NCBI GenBank assembly: GCA_052327205.1
Contig: CM126230.1
Span: 29,326,001-29,390,000 of the forward strand
Source: Somniosus microcephalus
Taxonomy: Eukaryota
DNA: 64,000 nt
Direction: 5' to 3'
Shown: piece by piece, positions 1 through 64,000 of the stretch
Layout of the letters: the number at the start of each line of letters is the position of its first letter
How positions within the stretch are numbered: the first letter of the stretch is position 1
Program-made: the position numbers and the translations under genes
Notes under the pieces: model-generated
The model's input: only the letters and a program-made list of their open reading frames with translations
The model's database searches: none
What the model was told of the DNA's origin: nothing

Positions 1-1123
1 TAGAGGAACTGAAGTTCCTGGAGGCAGCTCTAGCTATGGAGGAGTTGTGGGTGTTCTATTTGATATCATAAAAAAATGTGTGTTTATCTAGCTATGTAAG
101 CATTTTATTCTGAATCACTGGAGAGGATGATAGAGCTTTTCTGTGTGGTGCAAAAAACATGGACTTAACACATTGTGGGTGCCCGTTCTTCTCTAATTGA
201 ACAGGAAGATTGAAGAGAAGCTTGGTGGAAGTCTCATTGTGTACTTATTATTCCAGACTGAATGCACTGCAAAATAAAATGCTTCAGAAACGTGTGGAGC
301 ATATGGAGTTCTATTTCAGTGCAACCCAATGGCAAAATTCACTGTGAGCTATATGTTAACGATACTAATAACAGTAAAGAATCAGGCTTCATGTCTCTTA
401 AGCTAGAACTCAGGAGAGCACCTGCCACTGTACCACTGTGACATTTTCATTTCCTACACCAGATCCCCTTGTGGCCCATTTCAGTGACTGCTCTCCAGCT
501 ACAATCCCAGACATTATCTTAATACTCCTCAACTTCAGGAACCCTCCAGTTCACCCGAACTCGAAACTTCCTGAGTGCTCCCAGTCCCCAGCCCCTTCCC
601 TAAACTGTTCTCGCTCCCGATCACGCCTCCCAATCCACCCAGGATGTACACCCATGACCAGCCTCCAGAATTCTGCTCTCCCCCACATCCCCCCCCCCCC
701 CCCCACCCCCCGCCTCACCTCATCAAATGCTCCCGGCACTGAGCCTTCTCATTCTCTCAAAGCGAAGTGCTTTTAGACCTCTTCTTCTCGCTGCTTCCCA
801 CGCCTCCAGGTGTAGGAGAGAGACAGTGAGACAGCAAGGGGGTGCAAGTCCTCAGTCCTATTCTGCCAATCCCCCAGTTTCTTCCAATCTGCCTTTCACT
901 CCCATGTAGCCCCACCTTGTAATGCACCTTGCATGTCTGATACTGACGCTCTCCTCCAAAATGGGCCATGTTGCCTCCCACCTTGTTGCATGCAATGTTA
1001 ATAAAGGTAAGAGCTGAACATTAAGCATCAGTAAAAACAGGCATAAAAGCCAAAAAAGATCAAAGAAAGCCAATAAAAGGCAGGAAAGAGAAGAGACCTT
1101 TTGCAACATGGGAGAGAAACTTA

Positions 1124-1845
1124 GGGCTGGATATTGCCAGCTGAGATGAGTTGGGGACAGGATTGCTGCCTTTCCGGGTTTCAGTCCCGCCCCCAGCGAC
1201 GTCTGACGAACCCACGCTGTTTTCCCTTGATTGGCCTTGTTAAGCCCGCTGCGGGCTCACCAACCAATTAAAGGGAAGCCGGTGACGGATGACGTCAGCG
1301 TATGCTGCTTAGCTGTCGAAAAATTTTTGACAGATGAATTGTCAGTGTTTGACAGCTTTGAGAAGCTGACAAACACTGACAATCTCTGTTCTAAGGTGAG
1401 CCCTTCCACCCAGGCTCACCAAAACCTCTCTCCTTAACAGAAAGCAGATGGCTGCAACATCTGAAAATGCAGCAGCCATTCTGTCATCTGTGTCGTTGAG
1501 ATGAGGCACCTCCGGATCCTCAACGGTTGAAGCCTGCAGAAAGAAGCAAAGGTAAGGAAACTTTTTCTAACACTTTACACTCACCTCTCATACTTACCTG
1601 TCCACACTTGCACCCATCACTCACCTCTAAATCTTACTTTTCGACTGTTAACAGGCAGTTAATTGGCTGTAATCCCCTTCCCGCCTCGAGGAGATGGGTC
1701 CCTGCGCGACTCGGGGACCCGCCTCCCGGGAAGATGGCACGGAGGCGGGTTGGGAGCGGGGTTGGTTGGTACCCGCTCCCAGTTTCTGCCATTTTCCCGG
1801 CAATCCTGCCTCCAAACTCATCTCCTCGGTTGGGAAAATTCCCCC
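1124..1845 (+). mobile_element. Non-autonomous PIF/Harbinger-type element, family A
   Basis: Ends GGGCTGGATATT...AAAATTCCCCC; flanks TTA/TTT; internal sequence shared with copies at 17034, 24498 and 62905, which have clean 3-bp TSDs. Confidence 0.7.
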
Positions 1846-3750
1846 TTTTAGAATAAGAATTGGAAAGAGAGATAGAGATATCACCATGAAAATGTACATG
1901 AGAACCATCAAGAAAATGAGTGGAAGAGAAATAGAAAGACTAAAAGAGGAACACAGGCAATCTGAGTGTGGAAAACAAGCACAGAGTTAACCACAGGAAG
2001 TTGTCTATAAGCAACTTATACAATAACACACTGTAGCGTCGTATAACCCTCCTGTTTTTCTAAACCGTGTCCTCCAACTCACCCTGAGCAATGCCACAGA
2101 AGCTTCATTTATTCTAATTATAAATATTTTTTCAGCTCAAACATGTCGTATATTTTGAATTTTCTGCAGTACAGCAATTTGTGTAAAACCAGTCAATGTA
2201 ATATTTTATTTCCAATTTTTTTCCTTTCACAAATTAATTCTTGCTCAGTGGCACTGTCTCAGGCTTTTCCTTTAGAAGAGAATCCATTAAAGTCCCTCTT
2301 ATCATCAATCAAAATATCATTTGGGCCTTATTACTCTATTCATTTTTAATCACTTTGTACTTTATGGTGTGGGCAAAGTTCCAAGTTCTTACGGTTTCAC
2401 TATTTTCAGATGAAAACTTTCAAAATAAGTTACTTAAATCTCCCTTAGGTGCGATAACGGCAGCTCGCTATGAGCTGAAATCTGAACCTTTTGATCTGCC
2501 TTGCACAGGCTAACACTCCTTTCATCCTCGCAATTATGAAATGTATTTATTTTGGGGCACTATTTGCAGATCTGTCTGTGAAAAAGATCTCAGAGCCTCA
2601 GTGTATCAGAGCTCATCTGCTGTTTGCATTTCCAACACTGGGCCCCACAATCAGACATGATTTATTTGTTACTGTTACATTTTGGACAGCATTTCTGTGG
2701 TTTGTTTAGATTTCTGTCAAGCCCTAGGATATTTTTTTGGCTTAGGCAAACTCTTTGGAAGTGGCTTGTGCATGAAATACAGCAGAGTGGGTACATTTTT
2801 GACTAAATTTATAATTGTAAAGATGATGGATAGAGTAAAATTACTATTCCCAAATGTACAGTGTCAATTATCAAGATAATATGCCAAACTGCCTCAAAAA
2901 TAAATACAGATAAAAGGTTTGGTGAATGAGAACTATTCATACTGATTACTAAATACAGGATGTCACACTGGTAGCCGAGCATTACGGGAGTTCTTTTACA
3001 AGTTTGAAAGACCCATAACTCATCTGTGGCAAAGTTATGAAGTCTTTCCCACAAGTAAAATAAGCTTTGCCATTCACCCGCATCAGTGGTGTATTCTTCG
3101 AAGAGTTGTTTAATGTAAAATGCACTAAATTTAGCCTATGGCCTACGCCCTTTGGGTTTGTGCTTTTCCTTGTAGTCTTCCGCCCCTCCCGCGCCCCCCC
3201 CCCCCCCCCCCCCAAATCTTGGCTGGATCTAGATACTTTTACTGACGGCTTGTATGAAATGTAAGTAAATTAATAAGGATCCAGTTTTGAAAAGTTGATA
3301 GATTCTCTGCCACTTTGTTGCATCTTCTCTTGAAACATGACAAAATTGTGCTTTTGTTCCAGTCTGTTACTTTTAGTGGGCTTGCAACAAAACTGATGCG
3401 GGCAAGGCAGAAAAGCTGTGGAAGTGCGGGGAATATCTCATATTGGTACTGTCTCTGACTGACTGATTTGGAGCAAGGTGGTAGAAGAAATACTGCAATC
3501 TTTACCACTAAATTTTAAAGCCAACACTTCAGAGTAAGTGGTGGAAATCGACAAACAAATGTGCAGTGCACATCAAATAATGTATAGATTGTATAGGGAA
3601 ATATATCATCATGCATTGAAACCTATTGTAGGCAAGGAATACACTTATACTTCATAGTAAAATTAGTGATCCCAGTTTAATGAAGTATGGTGTAGACAAG
3701 TTGAAATTTTAAGATGGACTTTTTACCTGGGGAGAATCCCAGTTCTGTAT

Positions 3751-4055
3751 TGTGGCGGAGACCACATAGGGACAATAACACAATATATAGCCAATGTTGT
3801 TATATGTACCTAAACACAATTCACTATGTATAGCAATGTTGTTATATGTACGTACTGGGTTGGGTTATCGGTGCAGGGTCCCTTTAAGAGTGTCGGTAGC
3901 GTGATGACGTCATGACGTCGGTTGCGTGATGACGTCATAGCCCCTGCAACGGGGCTGAGACCTTCAGTCCTGGTGGAGAGTGAATAAAGTAAGACACATT
4001 TTGCCTTTGCTGCAACAAAAGTCTCAGAGCCTGTTGATTTCTATCGACCCCAACA
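3751..4055 (+). repeat. 5' LTR (305 bp) of CsRn1-clade element
   Basis: Direct repeat of 7875-8162; AATAAA at 3983-3988; TGACGTCA at 3905 and 3930. Confidence 0.95.
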
Positions 4056-4056
4056 T

Positions 4057-4067
4057 TGGTGACCCCG
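4057..4067 (+). promoter_or_regulatory. Primer-binding site, tRNA-Trp
   Basis: TGGTGACCCCG 1 nt after the LTR, complementary to the tRNA-Trp 3' end ...CGGGGTCACCA (tRNA sequence from memory). Confidence 0.85.
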
Positions 4068-4103
4068 CTGCTCTTTTGGACGATTCCAAAGACCTCATCC
4101 GAA

Positions 4104-7100
4104 ATGGCGACGAACGCCGTTTCCATCAAATTACCCAAGTTTTGGGAACAACAGGCTGTCGCTTGGTTCGCCCAGGCCGAGACTCAATTTGCACTCCGGG
4201 ACATCACCGCGGACGACACGAGGTACTACTACGTCGTCTCTGCTCTCGGCAGCTCCACCGCGGCCAGAGTCATGAGCCTGCTCGAGAACCCCCAAGAGCT
4301 CAACAAATATGAAACGCTGAAAACGCACCTCTTAGAGACTTTCGGACTCACCGAAGCCAAGCGCGCACGCCGGCTTCTCTCTCTACCCGGGCTTGGCGAC
4401 TCCAAGCCCTCGGAGCTGATGGACCACATGCTGGCCCTCCTGGGCACACACAGGCCGTGCTTCCTCTTCAAGGAACTGTTCCTTCAACAGCTGCCAGGTC
4501 AGGTATGGTCGGCTTTAGCCAACTCTTCCACTACCGATTTCCACGACCTGGCCAAGGAGGCCGACAAATTTTTCTCCGCCGGGCAACAGTACTGCGCGGC
4601 CACACGGAGCCCTGCCCCCACCGATACAGCCCAACGGCGGCAGCCCCCAAGCCTCTGCTTCTACCACGCGCAGTTCGGCCCCAAAGCCAGGAAGTGCCGG
4701 CCCCCGTGCAGTTTTCCCGCATCAAAACAAACGAAAGACCACTCGTCGGCTGCTATGGCTGTCGGCCGTTCAGGCAGTTTGTTATTTATTACAGACACCG
4801 ACTCCAGACGTCATTTTCTTTGCGACACGGGTGCCCAGGTAAGCGTCCTGCCCGCGTCAACCATAGACATTCAAGGGGGGAAACCACGGCCCCGTCCTCG
4901 AAGCCGCCAACGGCAGTTCCATCCGCACCTTCGGGAAACGGAACGTGGCGCTTTTTTGTTTTGGCGGGCAGCGGTTCACCTGGGACTTCGTCACGGCAAA
5001 AGTGTCCACCCCCCTTCTCGGCGCTGACTTCCTCTGTGCCAATGGCCTTTTGGTGGACGTCAAGAACTGACGTCTCATCAATGCTGAGACTTTCAGCTCG
5101 CTCCCGTGTTCCCTCAGCAGGTCCTGCACGACGCACTTGTCCAGCGCACTCTCGACCTCCGACGAGTTTTCCCGCCTCCTCGCCGAGTTCCCGGACCTCA
5201 TGAAGCCCACATTTTCGTCCGCCGCCACCAAACACGGGGTAGAACACCACATCTCGACCACCGGTCCACCCGTCTACGCCCGCGCTCGGCGCCTCGACCC
5301 GAGGAAACTCTCCATCGCTAAAGCCGAGTTCGACACCAAGGAGCGCCTCGGCATCATCCACTGGTTGAACAGTCCGTGGGCATCGCCCCGAAACCAGGCG
5401 GCGGGTGGTGCCCGTGCGGCGATTACCGGCGCCTCAATGACACGACGACCCCCGACCGCTACCCGATTCCACACATCCAGGACTTTTCCACCCGCCTGGC
5501 CGGGAAAGTGGAATTATTGAAAGTGGACCTCGTCCGGGGTTTCCACCAGGTCCCTGTCCGACCGCAGGATGTCCCGAAAACCGCGGTGATCACCCCGTTC
5601 GGGCTGTTCGAATTCCTCCGCATGCCATTTGGCCTCAAAAATGCCGCCCAGGCTTTTCAACACCTAATGGACGCCATGTTACAGGACCTGACATTCCTGT
5701 TCGTATACCTGGACGACATCCTCATCGCCAGCACCTCCAGGACGGAGCATGTGTCCCACCTCCAGACTCTCTTCGAATGCCTCAGCCAGCATGGCCTAAT
5801 CGTCAACCCGGCCAAGTGCCAGTTCGGGCTGTCCTCGATCGATTTTCTCGGGCACTGCATCACGAAGGACAGGGCAGTGCCACTGCCATCGAAAGTGGAG
5901 GTCGTGATGGACTTCCCGCGACCCCTCACCGTGAAGGCCCTGCAGGAGTTTTTGGGCATGGTGAACTTTTACCGTCGCTTCGTCCCCCGAGCAGCCCAGC
6001 TTATGCGGCCCCTTTATGAGGCCCTCAAAGGCAAGCCCGACAAGCTCACCGTCGACTGGTCCGAGGAGATGGCCAATTCTTTCACGGACACGAAAAGGGC
6101 CCTGGTTAATGCGACAATGCTGGCGCATCCGTTACCTGATGCGCCGATCACTCTCACCACCGATGCCTTGGACTATGCGGTCGGCGCTGTCCACAAACAG
6201 TGGGTCAATGGCACCTAGCAGCCGCTCGCCGCCTTCAGCCGGCAGCTCTGCCCCAACGAGCGGAAGTACAGCACCTTCAATCGCGAGCTTCTCGGCCTCT
6301 ACCTCGCCGTCCGACACTTCTGTTTCCTGCTGGAGGCCCGCCCGTTCATGGCGTTCGTGGACCGCAAGCCGTTGACCTTCGCCATGGCCAAAGCTTCCGA
6401 GCCGTGGTCGGCCCGTCAGCAACGCCAGCTGGCCTTCATCTCAGAGTTTACAACAGACATCCAGCATGTGACTGGGAAAGACAACCCCGTCGCAGACTGT
6501 CTCTCCCGAGCCGTCGCCAGCGCCGTGCACCTCGGCATCGACTACACCCGCATGGCGGTCGACCAGGCCTCCGACCCGGACGTCCAGGCCTACAGGACGG
6601 CGGTCACGGGCCTTCAACTAGCGGACGTCGCGTTCGACGATGCCGGCACCACACTCCTGTGCGACGTCTCCGTTGGGCAGCCACGTCCCGTTGTGCCCGA
6701 CGGGTGGAGACGGCAAGTTTTCGACGCCGTCCATAATCTTTCCCACCCGGGCAGGAAGTCGTCACAGAAGCTGGTGGCGGCTAAGTTCGTCTGGCACGGG
6801 CTTAGGAAAGACATTCGCGACTGGGCCAGCACCTGCGTGGTATGCCAACGCTCGATAGTGCATTGCCATACTTTCGCGGTGCCCGAGAGGCGGTTCGACC
6901 ATGTTAACGTAGACCTGGTGGGGCCCCTGCTGCCCTCCCGCGGGTTCACCCACCTCCTCACAATGGTCGACAGAACCACCCGATGGCCGGAAGCCGTCCC
7001 GCTGTCTTCACCGACGGCCGCCGATGTGGCTCGGGCGTTCATCAACACTTGGGTCGCCCGGTTCGGCGCCCCATCTGACGTCTCCTCCGACCGGGGCCCC

Positions 7101-7937
7101 CAGTTCACGTCAGAGCTCTGGAACACTGTCGCCCGAGGCCTCGGGTTGAGACTCCACCGCACCACAGCATACCACCCTCAGGCTAACGGACTGTGCGAAC
7201 GGTTTCATCGCTCCATGAAGGCCACGCTCCGGGCCAGCCTCCGGGATGACAGCTGGATCGACAGACTCCCATGGGTTATGCTGGGACTCAGGACCGCTCC
7301 CAAGGAGGACCTCCAGTCCTCGTCCGCCGAACTCGTCTACGGACAGCCGCTGCGGGTTCCCGGGGATTTTGTCCCCAACGCAACGGAACCTTGGTCCGCA
7401 GCCCGTCAGTGGTCCGACCTTCTGGACAATGCCAAGGTTTTCGCACCGGCGTCCACATCGCAGCACGGCCTCCCGCAGTCCCACGTTCTGCTCGCCCTTC
7501 GTGCGGCGGAGCACGTTTTCGTCCGCCATGACGCCCACCGGGGACCTCTTCAGCCACCCTACGATGGACCATTCCGCGTCCTGGAAACCGGGGACAAGAC
7601 CTTCGTAGTGGATGTCGGCGGTAAGCCGGACTGCATTTCCGTGGACCGTCTTAAGCCGGCCCACCTGGATCTGGACCGACCCATTGAGTTGGCACAGCCC
7701 CCGAGGCGGGGCCGACCTCCGGTTTCCGCACCCTCAGTCCGCCACCGAGCACCCGAGGTCCCTCCGATGAACCCCCGCAGTCCCCGCCCCGGAATCGAGG
7801 AGCTGTTCCGACCGTGTGATCCGGCCCCCCCAACGACTGACATTGCCAGTGCTAGTGAATTCTGGGGGGACGTATGTGGCGGAGACCACATAGGGACAAT
7901 AACACAATGTATAGCCAATGTTGTTATATGTACCTAA
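4104..7937 (+). pseudogene. gag-pol of CsRn1-clade element with frameshifts and stops
   Basis: Gag AVSIKLPKFW...CFYHAQFGPKARKCRPPC; protease FLCDTGAQVS; RT YLDD; RNase H TTDALDYAVG; integrase HNLSHPG..CVVC, DDE core, PPYDGPF. Frameshifts near 4880 and 5385; stops at 5068-5070 and 6216-6218. Confidence 0.9.
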
Positions 7938-8162
7938 ATACAATTCACTATGAGTAGCAATGTTGTTATCTGTACATACTGGGTTGGGTTATCGGTGCAG
8001 GGTTCCTTTAAGAGCGTTGATAGCGTGATGATGTGATGACGTCATAGCCCCTGCAACGGGGCTGAGACCTTCAGTCCTCGTGGAGAGAGAATAAAGTAAG
8101 ACACGTTTTGCCTTTGCTGCAACAAAAGTCTCAGAGCCTGTTGATTTCTATCGACCCCAACA
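7875..8162 (+). repeat. 3' LTR (288 bp) of CsRn1-clade element
   Basis: Matches 5' LTR with about 13-14 substitutions and a 17-bp indel (counted by eye); preceded by G-rich tract 7864-7870. Confidence 0.95.
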
Positions 8163-8242
8163 GTATATCAATAATAGTAAAGGTCTCCAGCCGAAACCAA
8201 ATGTCTCACCCTGTTTGCAGCAAGCTTACAAAGCATTTTTCT

Positions 8243-8610
8243 AAAATAACAACAGAAAATGCTGGAAATACTCAGCAGGCCAGGCAGCATCCGTGGAGAG
8301 AGAAACAGAGTTAACGTTTCAGGTCTGGGACCCTTCATCAGAACTGGAAAAAGCTGGAGATGTAACATATTAAGCAGGTGCAGAGACGGGGGCGGGGGCG
8401 GGTGGTTAGGAGGGGAGGAAGGAATTGAAAGAACATCCTGTACTTTTGTAAGAGGCAGGAAAGATAAAATGTTGCAAATGGGAATGGCAAAAATCATACT
8501 GCATGAAAAATGGGGGCAGGGATAACTATCTGAAATTGTTGAACTCAATGTTGAGTCCGGCAGGCTGCAAAGTGCCCAATCGAAAGATGAGGTGCTGTTT
8601 TTCTAGCCTG
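8243..8610 (-). mobile_element. Penelope-like retroelement 3' fragment (GIY-YIG endonuclease C-terminus plus 3' region)
   Basis: Minus strand 8609-8526 reads RLEKQHLIFRLGTLQPAGLNIEFNNFR*; hammerhead motif downstream. Confidence 0.8.
8309..8345 (-). ncRNA. Minimal type I hammerhead ribozyme
   Basis: Minus strand AGTT-CTGATGA-AGGGTC CCA GACCT-GAAA-CGTT-AACT: both core boxes, stem II, palindromic ACGT stem III, stem I AGTT/AACT. Confidence 0.75.
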
Positions 8611-8809
8611 GTCTTGCTCGCTTTTCGCTGAAGGCCACAATCCCAAGCAAGCGCCCATTCAGGAAACCATAGAAAAGCCAAGAAACCATAGGCCAGTTAG
8701 TCTTCAGTCGCTAGTGAACAACTGGACTGAGCAATTGGAGAAATGTGAGCTAATCAGGGCCAGCCAGCAGGTCATGTTTAATTTTGTAAAAGGAAGATTT
8801 TTGGTCTGG

Positions 8810-9035
8810 AAAATGTGGCGTTCCACAGGGGGAAAGTGGAAATCTCTGCCATAAGTGGTGTGGAAGCAGAATCCATGAATTCTTCTAAAAGGGAATCAGA
8901 TAGTTGCTTGAAAGAAAGGTGCATGGAAAGTGAACGGGAGAGTGGTTTTGAACTACGGGGCTCATGTGAAGAGAAACACCAGCACAGGTGGATCAAGTGG
9001 CTTGTTTCTTGGCTTGTACATTCTGTGGTCATATT
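8810..9035 (+). mobile_element. Degenerate CR1 LINE 3' end
   Basis: Resembles CR1 ORF2 end (VEAESMNSSKRESDSCL ~ VEA.SI..FK.ELD.YL) and 3' tail. Confidence 0.5.
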
Positions 9036-9182
9036 CTAAGACTCTCGGAACATACTGCACCACAATGGTGCTCAGACACCGTTCAGTGCCCATGATTCCG
9101 AACACAAGGACCTCTTGATTTCAGTAATGGTACCATGAGCATCAAGTAACAGGAGCAAGCTCCCAGGGTATATCATGTCTAG

Positions 9183-9525
9183 AAAAAAAAGAAAGAACTT
9201 GGATTTATATCCTGCCTTTCACAATGTGAGGACGGCCCAAAGCGCTTTACAGCCAAGTAAGTATTTTTGAAACGTAATCACTGTTATAACGTAGGAAACG
9301 CACAGTTTGCGCCAATTTATGCACAGCAAGCTCCCACAAACAGCAATTAAATAAATGACCAGATCATCTGTTTTAAGGTGTTGGTTGAGGGATAAATATT
9401 GGCTGGGACACCGGGAGAGCTCACCGGCACTGCTTCAAATAGTGCCGTGGGATCTTTTACATCCACCTGAGAGGGTAGACAGTGCCTCAACTTAATGTCT
9501 CATCCGAAAGAAGGCACCTCCAACA
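9183..9525 (-). mobile_element. DeuSINE (SacSINE1-like), 5' truncated
   Basis: Same Deu domain and tail as 11088-11520 and 45574-46049. Confidence 0.8.
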
Positions 9526-11087
9526 TCATTGTTCTGGCTGTTAGGCTATCCTGGAAAATGTATGATTTTTTTTTTCTTTTGCTGCTTGTTTTGAATTGCG
9601 ATGTCTGAATGCAGAAAATCCATTCCTTTATATTTAGAAACATGAATGCTATTTGTCGTCAGGATGTAATTTAACAAAGAAAACATTTGAATTGGCTCCT
9701 GTGGTCTCTTTAGAACTGGGATATTCTTCTGTGATGTTGAATTTATCCACTCCCAATGCTGTGAGATCAGGATGGTGAATTTTATGGAGCAGATGCAGAT
9801 TTCCAGTTGATAAATTAGTATAATGTATGCATTTTCCAATGAACTATAAAAGCTGAATTTTATAACTGCCATTAGTCTTGGCACTAGTGTGACGCTAATA
9901 ATGATTGTGGGTGATTATCTTTTTAGATTTTTACAAAATATGAGAGATTGCACCAACATGATCTTTTTATTGCCCCCAGGCAAGAGTGCGTGCATTCCTG
10001 ATTTTTGGATGACAGAGTGAAATATGTCTGTCAATAAACCCCATAATGGTTGTGTGTTGGACCCGGTGTAATGAAAGAGCACAGAATGGATCATTATTTG
10101 ATGGTGTTGAACTATTGCTAAGCTGTTTTTAGAGTTATCACAAATGGAGTACAATTCTGTCCTTTGCCTGATAAGGTGCGACATATTTCAGTTCATAGTG
10201 TAGGTGGTTTCACCATATGTAAGCCACTTATTTGTGGATTTAGATGTTTTGAACCCCATATTGGTTCCTCATGGTGGTTTGAGCAATAATTGTTTAAGGC
10301 GGCCAAAACAAAGTTATGCAGGTCACAAAAAGTCTTTTGGAAAATATAGCCCTGGGAAAAGAGATGGACAGCATGCCTGTGGAGATATGACAGAAACGTT
10401 CAAGTTTTATTTTGGCTTAAAAATTGCTACATATTTGTAACTGGAAAGGGAATGTTGCAAATATCATTTGTATTAAAAACAGAATTGAGTAATGAGTTCA
10501 TGATGTTACAGTTAGGCTCAGAGTGTGGAGATTTGACCGCTTAGTCTCGAACACTAAGATGAGTGTTTCTAATTTGCTCTCTTTTCCCCTTCACAAATAA
10601 AGATGGTACCTCCCGCTGGGGTAACATTCCACGGGCACCATGGTAATCACCCATGTGTGATCCTGGACATCAGCAGGCTAATGAACTGAGGAGCCATCAC
10701 AGTTAAGTTTGATCCTGTCCAGACTATTGCATGGTCTAGCAGGATTCACTGGATAGTGATCAGAAGTGGAACTCTGTGTGACTTGTTTTTCTCTTCCGTA
10801 CTCCAGACTCTAAAGCCAGCTGTAAAGCTTCCATCGCTGACTGGACAGAGATTAGATAACTCCGTGAAGAGCAGGGAGCAAATGTGGCACGTTCCTGTTA
10901 TGTTTATCTCCGTGACATACTGCGTGATGTATTTACTCATTGCCGATCAGGGATCTGGAGTTTATGGAAAATAAACCAATGAATGGCTAGGTTGAGTAGC
11001 AGTGAATGAGTTATGTTGGTCACAAGCAGTTTGTTTTCCCTAATTCACCAGGCCCCCAAGATCTATTTCTACAACATTTCTGAATTA

Positions 11088-11520
11088 GAAAGAAAGACTT
11101 GCATTTCTATAGCGCCTTTCACGACCACCGGACGTCTCAAAGCGCTTTACAGCCAATGAAGTACTTTTGGAGTGTAGTCACTGTTGCAATGCGGGAAACG
11201 CGGCAGCCAATTTGCGCACAGCAAGCTCCCACAAACAGCAATGTGCTAATGACCAGATAATCTGTTTTTGTTATATTGGTTGAGGGATAAATGTTGGCTA
11301 GGACATCAAAATAGTGCCATGGGATCTTTTACGTCCACCTGAGAGAGCAGACGTTTAGCGTCTCATCCGAAAGATGGCACCTCCGACAGTGCAGTGCTCC
11401 CTCAGTACTGCACTGGAGTGTCAACCTAGCTTTATGTGCTCAAGTCCCTGGAGTGGGACTTGAACCCACAACCTTCTGACTCAGAGGCGAGGGTGCTGCC
11501 CACTGAACCACAGCTGACAC
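11088..11520 (-). mobile_element. DeuSINE (SacSINE1-like), near full length
   Basis: tRNA-like head with B box GGTTCAAGTCC, Deu domain CAGGTGGACGTAAAAGATCCCATGGCACTA, tail AATGCAAGTCTTTCTTT. Confidence 0.85.
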
Positions 11521-11631
11521 TAAACAAAAACAAACGTCATGTTACATTTTTGCTACTGAGGTTTGTTTTGCTAATTTTGGCTACATGAAGCCAAAGGTTA
11601 ATTTAATAATTAAATAAAAGTAAGAGCACAC

Positions 11632-12135
11632 CAACAACAACAACAACTTGTATTTATATAGCATCTTTAACGTAGTAAAATGTCCCAAGGCGCTTCACAG
11701 GAGTATTTTAAGACAAAAAATTTGACACCGAGCCACATAGAAAGAAATTAGGGCAGGTGACCAAAAGCTTCGTCAAAGAGGTAGGTTTTAAGGAACGTCT
11801 TAAAGGAGGAAAGAGAGGTAGAGAAGCAGAGAGGTTTAGGCAGGGAATTCCAGAGCTTAGGGCCCAGGCAACAGAGGGCACGGCCAGCGATGGTTGTGCG
11901 ATTATAATCGGGGATGCTCAAGAGGGCAGAATTAGAGGAGCGCAGATATCTCGGGGGTGGGAGGGTTGGGTCTGAAGGAGATTACAGGGATAGTGAGGGA
12001 CGAAGCCATGGAGGGATTTGAAAACAAGGATGAGAATTTTGAAATCGAGGCGCTGCTTAACCAGGAGCCAATGTAGGTCAGTCAGCACAGGGATGATGGG
12101 TGAACGGGACTTGGTGCAAGTTAGGACAATGGCTT
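11632..12135 (-). mobile_element. L2 LINE 3' fragment
   Basis: SPIIPVLTDLHWLLVKQRLDFKILILVFKSLHG is a typical L2 ORF2 C-terminus; (GTT)n tail. Confidence 0.85.
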
Positions 12136-14184
12136 GAAAGCAAAGAAAATAACGGCAGTGCCTTAATGCAGCCATACACCACCCAAGCACGCCACATGTT
12201 GAATTTAAAAGCATTGGCCTTGATGTTCGATGTTCCGTGCCCATTTTCCAGGAGTAAAACAGGAACCTAAGCATCCAGCATGGCATGTCACTTGCAAGCA
12301 CTCATTCCATGCAGTAAGTGTTCTGCCCGCCATATTGGTAAAGATTCCTACATAAACGCCCAGGGCCTGTGCCTGAAACTGTTGTTCAGCCCTTTGCATG
12401 TGCAAGTAGGCCTTTGGAAAATTTGTTTGCAGCTGACGGCAGCATGCATCGTGCATGCTTCGATCAGTATTCTCACGCACTTAAATGGATCGCTGGTAGA
12501 TAAGTTCTAATTCTTCTTACTTGCCTTATTGTGGAACTGAGAGGAGCAGGATATTTGGATCAAGTAGGGGCAGGCCACCTGTGAGCTGGTGCAACAGACA
12601 CGAGTGAAGAGAGCAACTGGAGTGATCGGGCAATGGGCGGAGACTGGCAGAGATTGTGGGGGCATGGGGTTGGCATGTGGGATGGAGTGGGCAGAGGTGA
12701 AGGAGAACTAGGCGGGAATGGGCATCCTGCAGTTCACACCAGGATTTTGGGACATACCAGGCTGGGGCCTACACGCAGAGCGCAAGTGGTCTTCGGGGAG
12801 GGGTATGTGCTCTCAGAGCAGTGGGGTGGGAAACGAGGCTAATCAAATTCAGGCTGTGGAATGGGGCTTGACAGACCTTGGCGTGAGGAAAGGGTTTGGG
12901 ATATGACAGCAGCCAGGATGAACTCTAAGATCTGATGCCGTTGAGGTGGGGTGGTCTGGCAGCACTAGGGGAAAGGCCTTGGAAAACATAGCCTGAAGGA
13001 CCATGAAATAGAGTGGAGCACAAGAATAGCAGCAGCATAGTCTGAAGAAACAGGGTAGAGTGTCACGAAACTGTGAGGCAGAGGATCTGTGGCAGCTGCA
13101 AGCCAGGGGAAATTCTGGAATCGAGTGGTATACGTGCATAGGGGCAATGACAGTGAGGGGCACTGAGGACCTGCAGATGTGCAGAGAAAGGTTATTTTTC
13201 ATGTCACAGGCAACAGATATTCTGACTCTCTGAAATATTTGATGTTGGTGGGGAGTTTCCTTGTACATTCAGTATGATTTCCTTGCTCATTTTCTGTTGT
13301 TAAAAAAAATTTGTTAATGAACCAGTCAGCTGCAAAAAGTTTGGCTCGGATTGAGAACACAGAAGTGTGACACAGGAAGTGTGATGTAGCAGACAGGAAA
13401 TGCACGTGCACACACATTTTTATTACAAGCAGATCTCCCATGTGTTGCTCATGGCAAATAAGTGGTATGCTGTGTTTTAAGGATCATGTTATCCCATATA
13501 ATGCAGATTATATTCTGCTGTTAATGTGAAACTGTGCCCTTTATCGCCACAAAGTCTAATTTCTGTTCAGTAAACACTAGATGAGGTTGCAGTTTAATTG
13601 CTGTTCAAGCTGCAGGTCATAACCCTGACTCTTTTTTCGTTTTGATTGGTAAGGTCACCAAGACATTACAGGCCTTCTAGATCCTTTGCCAAATAGAACA
13701 TTTGTTAATTATTTTTAACATTTTTAACACAGGAAATGAGGGCTGATGCACCTCTTTTACGATATAAAATAATATATATTTGGTGATTAACTGCGCGTAT
13801 AGAGTGGGCCATTTCGCACCTCACTCTTTACAAGTCTCCCCATGCATTCAGTGTATTCTATCTGCTCCCAGGCCTCTGCTATCATCTCTGAGCTATGCCA
13901 GATGGGTACAGTGTGACCCTTGCTTTGATTTTCCCTCCTAATGTTTGGAGAAGCACCTGACCCCTGCTTGACATATCCTCCTTCATAACAGATTTGTAAT
14001 TCAAAGCTTAGCATGCAGGGAATCGCAAATGTAAACTTGTGTCCTGAGCTTTGCTGCCTTACCATCATGTCCTCCAAGTATGAGAGCGCCATCCTGTGTG
14101 TAAAATGTTCTGAAATGGAAAACCTGAATTAACCTTGATGCCTAAAATGGTTCCCCAGAGAACACCATGTGGCACCATGCTTGT

Positions 14185-14395
14185 CTATATTATTTATATA
14201 ATATACCTATATCTGTATATATCTATATACCTGTATCTGTATATCTATATACCTATATCTGTATTGTATCTGTATATCTATATACCTATATCTGTATTGT
14301 ATCTGTATATCTATATACCTATATCTGTATTATATCTATATATCTACATATATACAATATATATACATACACCTATATATGTATATATATCTCAT
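14185..14395. repeat. TATATC/TA-based tandem repeat
   Basis: Repeated ~33-bp unit TATACCTATATCTGTATTGTATCTGTATATCTA grading into (TA)n. Confidence 0.85.
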
Positions 14396-15649
14396 ATCAA
14401 GCAGCATTTAAAATTCTTTAAACATTTTATAGAGCATTTATTAAATGTTACTTTAAAAATACAACTAAAGGTACTCCCTCTGAAACTCATTGTATGCAAA
14501 AAAGATAAGTCTAGCTGAACATGTAGATTTTCTAGTTGAGAACCAGACTTATCTATACAGCTGTAAGATACTGCCAAACAATTTATACAGTGATAATGAT
14601 GTGTCCATTGTAAATGATTTTGTCTATATCTATTAATATTTTCTTTCGATGTTTTCTAAAACAAAGACTATTATCTAAAATCCAGGTTGTCACTAATATT
14701 TGTCAGTTACGTATGAAATCCCCTGTGATGGGTCACATGGGGCCATGTACCATGGCTAGGATTAAATCTGTGATTGGAGCCACTTCTACAACTTAAATTA
14801 CTGTTCTCTTATCTCAAGGTAACAGAGCGACTGTATGCCTTGTCCCACTTTCTACCAGATTGAATAAATGTCAGCAAAATTAATTTCATTGCCACTTAAA
14901 TTAGCTCCTCAGTGTGATCTCCTGCTTCCCGTCAATTTATTTCCTTAAGAATTAAATTTCCTTTTTATGTATTTTATTTCAGAAGGGAAATTCCCAGGAT
15001 TGCACATGCTACCAATAATCTTTTCTCATTTCATAGGAATTTATAAAGTCGAGAGCATGTTACAGAATGCAGTAATCTTTCACTTTAATAGTCCTACGCA
15101 GAGATAGCTAAAACTAATCTGATGCCTTGTTGCTTTTATTTTCTACATGCAGCACTCTCAGTAGAAAAAAGTACTTTCATTAAACAGTAAGCACATATCT
15201 GATTAGCTTTGATATCAAGAGATCCCCACTAGTACTTCATCTCCAACCTAATTTGAACAATCTCATATTAGGCTTCATCAGTGTCTTGCGATTTTGAGAC
15301 ACCCTAGGAGGGTCCCTCAAGTTTTTTTTGCTGATTCATCTTCCTTATAAAGAACAATTACCCAGACTTTGCAAATTTGCAACTCAGCGTCTCTTTGGCG
15401 CTTAGAGTCGAGATCAGAGGGAAGGTGTTTTATTGGATATTTAATCACAAGACTGTGATCATTCTATAGATAGTAGCAGATTACCTATAATTAAACATGC
15501 AGCACCTGGCAAATACATTGACCATTTTAAAGTATATTAAAATAACACAGTGTGTTAGAAAAATAAAAGCACAAATCTGGTTGAGATTTTCTTGCCCACC
15601 TTTGTAGGTGAGGTGCAAGCTCCTCTGTCACATAGTTAGACTGAGTTTT

Positions 15650-16430
15650 TCATTTATATAGCAACTTTAAAGTAGTAAATGTCACAAGGTGCTTCACAGA
15701 GGAGGAACATACACAAAGCAGTAATGGAAGAGTTAAAGGAGATGACAGAAAGCCTTTGAGGAGCCCCTAAAGGCAGGGATAGAAGTAGCAAGGCAGAGCG
15801 AGTTGTAGAAAATCAAGCTGAGATGGCTGAAGTGGAGGGAAGGAAGCGACACAGAAGGCCACAATCAGAAGACTAAAGGACATGGGCTGTGATGTAGTTT
15901 GGAGGAAGTTGCAGAGGTAGGGTGGTGTGAGGCTGTGAAAGGGTTTGTAATCAAGGGCAAGATTCTGAATTTACCATGTGGGGAAAGGGGAGCCAGTGAA
16001 GTAATTGAAGATGGGGTGATGGGTGAGTCCGATAGGATGCAGTCAGTGGAGGTTTTGGATAAATTGGAATTTTTCATAGGTCGCCGCTCAGGAGGAAAGC
16101 ATTTAGTTTGGAGGTAACAGAAATATAGATGAGGATGTCAGCGTAGTGGGGTGAGGTAAGGACTAGACGGGGGTTGTGGAGCTGGAATTAAGTGGTCTTC
16201 GTGATGTATAAGATTTAAAGCTCAGCTCAGTGTCAAAGAAGACATAAGGGCTAATTTTAACCGAACTCCCCTGGCGGGAAACCCAAGGGATCGGGTGGAA
16301 GGCCGGTGTTGCACCCTGCCCAATATTACTCTCCATTGACTCCATTTCTCTCCGGTCAGTTTCCCGCCGGGCAGGTTAAGTTAAAATTGCTCTCATTGAG
16401 TTTGTACATGGTCTGGTTTATTCTGAGCAA
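15650..16430 (-). mobile_element. Old L2 fragment interrupted by a ~146-bp MITE (16247-16393)
   Basis: Degenerate match to 11632-12135; insert bounded by inverted repeats AGGGCTAATTTTAAC / GTTAAAATTGCTCT. Confidence 0.5.
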
Positions 16431-17033
16431 GCAGCAAGCGAGAAGGATGGAGTTAAGGTAAGGGAGGGGAGAGAGAGGGAAAAATCCAGTAGCGAAATTT
16501 GGGGCAAGGACGAAGCCAGGAGCTGAGTTTTTGGGGAGAAAAGAAAGAAATCTGAAGAGCACTTTTGCAGGTGGGAGAGGATGGAAGAAGCTGGGATACA
16601 CTTTTGGGCGGTGTGGAGAAGTTGGGAGAGTACTTTTGGGATGGAGGAGAGAAGAAGGAAGTGACACTTTTGTAATGGAGAGAGGAAAGAAGCCAGGCAC
16701 ACATGGATGATGGGGGAGAAAGAGTGCCAGCATGAACTGGTGGCAAGAGGTGAAACGAAAGGAAGAAAAATGCTCGCATTAACCGGAGGAGAAAATAAGG
16801 GCATTGCGTGCTTTAGGCACAGACCCAGGATTAGCAACCTGTAAACTAATTTGAACCAATTTAAAATGTGCTGATATCAATAGGGAACATCTGAATTTGA
16901 TATATCCTGGCTATTGCCATTTATTAGATGGCCAAGCTGATATTGTTGTTCCTCAGAACAATTTACATCTTGGCACCTGACCTTTAAAACAAAAAGGCAT
17001 GGAACACTGACAATTTTTTTTCCTAAACAACAC

Positions 17034-17854
17034 AGGCTGTATTTTGTCAATGGGGACGTGATGGAGGCGGGACTCCCACTTTTTGGGTTGCAGTCCCGCC
17101 TCCATCGATTTGTGGCCAACCCACGCGATTTTCCCTTGATTGACCTTGTTGAGCCCGCCCAGCGGGCTCAGCTGGCCAATTAAGGGACACCCGGTTACAG
17201 ATGACGTCAGGGATTGACATTTCATCTGTCAAGAGCTTTTGACAGATGAAATATCAGCGTTTGACAGCTCTGTGAAGTTGTCAAACACTGACAATCTGAC
17301 TTCTAACTTGAGTCCTTCTCCACAGACTCGGTTAGAAATCTCTCCAGAACAGAAAGCTGAATGTTGCAACTTTTGACAGCTCGCAGCCATTCTGCTTTCT
17401 GTGCCGGTGAGATGAGGGACTCCTGAGACCTGAAGGAAGGAAGCCTGCATTAGTAAGTAAAGGTAAGTAAAACTTCTTTAAACACTTTACACACACCAAA
17501 CACACTTACCTCTGCACTCATGCACCCATCACTCACCTGAACACCGGACATCTCGAACCCTCCAAGCCCTTCAGCCCGACGGTCTGCCTCGCTAACTTGG
17601 CGTGGTTCGGAGCCGTCGGGCAGCCCACACTTCAGGGCTAAAAATAGGGATTAGGCCAAAAACTGCCTGTTAACTACCTGTTAACAGGCAGTTAATTGGC
17701 ACTAATCTCCTTCCCACCTCGGGGAGGCGGCTCCCAGCACAGGTCGGGTACCCGCCTCCTGGGAAACGGGCATGGAGGCGGGAAGGGTTCGTGCCCCCCG
17801 ATTCTGCAATTTTCCCCCCACTCCCGCATCCACGGGGCTTGGAAATTCAAGCCC
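17034..17854 (+). mobile_element. Non-autonomous Harbinger-type element, family A
   Basis: 3-bp TSD CAC (17031-17033, 17855-17857); internal palindrome AACTGCCTGTTAAC...GTTAACAGGCAGTT. Confidence 0.8.
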
Positions 17855-19595
17855 CACAAGTTTTATGTTTGCATTTTTTGTTAAGTATTCATTTTATCAC
17901 TCACTGTCACCTGATGTATCTACTGTAGTCATCACGGTGCTAAAACTGTAGCTAAATAAATACCTTTGAGTCAATTATGGGGCTTTTATACCTGCCCCAA
18001 GTTTTGGACGAGTGATGCCAAGCTGTTCTCTGTGCTGTTCTCTCCCAGGCACTCAGTAGCCTGTACCTCTGCTCTTCCGTAGACCACTGGAGTACAGTTT
18101 ACACAAGGAAGACTCACTGGGCCAAAGTAGCCTTCTCCAACGAACCTGCAGGAGAGTAGAAGTACAGAAGAACATCAACAATTTGCTTCTTCTTCAACCT
18201 TTTAAAAAAAAATCAGAGTGCAGATGGGGAACAGATGCTGAGTTATCCCAGTGTGTAATACATGCTCAGGTCAAAACGCAACTTAATGTCACAATGCAGA
18301 CATGCTGATGTGCTGAACCAGCTCAGCATGTTTCCAAGGTCATCGTAGGAGACTGGAGCACTGGTGGCAGCAGTCAACGGAATGGGGGCCATCGGCTGCA
18401 TGGGACCCGTATACCAACAGCCTGTGGTGCTGCATTAATCTAAAAGCACCTTTACTGCATTCATAAAATGGCTGGGTATCTGATAGTTTGAGGTGGACAG
18501 GAATAAATATGTTAATCTCAAGGCTTTAGGAATAATCTAACACTTCAATGCAAATTTGTACTTAAAATCACTTTCTGTGTTGGTAAATTGGCAAGGAAAG
18601 TATATATTATTGTTTTGTAACAACTGTCATGCAGTGTAGTTAGAACCCTTAAGTAGCTCCTGTTGTTTTTTTTTAATTTATAAAAACCGTGTGTCTAATC
18701 CCCTGGAGTTGACCTATAATACTTTTTATATTTGCCCAAAATTTCATCTATAATATTTCTTGACTGAAAACACATGGTAAACAGATTCTGCTATTCAGCT
18801 GACACCATTTTTATTTCAAATTTGGCATCTTCCCACTGACATGAATGACAACTGTGGCAGCAATCACCTCCTCAAATCTCTCCTCGGTGTCTCTCCCGGC
18901 TTCTGGCATCCTTTCTTTCTAAATTTCTATCAGATGAGCATACTTTCTTTGGCGTGCATTGTCGAATCTTTTCATGTTAGTTGATCGGTCCAGCAGGACC
19001 CTTTGCCCCGTATCGCTGTTTATTTTTGTTTGCGATGATTTCTCTTTTTTTCAAATTTATGTAAAACCTGGCTTGTTTTGTTGTTGAATTTTTTTTTTCC
19101 CCCATTGCTTTGTCGGATGGACACAAAATAGGCTTCAAGCTCTCGCAGAAAGGGGCTATGGGTGACACTGATGAGGGCACGTACGTTGACCGGGTTTACA
19201 ATCTGTAAAATTGGGAGAGCCAGAAAGCAGCCAACTCTGCAGATTGTGCTGCCTCATCACCAGTTTTTTGACCAGCATAATAAATTTGTGCTGCGGCAAA
19301 TGACTTACCTGCTGCAGCAGAAACCTTTAGAGATTTTTTTTTTTAAATCTCAGTTTTCATTTTTTTTTAAATGGTGAATTTTTAGTCTCGGGGGCAATGA
19401 CATCATCACAACACTGGTCCACTGATGCCTGTTTTAAACTGGATACAATTATCCCAGCAAAGGAGAAATTAGATAATGACTCTGCCCCTTTATATGGCCC
19501 ATTATAGGCTATTCTTTGCATATTTACAGGTGTGTAATTAATAAAAATTATAATAGAAATGAGGGGGAAAAACCTGCGATTTAGCCATCGGAAAG

Positions 19596-19871
19596 TAGGG
19601 TCGCCAAATCTGGTTGGACTTATTCCTGGCGTTTTCATCACATGACCTCTCGCCTCCAACAGCCCCACCCAGTCAAACAGCCTTTTTATCCATCTCCAAA
19701 AATGTTATAACTAATAAACGAAAGTGTTCAAAGAAAATAAAAAAATAAAAAATGCAGTTTATTTTAATGTCCCAATGCTGTTTCTCCCGGTTTGCTCACG
19801 GCATTGTTCAGGATTTTAATTCTTAAGCCCTGGAGAGACTCCCAGGCAATCCTGAAGGGTTGGCAACCCTG
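19596..19871. mobile_element. hAT-type MITE with TAGGGTTGCCAA-like termini
   Basis: TAGGGTCGCCAA...TTGGCAACCCTG; inverted homologue of 31479-32163. Confidence 0.7.
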
Positions 19872-21016
19872 GCTGAAATTTCTCGTCAGACTTTGAGATA
19901 GGTGAGTCAAAATTAGAATCGCTTCTGCTGAACTAGAATATCAAGTCACCTTAAACAAGGAACTTTCCCTCCCCACCCCTTTCCCGCCAACCTTGTTGGT
20001 GCTAGTTTTAAATTATTATATGTTTGACAGCTTCTAATGTTGTGATTTTTCATTTTTTGCATTTTGAAGTTAGATATGACAGTTTTCCAGAGAAGAACAT
20101 TCTCCCTGCTGCACCCAAAGTTCTAACCCTTCCAGTTTTGAGGAAAGATGGGAGACTGACTGAAATGTGTAAAACTTGACACCTGTTTCATATCACTGTA
20201 GCGTGCTTTTGTGTTTGATCACCAACAGATAATAGACACTTAAATGTGCTCGCCTGTGGTTTTTGGCTCTGTTACGTATTTATATTTACATTTACATGCA
20301 ACATTGCACTGTATTTACCCGTGCCTATAATGGTGAGGTGTTCGTTGATTAGCATGGGAACTGGCAGCTACGGAGGAGTTGGCAATTTGTTAATGGTGCC
20401 AATGGCTGGGGATTAATGCTGTACATAAAGAAGGAGAAATTAAAACTTGTAACTTTCTAATTGTTTTGCTCTTTCTCCCATGTTCTGGACCTTCCCTGGC
20501 CAAGACCCTGCTCAGGCTTCTGCCAGTGATGCTGTATAACTGGCTTAAGCTGCAAAAGTGGATCAGAGGGTGATGGTTTCCAGTTTCTGTTTCTTTTATC
20601 CTTTCTGTGGAATAGCACTTTCTAGTCCTCACTTCCCCACAGCAGCATGGTTGAGATTGAAAGATTGGGGGTATGCTGAATTATGGCTACTGACGTAAGA
20701 AAATTACTAGGCACTTGGTCTAAGCGTTAAACACTGTTTTACAACATGGAGGTTGAGTTGTGTCCTTCACTAGTTCCTGTTAAGAATGTCCTGCGCAAGC
20801 TGGGCCCGTGCCCGAGTATTTATACTCTCCCTGAACAGCGCCACCCGCAGGCAGCTCAGAATTATTTCATAAGTCTTTCTTTCATGAATGACTGATTCAT
20901 GTCAGGTACAATCTTGTATCTCACTACACCTTAGTCTAATGTTTTGTAACCAATGGATTGGTGGTGGTGGGATGGTTTGAAGAGAAAGAAATAAAAGGTA
21001 AATCTGGGTAACTATT

Positions 21017-22535
21017 TGGCGGTTTGATGTTGCTCATCCTTACTTGTTACAAGTACCAGATGTAGTGTAAAATAATGTTCTTTTAGTGTAGTTGTTCATC
21101 TGGTAACCTCTAAACTGCTGTTTCCCAGTGTAATAATTTCAGAAGGTAACCAAATCAATTTGCAATGTTCTAATACAAAAAGTAATTGTTTTATCTCATG
21201 TATGTTCTAGGCTACAATTCTTTTGGAAACAAATGCATTTTAGTGGGTTACCAACAGAAAATAGATAATGGCCGGGAATTTGCGATGGGTAATGACGCTG
21301 AATTACCAGCATTTGCCGTCATTACCTCTCTGAAACTGATTGCAGCATCAGTCTTTAGCGCATGCACATCTAAACGCGGAAATTTCGAAGTTGCGGTCAG
21401 TCACTCACTGCTCCGACACTGGCTGCGCTGTGGACCCCCCCGACCCCATAACCGGTAATCAGTGAAACTGACAAAAGCTTGGGCTTTTCCACAGTAATAT
21501 CGCTGTTAAACACCCCATTAAATGTTAAGCCTTGTTGGAATAGGTGTAACTGGGGTTTTAACAACATATTGACTGCTAAACAAACATTCTAGCCCTGCAA
21601 AAACTATTTTTTATATTTGTGGAGTTGTCAAATATGATAAAATTTACAATTTTTATACAACTTTTAAAGTTTGTTCATGATATTTCAGCTTCTACCTTAT
21701 CCCCATGTTAGAGTCTAAATCTTTATTTTGCTCTCTGTAACATTTTTAAAAAGTCCGGATTAAAGCAGCTTCTCGTTTCCTATCTGTGAGAATTCTGCAA
21801 TGTGATTAGCTTCTTAGACAGCTTGTTGACGTCATTGTAGTTCTTCACTGAGAGTTCTTATTACAGAGCGCTGAAATCAATTGAACGTCAAAAAAGGCAA
21901 ACTTCTCACCAGAGATCGCGAATGTGCATTTTAAGGACTCGTTTCATAATACATTTATTTTAAGTGTAGCTTAATACAAGCCACTGCTGTTACTATGCAT
22001 GTGTGGTGAGGCCTTCAGTTACACAATCCTAACAGACCTGCACTCTCACTCTGTACAGTGGTGCAGACAGTTTGCTGCATGGAACCAAATTGCGGTTTCC
22101 ACAATTTAATTCACGTACCCATTACATCTGTTTGAGAGCGAGACAGAGTTTGTAAAAATTTGCAGAGAGGATTGGAGAATGCAGCTACAAACAGGTTATT
22201 TAGTTCAGACAGGGCTTTCCTTGTCCAGAGGTTTCTGATGTTCTTAATCTGGCAGTCTGATCTTGCTCATCCTTACTTGGTACAAGTACCAGATGTAGTG
22301 TAAAATAGTGTTCTTTTAGTGCAGTTATTCATCTGGCGACCTCTGAACTGCTGTTCCCCAGTGAAATCATTTCAGATGGTAACCAAATCAATTTGCAATG
22401 TTCTAAACATATTTTTGGTCCAAAAAGTATTTGCTTCATCTCATGAATGTTCTAGGCTACAATTCTTTTGGAAACAAATACTTTTTAGTGGGTTGCCAAC
22501 AGAAAATAGATAATATGTGTTTTAAGGACAAGTTT
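21017..22535 (+). repeat. Local ~270-bp direct duplication (21017-21269 plus ~21921-21945; 22250-22535)
   Basis: Both copies read TGCTCATCCTTACTTG.TACAAGTACCAGATGTAGTG ... CAACAGAAAATAGATAAT. Confidence 0.85.
21270..21923. mobile_element. Harbinger-like MITE inserted in first duplicate, right end truncated
   Basis: Begins GGCCGGGAATTTGCGAT; right end keeps only ATCGCGAAT; absent from the second duplicate. Confidence 0.65.
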
Positions 22536-24497
22536 AAAATCAGAATGCACAAATCTTCCTTTTACTGCCTTTCCTAAAGCCTTGGGACTCTGCAAGGGGT
22601 TGATAGTGAGTGTTACTCAATCTTTGGATAGGAAATATGTAATATATTGTTTCCTCTGCTATGTATGCGCTACTATTGAGCCAGAAAAATAAAAACCTGG
22701 ATCAGAAAATAATTAACGGTGAATTTAAATCTGACAGTAACAATTGTCCTATTTAAAAGGTCATCATGTTAATTATTTTACACTGTAGTGTGTAATCTTC
22801 ACAGTCCAGCCTTGATGCAAGCTCCCTCTCCCCAGTTGATGAATGATATTTAACGATCTGTTCCTTCTCAAACTCATGCTCCCATTAGAGATCTAAGACT
22901 ACGTGAATTGTGCAGCCTCAGTGGAAGCTTCGAAGATGACTTTTGCGGCCTTGAGGTGGGCATTAGGGGGGTTGCTCTTTAAACTGTTCCTATTATTTAA
23001 GAAATGTGAGATTTCTTTCAACACCTAACTGGTGTTGACAAAAATCAGAGCTGAGGTTTGCAGCAGTATTATCACCTGATCATCAAACTTAAAAAAAAAA
23101 GTACTCCTTGTGCTTATTTTGTTGTCTGCCAAGTGAGATTTTTGGGGGAATATTATACATAACATTTTTTGTTCTACACATTGAAAAATACACTTCCCTC
23201 TGAGCTTACTATCAAGACAGCATTTGTCCAGCGCAGCAGTGTAACCCACCCCACCCCGCCCCTCAGTTTGTTCACCAAGAACATTGCTTTCCAAATCAGT
23301 GTTGTGTTCTCTCCATACTTCAATAGGTGCATCCCGCCCTCAGGAGCTGCTATGACAAATATCATTAGAATAGAGAATGTGCATTTCATCTGAACTGATT
23401 TTGAACCCATAATTAATTTTTAAATAATATTCAGAGATCAGTGAACTGGGTATGGAATCTCATTCCAGTAAGAAATTTGAACTATATTTAGGGAATTTTA
23501 GCACTCTAGTGATCACTTCATCGTATCCAGACACTTGTGTAGTAGACCTCCACCATTGATCTCATTTGTGCCCAGTTGTAAACTGTATACATTGAAAATA
23601 ATATCTTTAGTATAGTGATGTGTGACACTTTAAAGGATTTCGTCAAGCAAGACCCACATAAGGCAGACTTCTGAGTCTCCCCAATTAGATTGCACTTAGT
23701 TTTAAATTAGCCAGTTTTCATTATACAGTACTTCTCCGAGGATCATCCCAAATGTGAAGGCAGCATCCAGTGCTTATTTTGTAGTGCTATGATACCATAC
23801 CTGGAAATGATACCTGATGTTGCATTGTTGGGTATCAGGTCTAACACGTCCTGACTTCAGCACTCACGAAGACAATTTTTGTGAATAGTATAAGACCCGT
23901 CCAAAAATCAGTATTGTTTTAACATTTGGGAGAGGGGAGAGTGTAAAAATATTGCCCAAGGGGAGTGCCATATTCCCTTATAATATTTTGTCAGCATTTG
24001 CTTCAAAGCTGAGTTTGGAGGAGTGTTGAGCACTCCTTTGTCATTGAGTGCCATTACAGAGTGATGTAGTGCTCTGCCATCGAGCACAGAAGTTATATTC
24101 ATCCAGCTACGCAGAAGCCTATTAAACAGCAGAAAATAAAATAATACAGGGTTCTAGGAAGATTACATGTAATTTTTATTTTGCAGGGGGAAATTCCATA
24201 GAATAGATAAAGGATTACAAATAGAGTTGTGCACATTTTAGCTAGAGCATTCTTTTAATAACTCACATGTATGTGACTTGTTAACTTAAATCGTATAAGA
24301 TCTTTCTCACTCATAAAATACTTTGTAGATCCCCTGTACCCACAGTTTAACCTCTGAATCTGCTAACCATCTTGAACAGCTGATATCCACGAGGATCCAT
24401 TCAAACAGGAAAAAGGAAAAGTTAATTCAAACCAATTAATACATCTTGAAGCAACAACCAATTTTATTCCTGCATTTCACATGTTTTCAGAAACTAT

Positions 24498-24987
24498 GGG
24501 GGGATTTTTCCCAGCCCTGGGGAGCCGGGAAAATGGCAGAAACTGGGAGCGGGTACCGAACCCGCTCCCAACCCGCCCCCGTGCCATCTTCCTGGGAGGC
24601 AGGTCCCCGAGTCGCGCAGGGACCCGTCTCTCGAGCGGGAAAGGGATTACAGCCATTTAACTGCCTGTTAACATGTAGTTAACAGGCAGTTAAAGAGGAT
24701 TATCCCCATTTTACCCACACAAGTGCGGGCTTCCCGACGGCTGCGAACCTCGCCAGGGTCAGCGAGGCGAGCAGTGAGTCTGTGGGTGTGAGAGGGATCG
24801 AAAAGTCCGCTGTGAAGGTGAGTGATAGGTGCAAGTGTGGAGAGGTAAGTATGAGAGGTGAGTGTAAAGTGTTAGAAAAAGTTTCCTTACCTTTGTTTCT
24901 TCCTGCAGGCTTCAACCCTTGGGCTTCAGAAAACCTGAAAACCAGCAGTCCTGCCCCCAATGCGCCCCCATTGACAAAATCCAGCCC
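24498..24987 (-). mobile_element. Non-autonomous Harbinger-type element, family A (internally deleted)
   Basis: TSD TAT (24495-24497, 24988-24990); reverse complement of 1124-1845 termini and right half. Confidence 0.8.
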
Positions 24988-27900
24988 TATGAATTGAGTT
25001 ACAGTGTATAGGCCATTATAACAGAAATGAAAATGGAGCGTACACATGCTGCATTAAAAATACTCAATGTACAATTGTTGATACCTGGGCCTTATTTAAT
25101 TATTTTCAGTTTGTCTGATAGAATGAGAGTTAACAGTTACATGAAATGTGGGGGAGGGGGGGACACCACAGCCCCTAAAGTAATTATAGACTTCTTTTAG
25201 ACAGAGCCACTGTTGTGGTCATTCAAAGACCAGAGGCCACTGACTGTAATGAAAAATATGTCACTATTAGTGCTGTGGATTCAGGATAGTATGTCAGCCA
25301 GTCACTATATTCAGTAATTAATAGGTTTAAAGTGTGCAACCATTACAGATTTTTGTGAATAAATTGTAAGTCAATATTGATTCTTTTATTGATTAACCAC
25401 CATTTCTTAGACATTTTATGATGCAAATGACACGATCTCACTAGCTGTGTATGCAGTAATAGATTGCACAATGTGGCAGCATTTCATTTGACCTATACTC
25501 TTAATATGGTATTTCTGTATTTATGACACAGACCTGCCGCACTAGTTTCTAAAGTATTATATTTGCCTCCATGTATGTGACTATTTGAATAATTTATAAC
25601 CCAAAACAAAACTGGCTTCATGCATACTAATTTATTTGGCAAATTATGTCCATTTTTTGGAATAAAATTAAGAATGTTTGCTTTCATGCACTTTTTTTCT
25701 AAAGGAAAAAGTCATGCATTGCAAGAACAGGAGCTTCATTCTAATGTATACCTATGTATATTTTTCATGAAAATGTTGATAAAATAAAAAGAAACCTGGA
25801 ATCATTGTTGCATTACTTACAACAACCTGACTTGTTGGTGCAAGTAATATAAATGGATAGTTTTGATATATAACAGGGCCTAAATGCCAGCATGGTGCCA
25901 CATTAGTTTCCAAAGTGGTGTTGTACACACTCTTAAAGGACCCATGCCATAAACTAACAGCTACAGTAACATTACAAATTGTTTTCTCGTACAGTGGGCC
26001 TTATTTACAGAATATAATCTACACACTTGAACGTTACAAGGACAATTAATTTTAGGCTTTGATCAGTAACCTAGTTACAACAAATAATGAATGTGCTTTG
26101 TCCCACTGCTACTGTTTATCCAAAAGAGCAAATCTGTGCTTTAAATAAAATAAGCAGGTTGCACAAGACCTTGTTCGTGAGACTGAGCACATGTTACTGA
26201 TTAATATCATTGTGCTTCTAAAATCATTTTTATATTGAGAGTACCCATTTAGAATTGTAGATTAATTGGTTACCTCGGCTGCAAAAATCCTTAAATTGTT
26301 CGACTCCCAGTAACAAGCAATTGATGTTGCTGTTTATTGCACATTATAGGAAACGAATGCTGTTTCAGATTTTTGTGTATCTACTGCTCCTTTAATTAGT
26401 TGCTCTTTGGCAATGCATAATACTGTACTGTAAATGGACAGGCCCCTGTGTCCTAATTTTATGCAGTGGAACTGCCAAGATTTGCTTCCAAGCATCGCTA
26501 CAGTGAAAAATGGCATGCATTTTCTTGATAGTCCATGTGGTTGTAGAGTATAAATGGCTAATGAATTACAGATGAACATTGACGCAAATTAATCTTTTTG
26601 ATGTCCCTAGGTTATATGGCAGGCATTTAAAAGTTTAATCAATACACTAAAGTTGAAAACATGCAGGCACTGCAGTTGTTTGGATGTAATAAACATTGGA
26701 GGAAAACTGGAGACTTGTACTCAGTACATGTATCATAATGACAGGTATTTATGTTTAATGGACTAAATATTTTTTACTGGAAGAGAACAAATGTCAGTTT
26801 AACTTTGAAGGTTCTGGATTTAAGTTAGCAATACAGTCTCAGGGAGATGGCTGCCATATCAAATAGTCTGTAAGGAAGCAAAAATCTAAACAATATGATG
26901 ACTAATTGGTTCTGCCTTCAGTTAGTTAAGTTTAATGAAGCAAAATTGTCTCGATTTTTGTTTTTGCATATTAACATGTTCTCCTTTCTGTACAATAGAG
27001 CACAGCCTGAACTGATTATTTCATTTTGGTAACCTAAGTTTAACCTTTTCCACACTTTGATGTAACATGTTTGTTAAACTCACCATATCTTTCTAAAACG
27101 ACTGCAGGGTGAACAGTAACTATGAAGTCTAGTATTCGTGCGGACTGATAAACAGTCTGGGTGAGATATATCCAGTCTAAAATAACAACACCGCTACACG
27201 CCCTATCTCTGCCTAACCCCATAATTCATTCTTGTGTGGTTATGGATGTCTGTGCTCTGTGAGTCTATCTTTTTCCTACAGGTATTATTTCAGCCCTTTC
27301 AGATAATAAGGAAAGTTTAATTGCATTGTTAATTGATTTTTTTTTGCACAGCATTATTACCATGATTGATTGCCATGTTGATGAAAATGTTAAATGCAGC
27401 CAATGTAAAGTACCAGGGCAGTAAGGAGGGAGAGCCTTGTGGAGAACAGATAACCTTGATGTTAAGAGCTACATCCTTTGGATATGTCTTTCCTTGACAT
27501 ATTGATGGCTCTGGAATGGGAAAAGCTGATTGTATGCAGAATACAATCATTAAACCCACTTCAGTGTGCTGTTGATTAATTTGTTTTTTCCTGAAGGTTC
27601 TAGTTAAACAGAAGGCCTCAGTAACCTCAAGAGCAGCAATATTTCAGAGTGGAAATTGTGTCTTAACTGATTTTCTCTTCTTCCCTTCCCTCCTCCCCAA
27701 CCTCCTCCCCCCCCCCCCCCCCCGCCCCACAAAAAAAAATCCCTGTTCCCGTCACCAGTACCGCAGAATAATCTTTCGACACCAGTAGCAAATCTGAAGA
27801 CAGCACATGCCCACATCAAAGCAGAGCATGTCAATGTCATTCAAGGATGTGGAGATACCCTCCCTTTTTTAAACAAAGTATGACATATGAGGAACAAAGT

Positions 27901-28959
27901 GTTGATTGTTCCACTGCCAAATTGTACATAATGGAAACATTAGCTTCAAGATAACTTTTAATCTGTCAGACTAATGGGTTCTTAATGTGTATAGGGGTTT
28001 AAATGTATGTCAGCCATGTCTGTATAAGGTAATATACTTGTGGCCCGAGAGGATCTCGATGACTGTACGCTCGACACAATATGGTTTATTATTGTGTATC
28101 AGCTCATCATTCTGTTCCCACGGACTTTGAGCTGCTTCTCAATTTTCCAGCATCAGATTATATGAAGAGGGGGCCTGAGATGGCCTGTTGTGTTCCAGTT
28201 ATAGATGCACTGCTGCCCCTCGAGTGTATTCGGATAAAGCTGCACCTGATAAGTTATACCGAAACCTTGGGACACAAACTTTTTTCAGAGTGTGCACACG
28301 TGCCTATGATCCACAGGTTACCCTTGTACCGATTCTGCGCCTTTTCCTTTACGCTGTGTTAGTACATGTGGAAAAGAAAATGTGAATGTCAACTTTTCCA
28401 GATCAGATTGCAGCCGATTAAATCTCCTCAGTGAACATTAAGAGATGGAAATAGAAACTGACAGTCTTTACATTTGTAATAGGCATCAGCTGTACCTAAT
28501 TTTGGTTTGTTAAGTTGTAAGTTATCAAAGTTAACAAAAATAAATACAATAAAAGCATAAAGGTTTAATATTAAGAAAATGCATTTACAGCACATTCCTC
28601 TTAGTGTCATTTTCAATTTATCCATTCAAGACATGTAACTAAACAAGTTGGCACTGGCAGTGAGTACATCTTTGGTCTCTGCCAATTATTGGTTATGACA
28701 TTTGGTAAAGCAACAGTTTAAAGAGACAGTATCCCTTTTGTTGGAGTTGACTTTTTTAAAAAAAAGCTCTAACCTTCAAAAGCCTGTTCACATTATTTCA
28801 GATTTTTAAAATTATGGTTCTGAATCATGAGACTTGTTACAAAATTCGAAAGCTAATGGAATAAACCTGTGGACCAATCTGTTACTGAAATCCTCCCACT
28901 TGTGGAAAAAGGCTGCCATAGCTCACTCACAACTGGGACCACGGGTCAATCTATACGTG

Positions 28960-29260
28960 TAACATGACCTTGGACCTCGGTCTGTGCTGAGTTTAATCTC
29001 GGTGAGTGAGCTACTGTTGGCCACCGCACCCCTGGGGTAGGAAGGGGAAAATCAACCAGAGTTCCCACTCCGCATTGGTATCAAAGATCCCTGCTGAAAG
29101 TGCATGTGGGTTGATGCCAACTAGTGGACTCAGTATGATGCCCTCCGCTGTTGAATACTCTGCTGGCACTCACCATCAATGCACACATGAATAATAACTG
29201 CTTGGGCAAGGTGCTGAGGCTGGTTGGTGCCCATGAAACTGTAACCAAACAAAGAGTCAT
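28960..29260 (+). mobile_element. Old SINE-like repeat, split by the Harbinger insertion (resumes ~30844-30880)
   Basis: Similar to 36350-36710, 40990-41370, 33070-33320 and minus-strand copies near 10580-10770 and 47280-47560. Confidence 0.6.
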
Positions 29261-29619
29261 GGGCCTAGAAATTCGGTATAGCCGCGTTTGTGGTGCTAGT
29301 CCTGGCGCTGCGCAAAGTTTAGCGCCAGGCACAATTTAGCGCCACCTAGCGCGATATTGGGTTGCAGCGCCCCTAAAGGTGATTGCGGCGCTAAATCAGG
29401 TGCTTCACACTACTCTTAAGGCGCTAACCCGGTGGCGCAACCCAATTTCGCCGCGGCGGGGCGCAGCGAGGGTGCTGTCAATAATCAATTTCCCTGAGAC
29501 TCACTGGCGCCAGCCAGCTCTTAAAGGGGCAGGTCAATTGGCATCACCAGACACACTCACTGCCTTGTAGGCCTTCAAAGCGGTGGGAGCCTACCTGTGG
29601 CGCACCAGCCTAGCAAGAC

Positions 29620-29721
29620 ATGGAAAGGGTGAGGCAGAGGGCAGAACGCCTCACTGATGGGGCATTGGATGCTTTGGTTGGCGCAGTGGAATCAAGGCCA
29701 AGGAAGATGGTCGGAATGTGA
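29620..29721 (+). pseudogene. N-terminal remnant of Harbinger Myb/SANT-like (NAIF1/MSANTD-type) protein
   Basis: MERVRQRAERLTDGALDALVGAVESR resembles R.RA.RFSD..LE.LV..V..R. Confidence 0.6.
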
Positions 29722-30004
29722 TTTATGTTTTGGACAGTCTCCCGGGTGTGAGAGGCAGTTATGTGTCAGTGTACTGTATTAGTTTTGCTTTCTGTTGCCA
29801 TAGCTTTCTCATGTTTGAAGGAACCACATTTTGTGTAATGAAACACTTTCTTCATTTACAATGGCCATGCCTTCTATTTACATGCATCTTGCCCTTCACA
29901 GGCTTGGGGGTATCAGACCGGTTCCATTCCTGTTCTTGGAATGGCAGCAAGCATTCCGTGAGAGGGGCCTAGAAGTTACTTCTGATCAGCCTCTGACGCG
30001 CAGC

Positions 30005-30340
30005 CTAAGAGCCGCTCGCGTAGAAGTTCAGGCCAGCAGGCATCTTCTCAGCCACCGACAGAGATGTCCTGCACCTTATCTGAGGCTGCAGATCTGGCTG
30101 AAGCAGCTGGCACAGCTCAGTCACCACCTCCTTTCTAAATCGCAGCCTTCTGACACACTGCTCCTCCGGCATGTTCATGTAGGAAAACTGCTGTCGGAAA
30201 ACCCTGCCACCGTAAGGTCTGCTGTGGCGACGTCTGTTGGCCCTCCTCCGTCTGGCCATGCTCGCCCCCCTCTCCCAGCGTCTCAGTGCCCTTTCCAGAT
30301 GATTCAGCAGCAGGACGTTCCCCTCCAATGCAGCCCCCAT
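30005..30340 (-). pseudogene. N-terminal remnant of Harbinger (HARBI1-like) transposase
   Basis: RVFRQQFSYMNMPEEQCVRRLRFRKEVVTELCQLLQPDL...LNFYASGS, then stop; catalytic DDE region missing. Confidence 0.85.
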
Positions 30341-31478
30341 AATAAGTGCCCACAGGAAGGTTCCCCATTGTCAAGGCTCACCAACAGCAAGGTGATGGTC
30401 AGAAGGCTGAAGATCGTCTGCCTGCGCTGGCTCAGTGGTCAAATGGCTCTCCGTGTGCAGCTCAGCAACTTGTTGTAGCTCTCGAGGAAGTTGTATTCCA
30501 AAAATGGCTGCCGCTTTTAAACCACACCAGTCCCCTTTAAATAACGCTCTTCCAGCCTGAGAGCGACTTGGTAAGGTCCAGGTAAGCTGTCACTATTAGC
30601 GCCAGGCGCTACGGAGGGGGGCGCCACTGAATTTCCGGTCCGGGGCGCCCAAAAGGCGTTGCACACTCAAATGACGTCATAATCAGCCTGCGCCCATGAG
30701 CGGGCGCTAAGATTTAGCGCCGGCGCTAAATGCATGCTCAATATGGGGCTAGGCGCCTTGCGCCCGCCCGGAAATTGGCTAGCGCCCCACTTCTCGGCCT
30801 CTTTAGGCGTTAATCGGTGGCGCTAACAACCGAATTTCTCCCCCATGATCTTCAGGAGAGGAAGAGTGAACATTGGCAGGCAAAAAAGGACAGCATGTCA
30901 ATATATTAAGTGTAGAATCAGTATCCTATCACTATGTATTACTGGCAAATCCAGAAATTATTATATCTTGTCACATTTACAAAACCTTTTAGTTTTTTTT
31001 GTAATTTTGTTTTGTAAATCTACAATTACACAATGTAATAACATGTCACCCCTATTTTATTGTAATGAACTTTTCAAAAGTTTACATACAGATACATATT
31101 TCTGGATCTCTTGTATACTTTGACTGCGCAGTGTTTACCTGATTTCAGATGAGTTCTTGTTGGTTTAGTTCCCCTCAAACTTTGAGCTACTGTCTTTTCC
31201 TAGGATATAGATTGGGTCGTGGGCTTATGTTGAGTGAGGGAGGAAGAGAACACAGACTATCCAGTATTTTCCCCAGGTCTAGGTGGAGGCTATACATCAC
31301 ATGTTCCAATTTAGACATGTCCAATAGGTTTTTAGCCACATACTTGTTGTGCCACAGTGAGGATGTGCATCGTCTTACAGCCAACAGAGAGAGTTGTGCT
31401 AACCTACATACTGCGGGAGCTCTCATTCTCCAGTGGCTAGGCCTAACCAGCATAGGCCTGGAATGTATGAATAGTGAC

Positions 31479-32163
31479 TATGTTTGACAACTCTCCAGGA
31501 TTGTCCTGGAGTCTCCCGGAATGAAAGATTAATCTCCAGGACACTGCTACGGGCAACCCGTATTCATTTTCTGTGAACATTTATTAGTTATAAAAAGGCT
31601 GTTTGACTGACGGTCAAGCATCATCCAATTAAGAGCCTGTTTGCTTTCCAATTGCCAAGGGAAAGCGGAGTGCGCGAGGATGGATGGGTTGGGAGACCCG
31701 GGTTGGGAGACTGATGTTGGGAGACCCCAGGGTTGGGAGACCCCAGGGTTGGGAGACCAGGGTTGGGAGACCCCAGGGTTGGGACATCAGAGTTGGGAGA
31801 CCCCAGGGTTGGGAGACCCCAGGGTTGGGAGACCAATGTTGGGAGACCAGGGTTGGGAGACTGATGTTGGGAGACCCCAGGGTTGGGAGACTAATGTTGG
31901 GAGACCCCAGGGTTGGGAGACCCATGTTGGGAGACCCCAGGGTTGGGAGATCAATGTTGGGAGACCTCAGGGTTGGGAGACCCCAGGGTTGGGAGATCGA
32001 TGTTGGGAGACCCCAGGGTTGGGAGATCGATGTTGGGAGACCCCAGGGTTGGGACACCAGGGTTGGGAGACCGATGGCGGGAACGTGTGGGCGGAGCAGT
32101 TGGCGGCAGGAGGTTGTGAGAGGAAACCTCCAGGAATGTGTCCAACAAGAGTTGGCAGCCCTA
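31479..32163. mobile_element. hAT-type MITE containing an expanded minisatellite
   Basis: 8-bp TSD ATAGTGAC/ATAGTGAG; ends TATGTTTGACAAC / GTTGGCAGCCCTA; homologous to 19596-19871. Confidence 0.8.
31686..32072 (+). repeat. G-rich minisatellite, 14-16-bp units GGGTTGGGAGACC(CC)A / TGTTGGGAGA
   Basis: Roughly 25 tandem units read directly. Confidence 0.95.
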
Positions 32164-33323
32164 ATAGTGAGGGAAGTTGTGATGGCCGTTTTGGACTACA
32201 GGTACCATCCAGCGTGGCTGGATACAGGGGAATGACCAGAACATGTGTTATACACATGTTAAAGCACATTGTCCATATGCATAATTCACTATTTCACCAC
32301 GTTTTTCTCCATGATTACTTCAATACTGAATTGGACCCTGAAAATTGGACATTAGGGAACCTGGGAGTAAATTAGCATCTTTGGCCTGATGGTCCTTGTG
32401 ATTCTCATGAATTATAATCAATCATACTTGTAAAAGCACTCCCATCACAAACTCTCAAACTACCAGCACAGTGACATTGTATGATTCATTACTGCGATTA
32501 AAAAGTCTGCCAGTTCCTTTCTTTTTCATCCAAAATTCATTTTTGCATCACTAATTTGCGAAGGATTTTATACAAAATGTAACCATATGTCCAATATCAA
32601 AATGTGTAAAGCTGCCAGAGAGAGGCATGGTGAGGTAAATACAAGTAAATGGATGGGAATGTTACCATAACTTGATTGGAGAATGACAGGGTTCAGTTAC
32701 TTCAGCACAGCAATCCAGAAAATTACTTTTACTTTTTGAAAATGCACAGCTAAAAGGCAAAACAACACCAGTAAACTGTTGGAAAACACGTTTGGGCTAC
32801 AGCGCCTTCAAAGGGAAGTACCAGATGCCAGAAATGTTGCATTTAATACATAGAAGGTAGCTCCTCTCGATATTTCCGAATACTAATTCAGCTGTTACAG
32901 TTAATCTACATTGTTTTTCTCTAGCTTACAGCAGCCATTTTCTGTTGGGAGAGATCAGTTTGTCACCATGTGGCAATGCCATGGCCACGTGAAACTCGAA
33001 ATGCTGACTAAGGCGGTCTTTTTTAAAGTTTCTTTGGAAAACTTAATCAAATCTAGGTTATGCGAAAGGCTCATTGAGTAAAAGCACCACCTAGTCTGGT
33101 AGTGAGCCAAATAGGCTCAGATGGTCCTATACTGCGCTCTGATTTCTGCAAGGACATGGTGGGCTGCAGCATTTGGAGAGGGGGAAAAATCAATTGAGGT
33201 TCCCACTCCTGATCACCATCCTGAAATTGTGCATGTGTGGAGATCAAATAAGGCTTAGCTTTTATGGTGCCCACATTCAAATAGCCTGTTGTTCACCTGA
33301 AGAGGGGCCATTTGGAGAGGATT

Positions 33324-33425
33324 CAACAGTGACTACACTTCAAAAGTACTTCCCTGGCTGTAAAGCACTTTGGGACATCGTGAGGCTGTGAAAGGTGCTA
33401 TATAAATGCAAGTCTTTCTTCTTTC
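33324..33425 (+). mobile_element. DeuSINE 3' tail fragment
   Basis: CAACAGTGACTACACTTCAAAAGTAC...TATAAATGCAAGTCTTTCTT. Confidence 0.75.
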
Positions 33426-36349
33426 TATTTTACAAGTTTTCTGGAGCCTTTTTTACATTTATTTTGTGTATTTTTCAAGTGTGAACAATTTCTCGGGTAC
33501 TTTGTATAGTTAAAGTTTAACTGTTCAGCTGCAACACTTCCTTGCTTAAAGCAAATTGTTCCTTTATTTGCGTGATATCTGAGCTTCCTATTTTAAATGA
33601 GTATCTTTTTATTGCCCCTTTGAACTCCAGGTTTATCAGGTATACATGAAAGCTGTAAAATATGATTTGCTATCAAATCGCAGCTGCATCGCCTGGTGTG
33701 GCTTCACTGCAAAGCCAACACTTAAAAAAAAATTAAACAGTTTCAGACCCCAGGAGTTTAGAAATTTCAGCTGACTTTTACTGTCACTAGCTCGAGCACC
33801 TTCATCCCCAGGCGAGCAGCAGCAGCTGGAATTTATTTCCTGCTGCCAGACAGTCCGACTGCTTTACGATACATCCAGAAATTCACTTTCTTTAATATTC
33901 GAACCCTTTATTCGAGGTGACAGCTGCTCACACGTTGCTGTACAGAGCACCTCAAGTAGCGAGAGTTATCAGAAAAAATGAGTGTCCCGTCGTTACAAGC
34001 TCACAATGTAGAATGACTGAGGTTATCCCTAGGCCTCTGAGCCCCAACCTCCCTGACAGAACAACCGCTGGTAACATAAAACTTGACTACAGTTTGTAAT
34101 GATGTCTGGGGAAAACTAGGCGGAGGAGCAGCAGAGAATACTGCAAGTGATAGGAGATGATGTCAGATTCAGTTAGGAGTGCAGACAGTGTTGGAATATG
34201 GTTGGCACTAATATGGTACCAGTATCTTTCTCCTCATCTCTGTTTTCTGTCACTGCTCACAATTCTGGGCCTGTCTCCACAACTGACAATGTCTTTTCAG
34301 ATCACGTTATTGCCAGCGCAGAGTGCACTCAGCACATCATCACTCAGCTCCTTTGTTTGAAGCCTGGTCTTTTGTCATTAATGCACTTGATATCTATTTA
34401 AAACTGACGGAGAATATGGGATCTGTTTTCCTGTCTTGAGATCATTGACAATATTAATACCACATGTCCTAGCTTCATTTTCTAAGCGCTGACACCTAGC
34501 TGCAGTCTCTTGCATTCATCAAGTGGCTCTTTCACCAGGATGTCTGTTAGCAGTCCTGTTTCTAATCCGTCAGTAACACCAGCAGATTGCAATCACCAAC
34601 TGTTAACATAGGCTACAAAAACATGTTCTTAACAAGTCACTTCATTTATTTTATTTTGGCGGGGAGTGGGGGGGGGTTGGAGAAGATCGTGATAAATCTA
34701 ACGTGTAAAGGGCAGAAGCCAAAAGTGTTTCTGGAAAGAACTGATCCGAGTAGCCTGAAGGCATCGAGTGTTAAACATTGACCAGATACCCCTGCAATTG
34801 TGAGTTTGTGTCCCATTGAAACCATGTGGCCTCTGTGCTTCAAGCTTATCAATAGAATTGTTCCACCTGAAGCTGCTTGCTCAGCTGACCTTATGAGTCA
34901 AAGTGCAAATGACAAGTAGCTCACTGTTTGATTGGTTTACTGTCCTGTCGTTCTCTGAGCTTGACCAATGACTCTGTTGAGTGCTACAGCTGCTATCAGT
35001 ACAGTTGGATACTTTGCTGCATTTTTTTTGCCAATGATTTTGCATGCTGTGGAAGAACGGAGCAAATAGTAGGGTCGAATCTCCTTGCGGATTGCTACAG
35101 TAATTGCAAGGTATGTTTATGCTGCATAAAGAATCAGATCAACATTTGCAAGTCGGGCTGAGCAAAGGTAATTGGCAGTTTAATGAATCAATCAAAAGGC
35201 ATTACATTGCTTGCACAAAATTATTCAATAACTTAGTGTGTAACATTTGGGTGCCATGTCAAGTGGGAAATAAAATTTCTTTTTTTGCGAAGTTGACACA
35301 TCATCCTTACACATCGACGCTGTTTCCCCCTGAGACCAACATGACAGTGCCATATAGCTCATGAGCCATTATTTTCCCCACATGTACTCTTTTCAAGGAT
35401 GCCGTTTCGCTCCTTGACACTGCTCAATCATCACTTCCCTCCACGAGCCTGTCAATCCCTTTTGGAGATCATCGTGAGTGATGTTCTTCTCCTGAGATCA
35501 GCTCTTCCCAGCATCGAGGGGGAAGAATGATAGACTGATCCCGTCTGCTACTAAAAATTTTTAATGGATCAATAATTTAAAAAAAAGTCCAGAAACTTAA
35601 ATTACATGAAACATGTCAATACACTACTATAAAGATAAAGCTTTCACTTAAATAAAAGTATCCTTCAGATCCGGCACTCTGAGCAATAGCTGCCTCCCTC
35701 GTGCTAACTCTAAGGCACTGACTTTGCAGTCATGTTGAGGACATGTTCGGCTCTGACCATTTGATGAGAGTTGTTTGTTCCTCTGCCTTCCTTGACGAAT
35801 TTCTCTGCCCCTTCCTAGTCTGAGTGCAAAAAGAATGAAAGCAACAAATGTATTCGAATGTGAAAAGAAGACATACAACGGGACTTAGTTTACAGATAAA
35901 ATAACCACGAGTGATGTCAGATGTATGTCTGGTGAGGTACAACGTGCTGACTCACTGCAGTCCTTTACTTGTCCATTAGCCAACAGGCCCCATCATACAC
36001 TGAGTTTAAACTACACAATGAATTACTTGTACAAGTTCATTTAAGTTACGCTTTTTAAGACGGAAACAATGTGATGGCTTTATCTTGTAATGGGGACTGT
36101 TGTGTGCTCTGTAATAGAGTTGCTGCACTGTGATGTCCTGACATAGTAAATTAATTCAAAGTAAAGGTTGGCCAGCCTTTGTCCACATTGTGAAATGTTA
36201 GAAAATAACAGTCAAAAAGAATTAGTCTACAGGTTCATTTTTAAAAAATTATTAAAGGTCGTAATCGCCAATGAAATTAATATTGTAAAGATGAAATAAT
36301 TCTTAACTAATAGAAAATAGCACAAAGATTCCCCTAATAGCACATTTGA

Positions 36350-36710
36350 ACCACTGGGTAGCTGAGTTGTAGAGACCAGGGCCATCCAGGTTTGATCCCT
36401 GGTCTCTCCTGAGTTCGCTGGTCTCAGATGAGGTGCTACACCTGGCCCCTCAGCTCCTGGGTTGGAGAAGGGAAAATCGGTCCAAATTCCTGCTGTAGGT
36501 CATTGTAAATGTACATGTGTGGATGCCGGATAAGGTTAGGATTGGTCTTGGCGGTGATGCCTCCACAGCCAAATAGCCTGTCATCACTCACTGTGGAGGC
36601 TCAACTGTGAATAATGGTCACTTGTGTGAGGTACCAGAGGGGACTGGTTGCTGTGGAACTGCACCTCAGCAAGGAGTCAACACATTCAGGGGGTGAGGAG
36701 CAGAGAAAAC
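36350..36710 (+). mobile_element. Old SINE-like repeat
   Basis: B-box-like GGTTTGATCCC followed by a body shared with 28960 and 40990 copies. Confidence 0.6.
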
Positions 36711-37547
36711 GTTTTTTTAAACTGAGGCTTTCGATTTAATGCATGTAAGTATTTTGTGTTCACTGTGGTAAGGAATGATGGTACTCAAGTTTTATTTCTT
36801 GCTGAATAAGTGCTGCCACCTCACGTTCAGATACATTTCAAAGTTGCCTCTAGGTTGCCCCAAATTAGCCGGATTAAGCTTGAATTTGGAAGAGGATTTT
36901 CTGCCGTTCCACTAGTTTACTTCTGTGTCCAATGCCAGCATTCTAGCTTCCCTGATTGCTCAATTTTTGTTGCATTTATCGGCATTTATACATTGTGGAC
37001 TTGTATCCTGGAAGCTTGATTGAGGCTGCTCAACTGTTTTACACTTTGTACTTTAAATAGACATCAGAGAGATGCCTTTCATCTCATCTGTGTAGACTAA
37101 ACTCAAACTCCGCGCTGAAAGGGAACGTTCTAACCCACTGTGTTAGCCCAGTTGCCTGACCGTCAGATTTTATCTGCAGGCTCTGTTCCTTGAGATAACC
37201 TTATCTAAAGGCTTTGTGTCTTTCCACAGTCCATTGTGACAGGCCAGCTAATTGAAGTGCTTAGTGTGTCAGAGAGAACAACTTTATTCCCAGTTTGACC
37301 ATGAAGTGATATAATCTGCTTTGGGATGGAGTCTTCCACCTTCAGAGGAGGAAGATACTTTACCTGCCTCAGTGATTATCCTTATTCCTCTTTCCTGAGT
37401 CATAGAGTAGCCCTGAGTTTAGGATCGCACCGTAGAGCAATGTACAATTAAGCAGGCATCCTGGAAAAGGAAAATATGTAAATTTGTTTTCTTTTTAAAA
37501 AAATTTAAAAGACAATCTATTTACTGTAGTTTTTTTTGCATTTGTAG

Positions 37548-37627
37548 GTGTTTTTGCAAAATGTCGCTATGTCTATCATGGAAGGCACTCCGAGGGAAAC
37601 AGATTCATCCGCGATGACCAGCTTTAA
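37548..37627 (+). CDS. LRMDA: Last coding exon of leucine-rich melanocyte differentiation-associated protein (C10orf11)
   Basis: Strong acceptor TTTTTTTTGCATTTGTAG; phase-1 exon reads (G)[25 protein letters not shown], matching the remembered human C-terminus [26 protein letters not shown]; not the frame shown in the ORF track. Confidence 0.88.
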
Positions 37628-39345
37628 GAACAGTTCTGTCGGCCTCCCTGTTCATGTATTTTTTTTTAAAAATGAAGACTTATTTCCAAATTTAAAAAAA
37701 GCACAGAGAATACAACTTCAGCCTGCTAGTGTCTTCTGCTGACTTTGCCATGCCTGTCAAGATCGACCTTTCAGTCTAGTCTGAGCAGGCACATAGAGAT
37801 TGACATGATTGCCTTTAAGCAGGTCCCTTCTATCGCCATGACAGACAGCTGCACCGAAGCTGCATGCCTGACAGGATGAGCCTCATGATGGATTGCCTGG
37901 TACAACTGCTGCTCATGGGAGGGCAGAGGTCACACCTGAGGTTGAACTGAGCATGCTTATTGCATCACACCAAGTTCTAGAAAGTCACATTAAGCCCTTA
38001 CTCCACTCATTACAATGACTTGTTGTTGAGTAATGGGAAAATTCTGTTCCATTTTATAGATGGCCGTGGACAAGATGAAATGAATAGTCATATTAAACCG
38101 TAAATCCCATTGACTGACCAACATTATTTCAGGGACTTTATCCTGATTTATCTTTTGCCTTATGGGTCTTATTTTGAGGTTGGCAAGATTAAATATCAAC
38201 CCCACTAGATGAGATTCTCTTTTTAACTTTGATCAGTGAGGTTTCACTAACAAAATTGACAACTCTAGCAGGCTGAATAGATTGTACTTATATCTCTGTG
38301 TGTCTTTGACTTTTGATGTATTGAAAACCTAGTCTACCTTTACCGCAACTTTTCTCTTGAGCAGCAGACCATTTCTGAACCGTGATAAGATATTTTTTTA
38401 ATGTCATATTTGCTGTCTCTTACCGAATTTGTGTAGGATTTGCAATTTATCCCCACTGTAAAAGATGGAGAAAAAAATCTTTTGGGGCTCATCCTCTTCT
38501 GTGTTCAAACCCTATTCAGTTGGGGTCAGATCTTTTTGTAGAGACGTTTCCTTTATTTTTAGTGCAAGCAATTACAGCAGCAAAATAATCTGACCGTATT
38601 AAATTCAGTATTTGGACGTTTTGGTGCACATGTTTTTTCTACACTGAAGTGCTGTATTTAGCTACCTGTGTTTTTCTCCCATGGACATGTTGCTGTTTTA
38701 TATTTAACACAGTGACTAAACATTTCGATACACATGTTTTTCTACACAGTACGGTGTTGCATTTGGATACCCTTGTTCGCACTGAGTTTGGTCACGTGTT
38801 TTCTACGCTGTACATTGTTGTGTTTGGATACCTGTGTTTTTCTACAATGGGACATGTTGCTGTTTTATATTCAACACAGTGACTAAACATTTTGATTCAC
38901 ATGCTTTTCTACACAGTACAGCATTGCGGCTTTGTCGTATTTAATGCAGTAACTAAACATTTGGATGCATGTTTTCTCTGCAGAGCTTTTTGCTGTGCCA
39001 TCGTATTTAATACAGATGATGTTCCAAGAATCTCGTTTACAGTTTTTCAGTGGATCCATTGAAAACATTGAGCAATGATAAGTAAAATTTACTGTAAAGC
39101 AGATAGCCTGTCTAAACAATATGAAATTATTGCAAGTATTATTTACATATGCTAAGAATATTATGTTACATTGTTTGGATTTAAAAACTACCAAAGCAGA
39201 ATTCTTAACTTTATTAATCTGTGCCTGACATACGACTAAAATAATTTACATTCCCGTATTTTGCAAATTATGCTTATAGCAGTTTGTTATTTAGCTCTGA
39301 TGGTTGTTTCACTTCTTTATAAAATAAAAGCATTCACTAAATGGT
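37628..39345 (+). other. Probable LRMDA 3' UTR, end uncertain
   Basis: Follows the stop; first AATAAA I spotted is 39323-39328, but earlier ATTAAA variants exist. Confidence 0.35.
38625..38990 (+). repeat. Degenerate tandem repeat with an ~88-bp direct duplication (38665-38752, 38831-38919)
   Basis: Recurrent CATGTTTTTCTACAC and CAGTGACTAAACATTT motifs. Confidence 0.75.
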
Positions 39346-39984
39346 TGGATTCTTTTTGGTCTGGTGAAGGCAGTTTTCGAGCTCATCTTCAAATCTTCCA
39401 GACAGTGTACAAGCTCAGCTGCGGGTAGGGGATTATAAACACATGGATGTTGCCTGAAGTAGGGTGTAGCCATTTCCTGCACGAGCTCTCAAATTGCTGT
39501 TTTAAAAAAAAAATCGTATTTTTTCAATCTATTTTAAGGATACAAAAATGAAGAAATAATTCATGGTGACTGACATTTTCTTCCATAGCATTTTTGATAA
39601 CTGTAAGAAGTTCACTTTTAAGTCTGAGCCCAGATCAATCCAAGTTGAGCCAAATGTGAAGATTTTTAATGTTGACATCATTTAGATGACTCCAATTTCA
39701 ATGAGGTCATCCCTTTAACTATTCCCTTCCCCTCGCACCTCAGAACCTTTAATTATTTGTGCATCCTCCCATCACAGTGAGGCCCTCAACTTGGGCGCAT
39801 CACTGGGAGAAGTGGCAAATAGATACTCAGCACTTGCCCACAGGGACAGAAACATGGCTGCAAGGTCTCCCCAACTGCCCCTGTGCACTTCCTAGGACTC
39901 AACAGTGTGCTAATGGTACAGGCCAGATATCAGCTGGGTCATCAGGCACTTTCTCCAGGGTGGGATGGGGAAAAAGGACCAGTG

Positions 39985-40175
39985 GTTGCATCAGGAAGAA
40001 CTTCTTCACACACGGAGTGATCAGCACCTACAGTGGTCTTCTGGGGAGGGTAGTGAAACTACAATCCTTAGATTCATTGAAGATGCAGTTCGATGATGGG
40101 ATGGGAGGAATGAAACTTTTTTTGGGGATGGATGAGCTAAGATGGGCTGAATGGTCTCCCTCATCTGTGAGTCAT
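39985..40175 (+). mobile_element. CR1 LINE 3' fragment
   Basis: IRKNFFTHGVISTYSGLLGRVV ~ CR1 RKHFFTQRVV..WN.LP..VV; tail GATGGGCTGAATGGTCT. Confidence 0.65.
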
Positions 40176-40989
40176 TCCAAGTTACTATCACAAACTTAGC
40201 AATGGTAAATGTTTACAGAGGGGCATGGATGTAGGTCTGGGAGTTAGATTAGCTGCACATCCTAGTGGATCCTAAAGGGCGGGGGGGAAGGGAGAAAACC
40301 CCCCCGAAATATTAAGTATACTGAAAATGACCTTTTGGGTAAAAATATTTTGTGGAACAGTACTTTGGCTGCATCACCTATTTGTGACTGGGAACCTTCG
40401 ACTTTGCAGAATTAAATAAAACAACACAGTAACATTGTTCAGGGAGGCACAAGGCATGTTACCTTCCCCCCCCCCCCCCTCCGGCTCCTGTACTATGCAT
40501 GGGGCTGGTTGTTAATGAAGGTAATGCAAAAAGCATTAAAATTATGTTTTTTTGTTCCACTATTCCTGGTGTAAACCCCCTTTTCTGTGCCTTTGGCCAA
40601 GCCCAGAAATCAGCAGTGCCAATATCAGTCTAAAAGATTGGGCCCAATGCACCATCTAAAGATTAGCCTTTGTCATGCACACTGGTTGTTTGTCCATGTG
40701 CAATTCATTTCTTAAAGAATCTCCTTACAGAAAATCATTGTTTTTGAAGGTATTGAGAAATCTCCAAATAATAATGAACAAGAATGTTTCCATTTATTTT
40801 CCGTCCATTTATTGTGTGGCATGCCAAGTCTAATTTTAGCTTGAGGCAATGCATGTAAATAACAGTATGCCATTGAGTTTAGTGTGTCTGGTGAACAAAA
40901 TAGGACAGGAAATGTACAATTAGGTTTTTCTTTCATTTGGATTTGAGTTTCTTAAACTATGCAATGCAGACATTAACACCCACTCCCAC

Positions 40990-41370
40990 CAATGGCTAAG
41001 TGTGGTGTGGCATTGAGCCATTCAGATCAGAAAGATACCAGGATTTTGATCCCTGTTCTGTGCTTAGTTAGTTGAATTCAGCCAAAGGCAGTAACGTGGG
41101 CGCACCCTTGGCTTCAGTGTCCTAGGATTAAGAAGGGTGGGGGGTAAAGTTGGCCAAGTCGCTGCAGTATCGTGGACATCAGGCAAAGACAGGATTGAGG
41201 TCAGGTGTGATGTTTCACCACTGCCCCTGTCTGCCCAATTGACTATCTGCCAACACTTAACCCGCACACAAAGGATCACCACTTGGGCCAGGACACAGAG
41301 CGCTGGCACTGCCCATACAGCTGTGGCCCACCTGCATCAGAGTTTAAGCAGAACAGACATAAGGGAAGAA
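40990..41370 (+). mobile_element. Old SINE-like repeat
   Basis: GATCCCTGTTCTGTGCTTAGTTAG... shared with 36350 copy. Confidence 0.55.
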
Positions 41371-43932
41371 AATCAGAGGAAAAATTAAAGAAGAAAAAAA
41401 ATAAACAAAATTGGGAACTAGTCAATTATAAAAGTGACTCCAAAAAAGGCACGGAAGGGTATACGTCAGACACAACTATAGGTTCATGTTTGATGTTAGC
41501 AAACAACTGTGAATAAATCTTGGACCTTTTTATTATTTCCCCCAGCTCATAATTGTTCACGAAGATGTTAATTCGGCCGAATAGTTCCACTGCTATTGAG
41601 ATCAAAATGACCTTCTCCAACTTTTACTTGATAATTTTTATATGGCAAATATTCCACTGAAATGGACAAAGGGCAGGAGCATTAAGGAACTCATGTGTAT
41701 TTGAGTCGTGCTCATCAATCTTTGGAAGCGGCACATCACAAAGGTCAAAGATAGCCTAGCGCTAAATTTTCTGTAGCGCTGCATCCTATGAGAAAATCTG
41801 CACATTTTGCTTTGACATGTTTAAAAAAAAACTTGTTCATTACTGCATACATTTCCAAATGACCATGTTTATTTGTCCGTGTTTTGATATGTTTAGTGGA
41901 TACTTGGAATGACAGTTGGAAGAGGGAGCTGCAACAAGTTTCCCCCCCGACAAAATGTCATCTTTCCCCTGGCTGGGATACAGAAGCATCCTAATGAAAA
42001 GAGCAGACGTTTAAAAGTTTCTGACAGATGTCAGGGACGCTGCCATTGAGCCAGTGCTCCTGATGTAGCTCGAGATGACAGCATCAGAGGGAATGGAGCT
42101 GGCTGCGGGACATTCCGAGTTTGGTACGTGTCGCATTCGATCCTTGTTCACTGGAAGTAGGAATGGAGGGGGGGGGGAAGGTACTTTTTTTTTCATCAGG
42201 CTCAGAGCTGTGGGCTTCAGGGTTGAGTGACAGATATGAACCAGTAGAAAATCCACTGAAAGCAAGGAGCGTATCATGGGCTGACATTCAGATTGATAGC
42301 ACAAGGTGTTTGGGTATTTGGATCGAGTGAGATGTTCTAACTAATCACCATGTGTGCAGAGTTAGCAGCATTCTGTACCTGTAGATATCAGCAAAGACTG
42401 GCTCAGGATGAACTCACTCGAAGGAAAGAAAAAGCGCCTATTTCTGGAAAGGTTTCAGATGAGCAGCATTTGTCATTGAGGGGGAGATGAGTGTAATTAG
42501 CTTGTCAGTCTAGTTTGGGCTGAGTTGGCTTGCAGTGGTAAGAAAGATGGACTGACTGCCAGAAGAGCTGACAGCCAGTCGATAATGCAGCAATTAATGT
42601 CATAAATAATTCTGGAACCAATTATATCAAAATGGACTCCATGCTTTGAAAAGGAACAGTATTCCCTTATCATTTCTCCTAACAGCAGAAACAGCTTTCA
42701 TTTTTCTCAGTAATTACTTCTTATTCTACACTGCAATACAATGGTTCTGTTCTTGCTACAATTTGGATTTTTTTCCCCTCACAAATACATTTTAAAAAAC
42801 AAAATGATAAAACACAGTACAGCACAATCCGGTGTAATGAAATCAGTAAACTCCCTGCTACATCCAATTGGGAAACAATTGAGGGGGGGGGGACCTTTTG
42901 TGAAATGCTATTTGGCATAAGCTTAGATAGGTAAAAAAAAAATCACTTAACAGTGACATTTGGAAATGAAGACATTTATGAAAGAAATGGATTTGTCTTG
43001 ATATTTTAGAGGTTGCTGTAGCATTGCTAACACGCCTGCTAACACCACAGCTATTGATTTCTTTTTTCTCATTGTAGGAATCTGAAAGCAAGATAAGACA
43101 ATTCCCCATATACCAGAGCACAATAGCAGGAGGTGACTGAAGAAAGTGTCCCTTTTCCCTTAAAGGCTACCTATGATTATTCTGGTCCCTCAGTATTGAC
43201 AGCCTACAATGCTGAAGGTCATTGGAGGAGACTCGGAATATCTGTGTCACATGATTTTTGTTCTTGTTGTTGTCACACAGCATTAATCTTCCAGACTGCG
43301 TGTTTCACAGTGTCAGTAATATGGAAGAAAATATTGGTTAAATACATCTAGTATATTTATAAGCTGCTGAAGGTCAAACTTGATATAATATACTGTTCAA
43401 GTAGTCGTGGCTCAAGGTCACTGCGGTTTCCTGTTCATAATGTATGAATATTGAAAGTCTCACAGACTCCAATCAGCCGACCTGAACCTTGGAACAAAAA
43501 TTTTACTAAGTAAATCAGTACATGTTCTGGCACTTCTATTAACCTCTAATACACTGCTGACAGTAAATGAGTAATGATAAATAATATGACGTGGTTGCAA
43601 ATCACTTTTAGTACCATGGGCAAAAGAACTGTACTGGCATGCAACCATCTGTTAGCACTTAAGCTTTATTTTTTTTACTGGTAAAATTAAACTATATTTC
43701 GAGCAAGGAATGGCTAATAACAAATGAAAAGAAAGCTTAATAAATTAGCTTTAACCTCTGGAGGGCTACAGTTACGAATTTGTTTCAGATTATTTAGATC
43801 TTAGCTGTGCGAGTAAGGGAGCACAGTTCTGTGTGGACATCCAATTCAGCATTTATCACTGGAATTCAGAAACAAGATTTTTTGCCATTCAGGACATAAC
43901 ACAATAGAAAATATCTTCGAAAAAATGGGGGG

Positions 43933-44110
43933 AAAAGACTTGAGTTTATACGGTGCTTTTCACAGCCTCAGGACATCCTAAAAGTGTTTTACAACCAATT
44001 AAGTACTTTTGAAGTGTAGTCACTGTTATAATGTAGGAAACACTGTTGTAATGCAGCCAATTTGTGCACAGCAAGCTCCCACAAACAGCAATGTGATAAT
44101 GACCAGATAA
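43933..44110 (-). mobile_element. DeuSINE 3' part
   Basis: GCAGCCAATTTGTGCACAGCAAGCTCCCACAAACAGC as in the other copies. Confidence 0.75.
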
Positions 44111-44294
44111 TATAAGAAAATACAACAGGTAGAGTACAGTGTGTTGTAGCCAAAATCCATCTGTGATCATATTAATCTGGATCATTATTTTTTCACCTGG
44201 CGCGAAGTATGTCTTTCCCTCTCCCCTCCCCACAGAAACATCCTGATTGTGTCCTTAGAACAATTTCCAAAGTTTTTTTTTGGATTAACAGACT

Positions 44295-44570
44295 GGTAGC
44301 CTGGTAGTCTAACAGTGCAGAGGCTACGAGTTCAAATCCCACCAGGGCAAGTTGTGAAATTAAATTCAATAAACCTGGTAATTTGTGAGCTAGTACCAGA
44401 AAATGACCATTAAAGCTGCCAGATTGTCATAAAAACCCAACTGACTCAATAATGTCCTTCAAGGAAGGGATACTGCTACCCCACTTGGTCTGTCCTACAA
44501 GTGACACGAGTCTCACACTATGTGGTTGACCCTTAACATCCTCAGGGCAAATAGGCAGCTGTAATAAATA
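44295..44570 (+). mobile_element. tRNA-derived SINE (third family)
   Basis: A/B-box-like TAGCCTGGTAGTCTAA...GAGTTCAAATCCC; tail weakly similar to LINE end at 60800. Confidence 0.5.
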
Positions 44571-44609
44571 ATGTTGTGCTATTTGTTCTTGGAAACAAAA
44601 CCCTTTATT

Positions 44610-45353
44610 GGCCCAGAAATTCGGGTCTCCACGGGTGAGTACGCACGGGGTACTCACCCGTAGGCATGATGGAAGCGCTGGTTTCCTGTATGCACTGCGC
44701 ATGCATGGGAAACCAGCACTTCCGTTCCTCTGAACGAAGGGGTTCAGAGGTCGAACGCGTGCGCGGGGGAGTCTGCGTGTGCACTTTGAACTTATGTTTT
44801 TTTTACAGGTTTTTCCGTGAGGGTAAGTCTTTAGAATTTAGAAATTTAAAAAGCAGGCGTAAGGCCTGCTTTTTACAAGGTAAGTGGTCAATTAATTAAA
44901 ATTAAAACATTTTTTCCACAGGTTTATTATTTTTAAATACTTTAAAGCAAGGTAAGTTTATTTTTAGCCCCGTTAGAATATAAAATTATTTTTTTCAAAA
45001 ATTTAAATTATTGTTTAAAATAGTTATTTAATGTAATTTATAGTTTATTTAAAAAATGTGATTTTTTTTTTTACATTTATTTGAAGGTTTACTGTTATTT
45101 TGGGGCCGTAGTATTTATAAGTCTTGACAGCACTTCCTGTCAAGACTGATGAATGGGCATTTCCCTGCTCCGATTGGCTGCCCATGGCCCACATGATCCC
45201 AGGGGATGCATCGAACTAACTGCGCCCCTGGGATATGCAAGCACTGCGCACCGGCAGCTGGGCCGGGCCCTACAGCTCAACTGCCGGCACGCGAGGTAAG
45301 TGCAGGTCAGGGTCTTGCACCCATGGGAAGCCCCCGACCCGAATTTCTGGGCC
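44610..45353 (+). mobile_element. Non-autonomous Harbinger-type element, family B
   Basis: Perfect TIR GGCCCAGAAATTCGGG / CCCGAATTTCTGGGCC; AT-rich core; homologous to 61679-62405. Confidence 0.85.
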
Positions 45354-45573
45354 AATATATTTATATAATATATACCTACAATAGCATATTACTATTTTGC
45401 AGAAGCATATCAGGCAAAAATGGGTGGCGAGCAAAATAAAGAGATAGCGAGGAGGGGTTGGTGAAAAACTTGGTCATCTGGACATTGCCTCATCTGTGCT
45501 TGTGGTTTCCCTCAACAGCCCAGCAGGTATCACACGTTGGTATTGTGGGGCCATCAAGGGCACACTTGTGTCG

Positions 45574-46049
45574 AAAAGAAAGAAAGAAATACTTGCATTT
45601 ATATAGTGCCATTCACGACCTCAGGACATCCGAAAGCACTTTACAACCATTGAAGTACTTTTGAAGTGCAGTCACTGTTGTAATGTAGGAAACGCGGCAG
45701 CCAATTTGTGCACAGCAAGCTCCCACAAACAGCAATGAGTTAATGACCAGCTAATTTTTTTTTAGTGATGTTGGTTGAAGGATAAATATTGGGCAGGACA
45801 TTGGGAAGAACTCCCCTGCTCTTCTTTGAAATAGTGCCATGCGATCTTTTATATCCACCTGAGGGGGCAGACAGGGCCTGAGTTTAACGTCTCAACTGAA
45901 AGACGGCACCTCTGGCAGTGCAGCACTCCTTCAGTACTGCACTGGAGTGACGGCCTAGATTTTGTGCTCAAGGCTCTGGAGTGGGACTTGAACCCACAAC
46001 CTTCTGACTCAGAGGTGAGAGTGCTACCCACTGAGCCACAGCTGACACA
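45574..46049 (-). mobile_element. DeuSINE (SacSINE1-like), full length
   Basis: Head TGTCAGCTGTGGCTCAGTGG with B box, Deu domain, (TTTC)n tail. Confidence 0.85.
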
Positions 46050-46964
46050 TTATTATATATTGGTCTACGGCTCATCATATTAGTGCACTATTGGGTTGTT
46101 GGCAGAGCAGTACCACTCTATTGTAGTTCAAGCAGGCACCGTCATCGGGAGTTTCTGACTTGCTTATTATGGGCTAGTATTGTGACTGCCTTCATGCAGA
46201 ATATTTGACAAATGTTTCTGTTTGAGAGGGAAAAGAGGATAAATAAATGAAAAAAATGTTTACCAAACATGCCTTTTTCCAAATAATTTCATAACTCAAA
46301 AGGCTTGATTCCCTTCCATGTTAACATCACACAGTTAAATTTATTTCAGTTTTATTTTAATAAACCCACTGCAGATGTGGGCTCCTCTGTCATGTTTGAT
46401 GATGTCTGCCATGTTGTATCTATTGGCAACAGTTTAGGCTGTTGTAAACTGGTACCATAATCTCTCACCTCCTTATCCTTCCGTGGGGTGGTGGGCCCTC
46501 TTAAATCTATCACTATATTTGGATGCTTGCAGTCGTGGACAGCTCGATTTTTATTCCACGCAAGCTGTCTTGGACATCTGTTATTTTCATCAAGGCAAAA
46601 AATTTTGCATGGGTTGCATCATCAGCAAGAAAATGAAATAAAGAATGGCGATATGACAAATAAAATATTTCTGCTTTATAGACATTTATGTCATTGCTTT
46701 CTTTAGGCATAAACAGACCCACAAAATTTCATTGCAGTCATGCAGGTGCTTGGCCTCTCATCTGGTGTGCTGAAATCTTGAAAATGTGTGCCAGAATGAA
46801 CAGTATTCTGTGAGCCCAATAAACACACGCGGTTCTGATGCACAGGGTAGAGTGTTCAAATTATTCCGACTTTTTTGTAGTTTCACAGTTTTATTTTCAG
46901 TTGTCTCATTTTCCCCACCCCTCTCCCAAAGGTAGTGACACCTGAGGGCATAACATAGTATGAC

Positions 46965-47270
46965 CTAGTATCACATAGTATTTACAGCATAGCAACAGGC
47001 CGTTCAGCCCAACTGTGGCCCGTGCTGGTGTTTATGCTTCACACGAGCCTCCTCCTGCCCTTCTACATGTCACCCGATCAACATATCTTTCTATTCCTTT
47101 CTCCCTCATGTACTTATCTAGCTTTCTCTTAAGTGCATCTATGCTATTTGCCTCAACTACTCCCTCTGGTAGTGAGTTCCTCATTCAAACTGCTCTCTGG
47201 TAATGAAGTTTCTCCTGAATTCCTTATTGGATTTATTAGTGACTATCTTACATTTATGACCCTAGTTCTG
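46965..47270 (-). mobile_element. CR1 LINE 3' fragment
   Basis: Plus strand ACAGGCCGTTCAGCCC...AAGTTTCTCCTGAAT is the reverse of a CR1 ORF2 end and tail. Confidence 0.65.
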
Positions 47271-50036
47271 TACATTTGTACAGGCACCAAGGGCTCTTTA
47301 GTATCTTGACCATTGGCAATCCATCCGGTTTGAGCTCGACAGTGAATGTTGCTCTGCTGATCAACTGCAGTGGGCATCATGGCCAAGCCTCATCCTAAAA
47401 TGATCTGAGTTCCCTGGCATAGGTCGCTGGATTGAAATTGGGATCCTGGCTGAATTCTTTTTATCCCCCCGCCACTTTCCTATCCCAAGACTCTGAAGCA
47501 CTTCTACCGCCAGGTCAACGCAGACTAGCAATTGACCCCATGACCTTTGTGGCCTGACCAGTGCCATATCACACAGGGTGGTGATTTTACCAAGAGAGCA
47601 ATCGGGGAAGCCATTTCCACCATTGTAACCAAAGCTAGATGTATTCCTTTGTTTACGCACCACTATTGTACTGTAAATGGGTTTCTGTGGAAAGTAAGCC
47701 TTAAAATGTTACCATATGCTTGTATTATATGAATTTTTCTTTGCAGTACTTCGCAGTAGCTTTATAACTGTTCAATAAAGGCCGTTTGCTTTGAAGAGTA
47801 TATAAACGAGATTGGATTTCTGCCTTATTTCCTGTCGACAGTGCTGTGTGGAAATTCTTCCACAAAATCCTACAGGGCATCAAAGACAGGAATAAGGTGG
47901 AAACACAATCCATTGTGTGCCTCGAGAAGTTCACCTTCCGTACATGTCCAGTTCACTTTCAGTACACGCACGGGTCACCTTCAGTACACATACATTATAG
48001 CTAGCGCGCACAAAAATACACTGGGCAAAGTTGGGGTGGGGGAGGGGCGCGGGTGGCGGTGTGGAATGTTTTCCTGGGTGTGAAAGATTCATAACCGCTG
48101 AATAATAAAGTCCATCCACCATTTCCAGCCCAGTCTGATGCTGCTTCTGTCTTTCTGTTTGTCTCCTTTTAAGAAGCCAATTGTTTGAAATGTTGCACAG
48201 TGCGAGGTAAACTTTACTGGCCCGCTCCTCTGTCTACAGGCCACTGCTCTGAGTGTTAATAACGAGCTCACAGACACCCACAAACAGACCTTATTATTTT
48301 TTCACAGGCACAATTGTTTCACTTTCAATGCAACAAAATAACATTCTGCTGTTGAGAAATTGTTACAAGTAGAAAGTTGAATTTGGACTGTCTGTTAATT
48401 GCGAAAGCGTGGAATTGTATTTGAAAGCTGAGATAACGATTTATTACTACAGAAGGATCAATTGCCTCAAATTATAGAACAACTGGACTAAAACAGCACA
48501 ATATGGTCATTGTACAGTGTGAAGTAAATAACAATAGCATCTCTACATACTGCCGTAGGATCTTCAATTCAGAGAGCTCACGAGGCGAACAAACACCTAT
48601 GCTTATCACCCGTTGTGGAAAATTACTAGCAGTTAGGAGTTTTCATAGGCACAGTGCTGAACATGCCCCCGGGCAGTGTTGCTTCACTGATGGAGATGCA
48701 TCTACTGCAGCATAGTGCATGTTGCGCCGTGTTTAACATTAAACTGGCCTGGAGCTCTATTTCAGTTTGTCTTGAGTTTAAATGCAAACACTGAAAAGCT
48801 TGCTGGAAACAATGACATTTATTCACATTATCAGTCGCCACGAGGGTCTTTGAGGGAGACTGTTATTTCTTCCGCGTATACAGGAAGCAACTGCCCCCTG
48901 GAGGTGAAGGTTGCTTATAATGAAGAGCGTGTGATTGTGGCTGTGCTCTGACAATGTCCAGTTATGGATTATCTGAAGCTGGCTTTGTTACAGGATCAGC
49001 GCTGTTCAAAACTTGGCTCCATGCACTGGCAGTTCTATGATGATTTAACTTAAATATACTAGTTAGGAGTAAAATAAACCTTGTGTGGTCTTCGTGGCTG
49101 TCTTACATCAATAATTATCTCCTGAAAGTCAAGATTACGATGCGTTAAAATATATATAGAGAGAGAGAGAGACAAAGTGGTTATACACAGCAAGCTAAAC
49201 TAGTGCTGCAATATAGTGATGATTCAGTAACTTGTATTACAAACGGAAAAAGCGACAAGACATATCAATATAAATAAACTACCCTGAAAATCTGCCAGAT
49301 TATAAAAACACAGGATTAAGTAGACTTGGTTTAACAAGTCACTGTTGCATTGTATATGTTATGAACAATGTCATGTGCATATCCAGGCTCCAATCTATGT
49401 TTTTCCTTACAACCCACACACATCACTTTTGAAAAACCAGGAAATTAATACTCATTTTACAGACCATTCACATTTCAGCTTGTCCTGCAATACATCCAAA
49501 TCTAATAAAAACAGTGATATAATAGTCCACCGTGTGTTTGATGGAAAGTAAACCTTTATTCTTTGCAGGAGGTTCAAACATCTGTTCAGCTCCAGAAGAA
49601 TTAAAAGTGAGGTTTATCTCTTTATTTTAGGTAGAATACAATTGCAAATATTTAGACCGGTTTCACTTAAAAGAAAAAAAACTGTCTCCATCATTTTCCT
49701 TTCTGAGATTAACAGCACAATTAACAGCTCAGTTATAAATCCTGTAATGCTTTCAAACCGTTTCGACTGCCAAACACCTCTTAAATAGCTACTAAAAATG
49801 AGACACTAACAGGACATGATCTCCAACTACACTATCCCCCAGAAGTCAATAAATGTCCACACTGCGTTCCACTTTAATCCCCATTACAGTCCATGGGCTT
49901 AGTTCTATCCAAGAATTTAAGTTATTGTGTATAAATTTAACACTATTTGATTTTCCTAATTATATTTTGAGTGTACCTGATTAATGTAAACTTAACTCAT
50001 ATACAACATGTACAGTGTGTGTGTGTAAGTAAGGAG

Positions 50037-50293
50037 TGTTGTGTATGTAATATGTGTGCTACTTTGAACCTATGGACAGGACTGCACTACTTGTTGGGCG
50101 TAGTGATACGCAGTACCACTCCTGGCCATAGGGGTATAAATAGTACTGTGGGTACTGATCTCCCCTCAGTTCCCGCCTGTGGGCATGAAGTAAAGACCTA
50201 TGTATAGTCCCTACCTCTAACCAGTAAAGACCTGTTTTATTGTTACTGATTAAGTCTGAGTATTAATTACTTGAACAACTCACAGATTTAACA
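50037..50293 (+). repeat. 5' LTR
   Basis: Identical to 53366-53622; TATAAATA 50135-50142; AGTAAA at 50189 and 50223. Confidence 0.95.
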
Positions 50294-50294
50294 C

Positions 50295-50304
50295 TGGCGA
50301 CGAG
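50295..50304 (+). promoter_or_regulatory. Primer-binding site, tRNA-Ser
   Basis: TGGCGACGAG, complementary to the tRNA-Ser(GCT) 3' end ...CTCGTCGCCA (from memory); typical of Mag elements. Confidence 0.85.
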
Positions 50305-50856
50305 TCTGATTCGGACCCTGCGGCAGTCACTCCACGGCAGCTTCGTCCACAGCCAGGACGTTGCAGAGAGGTTTCCACCCTCTCCACCCCACTGGAAGAC
50401 ATCCTGACCTCGGAGCCTCCATCGGCGACCGTCAGCTTCTTCTCCAGCTTGGTGGTGGGTAAGCCGTTGTCTGAGCCGGGCAGCGACGCGACAGGCAGTC
50501 GACCGCGTTGGCCGCACGAACGGGGCTGGGGGAGCTGGAGGAATAGGGCGCGAGAGCCGCTTCGAGCGGGAGGCGTTTCAACAGAGCGATCGCATCTCCT
50601 GATAAGAGCCGAGAGCCGCTTCGCGATCCAGCGATCGCATCCGCTGATAAGGGCCGCACTCGGGCGATCGCAGCGAAGATAAGGGCCGCACTCGGGGGCT
50701 GAAGGGAGACGGCGTTGGGGGACGGGTGAAGACCGCCAAGCGCGGGAAAACCGCCATTTTGTGGGCGGAGGACGACGGCAAGAGCGGGAAGCCGCCATCT
50801 TGGATAGCAGTAAAAAAAATAAAATCTGAGAAATTGCAAATCTGATAAGTACTACA

Positions 50857-53049
50857 ATGCCTAAACACGGGAATATTAGCAACTTTGATAGTGACATCGA
50901 AGATTGGGCCATATATGTTGAACGAGTTAAAAATTATTGTAAGGCCAATAAAATTCATGAGGCTGATAAAGCACTAACATTATTAAATTTAATGGGTGCG
51001 AAGACATACGGGCAATTGAAACACCTGTTATCACCAGATGAACCGGCGGATAAGACGTTCGATGAGATTGTTACTGTCCTGAAAGATCATCTAAACCCCA
51101 CGCCGCTGATGCTAGCGGAACGATTTAAATTTTACGACAGAAGGCAGCTACAGCATGAAAGCAATGCTGATTATTTGCTGGAATTGCGTAAATTAGCGAA
51201 ATATTGCCAGTTTGGAACGGGACTGACAGAGGCACTTCGAGACAAATTTGTGTGTGGTTTATTTAAACAGGATACACAAAAGCGACTGCTCGAGGAGAAT
51301 GAGCTGACGCTTGAGAAGGCGGTCACTATGGCAGCAGCACACGAAGCCGCAGCGAGAGGCACGGCAGTAATGCAGCTACGGTCACCGGAGCTCAGTGCAC
51401 ACAAATTGGGTGTGAGTTCTGGCAAATGTTATCGTTGTGGAAAGACAACGCATGATCAGAACCAGTGTTGGGTTAAAAACCAAGAATGTAGAACTTGTGG
51501 TAGGCTTGGACATATAGCTAGAGTATGCAGGTCAGCGAAGAAGACCAGCAACAAGAAGTCACCGCAAGGAAAATACGCAAAGGTACACAAGGTGACCGAA
51601 CAGGAGTCCGATTCAGACGCTAGCAGTAATGAACTGGCTAGCTTAAGAGTACTCAACGCTGGTAAGGGTGCAGACCGCCAGACAATTTGGGTCACTCTTC
51701 AGATAGAAGGAGTCCAAGTAAAACTGGAATTGGACACTGGATCGGCATTGACGGTCATAAATAAGAAAGATTACGGAAAGTTATTCCAACATATTCCCCT
51801 ACAGGATACGGGGATTATATTGGAAACATACACGGGGCAAAGAGTGTACCCCATCGGGAAAATAGAGGTTGCAGTGGTCCACAAGGGCGAAGACAGTCAA
51901 ATAATGGACTTATATGTGATATCTGAAGGAGGTCCTCCACTACTAGGACGGGAGTGGATTAGGAAAATGAATATGGACTGGCATTTCCTACAAACAATAA
52001 CGAGTGAGAACTCGGTGAAGATAGTCGGCCCAGACTCTGGAACGGATGATGGTAAGCCCAACTCAGGTGCAAAAGACAAAGTTTCAGCACAGAATTCCAC
52101 TGAGCAACAACAACATAGTTTAACTGTGGATTCTGAGTCTGGCAAGTCTACTGATGTGCCCATTTCTGAGGGACACCGGGCTCGAACTCAACTCCATTTC
52201 AAACTACAACAGCAATTAGAACAAATGCTTCGCCGTTGTGAGCAAGAGTTGAATGCAACGAAAGAGTTCTTTGATATAGAGTTGGAGAATCTGGAAAGAC
52301 AACAGAAGCAGCTGATGGAGAAAATGGAGCAGGAGCACACAAAACGTCTGATGTCAGAGGAGTTAACGGTCAGCCAACTCCTGCATATGCTGAAGGACAG
52401 GACTCTGAAATGGGAAAAACTTGAACACGAACTTCAATATTCAAAGGAAAGGGGTTCGGAGCTATCAAAGGTTATTGGAAGAGCTGAGGTGGCAACACAG
52501 ACTGAGATGACTGCAACAGAGCAGCCCTTGGATGCCAAAAGTACGCTGACTCACGTCAACGTAGAACAACAGACCGCTGAAACAGCTGCTCCGGTAGAGG
52601 GATTGAATAGTCCGATCAATCAATCTCCAAAAGAAGTTGAAGTAGTAAAATCTCAAATGAGGTCATTAGTAAACGACTTGCTGAAAGCCCAGAAAAAGCT
52701 GGATGAAGAGGTACGCATGAAGAAGTCTCTTCAGGAAAGATGTCTGGACTTGGAACAAAAGCTGGCTAACGCCCAGCTGGGTATGGAGGAAATAGAAGAC
52801 CCTCTCGCTGGCCTAGATCAGGACGACACCGAATATTACTATGTCCTGTCCTGCCCAACTTGTAACTTCGACTCCCACCATACAGAAATCATGGAGGAGC
52901 ACCGAAAGTCTACGGAACATCGGGAGAAGGTGGCTCTACTACGGAAAAAGGAGGGAGAGAAGGAGGAACTGCGCATGCAGCTGGCAGCTGACAGTGGAGC
53001 CCAGAGAGTCTCCAAGAAGCAGAAAAGGAAAAGTCGAAACAGAAGATGA
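50857..53049 (+). CDS. 730-aa Gag-protease fused to STK10/SLK-like and optineurin-like coiled coils, a U1-type zinc finger and a basic tail
   Basis: Mag Gag ([19 protein letters not shown]), two CCHC knuckles 51427-51528, protease DTG 51733-51741 and LLGREW; host-like segments 52168-52350 and 52357-52764; CxxC-x12-H-x5-H 52852-52920. Confidence 0.92.
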
Positions 53050-53352
53050 CCCATCTGAACCATTATTACCTCTACCAGATCACACACGTGGTCCCTCCGA
53101 ACGGAGCCAATTCAGTTCGGAAGTTCAAACTGTTAAATCCATGGAAGGACTATTGAATGAGTCACTCCAGCAACGTGAACCGACTCCACCACAGAGATTG
53201 AATCTGTGAACTGTTTTCCGCAGAGACTGAATCTGTGATCTGTTTTGACATGAAGTTATCTATGTATCTATGTTATTCTGTTATGTAAACCTGAAGTTAT
53301 ATATGTATATATGTTATTACGTTATGTTAAATGGGGAGATGACTGTAAAGCT

Positions 53353-53365
53353 AGGAAGGGAGGAA
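53353..53365 (+). promoter_or_regulatory. Polypurine tract
   Basis: AGGAAGGGAGGAA abutting the 3' LTR. Confidence 0.9.
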
Positions 53366-53622
53366 TGTTGTGTATGTAATATGTGTGCTACTTTGAACCT
53401 ATGGACAGGACTGCACTACTTGTTGGGCGTAGTGATACGCAGTACCACTCCTGGCCATAGGGGTATAAATAGTACTGTGGGTACTGATCTCCCCTCAGTT
53501 CCCGCCTGTGGGCATGAAGTAAAGACCTATGTATAGTCCCTACCTCTAACCAGTAAAGACCTGTTTTATTGTTACTGATTAAGTCTGAGTATTAATTACT
53601 TGAACAACTCACAGATTTAACA
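53366..53622 (+). repeat. 3' LTR
   Basis: Identical to 50037-50293. Confidence 0.95.
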
Positions 53623-53737
53623 AGGAGATGGGGCAAAATTAGTATATGTTAATACTATCTAGGAGGCCTGTTTGCTTAAATCCAAATAGAGGTTTTTACT
53701 TTCAAGCCTTGATGAATTGCAGCATTTTTTAAATCCA

Positions 53738-56292
53738 TGTGGAGTACTGTATCGTGCTGAGAATGTGTGTGTTGTATGGGGAGTCCTGGGAAAGGAAGTG
53801 ATGTCATCAAAAGGTCAAAGGGGTTCTGCCATTTTGTCTGTGCTAGCCAATTGCTCTTTGTGTTGAGGCTCCTTAATAAAGTGCTTGTTCCTTTTATAAT
53901 TAGTGTCTGATTACTCCAGTGGTACAAATACATTACAATTGTTGAGCAACAGTCAAAACCTTGCTAAAAAGGATAAATTGGGTAAACTCCCACATTTTGA
54001 TATGAAAGGGGTCCATCACACAGCTGGTCAAAGATGGATGTAGTGAATTAGAGCATTTAGAGACATGAGCTAAACTATGCAAGATTAAGGTGTTAGGCAG
54101 TTCTTCCTTTCCCAGGGAATAGTGAACCTCTGGAATACATTGCCGGCCGGTGCGGTGGGTGCTTGAGTCTCTGGTCTCTGCCTGCCTTCAAGAGGGAGTT
54201 GGGCCGGTTCCTGACTGAGGCAGAGATCACATCATATAGAAGGTAAGTGGCTTTACAGACAATACACAGTCCATGTGATCTCCTGGCCTGGTTTCCTGGA
54301 TTTTTCTCAGTTTTTTTGCATCTCCCACAAGACTACATGACTGGGGGGCGGGCGGAGAGGAGTGTCTAGTCATGATTCTCCAGCCATCATGAGCGTGGGG
54401 CAGGCTTGATGGACCAGCTGGTCTTTGCCTGCCCGACATTTTATACTTAGCTAGCCGAGGTGTCACCTGTGAGGGGCAGAAGGAGGCTTGGCCTCTGCAC
54501 TCTGTGGGATTGGAAGTGCAAGAATTGTTCTTTACCTGCTGTACAGATGCAGACTCGCGTGGGTATGAGGGCCCTCTTGCTGTCTTGAACAATCATTTTG
54601 CACCTAAGGTCAGTGTAGAGTTTGAGAGGTATGTTTTCCACCAATACTGCCAGCAAGGTGGGGAAACTGTAGAGAGGTTTGTGTGCCAAATGGGCATCAT
54701 ACCTACAGAGTATTTTTGGCTTGGTGTAGTATAGCCCCAGCACTTCTGCCCGAATTAGTGACAGTTGCAGAAATCTTACAGTGGCTGACGAGAATGGGTA
54801 CACCTTTACATTGGGGGTCAAAGGCAGCAAGGAGCTTTGGAGGAAGGATTTTTGACCTAGTCCGTGGATTTGGCATCGTTAGCTCGAACTTCCAATAGTG
54901 ACAGATGTGAGTCTGATCAGATTAGGTGCGGTGCTGATGCAGAAACAGGAAGGCGCGTCGAGAGCCATCAGTTCGGCGGACAGGAGTTTGACCGATGTGG
55001 AAGGGCAGAGAGAAAAGGAGGCGTTGGCTGTGGTGTGGGCATGCGAGTGCTTCAACATTTGGCCAGGAGTTTGAATTGGACATGGGCCATGAGCCGTTGG
55101 CGCATCTTTACTCCAAAACATTGAAGGCTAAGGCTGAGTGTTGGGTTTTGCAATTACAGCCGTATGACTTCAAGGTGATTTACAGGCCAAGGAAACAAAG
55201 CCCTCCTGACCGGTGTTGGCCAGGAATGGACTGGGACACGGAACGAGTGTCCGAGCATCCAAGCGCTGCTGTGGTTCCCAAATGGTAGCGCCAAGTGCAC
55301 AGTGGCAGGATCTGGCGATGGACCTTATGGGACTTCTACTCAGTGGCAAAGATTTGCTGGTAGACGTGGACTACTACAGTCCTGCGAACTGACAATGGTA
55401 GGCAATTTGTGGCTGAAGGGTTTAAACAATTTGTGGAGGAATAAGGCGTGAAACATTGAATTATAGCCCCGCACTGGCCATAGCCAAATGATTAGGAGTG
55501 GCCAAATGGGATTCTAATGAAGGCGCTACAAGTGGTGCAGGCGGAAAGCAAAGATTGGAAGCAGGAAATGGTAACCCTGCAGACAGCAATGGGTGTGACT
55601 CCAACTCTGTTAATGTTTGGATGCAAGTTGCGGATGAAGTTGCCAGAACTACGGCACATTGGCCAGATGAGGGCTATCGAGATCAGACACAGAAGCACAA
55701 AGTGAAGGGAAGGCATGTGGCTGCCACTGTGGAACCTCAAGCAAGGTTAAGGTTGGCGATCAGGTTTTGGTGAAGGTGCTGAAAACAGGTAAAAGGTAAA
55801 CCCGAACTCCACACTGCAGTGAGGAGAGAAGGAGAAGTCCCCAGCCAGGGTGAATTTTAAGCAGAACATGTCCCTTGTAAAGAAGTGGGCGGGAGAGGCG
55901 GATGATCAGTCAGGGAACAAAGCTGGAGGGAAACGGTTGCAGATGGATAAGGAAGAAGAGTAGGTGCTGAAGGAAAATCGTGAAGGGAGACCAGAGGTGA
56001 GTTGTCAGGAAGGGTCTCAGTTAAGAGGGAAAACTCGTTGGGTCAAGGACTTTGTGATGATTGAGTGAAGCAAAAATAAGGGAGGGATGTAGAGCACTGT
56101 ATAGTACTGAGCATGTGCGGGTTGAGTGGGGAGCTCTGGGAAAGGAAGTGATGATGTAAAATGGTGGAAGGGCTTCTACCATTTTGTTTGTGTCTTGCAT
56201 TTTACTGTGTGTGTGTGTTGAAGCTACAAAATAAAGTGTTTGTTCCTTTGATGATAAGGGTCTGAACACTCCAGCAGTACCAATACACTACA
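53738..56292 (+). mobile_element. Old, heavily decayed Gypsy LTR retrotransposon
   Basis: Diverged LTR pair 53738-53937 / 56088-56292; PPT 56078-56087; flanks ATCCA/ATCAA; remnants of Gag (HFAPKVSVEFERYVF), RNase H (EKEALAVVWACE, WVLQLQPYDFKVIYRP) and integrase (WQDLAMDLMG, VDYYS). Confidence 0.8.
54060..54450 (+). mobile_element. CR1-type LINE 3' fragment nested in the old Gypsy
   Basis: GIVNLWNTLPAGAV-like ORF2 end and tail GGCTTGATGGACCAGCTGGTCTT. Confidence 0.55.
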
Positions 56293-56334
56293 ATCAAGCT
56301 TGGTGAAGTTATCAGACTCGATTTCAAGTCATGT

Positions 56335-56430
56335 GGAGTTGAGGTAGAAGATCAGCCATGATATTGAATGGTGGAGCAGGCTCGAGGGGCCGAATGGCCG
56401 ACTCCTGCTCCTATTTCTTATGTTCTTGTG
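56335..56430 (+). mobile_element. CR1/HER1-type 3' tail
   Basis: GATCAGCCATGATATTGAATGGTGGAGCAGGCTCGAGGGGCCGAATGGCCGACTCCTGCTCC. Confidence 0.75.
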
Positions 56431-59204
56431 TGGCCCACAAGCAGGAAAGTTTGAAATTTAGACAGCGGAACAAATGTTCTGATCTGGATTATCAGGTTGC
56501 AGATAATTGAAAGAAATGAATCATCCATTGTTGTCTGTGCAGATGTCTCGAACATTCTGGAGGAATTGATGATCTTTTTCTGGATACTTTGGACACTGAT
56601 TATGTCTCCTATCGGAGTGGGAGCTGTGCGCTCCACAAAGTGTTGTGACAGGCCTGAGAGATGAAGCGGTAGTCTGGTGACGGGACTGAATGTGAGAAAA
56701 TCCATTGGAAGTGTACTGCGGCCTGCTCTGATTATGATCAGTCCTTTTGCCAGTTCAAAGCTTTTTCTCCAGATAAAGCCCCAAGCTGATGCAATAGCAA
56801 CACTTATATTTTTTCACTTTTAAACACATGGTCCTTCAAAGGCACCACAACTAACACCTTCACAGATTGCATAACCAGTTGGCAACAAATTTTATAAAAA
56901 GTCTACTTGCATTCAGGTTTTGAAGGCTGGAGTATGTCAAAAATAACCCAAAGTGTCATACTTCAAACTCTGAGCCAAAATTTTCTTTGTGGTAAAGAAA
57001 AATAACAGCAGACGCCTTTTTGATTTATCATCTGTTTATCCCAAATCATCTATATCTCGCCACCTTAAGCTCTCTGATGTGGTCTGCTGCTCCTAAGTAA
57101 TGTAGCTCCAGTTTGAGCACATTTCTGGCCGTGCTTGAATTTTGGCAAATCACCTCACTGAGAGGACCACACCACCTCAGAAAGCTTCACACTGTTGAAC
57201 TCTCCTGGGCTCTGCCAAGAATGTATAGGATTGTAATAGTTTGTAATAGTTTCTGTCTCTTAATACTCGGCGAACACAACAAGCCTTGAATTTGACAGAC
57301 ATGGAGAATGTAATGGTGCCATCCACTCTGCCCTTCTGTCTGATATTATGATTGCTTCACAAACGTGCCCTATTATTTTAGAATTTAATTTTTTCTGCTG
57401 ATTTAAGGTGAAGGGATGCAAGTGCTGGGGAGCTGGATGCTCATCCATTTTTTTTGCGCTCTGGATACACATCAAGGTCGGGCAAAGTTTGCATTAAATG
57501 TAGAGTAACTCTCTACTGTGCCTTAACCCCTAACTTCAGAAGAGGAACTTCTTCTGCTCCATGATATGGACTTAAATGATCAAGGGCCTTGGGACTTGAT
57601 GCTTCATGTGACGTGGGGCTGGGAGGTGATGGTGTCTTTGGCAAAATGGGGATGACTAAATACTCTGGAGTTTTACTTTGATTACCTCAGGTGATGAAGG
57701 AGTATTTATGCAGTGATGACAAAGATAGGTTCAGATGAAGAAATCTATTCTCTCCACTTGATCTCATCCTTTCAGAATACCAGAGAAAGCAATAGATATC
57801 TTATACTGTACATGGTCCATGCAAGCACAGGGCTTTTGATGAGCATTTTCCCTATCTATACTTGAAGTTCCTAAGTATTCTTGAAGGCAACCCCAAAAGA
57901 CTTTCTTCAGCAGAGCTTGGAGGTTCCATCAAATTTTTTTAGCTAACGTTTCTAAATTATATATGCCAATTTTTTTTTTGTTAATGTTTAATTGTGCTGT
58001 TTCCTGAAATGAAATAAAAGACAAGCCCTTGTTACTCTTTTCAGACAACCCTCACTTTGACTGTCAAGTTCCTCGGGTGCCCTACAGAATTCACATTGAT
58101 TACACTAGGTGGCAATTTTTTCCAGACATCAACTGCAAAAAAGTTCTTGCTCAATCTTGGCTGAGGCGGTAGTGTTGTTCATTTTAACAGCATGTCCTTT
58201 GGTCCTCCATTCCTGTTTTGATTCAAAGAATTTACTGGCTCTAAATTAATCTGCTCCTTTTATTATTTTGGAAACCCAAATTATAATCCCCTTTACCCTG
58301 TATTTTACTGAAAAGAAATCAATTTAGCCTGTTTCCACAGGAGAGTGATTGAAGCCTGGGAATCATCATTCTCAAACTCTGATGTGCATCTTATTTATAC
58401 CCATCAGGTACTGTTCCAATATATTAAAAGGTGAAGCTACAACAATCTCCAAACCATGCCCACGGCTATTTGTCTTGTAATTGAAATAAATATTTTTGAA
58501 AAGAAGCACAATATTCCATTTTATTTTTTTAATTATTGTTCAGTCTCAGACAGAGTAGCAGAAGGTTGTCGATTAATTGACCACTTCTATGGAAGAGAGG
58601 ATTTCTTCACAGCAAACACGACAACATGTAACACACTTATGTTTAAATTCACGGACAAAATAACACTCCACTAATAAACTGGCTACGAAAGCTTAGAAAG
58701 GTCAAATAGAGTGTGTGTTCTGTCAGAAGCAAATAGAAAATCCTCCAATAACTTATTAAGGTGCGTGACAAGATCAAAACATGCTGGGTAGATGTAGCCT
58801 CATGGGTAAACCTGTTCACAATGGAACTATTCAATTTATAGCGGGACTCGTTTTAATTAGCTTTAATTATTTACCAGGTAAGAACAAACAACTTAATACT
58901 TTTGGTGTTATATATTCCAATATCAAATCACAAGAAAAGTCCACATACTAATTAAATAATTTTCTTTGTCAAAAATTATTAGGGAAATTAACACTTGATT
59001 GCACAAACTTGTTAATTTCTTGATGTGTAATAATAACCCGACTGCCCAGAGACTCCTGCTCCTTTTCTACCTGAAACAGGTAGATGAGATTTAGTGATCT
59101 GTAACCCCTGCCATTGTGAAGAAATTGAATTATTCCTGATATTTGTGTGTTCCCACATTGTAATGTTTGTTTTTAAGAAAATGGTTTTATCTGCATCATT
59201 CTGA

Positions 59205-59530
59205 AACCTCTTCCAGTCCTACAACCCTCCGAGAACTCTGCATGCCTCCAATTCTGACCTCTTGTGCATTCCTCACTTCCTTCACTCCTCTATTGGTGGC
59301 CGTGCCTTCACTGTCTAGGCCCTAAGCTCCGGAATTCCCACTCTCAAGCTCTCTGCCTCATTACTCCTTTATGATGCCAATTAAAACCTATCTCTTTTGA
59401 CCAAGCTTTTGGTTGCCTGCCCTAATATCCCCTTATGTGGCTAGGTGTCAAATTTTGTCTGATAATGCACCCGTGAAGCACCTTGGGATGTTTTACTACA
59501 TTAAAGGCGCTATATGAATGCAAGTTGTTG
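59205..59530 (+). mobile_element. L2 LINE 3' fragment
   Basis: Reverse-complement match to 11632-12135; ends AATGCAAGTTGTTG. Confidence 0.75.
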
Positions 59531-60799
59531 TACTGTTGCACAATATCCACATTAAGCCCAATTCCCTGATCATTTGCCCAGCTATTGAGCTTTCTCCATA
59601 TCCTTTTGAACAGTATTTATATGCAGAAATGTTCCAGTTTCAATCCCCTTGTGTAGGTTGTTTAGGTAGATTGTGAAAAGTATATATGCAAGCAGTGATA
59701 CCTTGGGAACAGCATTATTCCCTTCTTTCAGTGTGAATTTATAACTGCTCTCCATGTCCCATTGTCTTGCTATCTATTTCACAATGTTGGCACTAATTCC
59801 ATGAGCTCTCATCTTTGCTGTCAATCTCTTGTGAGGTATTTTTCTAAATACCTCTTGCAAGCCAAGTTACATATTTATTGGATTGCCCCCATCTGAAACC
59901 TTATTCACATCTCCAAAAAAGTGCAGTAAATTTGTACAGTTTAATCTTTACTCAAATATCGGCTTTCATTTATCAGATTTGTTTTTCTGGGCATTCCTCA
60001 CGATACTATGTAATGATGTCAAATTTTTTCTGCTAGCATTGTTGGCTTATTAGATCATTTCCAGGGTTGTTCCTCTCATTTTTTGCAGAGACTAATGGAA
60101 CAATCACATGCATGTGTTTGGAGCAGTGCGCAACCAGTATTGAGAGTTCCTGGAATGGCATCAAGATGACTGAAGCACAGCTTTCCAGGTTAGTCAGTGG
60201 AGCCACCCATAGATGTACCTTTAACATACCTCACTGGACTGTCTCGTCGTGTGAGTGGAGAACTTGAATGGTGTGTCTCAATGAGTGGGAAATCAATAAC
60301 TCAAACAGTAAAGGCGTATAGTAGGATTGTTCTTCAATCCACAAACAAAATGAGTGGGACATCAGGGATTGTGTAGAGAAGACAATTATTAAAACAGGAG
60401 ATGGCATAGGGGGAGTACATTCAGTATAAAGGTTGTTTTGTTATTGATTTCTGTCCCATGGGTTTCCTTCATGATCCATTTGAAAATTACCGCTTACCTC
60501 GATCTGTGACTTGATTCTCATTCACTCTTTCGAGGCACAAACCTATTATGAACAGAACCAAAGCATTTCTTCATATTCTCCTTTAAGTCTATCAAAATGT
60601 ATTTTTATAATTTCTGGTTTTCTTTCCTAAAAGATAGTTTCATAATCCTCAGCTGATATTCCTATTTTATTTTAACCTCTTGGTTCTTTATGCCATTGTC
60701 CATTATGCTTCCTTTTACCTCTGTACTCTGGCTGACTTTTATTTTGCTTTTCAGTACCTCTAATATATCGTGCGGACAATATTTATTTTTTAGCTTTTT

Positions 60800-61130
60800 T
60801 GTTCATTTATGGGATCAGGACGTCACTGGCAAGGCCAGCATTTATTGCCCATCCCTAGTTGCCCTTGAGAAGGTGGTGGTGAGCCGCTTTCTTGAACCGC
60901 TGCAGTCAGTGTGGTGATGGTACTCCCACAGTGCTGTCAGGGAGGGAGTTCCAGGAATTTGACCCAGCGACGATGAAGGATCGGCGATATACTTCTAAGT
61001 CAGGATGGTGTGTGACTTGCGAGGGGAACTTGGAGGTGGTGGTGTTCCCATGCGCCTGCTGCCCTTGTCCGTCTAGGTGGAAGAGGTCGTGGGTTTGGGA
61101 GGTGCTGCCGAAGAAGCCTTGGCGAGTTGC
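60800..61130 (-). mobile_element. LINE 3' fragment (clade not determined)
   Basis: Minus strand GLQRFKKAAHHHLLK-like ORF end then GGGCAACTAGGGATGGGCAATAAATG tail. Confidence 0.6.
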
Positions 61131-61678
61131 TTACTGAAGCAGTTCCCCAACACCTACTCCCACCCCTCTTGCTGTTGAAAATGCTTGCTCATATTTCAGA
61201 AGAGTTACTTTTGTCAGATCAGTTGGGAAACAGTGGTTCACCTGCATATGGTTTGGAATTATTTGTGTTCTACCATTACCTTTGCCAATAGCTGGGATGG
61301 TCTGCACAGGCCAGTGGTGGCAAACCCACTTTCTCCCCTGGACGGAGATGGGTGGGAGTACTTCAACACTCAGTCCTTTGGCTGCGATGTTTTTTGTGGC
61401 TGCCTCGATGGTGGTGTTTGTGTTGCAGATTGATTTGGTTCTGGTTGCTTGGAAACAATGCACCTATTTTGAAAGCACACAGTCCCCATTGGCATCAACA
61501 CTGCTGCTAACTACAGCAAACTCCTGCTTTAAATGGGATCAACCTGTAACATCTCGTGAAACACGAGCTGTTTCTCCCTAGATGCTCTTGTGATCTGCCT
61601 TTTCCGACTTCTTCGGTTATCCTCATAGTATTAAAATCTGATCTTCTCAATATGCCTGGCACCCTGATTTTAAATATT

Positions 61679-62405
61679 GGGGCAGAAATTCCGATCCCTA
61701 CAGGTGAGTACGCGCTGTGTACCCACCCGTAGGCACATCGGAAATGCCGGTTTCAGGCATGCGCTGGAAACCGGCATTTCCGATCTGTCAAGAAACTCTT
61801 GACAGATCCTCCAGCTGCCCGGGAGAAGGGCCTCTGCTGGCGGAGAGTTCCGTTTTTTGGAGACCCTCCGCCCGCAGAAAACACTTACAATTCTTACGCC
61901 TGGTAAAGGCCTGCTTTTACCAGGATAAGAGTTGAAAAAAGTAAAAAAAATTTTCCACTGATTTATCATTTAAAAATACTTTAAAGAAAGGTAAGTTTAT
62001 TTTTAGCCCCGTTAAAAACTTGTATTTTTTTCAAAATTAAAATTTTTGTTTAAAATAGTTAATTTATGTAATTTCAAGTCATTTTAAAAATGTGATTTAA
62101 AAAAAAAATTATTTAAAGTTTTACTATGTTTTTGGGGGTGATCTCCATTCATATATTTGACAGGTCTTCCTATCAAATGTATTAAGGGAGATTCCCTTCT
62201 CTGATTGGCTCCCCATGGCCCACGTGATCCCAGGGACGCTGCGAACCGCCTGCGCCTCTGGGATACGTGGGCCCTGTGCACTGGCAGTTTGGAGAGGCCC
62301 AGCAGCGGAACTCTGCACCTCCCGGGAGCCCTCCGGTCCAGGCACGGATTTTTCCAGCTCGTGGCCCTCCGCCCGTGGGAGGTCTGCGAACTGAATTTCT
62401 GGGCC
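61679..62405 (+). mobile_element. Non-autonomous Harbinger-type element, family B
   Basis: TSD ATT (61676-61678, 62406-62408); ends GGGGCAGAAATTC / GAATTTCTGGGCC. Confidence 0.85.
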
Positions 62406-62464
62406 ATTAAATCCAATGTTACATGAGCTCTGCTCCGCTGATACATGTGCTGTGTTAAGATCCT

Positions 62465-62705
62465 CAGCTGCAGTTGCCTGGGCCCTAAGCTCTGGAATTC
62501 CCTGCCTAAACCTCTCCGCCTCTCTACCGCTCTTTCCTCCTTTAAGATGCGCCTTAGATACCTCTTTCATCAAGCTTTGGTCTCCTGCCCTAATATCTCC
62601 TTACGTGGCTCGGAGTCAAATTCTGTTTGATAATGCTCCTGTGAAGCACCTTGGGACGATTCACTACGTTAAAGGCACTATAGAAATGCAAGTTGTTGTT
62701 GTTAC
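62465..62705 (+). mobile_element. L2 LINE 3' fragment
   Basis: CLGPKLWNSLPKPLRLSTALSSFK, then (GTT)n tail. Confidence 0.8.
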
Positions 62706-62904
62706 TTCGATCTTCTTCTCAGTGGCCTTTGTTCTACCTCACTTTAATACCAGACAGTTGCAGTTGCTCATGATTACAATTGCTCCACTTTTATTTGCCT
62801 TTGGTATTTGCTTAGCAGTTCCAGTTCAGCTTGTTTATCCTGGAGTCTGGACCAATTCCACTGCTCCTGTTGTTGTGTTCAGCCATAACTGATTTGGACA
62901 TTAT

Positions 62905-63740
62905 GGCCTCGATTTTAACTGACCCGTGGAGTCGGGATTGGAGGTGTGTGGGGGGGTTAAAGTCCCGAATTCGGGTGTCCCGACACCATCCCGCCCCCAA
63001 CCCGCCTCCATGTAAGTTTCAAAGGAGGCGGGTACCCGCCCCGCACTGGGACCCGCCTACCCGAGGCGGGAAGGGATTAGTGACAATTAACTGCCTGTTA
63101 ACAGGTAGTTAACAGGCAGTTTTTAGCCAAATCCCTATTTTAAAGCTTGAAGTGTGGGATTCCCGACGGCGCCAAACCATGCCAAGTTAGAGTTGTCGGG
63201 TTGAAGGACTTGGAGGGGTCGAGATGTCGGTGTTCAGGTGAGTGATGGGTGCATGAGTGCAAAGGTAAGTGTGTTTGGTGTGTCTAAAGTGTGTAAAGAA
63301 GTTTAAATTACCTGTACTTACCTTTACAGCCTTCCTTCTTCTAGGTTTCGGGAGTCCATCATCTAACCAGCAGAGAAAGCAGAATGGCTGCGAACTGTCA
63401 AAAGTGACAGCCTGCAGCTTTCTGTGCCAGAGAGATTTCTAACTGAGTCTGTGTAGAAGGACTTGGGTTAGAAGTAAGACTGTCAGTATTTGACAGCTTC
63501 AAACAGCTGTGAAACACTGATATTTCATCTGTCAAAACATCTTGACAGATGAAATTTCAGTCTGTGACGTCACCTGTTGCCGGGTGGCCCTTAATTGGCC
63601 TGCTGAGCCCGCTGGGCGGGCTTAACAAGGTCAATCAAGTTAAAATCACGTGGATTGGCTGCATCTCAATGGAGGCAGGACTACAACCCCGAATGTTGTC
63701 GTCCCGCCTCCTTCCCGACTTCTGAGTGAAAATCACCCCC
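62905..63740 (-). mobile_element. Non-autonomous Harbinger-type element, family A
   Basis: TSD TAT (62902-62904, 63741-63743); reverse complement of 17034-17854. Confidence 0.8.
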
Positions 63741-64000
63741 TATATCTCACAAGGCTAGGATTTCCCTTTCACTATCACGTGTTCCCTGACCAATAAGGCT
63801 TCCTTCCCCATCTCTCTTTCGAAACATTCTAAATCATGTTAAATTAATTTCTTGACAATTACGGCGCATCCTCTTGTGTCTTGTATAAGTTTCCAGATCG
63901 AACACTGTTGATTTTCCTTTGTGCCTGGGCAAAACACTCCAGATTCTCTACATTTATGAACTCAAAATCCAGAACTCCTTTTATATCTCACTCCCCTCCA

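Follow-up and report, generated by a model that had tools for sequence, protein, structure and literature searches.

A multi-copy, non-autonomous Ty3/Gypsy element of Somniosus microcephalus with spliced STK10 and optineurin sequence in place of pol, and its probable origin by copying of a circular RNA

Results

Architecture of the element

The DNA that was analysed, referred to here as the window, is a stretch of 64,000 nucleotides from Somniosus microcephalus (contig CM126230.1, positions 29,326,001 to 29,390,000 of the forward strand) and contains an LTR retrotransposon whose features are listed in Table 1. An earlier note, made from the sequence alone, had described identical LTRs, a perfect target-site duplication (TSD), an intact primer-binding site (PBS) and polypurine tract (PPT), and an unbroken 730-aa ORF with Gag and protease. 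All of these were confirmed: the LTRs differ at 0 positions, the TSD is the same on both sides, and the ORF has two CCHC knuckles and a DTG motif, its aa 1–388 being 45–48% identical to the Gag-protease portion of full-length Gag-Pol proteins, with weak Pfam matches to the knuckles and protease (E 0.002–0.02). The TG...CA LTRs, PBS, PPT, 5-bp TSD and matching LTR ends were found in all eight full elements; the PBS presumably corresponds to tRNA-Ser. The statement that non-retroelement protein occupies the position of reverse transcriptase (RT) also held, in that the 730-aa ORF gave no Pfam match to RT or integrase at E≤1 and that STK10 and optineurin (OPTN) sequence lies there. No env gene, nor room for one, was found in the window element or in three autonomous relatives.

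Table 1. Features of the element and their positions in the window
Feature	Position	Strand	Remark
5' TSD, AGGAG	50032..50036	+	Flank sequence
5' LTR, 257 bp, TG...CA	50037..50293	+	Identical to 3' LTR
PBS, TGGCGACGAG	50295..50304	+	Common to autonomous, founder and long relatives
Single ORF, Gag-protease-host cargo, 730 aa	50857..53049	+	ORF translation
Gag, two CCHC knuckles (aa 191–204, 211–224)	50857..51678	+	Omega 0.18, aa 1–230 vs autonomous copy L038
Aspartic protease, DTG at aa 293	51679..52002	+	3' end is the junction of Gag-protease recombined onto cargo
STK10 exon B, 3' part, two pieces flanking a 69-nt deletion	52002..52172	+	Putative circle entry side; 86–88% to host exon
STK10 exons D and E (joined by splicing) with PKK coiled coil; preceded by a 414-nt deletion	52168..52350	+	91–93% to host exons
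OPTN, parts of four spliced exons; 21-nt deletion near 52531	52342..52793	+	Replaces back-splice junction
STK10 exon A, short piece (MEEIED)	52783..52800	+	Sequence comparison
240-nt insertion with a matrin/U1-like finger motif (Cx2Cx12Hx5H) and a basic tail	52801..53040	+	Downstream frame shifted
STK10, remainder of exon A and 5' part of exon B, beyond the stop	53041..53161	+	Putative circle exit side
Integrase C-terminal tail, remnant of parent pol	53162..53197	+	Sequence comparison
PPT, directly 5' of 3' LTR	53354..53365	+	Sequence
3' LTR, 257 bp	53366..53622	+	0 differences to 5' LTR
3' TSD, AGGAG	53623..53627	+	Flank sequence

Composition of the cargo

Behind the protease the ORF continues into cargo consisting of spliced shark STK10 (aa 383–496), OPTN (aa 497–642) and a zinc-finger-like tail. 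Pfam placed a PKK domain (PF12474) at aa 450–500 (E 5e-8). In a protein database the best match to aa 380–730 was shark optineurin (72% over 43% of the query, E 2e-51) and shark STK10 matched at 77–80% (E 9e-18), while a PDB sequence search with aa 379–730 gave 0 matches at E≤1. The host-derived, mosaic character claimed for the cargo was borne out in the host genome, where its spliced exons find their partners: the exon B pieces match G000:C8:167,196,962–167,196,723, three OPTN exons match at 87–93% on G000:C17, and a fourth, with the deletion, at 80%; the host OPTN exons show two single-base insertions in the assembly. The resemblances to STK10 and optineurin recognised earlier are thus both real by Pfam and best match, but they are not two consecutive segments, as three non-contiguous STK10 pieces lie 5' of OPTN and two more 3' of it. 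Because exon A and the 5' part of exon B lead the host gene yet end the cargo, the permutation can be read from the window's copy alone.

The last ~80 aa derive from neither STK10 nor OPTN. A search of 1.84 billion representatives for the donor of this 240-nt insertion gave no close match and four weak ones (best E 6e-8, a repeat protein). Another copy, L035, has captured a KMT2A-like piece in frame, and the DNA likeness of that piece to the start of the insertion (DTEYYY) was not significant (P=0.32). The spacing of the motif fits a matrin/U1-type C2H2 finger, with a Pfam E of 0.06 and an Atlas value of 0.93 to zf-met clusters at low recognition; a single-sequence model of the tail gave a helix alone, and the finger ligands are intact in 29 of 30 copies. 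It had been claimed that the frame stays open across several junctions. The 730-aa ORF is indeed unbroken, but the 3' junction of the 240-nt insertion is out of frame, so that the frame was not kept at every junction; the host-coding junctions ahead of the finger are in frame in six cases out of six (null 0.42–0.65 per junction, P 0.005–0.075).

No STK10 kinase domain was seen in any cargo, and no intronless copy of OPTN aa 438–611, the ubiquitin-binding region, was found among the 150 of 239 candidates that were scored, the three matches all being host exons. The FVEI motif of OPTN, which we take to have an LC3-binding role, is carried by the long subfamily described below and is lost in the window's subfamily, in which the protease-RT linker, a possible location of a cleavage site, is deleted as well.

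Autonomous parent and copy numbers

Counts in the genome, which come from exact patterns and partial sets of matches and are lower bounds, gave at least 7,719 exact matches running from the linker into RT, as in the autonomous Gypsy parent, and at least 713 running from the linker into STK10 (controls 0). The parent copy L037 has the Ty3/Gypsy domain order, with protease at 284–374, RVT_1 at 489–644, RNase H at 707–838 and integrase at 948–1108. It is 60% identical to a Mag-like 'K02A2.6-like' Gag-Pol and has two CCHC knuckles in a single frame; these last features are suggestive of the Mag clade, to which the family may belong.

The window element is without RT, RNase H and integrase, its cis signals are intact and its copies are many and dispersed. 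Of 622 first-look candidates, 40 matches were scored and all 40 were ≥99% identical over the cargo, which upholds the earlier view of a multi-copy non-autonomous family; the 23,836 first-look candidates obtained for OPTN are not a copy number. An autonomous partner had also been predicted, and a relative that agrees with the element in PBS, termini and TSD length was found, but none of the three sampled has the window's own LTR (best Gag-protease match among them 88%). Because the LTRs are identical and RT and integrase are absent, mobilisation would have occurred in trans, and on this basis the element almost certainly depends on an autonomous helper for both enzymes.

Founder copies and the permuted STK10 insert

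A founder subfamily carries 1,245 nt of STK10, its exons in permuted order, where RT-RNaseH-IN should lie. Copies L039 and L040 read B(3' part)-C-D-E|A-B(5' part), are 97.5–100% identical to five host exons and have no introns, and the length from entry to exit, 1,245 nt, equals the sum of the five exon lengths. The E|A junction joins exactly the host donor GAG|gt to the acceptor cag|CAC; it was exact in 20/20 founder copies examined, made up of these two and 18 further copies, all 18 of which had the same exit as well. The donor pattern has one match genome-wide and the acceptor one match at the host locus (three in all). Entry and exit lie at one host site, by microhomology: no exact match between the L037 ORF and STK10 exon B is longer than the 12-nt one at entry, in the protease-RT linker, and the parent pol matches the same site over 6–8 nt in its integrase tail. 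The cargo has no poly(A) tail, consists exclusively of the exons of the putative circle and ends in the integrase tail. Of 576 sites, just four show a difference from today's host exons that the founder copies share, one of them of pol origin, which identifies the current single-copy STK10 gene as the donor.

Over the four capture junctions of STK10 and OPTN the microsimilarity is 12, 6–8, 9 and about 7 nt, with the host sequence in sense and its introns lost. The OPTN piece starts 8 nt inside an acceptor and stops about 4 nt before a donor (chance about 0.01–0.02). In the window's copy the back-splice junction has been overwritten by OPTN and the permuted order alone remains. Neither a repeated STK10 exon (4 kb on each side of the host locus, one assembly) nor an inverted repeat between the introns flanking the putative circle (4 kb × 4 kb) was found.

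Subfamily history, selection and transcription

The subfamilies form a series from founder to long to short, the last being the window's, and each younger subfamily has less cargo. Between the window and long copies dS is 0.8–1.1 in Gag-protease and 0.18–0.24 in the cargo; in a tree the short clade groups with the autonomous copy L038 (100/100) and the long and founder copies with L037. The short copies (n=30) are the best-scoring of 622 candidates, and of the 29 with Gag in view (L005 excluded) 22 are fully open, one stops at codon 727 and six are broken, while singleton changes look neutral. With such breakage and such singletons, open frames in young copies were rejected as evidence of selection.

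Omega was estimated with a codon model that includes kappa, in place of NG86. The Gag that the family was said to retain is strongly conserved (Table 1); for the protease, compared with the closest of the autonomous copies sampled, omega was 0.76. For the cargo, omega was 0.57 against the host (grid interval 0.35–0.9, LRT p=0.039, or 0.087 with CpG codons left out) and 0.74 against the long copy L033 (p=0.27, not significant); against the host it was below 1 in 10 of 11 copies tested, which are non-independent, and significantly so in three. Synonymous changes in the cargo were in excess (26 observed, 15.4 expected, P=0.002), replacements were no more conservative than random (BLOSUM P=0.53), and the retention of 245 codons without a stop after 78 substitutions (P=0.08) is weak taken alone. 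As regards the suggestion that a frame kept open hints at selection, the cargo is only weakly constrained with respect to the host, the comparison with L033 is not significant and the cargo is shrinking.

Transcription of the family, for which a check had been proposed, is indicated by depth in 30/30 bins in two RNA runs (short reads, family level), at about 240–260 reads per kb per million, with a sense bias in one of the two; this evidence consists of raw reads aligned to the element, which may carry another organism label than the window.

Discussion

From the founder copies we conclude that the STK10 cargo very probably arose from a circular RNA, the unit-length permuted insert being most likely one full turn of what was a circle. 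The OPTN capture may represent a second such case. The account that we propose as a whole, and consider probable, is of a Gag-coding non-autonomous Ty3/Gypsy family generated when RT switched templates to a host circular RNA packaged alongside the element RNA. The parent pol carries two short matches to STK10 exon B. During minus-strand synthesis RT would have quit the element RNA at the integrase tail for a five-exon STK10 circle, copied it for one round across the back-splice junction until the template ended at its own RNase H cut, and re-annealed at the protease-RT linker, leaving RT-RNaseH-IN deleted and 1,245 nt (415 codons) inserted in frame. Descendants gained six spliced OPTN exons at microhomologies of 7–9 nt, and in-frame deletions, a swap to a different Gag-protease/LTR lineage and a zinc-finger-like insert led to the window's subfamily. 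The element's own Gag would package its RNA, with RT and integrase borrowed from the abundant autonomous family.

The least certain part of this account concerns the cargo protein. We lean towards the reading that it is mostly a passenger, with selection for an open frame that has a basic tail at its end, whose benefit may lie in RNA stability or in a particle or nuclear-import function, above any STK10 or OPTN activity; the open frame looks to be favoured more than the cargo content. A doubtful alternative, with the same origin and along the lines of the earlier note, is that the cargo protein itself is selected, either as a protease-released STK10/OPTN coiled-coil decoy or scaffold directed against autophagy or innate sensing, or for particle assembly. 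The omega values below 1 against the host, the uninterrupted 245 codons, the recurrent in-frame captures, including that of L035, the kept finger ligands, the FVEI motif of the long subfamily and the level of transcription are all in keeping with such selection, and the synonymous excess is larger than a pure passenger predicts. Against it are the loss of cargo with each younger subfamily, the loss of FVEI and of the linker with its possible cleavage site in the window's subfamily, the lack of kinase and ubiquitin-binding domains in any cargo, the BLOSUM result and the omega against L033. The earlier note's analogy with an oncogene-transducing retrovirus found no support, on much the same points: because the cargo is weakly constrained, shrinking and without kinase and ubiquitin-binding domains, an oncogene-like effector reading is unsupported, FVEI being lost and the replacements non-conservative.

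It is unlikely that the permuted STK10 came from a linear RNA instead, through trans-splicing or exon repetition or from a tandem duplication of exons A–E absent from the assembly. Such an RNA would carry an identical E|A junction, microhomology of pol at two places to a single host site would be enough for a unit-length insert, and no intronic inverted repeat was found that might mark a circle. However, no duplicated exon was seen at the host locus, the four shared differences point to the current single-copy gene, the OPTN borders near an acceptor and a donor suggest a near-full turn of a second circle, and circular RNAs are far commoner than exon repeats. An assembly chimera, or a single dead insertion without consequence, can be dismissed in view of the hundreds of dispersed copies with separate TSDs and of coverage of the element by reads or contigs that belong to other runs and carry other organism labels; a contig from organism D spans the STK10/OPTN junction with one difference.

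Under the circular-RNA account, the donor exons, the parent element, both switch points and the unit-length insert all occur in one genome and offer a concrete, testable mechanism, template switching with a single turn limited by RNase H, for the previously open reverse-transcription route of circular RNAs. It would imply that circular RNAs enter retrotransposon particles in the germ line, and the series from founder to short copies would represent exon shuffling within a replicating element. More tentatively, this Gypsy lineage may routinely copy co-packaged circular RNAs once round, with a host-derived Gag extension now useful to the element and new multi-gene proteins built from circular RNAs, tried out and swapped between capsid lineages. 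In shark genomes, copies of OPTN or STK10 that lack introns can be selfish cargo and not host duplications, and transcripts of the element may mimic back-splice reads in circular RNA surveys.

LTR gene capture and circular RNA pseudogenes are already known; in the literature, mostly its non-subscription part, we found neither this family, nor the in-frame capture of a circular RNA by a mobile LTR family or a mobile family displaying the mechanism, nor a paper on circSTK10. Mag-like 'K02A2.6-like' elements share the single gag-pol frame, two CCHC knuckles and 45–48% Gag-protease identity, whereas the cargo-bearing shark copies have host sequence for RT, RNase H and integrase. In acutely transforming defective retroviruses, which are helper-dependent, spliced host sequence has been captured in place of pol and reads on in frame from Gag; the shark element is in contrast a Gypsy element without env, and its captured pieces lack catalytic and signalling domains. 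A shark preprint (10.1101/2024.09.09.611499) describes, in the available text, intronless copies of OPTN that have LINEs or LTRs within 1 kb but counts them as host gene duplications, with no circular RNA or Gag fusion and with 0 mentions of STK10 in its main text. Maize Bs1, likewise a non-autonomous LTR element, unites pieces from three host genes in a transcribed chimeric ORF (review PMC13317346), but it is from a plant and a circular template is not reported in the available passages of the review, whereas the present family is vertebrate, Gag-selected and amplifying. LTR-mediated retroposition (Tan et al., 2016; PMC5131818), as set out in the available part of that paper, similarly leaves host sequence, already spliced, flanked by parts of an LTR element that are not contiguous, with microsimilarity at the switch points, several parent genes in one copy, and the insert in sense and often in frame; those are individual retrocopies, whereas the shark family has hundreds of members, a stepwise series and a Gag swap, and 'circ' has 0 occurrences in the paper's main text. 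The closest likeness in template is to circular RNA-derived pseudogenes, which in the available passages of Dong et al. (2016; PMC4897178) also have a non-colinear junction at splice sites, no poly(A) and multiple copies, and include 33 high-confidence mouse circRFWD2 copies with LTR sequence enriched in their flanks, the mechanism being said to remain mysterious. Unlike those pseudogenes, the putative circle described here measures exactly one turn and continues the Gag-protease frame of an LTR element that is intact; its switch points and parent family are present, and it would have founded mobile subfamilies.

Structure of the element and its family

The earlier note had described, in one element of the window, identical LTRs, a TSD, a PBS and a purine tract around an unbroken ORF with Gag and protease and without RT, and all of these were found on analysis.

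Features of the window, with positions on the forward strand
Feature	Position	Description
Whole element	50037-53622	two LTRs, 257 bp each, identical
TSD		AGGAG, 5 bp, flanking the element
PBS and purine tract	within 50037-53622	both present
ORF, 730 aa	50857-53049	single reading frame
Second Gypsy element	3751-8162	unrelated, frame-broken; LTR-like repeats 93-98%; RT, RNase H and integrase matches
Repetitive open frames	31611-32372	both strands; probably a tandem array

Over its first 388 aa the ORF shares 45-48% identity with Gag-Pol proteins in the database, within their Gag-protease part, and a family profile search of the 730 aa gave no RT or integrase family at E<=1. The remainder, the cargo, matches PKK in a profile search (E 5e-8) and, in a protein database search, shark optineurin (OPTN; E 2e-51) and shark STK10 (E 9e-18), the two likenesses named in the earlier note; no chimeric protein was present among the best 120 of 237 database matches. 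Homology thus identifies the host as a shark.

The suggested check of copy number revealed a multi-copy family, as all 40 cargo DNA matches scored, out of 622 candidates, reached at least 99%. Two copies of this short subfamily (G000:C5:158,673,724-158,681,429) lie in tandem with one LTR in common. An OPTN search revealed longer relatives, and the five examined (long copies, L031-L035) have ORFs of 915-1,033 aa comprising Gag-protease-linker, STK10, OPTN, a second STK10 stretch and an integrase tail. The linker runs into STK10 in 713 exact pattern matches and into RT in 7,719; three of the latter copies were examined and are Gypsy elements of 5.2-5.3 kb that encode protease-RT-RNase H-integrase, and in one of them the frame is unbroken. 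In eight full elements, drawn from all classes, the TSD is 5 bp long, the PBS is nearly identical and the LTR ends match.

A permuted STK10 insert in the founder copies

STK10 is circularly permuted in the long copies, which predicts an ancestor with a back-splice junction. When the STK10 part absent from both subfamilies was used as query (150 of 191 candidates scored; host exons on contig C8 also matched), 75 of 98 matches were near full-length and intronless. Two such founder copies (L039 and L040; 3.9 kb, LTRs 98.3-98.7%) carry STK10 as their only cargo, in the order B(3' part)-C-D-E/A-B(5' part), with 97.5-100% identity to the host exons. The five exons, presumably human exons 8-12, sum to 135+675+131+124+180 = 1,245 nt, which is divisible by three and equals the founder entry-to-exit distance. 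Exon E ends at its own GT donor and exon A begins at its own AG acceptor, which sits 6.5 kb upstream of that donor in the host gene. The E/A junction and an identical exit recurred in 18 of 18 further copies drawn from the STK10 search (12 top-ranked, 6 lower), giving 20 of 20 with L039 and L040. Entry lies at 12 nt that are identical in the pol linker and exon B, with no longer identity between that ORF and the exon, and exit at a 6-8-nt identity between integrase tail and the same host site in exon B. Across 576 nt, just 4 differences from the host are common to the 20 copies, one of them supplied by pol, so that capture was recent compared with the divergence of the host. In the genome the donor pattern matches once and the acceptor pattern three times, at the host locus and at two further sites taken for mutated copies. 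The host locus has no repeated STK10 exon within 4 kb. Against a circle, no inverted repeat was found between the introns flanking exons A and E (4 kb). In host STK10 (L042, L067) a GC donor apparently closes exon C, and the exon following E, about 3 kb downstream, is skipped in some shark isoforms.

Later edits

In the long copies 414 nt of STK10 are gone and six OPTN exons, spliced together, have come in; outside a 21-nt deletion these are 94-99% identical to host exons in L031-L033. A 9-nt microhomology, 8 nt inside an acceptor, marks the start of the OPTN piece, which stops about 4 nt short of a donor and takes the place of the STK10 back-splice junction; its limits fit a near-complete turn of a second putative circle with no surviving junction (chance about 0.01-0.02). 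The host OPTN exons (L046:4456-4595 and 5145-5340; G000:C17) contain two single-base insertions, judged against three aligned element copies and the shark orthologue reading frame, so that either the assembly is in error here, where hundreds of element copies have the same exons, or the host gene is broken. One long copy (L034) has regained, in frame, a longer integrase-tail stretch from an autonomous relative. Another (L035:2236-2730; G000:C682) carries an additional KMT2A/MLL1-like piece (65% to a coelacanth protein of that name), inserted in frame between protease and STK10, preceded by a Cys/His motif and including QVDGADD, which we take to be a taspase-1 site.

The short subfamily has four more deletions (93, 69, 318 and 159 nt), of which the 159-nt one also occurs in L033 and L035. 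It has, too, a zinc-finger-like insertion of 240 nt that shifts the reading frame, which places the STK10 of the exit side and the integrase tail downstream of the stop. Between short and long copies dS is 0.8-1.1 in Gag-protease and 0.18-0.24 in the cargo, and the short subfamily clusters with a different autonomous copy (tree of 14 rows, all kept); the cargo was therefore recombined onto another Gag lineage. All three subfamilies have a basic C-terminal tail, each derived from different sequence.

Expression

Runs with four organism labels contain near-identical DNA, at shares of 0.47-0.78 in 12 of them and of 0.04 in one more run of organism D. RNA reads at least 93% alike numbered 13,138 of 16.7 million and 12,432 of 14.4 million in two runs of organism B, and all 30 bins of the element had depth in both. 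In run X23 the first mate was mostly minus strand, i.e. sense RNA under the usual stranded protocol, and X24 was mixed. Bins of the 240-nt insertion, which is absent from the host genes and older subfamilies examined, reached 430-460x in X23. This is evidence for transcription at the family level, and the RNA source may differ from the species of the window. Reads leave the element at window 52360, 52745 and 52843 for other sequence (70-101 each), so more cargo variants exist than those examined. At window 51983, 103 and 157 reads resembling the window protease run into an autonomous-type linker, a hint that some autonomous lineage closer than those three sampled copies is transcribed.

Selection

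Against the autonomous copy L038, omega was 0.18 for Gag (p 5e-11) and 0.76, not significant, for protease. The proposed dN/dS comparison of cargo with host exons (245 codons, 75 differing, 26 of them synonymous) gave omega 0.57 (p=0.039, grid interval 0.35-0.9), but p=0.087 without CpG codons, and neither the STK10 nor the OPTN part was significant alone. Omega was below 1 in 10 of 11 copies tested, which share history, and significantly so in three. Simulation with the observed spectrum predicted 15.4 synonymous codons against the 26 observed (P=0.002), and 2.4 stops where the cargo has none (P 0.08). That excess leaves room for a protein role, yet selection on the cargo as protein is unlikely, as it is shrinking, lacks active domains and changes non-conservatively (no conservative bias of replacements, P=0.53). 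For these reasons we think it more likely that selection acts on the openness of the frame and its basic C-terminus than on STK10 or OPTN activity. Frame was kept at all six host-coding junctions ahead of the 240-nt insertion (P 0.005-0.075; microhomologies between these coding sequences fall in frame 42-65% of the time by chance). Open frames among young copies agree with neutral decay. Long and founder copies came from protein searches, which are biased towards open frames.

Proposed mechanism and comparison with known systems

The donor exons, permuted unit-length insert, switch-point homologies, parent family and order of later edits can be read from the sequences themselves. From established retroviral biology, we suggest that a putative STK10 circle was co-packaged with element RNA, that RT would have switched template during minus-strand synthesis, and that RNase H would cut the circle behind it, stopping copying after one turn. 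RT and integrase would be borrowed from a helper. The reason for the open frame is the least certain point.

The analogy with an oncogene-transducing retrovirus is rejected as an identity, since the cargo lacks active domains. We found no prior account of the family in the open literature. A shark genome preprint counts OPTN copies of a single exon, located near LINEs or LTRs, among retrogenes, and its available portions describe them without STK10, Gag fusion or circles (10.1101/2024.09.09.611499). The observation is real, and the family is a variant on known kinds. To judge from the available portions of the sources, the element works in like manner to LTR-mediated retroposition (PMC5131818) and to Bs1 (via PMC13317346), and the family displays the sequence hallmarks used for a circRNA-derived retrocopy (PMC4897178), the circle itself being putative. 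With this family the mechanism of circRNA retrotransposition can be tested directly.

Follow-up and report, generated by a model that had tools for sequence, protein, structure and literature searches.

A non-autonomous Ty3/Gypsy family in a shark genome with a host-derived tail assembled by successive captures from STK10, optineurin and DNAJC21

The window, a stretch of 64,000 nucleotides from Somniosus microcephalus (assembly GCA_052327205.1, contig CM126230.1, forward-strand positions 29,326,001 to 29,390,000), harbours an LTR element spanning 50037-53622 with a single ORF that joins Gag and protease to a host-derived extension (Table 1). The 5-nt target duplication lies within the 4-6 nt expected of Ty3/Gypsy elements, the PBS-like site begins with TGG at 50295 and the polypurine tract precedes the 3' LTR; no tRNA genes were found in the 64,000-nt window. 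The Gag-protease is 48% identical to P0124, which has RT, RNase H and integrase zinc domains, and autonomous relatives in the same genome share 64-71% DNA identity with the element. The Pfam gag-asp_proteas profile scores above cut-off in two of three sister copies. Neither RT, RNase H nor integrase gave a Pfam match in the ORF, a pol query had no match in the element, and a PDB sequence search returned the CCHC knuckles only.

Table 1. Features of the element, in positions of the window.
Feature	Position	Strand	Basis or remark
Left target-site duplication AGGAG	50032..50036	.	sequence; repeated at 53623-53627
5' LTR, TG...CA, 257 nt	50037..50293	+	no mismatch to 3' LTR over 256 positions compared
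Primer-binding-site-like TGGCGACGAG	50295..50304	+	directly 3' of 5' LTR here and in most other copies examined
Single 730-aa ORF: Gag, protease, host-derived extension	50857..53049	+	without RT, RNase H, integrase
Gag, two CCHC knuckles (aa 191, 211)	50857..51636	+	Pfam zf-CCHC below cut-off; 33-48% identity to Gypsy polyproteins
Aspartic protease, DTG motif at aa 293	51685..51999	+	Pfam gag-asp_proteas weak here
Two pieces of STK10 exon 9 around a 69-nt in-frame deletion	52002..52172	+	88%, 86% DNA identity; protein match
STK10 exon 11 3' part spliced to exon 12 5' part, start of PKK coiled coil	52168..52349	+	93%, 91% DNA identity
Optineurin middle region, four spliced exons, native frame	52342..52793	+	59-62% aa identity to shark optineurin; 80-93% DNA identity to host exons on C17
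18-nt STK10 exon 8 remnant, downstream of exon 12 sequence (permuted order)	52783..52800	+	18/18 identical, E=0.009 alone
C2H2 finger (C666, C669, H682, H688), helix and basic tail, DNAJC21-derived	52801..53030	+	protein similarity via sister copy L070
STK10 exon 8 end and exon 9 start, mostly 3' untranslated here	53041..53161	+	86-92% DNA identity
Integrase C-terminal tail remnant, end approximate	53162..53210	+	resembles family A tail, read in frame in copy L024, and autonomous relatives' tails
Polypurine tract	53353..53365	+	sequence
3' LTR	53366..53622	+	sequence
Right target-site duplication AGGAG	53623..53627	.	sequence

The element belongs to a young, large non-autonomous Ty3/Gypsy LTR family with Gag and protease only. 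The ORF is intact in all of the 19 nearest other copies, a set selected for closeness; the 40 copies scored among 2,371 candidates all match over 2.6 kb at 99-100%. The 61 residues encoded by the STK10 segment are unchanged in 150 of 150 scored copies (of 16,204 candidates; candidate counts from genome searches are not copy numbers). On C1 lie 55 of these 150, which scaled to the genome gives about 760 copies. A search of the genome for the parent returned only captured copies, and neither the direct parent nor the helper of the window's family was found in it. Four copies of the family stand in tandem at 3,368-nt spacing (C3:263216090-263226376). In copy L024 the frame continues via the exon 8-9 remnant to the integrase tail, giving 283 residues after the segment versus 232. 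Elsewhere in the window, 3751-8162 holds another Gypsy element, more distantly related, whose RT, RNase H and integrase frames are broken and whose LTR-like repeats are 93-98% alike. Tandem repeats occur at 31637-32101 and 14198-14388 (14/16-nt spacing and an AT-rich repeat). A SINE-like repeat is present at 9182-9366, 11082-11269, 33324-33424, 43934-44111 and 45576-45763, its copies being 73-87% alike, and other dispersed repeats lie at 1325-1801, 17035-17787, 24524-24986 and 62990-63717.

The original prediction placed a captured coiled-coil segment of STK10 (LOK) or SLK at 52168-52350 (+), and translation of the window gives exactly these 61 codons. The segment matches the Pfam PKK profile with E=1.7e-9 (38.4 bits against a curated cut-off of 25), and of this profile only positions 1-49 of 139 are present in the ORF. 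Its best database relative is a shark STK10 (82% amino-acid identity over 100% of the query). Among the 120 relatives listed of 306, those with names are STK10, STK10-like or generic kinases and none is named SLK. The kinase domain had been described as missing, and the Pfam search of the ORF indeed gave no kinase match.

At the nucleotide level, 52168-52255 is 93% identical to one exon of the host STK10 gene, which lies on C8, and 52255-52349 is 91% identical to the next; the intron is gone from the joint at 52254/52255 (exon numbers are working labels). The segment hence crosses a spliced exon junction. The linker before it (51994-52167), proposed as possibly of the same gene, is STK10 too: 52002-52172 derives from exon 9, at 86-88% DNA identity in two pieces around the 69-nt deletion. 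With the further pieces at 52783-52800 and 53041-53161, the limits first drawn for the capture were too narrow. The donor is the host genome's own STK10 gene, to which sister copies of the element are 99% identical and whose exons 8-12 encode a product 94% identical to Pristiophorus STK10; this likeness puts the host within the squalomorphs. Coiled coils can align spuriously, and the optineurin N-terminus did align over the PKK part, but DNA identity to host STK10 exons (86-93% in the window, 99% in family A, with splice junctions), the relatives listed and an alignment score of 289 against a maximum of 29 in 200 shuffles rule out SLK or compositional similarity, and make a donor of another species extremely improbable. 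The genome holds two more STK10/SLK-like genes, at C8:2305443-2421308, with a kinase exon within an 823-codon open frame, and at C30:27434027-27468564. The host STK10 gene itself has a GC splice donor at the end of exon 10 (C8:167193684).

The structure of the first capture is preserved in sister copies. We compared 12 loci of a family A with 10 of 67 listed optineurin-bearing copies (families B and C); the window's own family is termed D. Family A consists of Gag-protease, an STK10 insert and an integrase tail, all in one frame. In 12 of 12 copies, which descend from one event, the insert is a single ungapped block of 1,259 nt with 1,244-1,249 positions identical to the host (99%); 8 differences are fixed in the family. 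It begins inside exon 9, runs through exons 9-12 joined at splice sites to exons 8-9, and ends 14 nt past its own start. Exons 8-12 amount to 1,245 nt, or 415 codons with no stop over two turns, and the insert is therefore 1,245 + 14 nt long. A mismatch shared at the third base of the overlap sets its length at 11-14 nt. At the joint, exon 12 ends with the base before the host's GT, and exon 8 follows with the first base after the host's AG. A 201-nt probe across this joint was matched in full by 40 of 40 scored copies (among 1,214 candidates). In the window, optineurin sequence has replaced the exon 12/8 joint, leaving just the permuted order. The remnant at 53041-53161 stops at the presumed point of exit from the circle, which is the host base at which the family A insert ends too.

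The permuted exon order together with the exact donor-to-acceptor joint indicates that the template was most likely a circular RNA and not an mRNA. Of the earlier proposal of capture from mRNA by template switching, the capture of a spliced host RNA into an LTR element stands, and the linear template most likely does not. A tandem exon duplication in host STK10 was considered and rejected, as exons 8-12 each occur once in 100 kb. We regard derivation of the insert from a circular RNA as highly probable. In Ty3 RT the distance between the polymerase site and the RNase H site is given as about 13 bp (PMC5371799), and circRNAs are reported to be packaged by retroviral particles (bioRxiv 10.64898/2026.01.21.700838). 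The agreement of the 11-14 nt overlap with the RT distance could be chance. A linear source, i.e. an exon-repeating or trans-spliced transcript or two switches on mRNA, is very unlikely. Non-colinear joints do have other possible origins (PMC4897178), and the back-splice joint is not among the 15 listed of 127 joints in the RNA data, where host STK10 RNA is scarce. However, two switches on mRNA would miss the exact donor and acceptor, and on a linear repeat entry and exit would meet within 14 of 1,245 nt in about 1-2% of cases by chance (our own arithmetic). The host gene moreover has no tandem exon duplication, and the outside exons 7, 13 and 14 or 40-nt intron flanks occur in 0 of 62 element loci.

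Downstream of the STK10 segment the tail continues with pieces of other host genes, which brings the captured genes to apparently three, STK10, optineurin and DNAJC21, the first two matched at the DNA level. The place of the 18-nt exon 8 remnant between the optineurin and finger pieces agrees with families B and C. The finger segment of sister copy L070 matches DNAJC21 (best E=1.3e-14) and scores above cut-off for Pfam zf-C2H2_jaz, a profile without a match to the window's copy. The window's segment aligns to L070 with 53% and to shark DNAJC21 with 45% identity, and its spacing C-x2-C-x12-H-x5-H is of the DNAJC21 type (JAZ/matrin-like). A structural model of the finger is beta-beta-alpha with pLDDT 90-95 over aa 21-60, calculated with an alignment made of DNAJC21 relatives; in a fold search this model had no match at E<=0.001, the best being a U1 snRNP chain (E=0.92). 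Since matching host exons were not located, the DNAJC21 capture is deduced from protein similarity: exons beyond the fourth were not found within 200 kb downstream, a stretch holding 1,000 N. DNAJC21 exons 1-4 are present at C1:2460001-2675274.

The optineurin capture in family B starts 8 nt inside one exon and stops about 5 nt before the end of the sixth (C17:85879057-85890333). Being near whole exons at both ends, it may also have come from a circle. The assembled host optineurin (C17:85884655-85885539 and 85890140-85890195) has one exon base more than the element copies, which breaks the spliced frame; the extra base is either an assembly error or a change of the host gene. Host optineurin also differs at a TQT-like motif that is common to the element copies and several other sharks.

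Families related to the window's show how the tail was built up. A search of the genome with whole STK10 found residues 385-701 intronless in 47 of 47 scored copies (of 44,970 candidates), and in 46 further rows of this search residues from 290 follow directly behind 385-701. In family B (7 loci) a deletion runs from exon 9 to exon 11, and where family A has the exon 12/8 joint there are six optineurin exons. In family C (3 loci) the DNAJC21 finger is added inside exon 8, and its last DNAJC21 piece is in another frame, yet open. The window's family D carries further in-frame deletions, and a family D' (5 of the 20 loci found with the 61-residue segment) has an intermediate finger. Counted over the element families, nine junctions or deletions keep the native frame. 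The nested structure of the families shows the order of captures, namely STK10, then optineurin, then DNAJC21. Microhomology of 4-9 nt is present at five host-to-host junctions.

The element portions have a less simple history. Over 65-86 nt the tails of families B and C share 84-97% identity with an autonomous family, from which these integrase tails were taken. In trees, the Gag-protease branch of the window is 0.28 from an unresolved A/B/C node and the STK10 pieces about 0.10. As Gag-protease has changed about three times as much as the cassette, the history includes recombination. Together with the B and C tails, these unequal branches make the history of the element reticulate. An origin of the window's Gag-protease from an earlier-branching sister family was rejected, because the tree places it on a long branch leaving the node from which A, B and C also arise. 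Gag-Pol relatives (L053, L059, L061, L080, L094) lie in and around the host STK10 and DNAJC21 genes. The integrase tail of one such Gag-Pol family is shared with families B and C, and the family C protease is closer to L053 than the family A protease is.

We then compared rates of substitution along the ORF, with dN/dS values taken from pairwise counts on short segments and uncorrected for multiple testing. Gag (0.21-0.26) and protease (0.18-0.30) are both conserved between the window and families A, B and C. The optineurin piece has a dN/dS of 0.34-0.43 against sister families, with confidence intervals below 1 in all five comparisons, and 0.39-0.59 against the host, with an interval reaching 1.10 at kappa 4. 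It is under purifying selection with a dN/dS of about 0.4. The STK10 piece is indistinguishable from neutral evolution: values against sister families are 0.59-0.92 with intervals spanning 1 in 7 of 7 comparisons, and the value against the host is 0.50 (CI 0.23-1.09). The DNAJC21 piece has a dN/dS of 2.1-3.0, with a lower bound of 0.91-1.37 depending on kappa (0.91 at kappa 1) and with three of 67 codons at a frame difference. In the finger core 18 of 29 residues are changed while all four ligands are kept (P=0.024). Between D and D' the finger shows 14-15 amino-acid changes and 1 synonymous change in 85 codons; as the STK10 segment was the probe that found D', the absence of STK10 changes between the two is biased. 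Replacement of the finger by a patch in one step is unlikely: there are intermediates, and of 11 unchanged codons only 1 differs. With 112 random changes on 329 codons, the probability that no stop arises is 0.006. Protein-level selection acts on the optineurin and finger parts of the tail.

To assess expression, two RNA runs (24% and 31% read) and two contig sets were mapped to the host STK10 gene at 86% likeness. The runs were chosen by species label and are possibly from a species other than the window's. Element-type joints are present in this RNA. The joint of the 69-nt deletion, which among the families examined occurs in family D only, is covered by 129 and 30 reads, and the main row for the exon 9-to-11 deletion by 148 and 117 reads. 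Most first mates of the X6 run lie on the strand expected for sense RNA. Exon 10, to which only host RNA and family A contribute, has a depth of 0.2 and 1.9 compared to 384 and 173 for exon 11, demonstrating that the derived families are transcribed far above host STK10 in these runs. From bin depth in the two runs, element RNA amounts to about 90 to more than 1,000 times host STK10 RNA.

These data bear on the function of the tail. Our preferred reading, which we put forward tentatively, is that the tail serves the element: a coiled-coil stalk, a predicted finger of RNA-binding type and a basic end would take the place of Pol in assembling particles or handling RNA. The STK10 piece may belong to the stalk or be a tolerated relic that keeps the frame. 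It is unlikely that the tail is filler, kept open only because an early stop would create a long 3' UTR and reduce RNA stability or co-translational packaging, with amino acids, those of STK10 included, that do little. The STK10 ratios of 0.50-0.92 with intervals spanning 1 fit such a role, as do the repeated cutting and overwriting of the cassette, the open last DNAJC21 piece of family C in spite of its other frame, and the loss of an LIR-like motif in the window's family. Against it stand the optineurin dN/dS below 1 and a finger in which dN exceeds dS with the ligands kept; moreover, the window's family spread despite a stop about 320 nt before the 3' LTR.

That the tail works as a decoy to counter host control is, in our view, quite unlikely. 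In such a role the coiled coils of STK10 and of optineurin, which is an autophagy receptor, would bind the host proteins or their partners in autophagy or innate signalling, the fast-evolving finger marking a conflict with a host factor. The high finger dN/dS with its stepwise intermediates and the excess of element RNA over host STK10 RNA are consistent with this. The LIR-like motif, which we take to be the optineurin LIR, is present in 9 of 10 B and C loci but in 0 of 20 loci of the window's family, and the N-terminal and ubiquitin-binding parts of optineurin occur in no copy examined. Only 49 of 139 PKK positions are left, and the two RNA runs contain hardly any host STK10 RNA. A dominant-negative STK10 fragment, one of the roles suggested in the original prediction, loses ground on the same scarce host expression, on the loss of the LIR-like motif and on the retention of only a third of the PKK profile. 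A dimerisation role, also suggested there, is at most a possibility for a segment whose dN/dS is compatible with neutrality.

Returning to a tail that serves the element, we consider the following overall explanation the best account, with a probability of roughly 60%: RT, RNase H and integrase of a Ty3/Gypsy element would have been lost to host coding sequence through serial template switches inside the particle. In a first step the reverse transcriptase would have jumped from the integrase tail onto a co-packaged STK10 circle (exons 8-12, 1,245 nt), copied one turn and run off at its own first RNase H cut, 11-14 nt past the landing point, to end back on the element just after the protease. 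For this step the structure is observed, and the mechanism is what we infer from it. Spliced optineurin RNA would then have taken the place of the back-splice region, and the DNAJC21 finger would have been inserted into the exon 8 piece, before in-frame deletions trimmed the cassette to the form seen in the window. The resulting Gag-protease-tail protein would be made by translation of the element ORF, with RT and integrase presumably borrowed from an autonomous relative, so that the element would depend on a helper.

A wider proposal is possible, though we hold it doubtful: stop-free circRNAs might offer LTR elements ready in-frame cassettes, captured as one turn plus the RT-to-RNase H distance. 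The STK10 cassette would have served as a scaffold for optineurin and DNAJC21, with the finger under positive selection, and a new, abundantly expressed host-derived protein might raise the spread of the element, possibly in conflict with host autophagy or RNA surveillance. As the intermediates of three successive in-frame captures are kept as families, the assembly of a chimeric protein and the selection on it can be traced stepwise. In practical terms, the many intronless fragments of STK10, optineurin and DNAJC21 can pass for gene-family expansions, and in read counts and circRNA calls element RNA will drown the signal of the genuine genes.

The element resembles several known systems. In retroviral oncogene transduction, gag is fused to host coding sequence in a replication-defective, helper-dependent gag-onc virus. 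Unlike these viruses, the shark element has no env, carries non-catalytic fragments, has spread in the germ line and probably drew on a circular donor. Our literature search, in which subscription journals were scarcely covered, turned up no description of the element and none of a capture spanning one turn, nor any report of such a cassette being both translated in frame and amplified. Capture of several genes by LTR elements (PMC5131818) and LTR-flanked circRNA copies in mouse (PMC4897178) are already known. Maize Bs1, as reported in PMC5131818, likewise carries pieces of three unlinked host genes in an LTR element with a hybrid ORF; it is described there with 1-5 copies and one piece out of frame, in contrast to the shark element, in which all three pieces are in native frame behind Gag-protease, the family is large and young, and one donor was apparently circular.

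Closest in process is LTR-mediated retroposition in animals (Tan et al. 2016, PMC5131818), where host RNA is described as replacing part of the ORFs between the LTRs. The likeness extends to microhomology at switch points, multi-gene chimeras in sense and often in-frame orientation, and further rounds as a non-autonomous element. Compared to the cases presented there, the shark element differs in that its first donor is a permuted full turn, its intermediates survive as families and it has reached many hundreds of copies or more; the word 'circular' is absent from the main text of that paper. Finally, the mouse circRFWD2-derived pseudogenes (Dong et al. 2016, PMC4897178) share a back-splice joint fixed in DNA. 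They comprise 33-42 copies with LTR (MMERVK10C-int) sequence beside them, and are described as pseudogenes of a mechanism called mysterious. As presented in that account, they come without a measure of one turn plus overlap, an in-frame Gag-protease fusion, later captures or selection. The write-back of circRNAs into genomes was left open there (PMC4897178), and the overlap of 11-14 nt beyond one full turn, seen in all 12 family A copies, provides a template-switch/RNase H model for it that is testable in vitro.

Follow-up and report, generated by a model that had tools for sequence, protein, structure and literature searches.

How do LTR elements come to carry host coding sequence? In retroviral transduction, host exons are fused in frame behind Gag by template switching, and the product is helper-dependent. 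Unlike transduction as we know it, the locus described here has no env, has amplified in the germ line, and carries no catalytic domain (the STK10 kinase is absent).

The closest described systems are LTR-mediated retrocopies and circRNA-derived pseudogenes. In the retrocopies as presented by Tan et al. 2016 (PMC5131818), which include maize Bs1, internal ORFs are replaced by intronless host sequence between two LTRs, the switch points show microhomology (median 6 bp; 11, 6, 9, and 7 nt here), several parental genes contribute, ORFs can be in frame, and sense co-transcription and further rounds of retroposition follow—all features of our locus as well. The templates there are mRNAs, with no word starting with "circ" in the main text, whereas the first template here was very probably a circle. 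Bs1 is described at one to five copies, whereas we count ~9,500 junction matches, and parent and intermediates coexist. The circRNA-derived pseudogenes of Dong et al. 2016 (PMC4897178), whose retrotransposition mechanism that text leaves open ("mysterious"), share with our locus a non-colinear back-splice junction in genomic DNA, the lack of poly(A), and an LTR context. The class that they rate as low-confidence, in which only circle exons are present and the junction has disappeared, fits the copy described here and perhaps its OPTN cargo. Unlike those pseudogenes, reported at 33 to 42 copies and of varied length, the copies here comprise exactly one lap, both switch points map on an identified parent, the cargo is in frame with Gag-protease (Gag-PR), and more than 1,000 copies bear the junction.

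Plant TR-GAG elements, as described in PMC8704663, likewise have LTRs and one ORF without reverse transcriptase (RT) or integrase, and are mobilized in trans. Their ORF is Gag only, whereas ours adds protease and host cargo, and the example given derives from Copia, whereas ours belongs to an animal Ty3/Gypsy lineage. A literature search with limited coverage of subscription papers, repeat databases, and supplements returned neither a description of this element nor any case of a circRNA captured in frame over one lap; the supplements of Tan et al. and Dong et al. may list comparable cases. Four features are new with respect to the closest known systems: the identified parent, a geometry of exactly one turn, coding cargo that is in frame, and the scale. 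The main result, the probable circRNA origin of the STK10 cargo, was absent from the initial annotation of this DNA.

A gag-protease element with spliced host sequence

The window—the whole 64,000-nt stretch analyzed here—contains a 3.6-kb Ty3/Gypsy gag-protease element with identical LTRs (0 mismatches over 256 compared bases, the first base being read from the sequence) and a 5-bp target duplication (Table 1). Its single ORF (50857–53049, 730 aa) runs from Gag through protease into host cargo, and a Pfam domain search found neither RT nor integrase in the element. The TG...CA LTR pair and short target-site duplication are those of Ty3/Gypsy elements. The Gag with CCHC knuckle and the aspartic protease were assigned from sub-threshold Pfam matches, from 77% DNA identity of gag-PR to that of a pol-bearing parent family, and from relatives whose protease passes the Asp_protease_2 cut-off. 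The autonomous order of RT, RNase H, and integrase is absent here and present in that parent family. On sequence grounds, the element classifies as a young, non-autonomous Ty3/Gypsy derivative.

Table 1. Features of the element (positions in the window)
Feature	Position	Strand	Basis or remark
Left target-site duplication, AGGAG	50032–50036	+	Right copy 53623–53627; read from sequence
5' LTR, TG...CA, 257 bp	50037–50293	+	Same sequence as 3' LTR
Primer-binding-site-like motif (putative), immediately inside 5' LTR	50295–50304	+	Sequence; label presumed from general knowledge
Gag, start of the 730-aa ORF; two CCHC knuckles at aa ~191–225	50857–51660	+	Pfam, below cut-off
Aspartic protease, DTG motif intact	51691–51975	+	gag-asp_proteas E 0.0024, below cut-off
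STK10 exon 9, two remnants; start of the probably circle-derived cargo	52002–52171	+	In-frame deletions of 93 and 69 nt
STK10 exon 11 (3' part) spliced to exon 12 (5' part); first PKK coiled coil	52168–52350	+	
6-nt microhomology of the 318-nt in-frame deletion, STK10 exon 12/OPTN exon 5 join	52345–52350	+	
Spliced OPTN exons 5 (part), 6, 7, and start of 8 (OPTN 226–384)	52342–52793	+	
8-nt microhomology and short STK10 exon 8 remnant (MEEIED) of the 159-nt in-frame deletion	52783–52800	+	
240-nt insert: C-x2-C-x12-H-x5-H finger (52852–52920) and basic tail	52801–53040	+	Not OPTN, by sequence comparison
STK10 exon 8 end spliced to exon 9 start, past the stop codon	53041–53161	+	
Remnant of the parent's integrase C-terminal tail, out of the ORF frame in family C	53162–53209	+	Frame +2 ORF; parent tail
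Polypurine tract	53350–53365	+	Sequence
3' LTR	53366–53622	+	LTR comparison

Which host genes contributed the cargo? The initial annotation had recognized three peptide blocks of optineurin (OPTN) at 52357–52764. They lie there in frame, and the match is real, with an aligned part slightly wider than proposed. In a protein search with residues 500–730, optineurins were the sole matches (21 of 1,777 candidates), the best being that of Pristiophorus japonicus (72%, E = 1.8e-48), and element residues 496–646 align to residues 226–384 of the optineurin P0003. At the DNA level this part consists of host exons 5, 6, 7, and the start of 8 without introns (80–93% per exon); the host gene was placed on C17 of the genome. 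The piece covers the central coiled-coil region only. Mapping onto the P0003 domains bore out the view that the TBK1-binding end, LIR, and UBAN are lacking: the window piece contains no NEMO/TBK1-binding domain (P0003 44–111), LIR (185–188), UBAN (497–590), or zinc finger (641–666). Residues 345–462 of P0003 resemble a NEMO fragment in PDB 3cl3 (E = 4e-6), which we take to be the vFLIP-bound part of NEMO, and overlap the C-terminal end of the captured stretch. The assembled host exons 5–6 (C17, ~85884780–85885370) contain two single extra bases relative to the element copies; these shift a frame kept by shark orthologues and reflect either an assembly error or a recent host frameshift.

The in-frame fusion of OPTN to STK10 sequence also held, with a Pfam PKK match (E = 5e-8) and shark STK10 matches of 77–80%. 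Residues 380–510 match STK10 (208 of 711 candidates), the named matches among the 120 listed being STK10 or unnamed serine/threonine kinases. Host STK10 lies on C8, where the intron between exons 10 and 11 is of the GC-AG type and is correctly spliced in the captured copy. Because the cargo matches host OPTN and STK10 exons with the introns removed, both templates were spliced RNA.

Judged by its sequence, the zinc-finger-like tail is not OPTN. An 11-residue motif near the ORF end had been read as an OPTN motif, but it sits in the 240-nt insert, which has no protein match to OPTN, and one subfamily copy lacks the motif. Compared with the 70-kb host OPTN locus, the insert gave no match at E 1e-3; a laxer run returned a 25-nt antisense match (E = 0.004) and a 13-nt match (E = 0.56). 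No donor was found among longer proteins, and a DNA search of the genome with the tail gave no match, probably an effect of the skipping of common words. The tail's best Atlas score, 0.89, fell short of the useful mark, and the zf-met/zf-C2H2_jaz clusters are no more than leads. A HMMER search on representatives gave four weak matches—two generic zinc-finger proteins and two repeat-rich ones—and a PDB search with the cargo gave nothing meaningful. The finger ligands C, C, H, and H are kept in all four tail variants among 30 family C copies, while neighboring residues vary. RNA reads that skip the insert exist. The tail protein query, dominated by element copies, returned 16,350 first-look candidates (not a copy number) versus 4,308 family C junctions; the tail may be present beyond family C, or some candidates may have been counted repeatedly.

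Origin of the STK10 cargo and the series of families

Where did the STK10 cargo come from? Relatives of the window element were exposed by searching the genome with host parts absent from the window. In the family we call A (10 loci examined), STK10 residues 375–704 are followed by residues 290–388; at the DNA level the order is exon 9 (3' part), 10, 11, 12, 8, exon 9 (5' part). The 12-to-8 join is a nucleotide-exact exon 12 donor/exon 8 acceptor, with only AG common to both. Back-splicing is the usual source of such non-colinear exon junctions. Exons 8–12 total 1,245 nt, in frame and without a stop.

The parent of family A has the order PR-RT-RNaseH-integrase. An exact pattern for the protease-side flank has 17 matches in the genome; among the 10 that were read, seven run into RT, two are A' copies (below), and one carries another cargo. 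A single site in STK10 exon 9 matches the parent twice, over 11 nt of its PR-RT linker and over 6 nt of its integrase tail; the integrase-tail junction was seen in three of the five parent loci fetched. Family A has exactly 1,245 nt between the two parent sites, entry and exit falling at the same base. Entry and exit at one base, together with the back-splice junction, point to a single lap round a circle. Thus, it is very probable, from the sequences compared, that the parent lost RT-RNaseH-integrase to exactly one turn of an STK10 exon 8–12 circle. An exact non-colinear back-splice junction, the mark of a high-confidence circRNA-derived copy, is present in family A/A'. In the window copy the exact junction is absent, having been replaced by OPTN in the B lineage, and the permuted exon order left by the circle remains: the STK10 exon 8/9 piece at the 3' side sits after exon 12 sequence. 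Counted against the circle step is that element transcripts also carry the exon 12-to-8 junction.

A linear STK10 template—either a trans-spliced mRNA with repeated exons or a tandem duplication of exons 8–12 that was later lost, with the same history otherwise—is very unlikely, given the single copy of each exon in 140 kb of host locus, the absence from A, A', B, and C of any STK10 exon outside 8–12, and the commonness of back-splicing as a source of such junctions. It would nevertheless yield the identical junction, non-colinear junctions can arise otherwise (a caution in the text of Dong et al., PMC4897178), both parent sites resemble the same STK10 motif, which would be enough alone to fix the exit point, and no inverted repeats today link the introns flanking STK10 exons 8–12 (nor those flanking OPTN exons 3–8).

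On the circle reading, the RT-RNaseH-integrase region would have been replaced by host RNA via microhomology-guided template switches, the first template being a co-packaged circSTK10(e8-12). A single lap would result if, as general retroelement biology suggests, RNase H removed the template behind the enzyme. A 417-nt deletion gave A', the acquisition of spliced OPTN exons 3–8 gave family B, and in-frame deletions plus the zinc-finger-like insert gave family C. With the parent, both switch points, and the exact one-lap length visible in one genome, template switching of an LTR-element RT onto a co-packaged circle becomes a concrete, testable mechanism. Three older relatives of the gag-PR lineage (65–70% DNA identity) lie in or beside host STK10 on C8, one of them in the 15.5-kb intron upstream of exon 8; it is speculation that transcription near them could have favored co-packaging.

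How did family A give rise to the window element? Copies of A' (loci L144 and L149) keep the back-splice junction and have lost 417 nt. In family B, spliced OPTN exons 3–8, LIR included, replace ~100 nt around that junction. This cargo starts 8 nt into exon 3, stops 4 nt short of the exon 8 end, has microhomologies of 9 and 7 nt at its two ends, and retains OPTN ~131–421. Twenty B loci, drawn from matches to an OPTN C-terminal query and hence not a random sample, all have the order STK10-OPTN-STK10, identical outer ends, and the LIR core FVEI; 19 of the 20 have an identical OPTN start. The chances that the OPTN cargo, too, came from a circle are about even: its ends lie within 10 nt of exon borders and no back-splice junction was captured, and by rough reasoning a near-complete lap would give such ends.

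Family C arose from B through four deletions, 93, 69, 318, and 159 nt long, and the gain of the 240-nt insert. The 318-nt deletion joined STK10 exon 12 to OPTN exon 5, removing OPTN exons 3–4 with the LIR. The STK10/OPTN junction to which the initial annotation drew attention is therefore not the capture point but a secondary, in-frame deletion within a longer B-type cargo; the microhomology that it proposed to look for near 52351–52362 is present (CGTCTG) just to the left of that range. Microhomologies recur in the series: the two switch points on the parent have 11 and 6 nt, the two ends of the OPTN cargo 9 and 7 nt, and the C deletions 6 and 8 nt. The chance of one of at least 6 nt is ~0.003 per junction. 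Junction searches gave 1,139 matches for A/A' (≤2 mismatches), 4,050 for B (≤3), and 4,308 for C (≤2), ~9,500 for all families together, and 0 for controls.

In a gag-PR tree of 30 natural copies, parent, A, and B are intermixed, and C lies ~0.28 substitutions per site away. The C cargo is ~90% identical to that of B, whereas its gag-PR and LTR are far more diverged; we infer that recombination supplied C with the gag-PR and LTR of another lineage. A search with one exact pattern for a pol-bearing element with C-like gag-PR gave two matches, neither a parent. Family C also occurs in head-to-tail arrays (G000 C3:263215394-263225755 and C5:158675374-158679365), whose spacing of ~3,330–3,370 nt is consistent with shared LTRs. 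At locus L157 (~3230–3620), an A'-like copy runs from STK10 exon 11 into another coiled-coil-like, host-looking sequence that ends before a LINE-like insertion. This may be a further capture; Pfam and PDB gave nothing clear, and we take it to be putatively cingulin-like.

The captured product has escaped pseudogene decay: it is in frame with Gag-protease, took a second host RNA and a third insert, and has descendants with abundant transcripts. The series can serve as a model of how LTR elements shuffle domains serially in vertebrates, and it contributes to a genome of 6.45 Gb that, judged by the protein matches above, is a shark's.

Selection and the possible role of the cargo

Is the captured sequence maintained by selection? 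For gag-PR, ω is 0.19 (p = 6e-25; maximum likelihood [ML], C versus one B copy). For the cargo versus the host, ω is 0.54 (p = 0.02, ML), and for its OPTN part 0.51 (p = 0.06); at codons where the host and a B copy agree, OPTN ω is 0.43–0.52 (p = 0.03–0.11, three B copies). We quote ML values because counting-method ω varies with the assumed transition bias (cargo p 0.0005–0.07). Variants common to at least 2 of the 30 C copies look constrained in Gag (14 nonsynonymous:12 synonymous) and OPTN (9:8, p = 0.056) and not in PR, STK10, or the tail, with ω ~1 for PR and STK10 (five regions, uncorrected). In 10 B copies ω is 0.30–0.93, with one of the 10 significant; B copies are so close to the host gene (dS 0.03–0.06) that their retention of the LIR cannot show selection.

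The reading frame has been kept as well. All six deletions on the path to C are multiples of 3 (93, 69, 417, 21, 318, and 159 nt; 1 in 729 if independent), as are the four indels common to at least 3 of the 30 C copies. Behind the present stop codon, two further deletions (66 and ~36 nt) likewise have lengths divisible by 3, so the in-frame excess may partly reflect mutational bias or older selection. Amino acid changes in the C OPTN piece fall on 16 of 90 conserved and 11 of 58 variable sites (p = 1.0; conservation scored across 14 shark and ray optineurins), giving no sign that an OPTN-specific surface is kept. Overall, the cargo appears only weakly constrained (ω ~0.5, p 0.02–0.1). Neutral decay, which the initial annotation had named as telling against a function, does not describe these copies: the ORF stays open, and the constraint, though weak, is probably nonzero.

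The reading we favor, with moderate confidence, is that the element provides Gag-PR, packages its own RNA, and relies on RT and integrase from elsewhere, its cargo being an in-frame historical passenger under weak, generic constraint. From general retroelement biology, the elements would make their own Gag-PR and obtain RT and integrase in trans. The cargo would persist mainly as a weakly constrained, in-frame coiled-coil extension that keeps the ORF open to the basic C-terminal tail, avoiding a long 3' UTR, and the protease may release it. Counted against this reading is the constraint on the OPTN piece (the lower range given above), unneeded for a pure spacer.

Could the cargo instead be a working part of the particle? 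Captured coiled coils (STK10 PKK, OPTN), finger, and basic tail might aid Gag multimerization, RNA binding, and nuclear entry, with selection acting on helical character and charge rather than on host-specific surfaces. Consistent with this, every identified cargo is a coiled coil (and L157 has further helical-looking cargo), the finger ligands are kept while their neighbors change, the ORF ends in a basic C terminus in the parent and in A, B, and C, and ω ~0.5 without sparing of host-conserved sites fits generic constraint. However, the purine-rich codons of coiled coils may do no more than provide microhomologies, and the cargo, which follows the protease, may be removed by cleavage and has been deleted and replaced repeatedly. 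On balance, we consider a structural role unlikely.

A decoy function, proposed by the initial annotation, is quite improbable, and the window piece gives it no sequence support. The OPTN coiled coil, released by the protease or displayed on the particle, would oligomerize with host optineurin or compete for its partners, blunting autophagic or TBK1-linked clearance—an effect more plausible for the LIR-bearing B than for C. Optineurin is described as oligomerizing (PMC5962687), and autophagy receptors as clearing retrotransposon RNA (PMC9096704, citing Guo 2014); background on OPTN in general is from these papers and PMC12651866. The invariant LIR core in the B loci examined, the roughly fourfold greater number of both OPTN-bearing families, B and C, than of A/A', and the lowest ω within the cargo for the OPTN part would all suit a decoy. 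Yet C lost the LIR and still reached its 4,308 junction matches, B and C are without the TBK1-binding, UBAN, and zinc-finger parts, so that of the known interaction modules the window piece has none and B the LIR alone, and changes strike conserved and variable OPTN sites alike with ω at borderline p values. The closeness of B to the host gene and the scatter of ω among B copies argue in the same direction. Complex prediction for the C fragment with OPTN 226–400 of a related shark, without alignments, gave a score of 0.09, which we counted neither way. We infer that the family C cargo does not act as an optineurin mimic.

A bolder scheme, in which the lineage preferentially packages host circRNAs, captured at least two of them serially (circSTK10 e8-12 and circOPTN e3-8) by one-lap copies, and uses the coils as working parts of its polyprotein (an LIR fragment diverting autophagy in B, a trimmed coil with a new zinc finger in C), is decidedly improbable; if true, protein modules derived from circRNAs would here have driven, in nature, a transposon burst in a vertebrate germ line.

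Age, expression, and neighboring features

How recent are these families, and are they expressed? B and parent LTR pairs are ~98–100% alike, and dS between A and host STK10 is 0.016–0.026 (three copies). Among the first 30 C copies on C1, 22 span the ORF unbroken, two are partly unbroken, four have a premature stop, and two a frameshift; a script flagged 21 as unbroken, and three with an 18-nt in-frame gap that had been split in two were added by hand.

Two RNA-seq runs, which share their species label with an element-bearing genome and whose counts pool related families, contain 18,403 of 16.65 M and 16,737 of 14.40 M reads matching at ≥90%, or ~1,100 reads per million for the family, and 5,354 and 5,776 reads at ≥99%. 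In most ORF bins of run X23, first mates on the minus strand outnumber those on the plus strand ~9- to 29-fold, a sign of sense RNA according to the mapping tool's note; the strand skew in run X24 is far smaller. Because reads leaving the window sequence at 52350 continue into B-type sequence (376 and 286 reads), B is expressed too. Thus, B-type and C-like RNA is made, in sense. In 176 and 215 reads, the OPTN exon 5 part is preceded at 52360 by a sequence other than the window's, which suggests another expressed subfamily with a different junction. Run X11 (organism D) was rejected as a second host, its junction depth of 2–8 being too low for a multi-copy element. In RNA-seq data, the more than 1,000 genomic copies of the back-splice junction will look like circSTK10, and the STK10 and OPTN fragments, which number in the thousands, will confound both annotation and the estimation of expression.

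The window holds other repeats as well. A second, unrelated, GC-rich Ty3/Gypsy element lies at 4038–7937, with gag, protease, RT, RNase H, and integrase-like ORFs split over several frames. Just to the right of the insertion, at 54500–56000, are degraded gag/pol-like fragments of another LTR element, labeled by eye from an ORF (54393–54734) and a shift in GC and skew. Finally, a short-period tandem repeat at 31611–32375 gives long low-complexity open frames.
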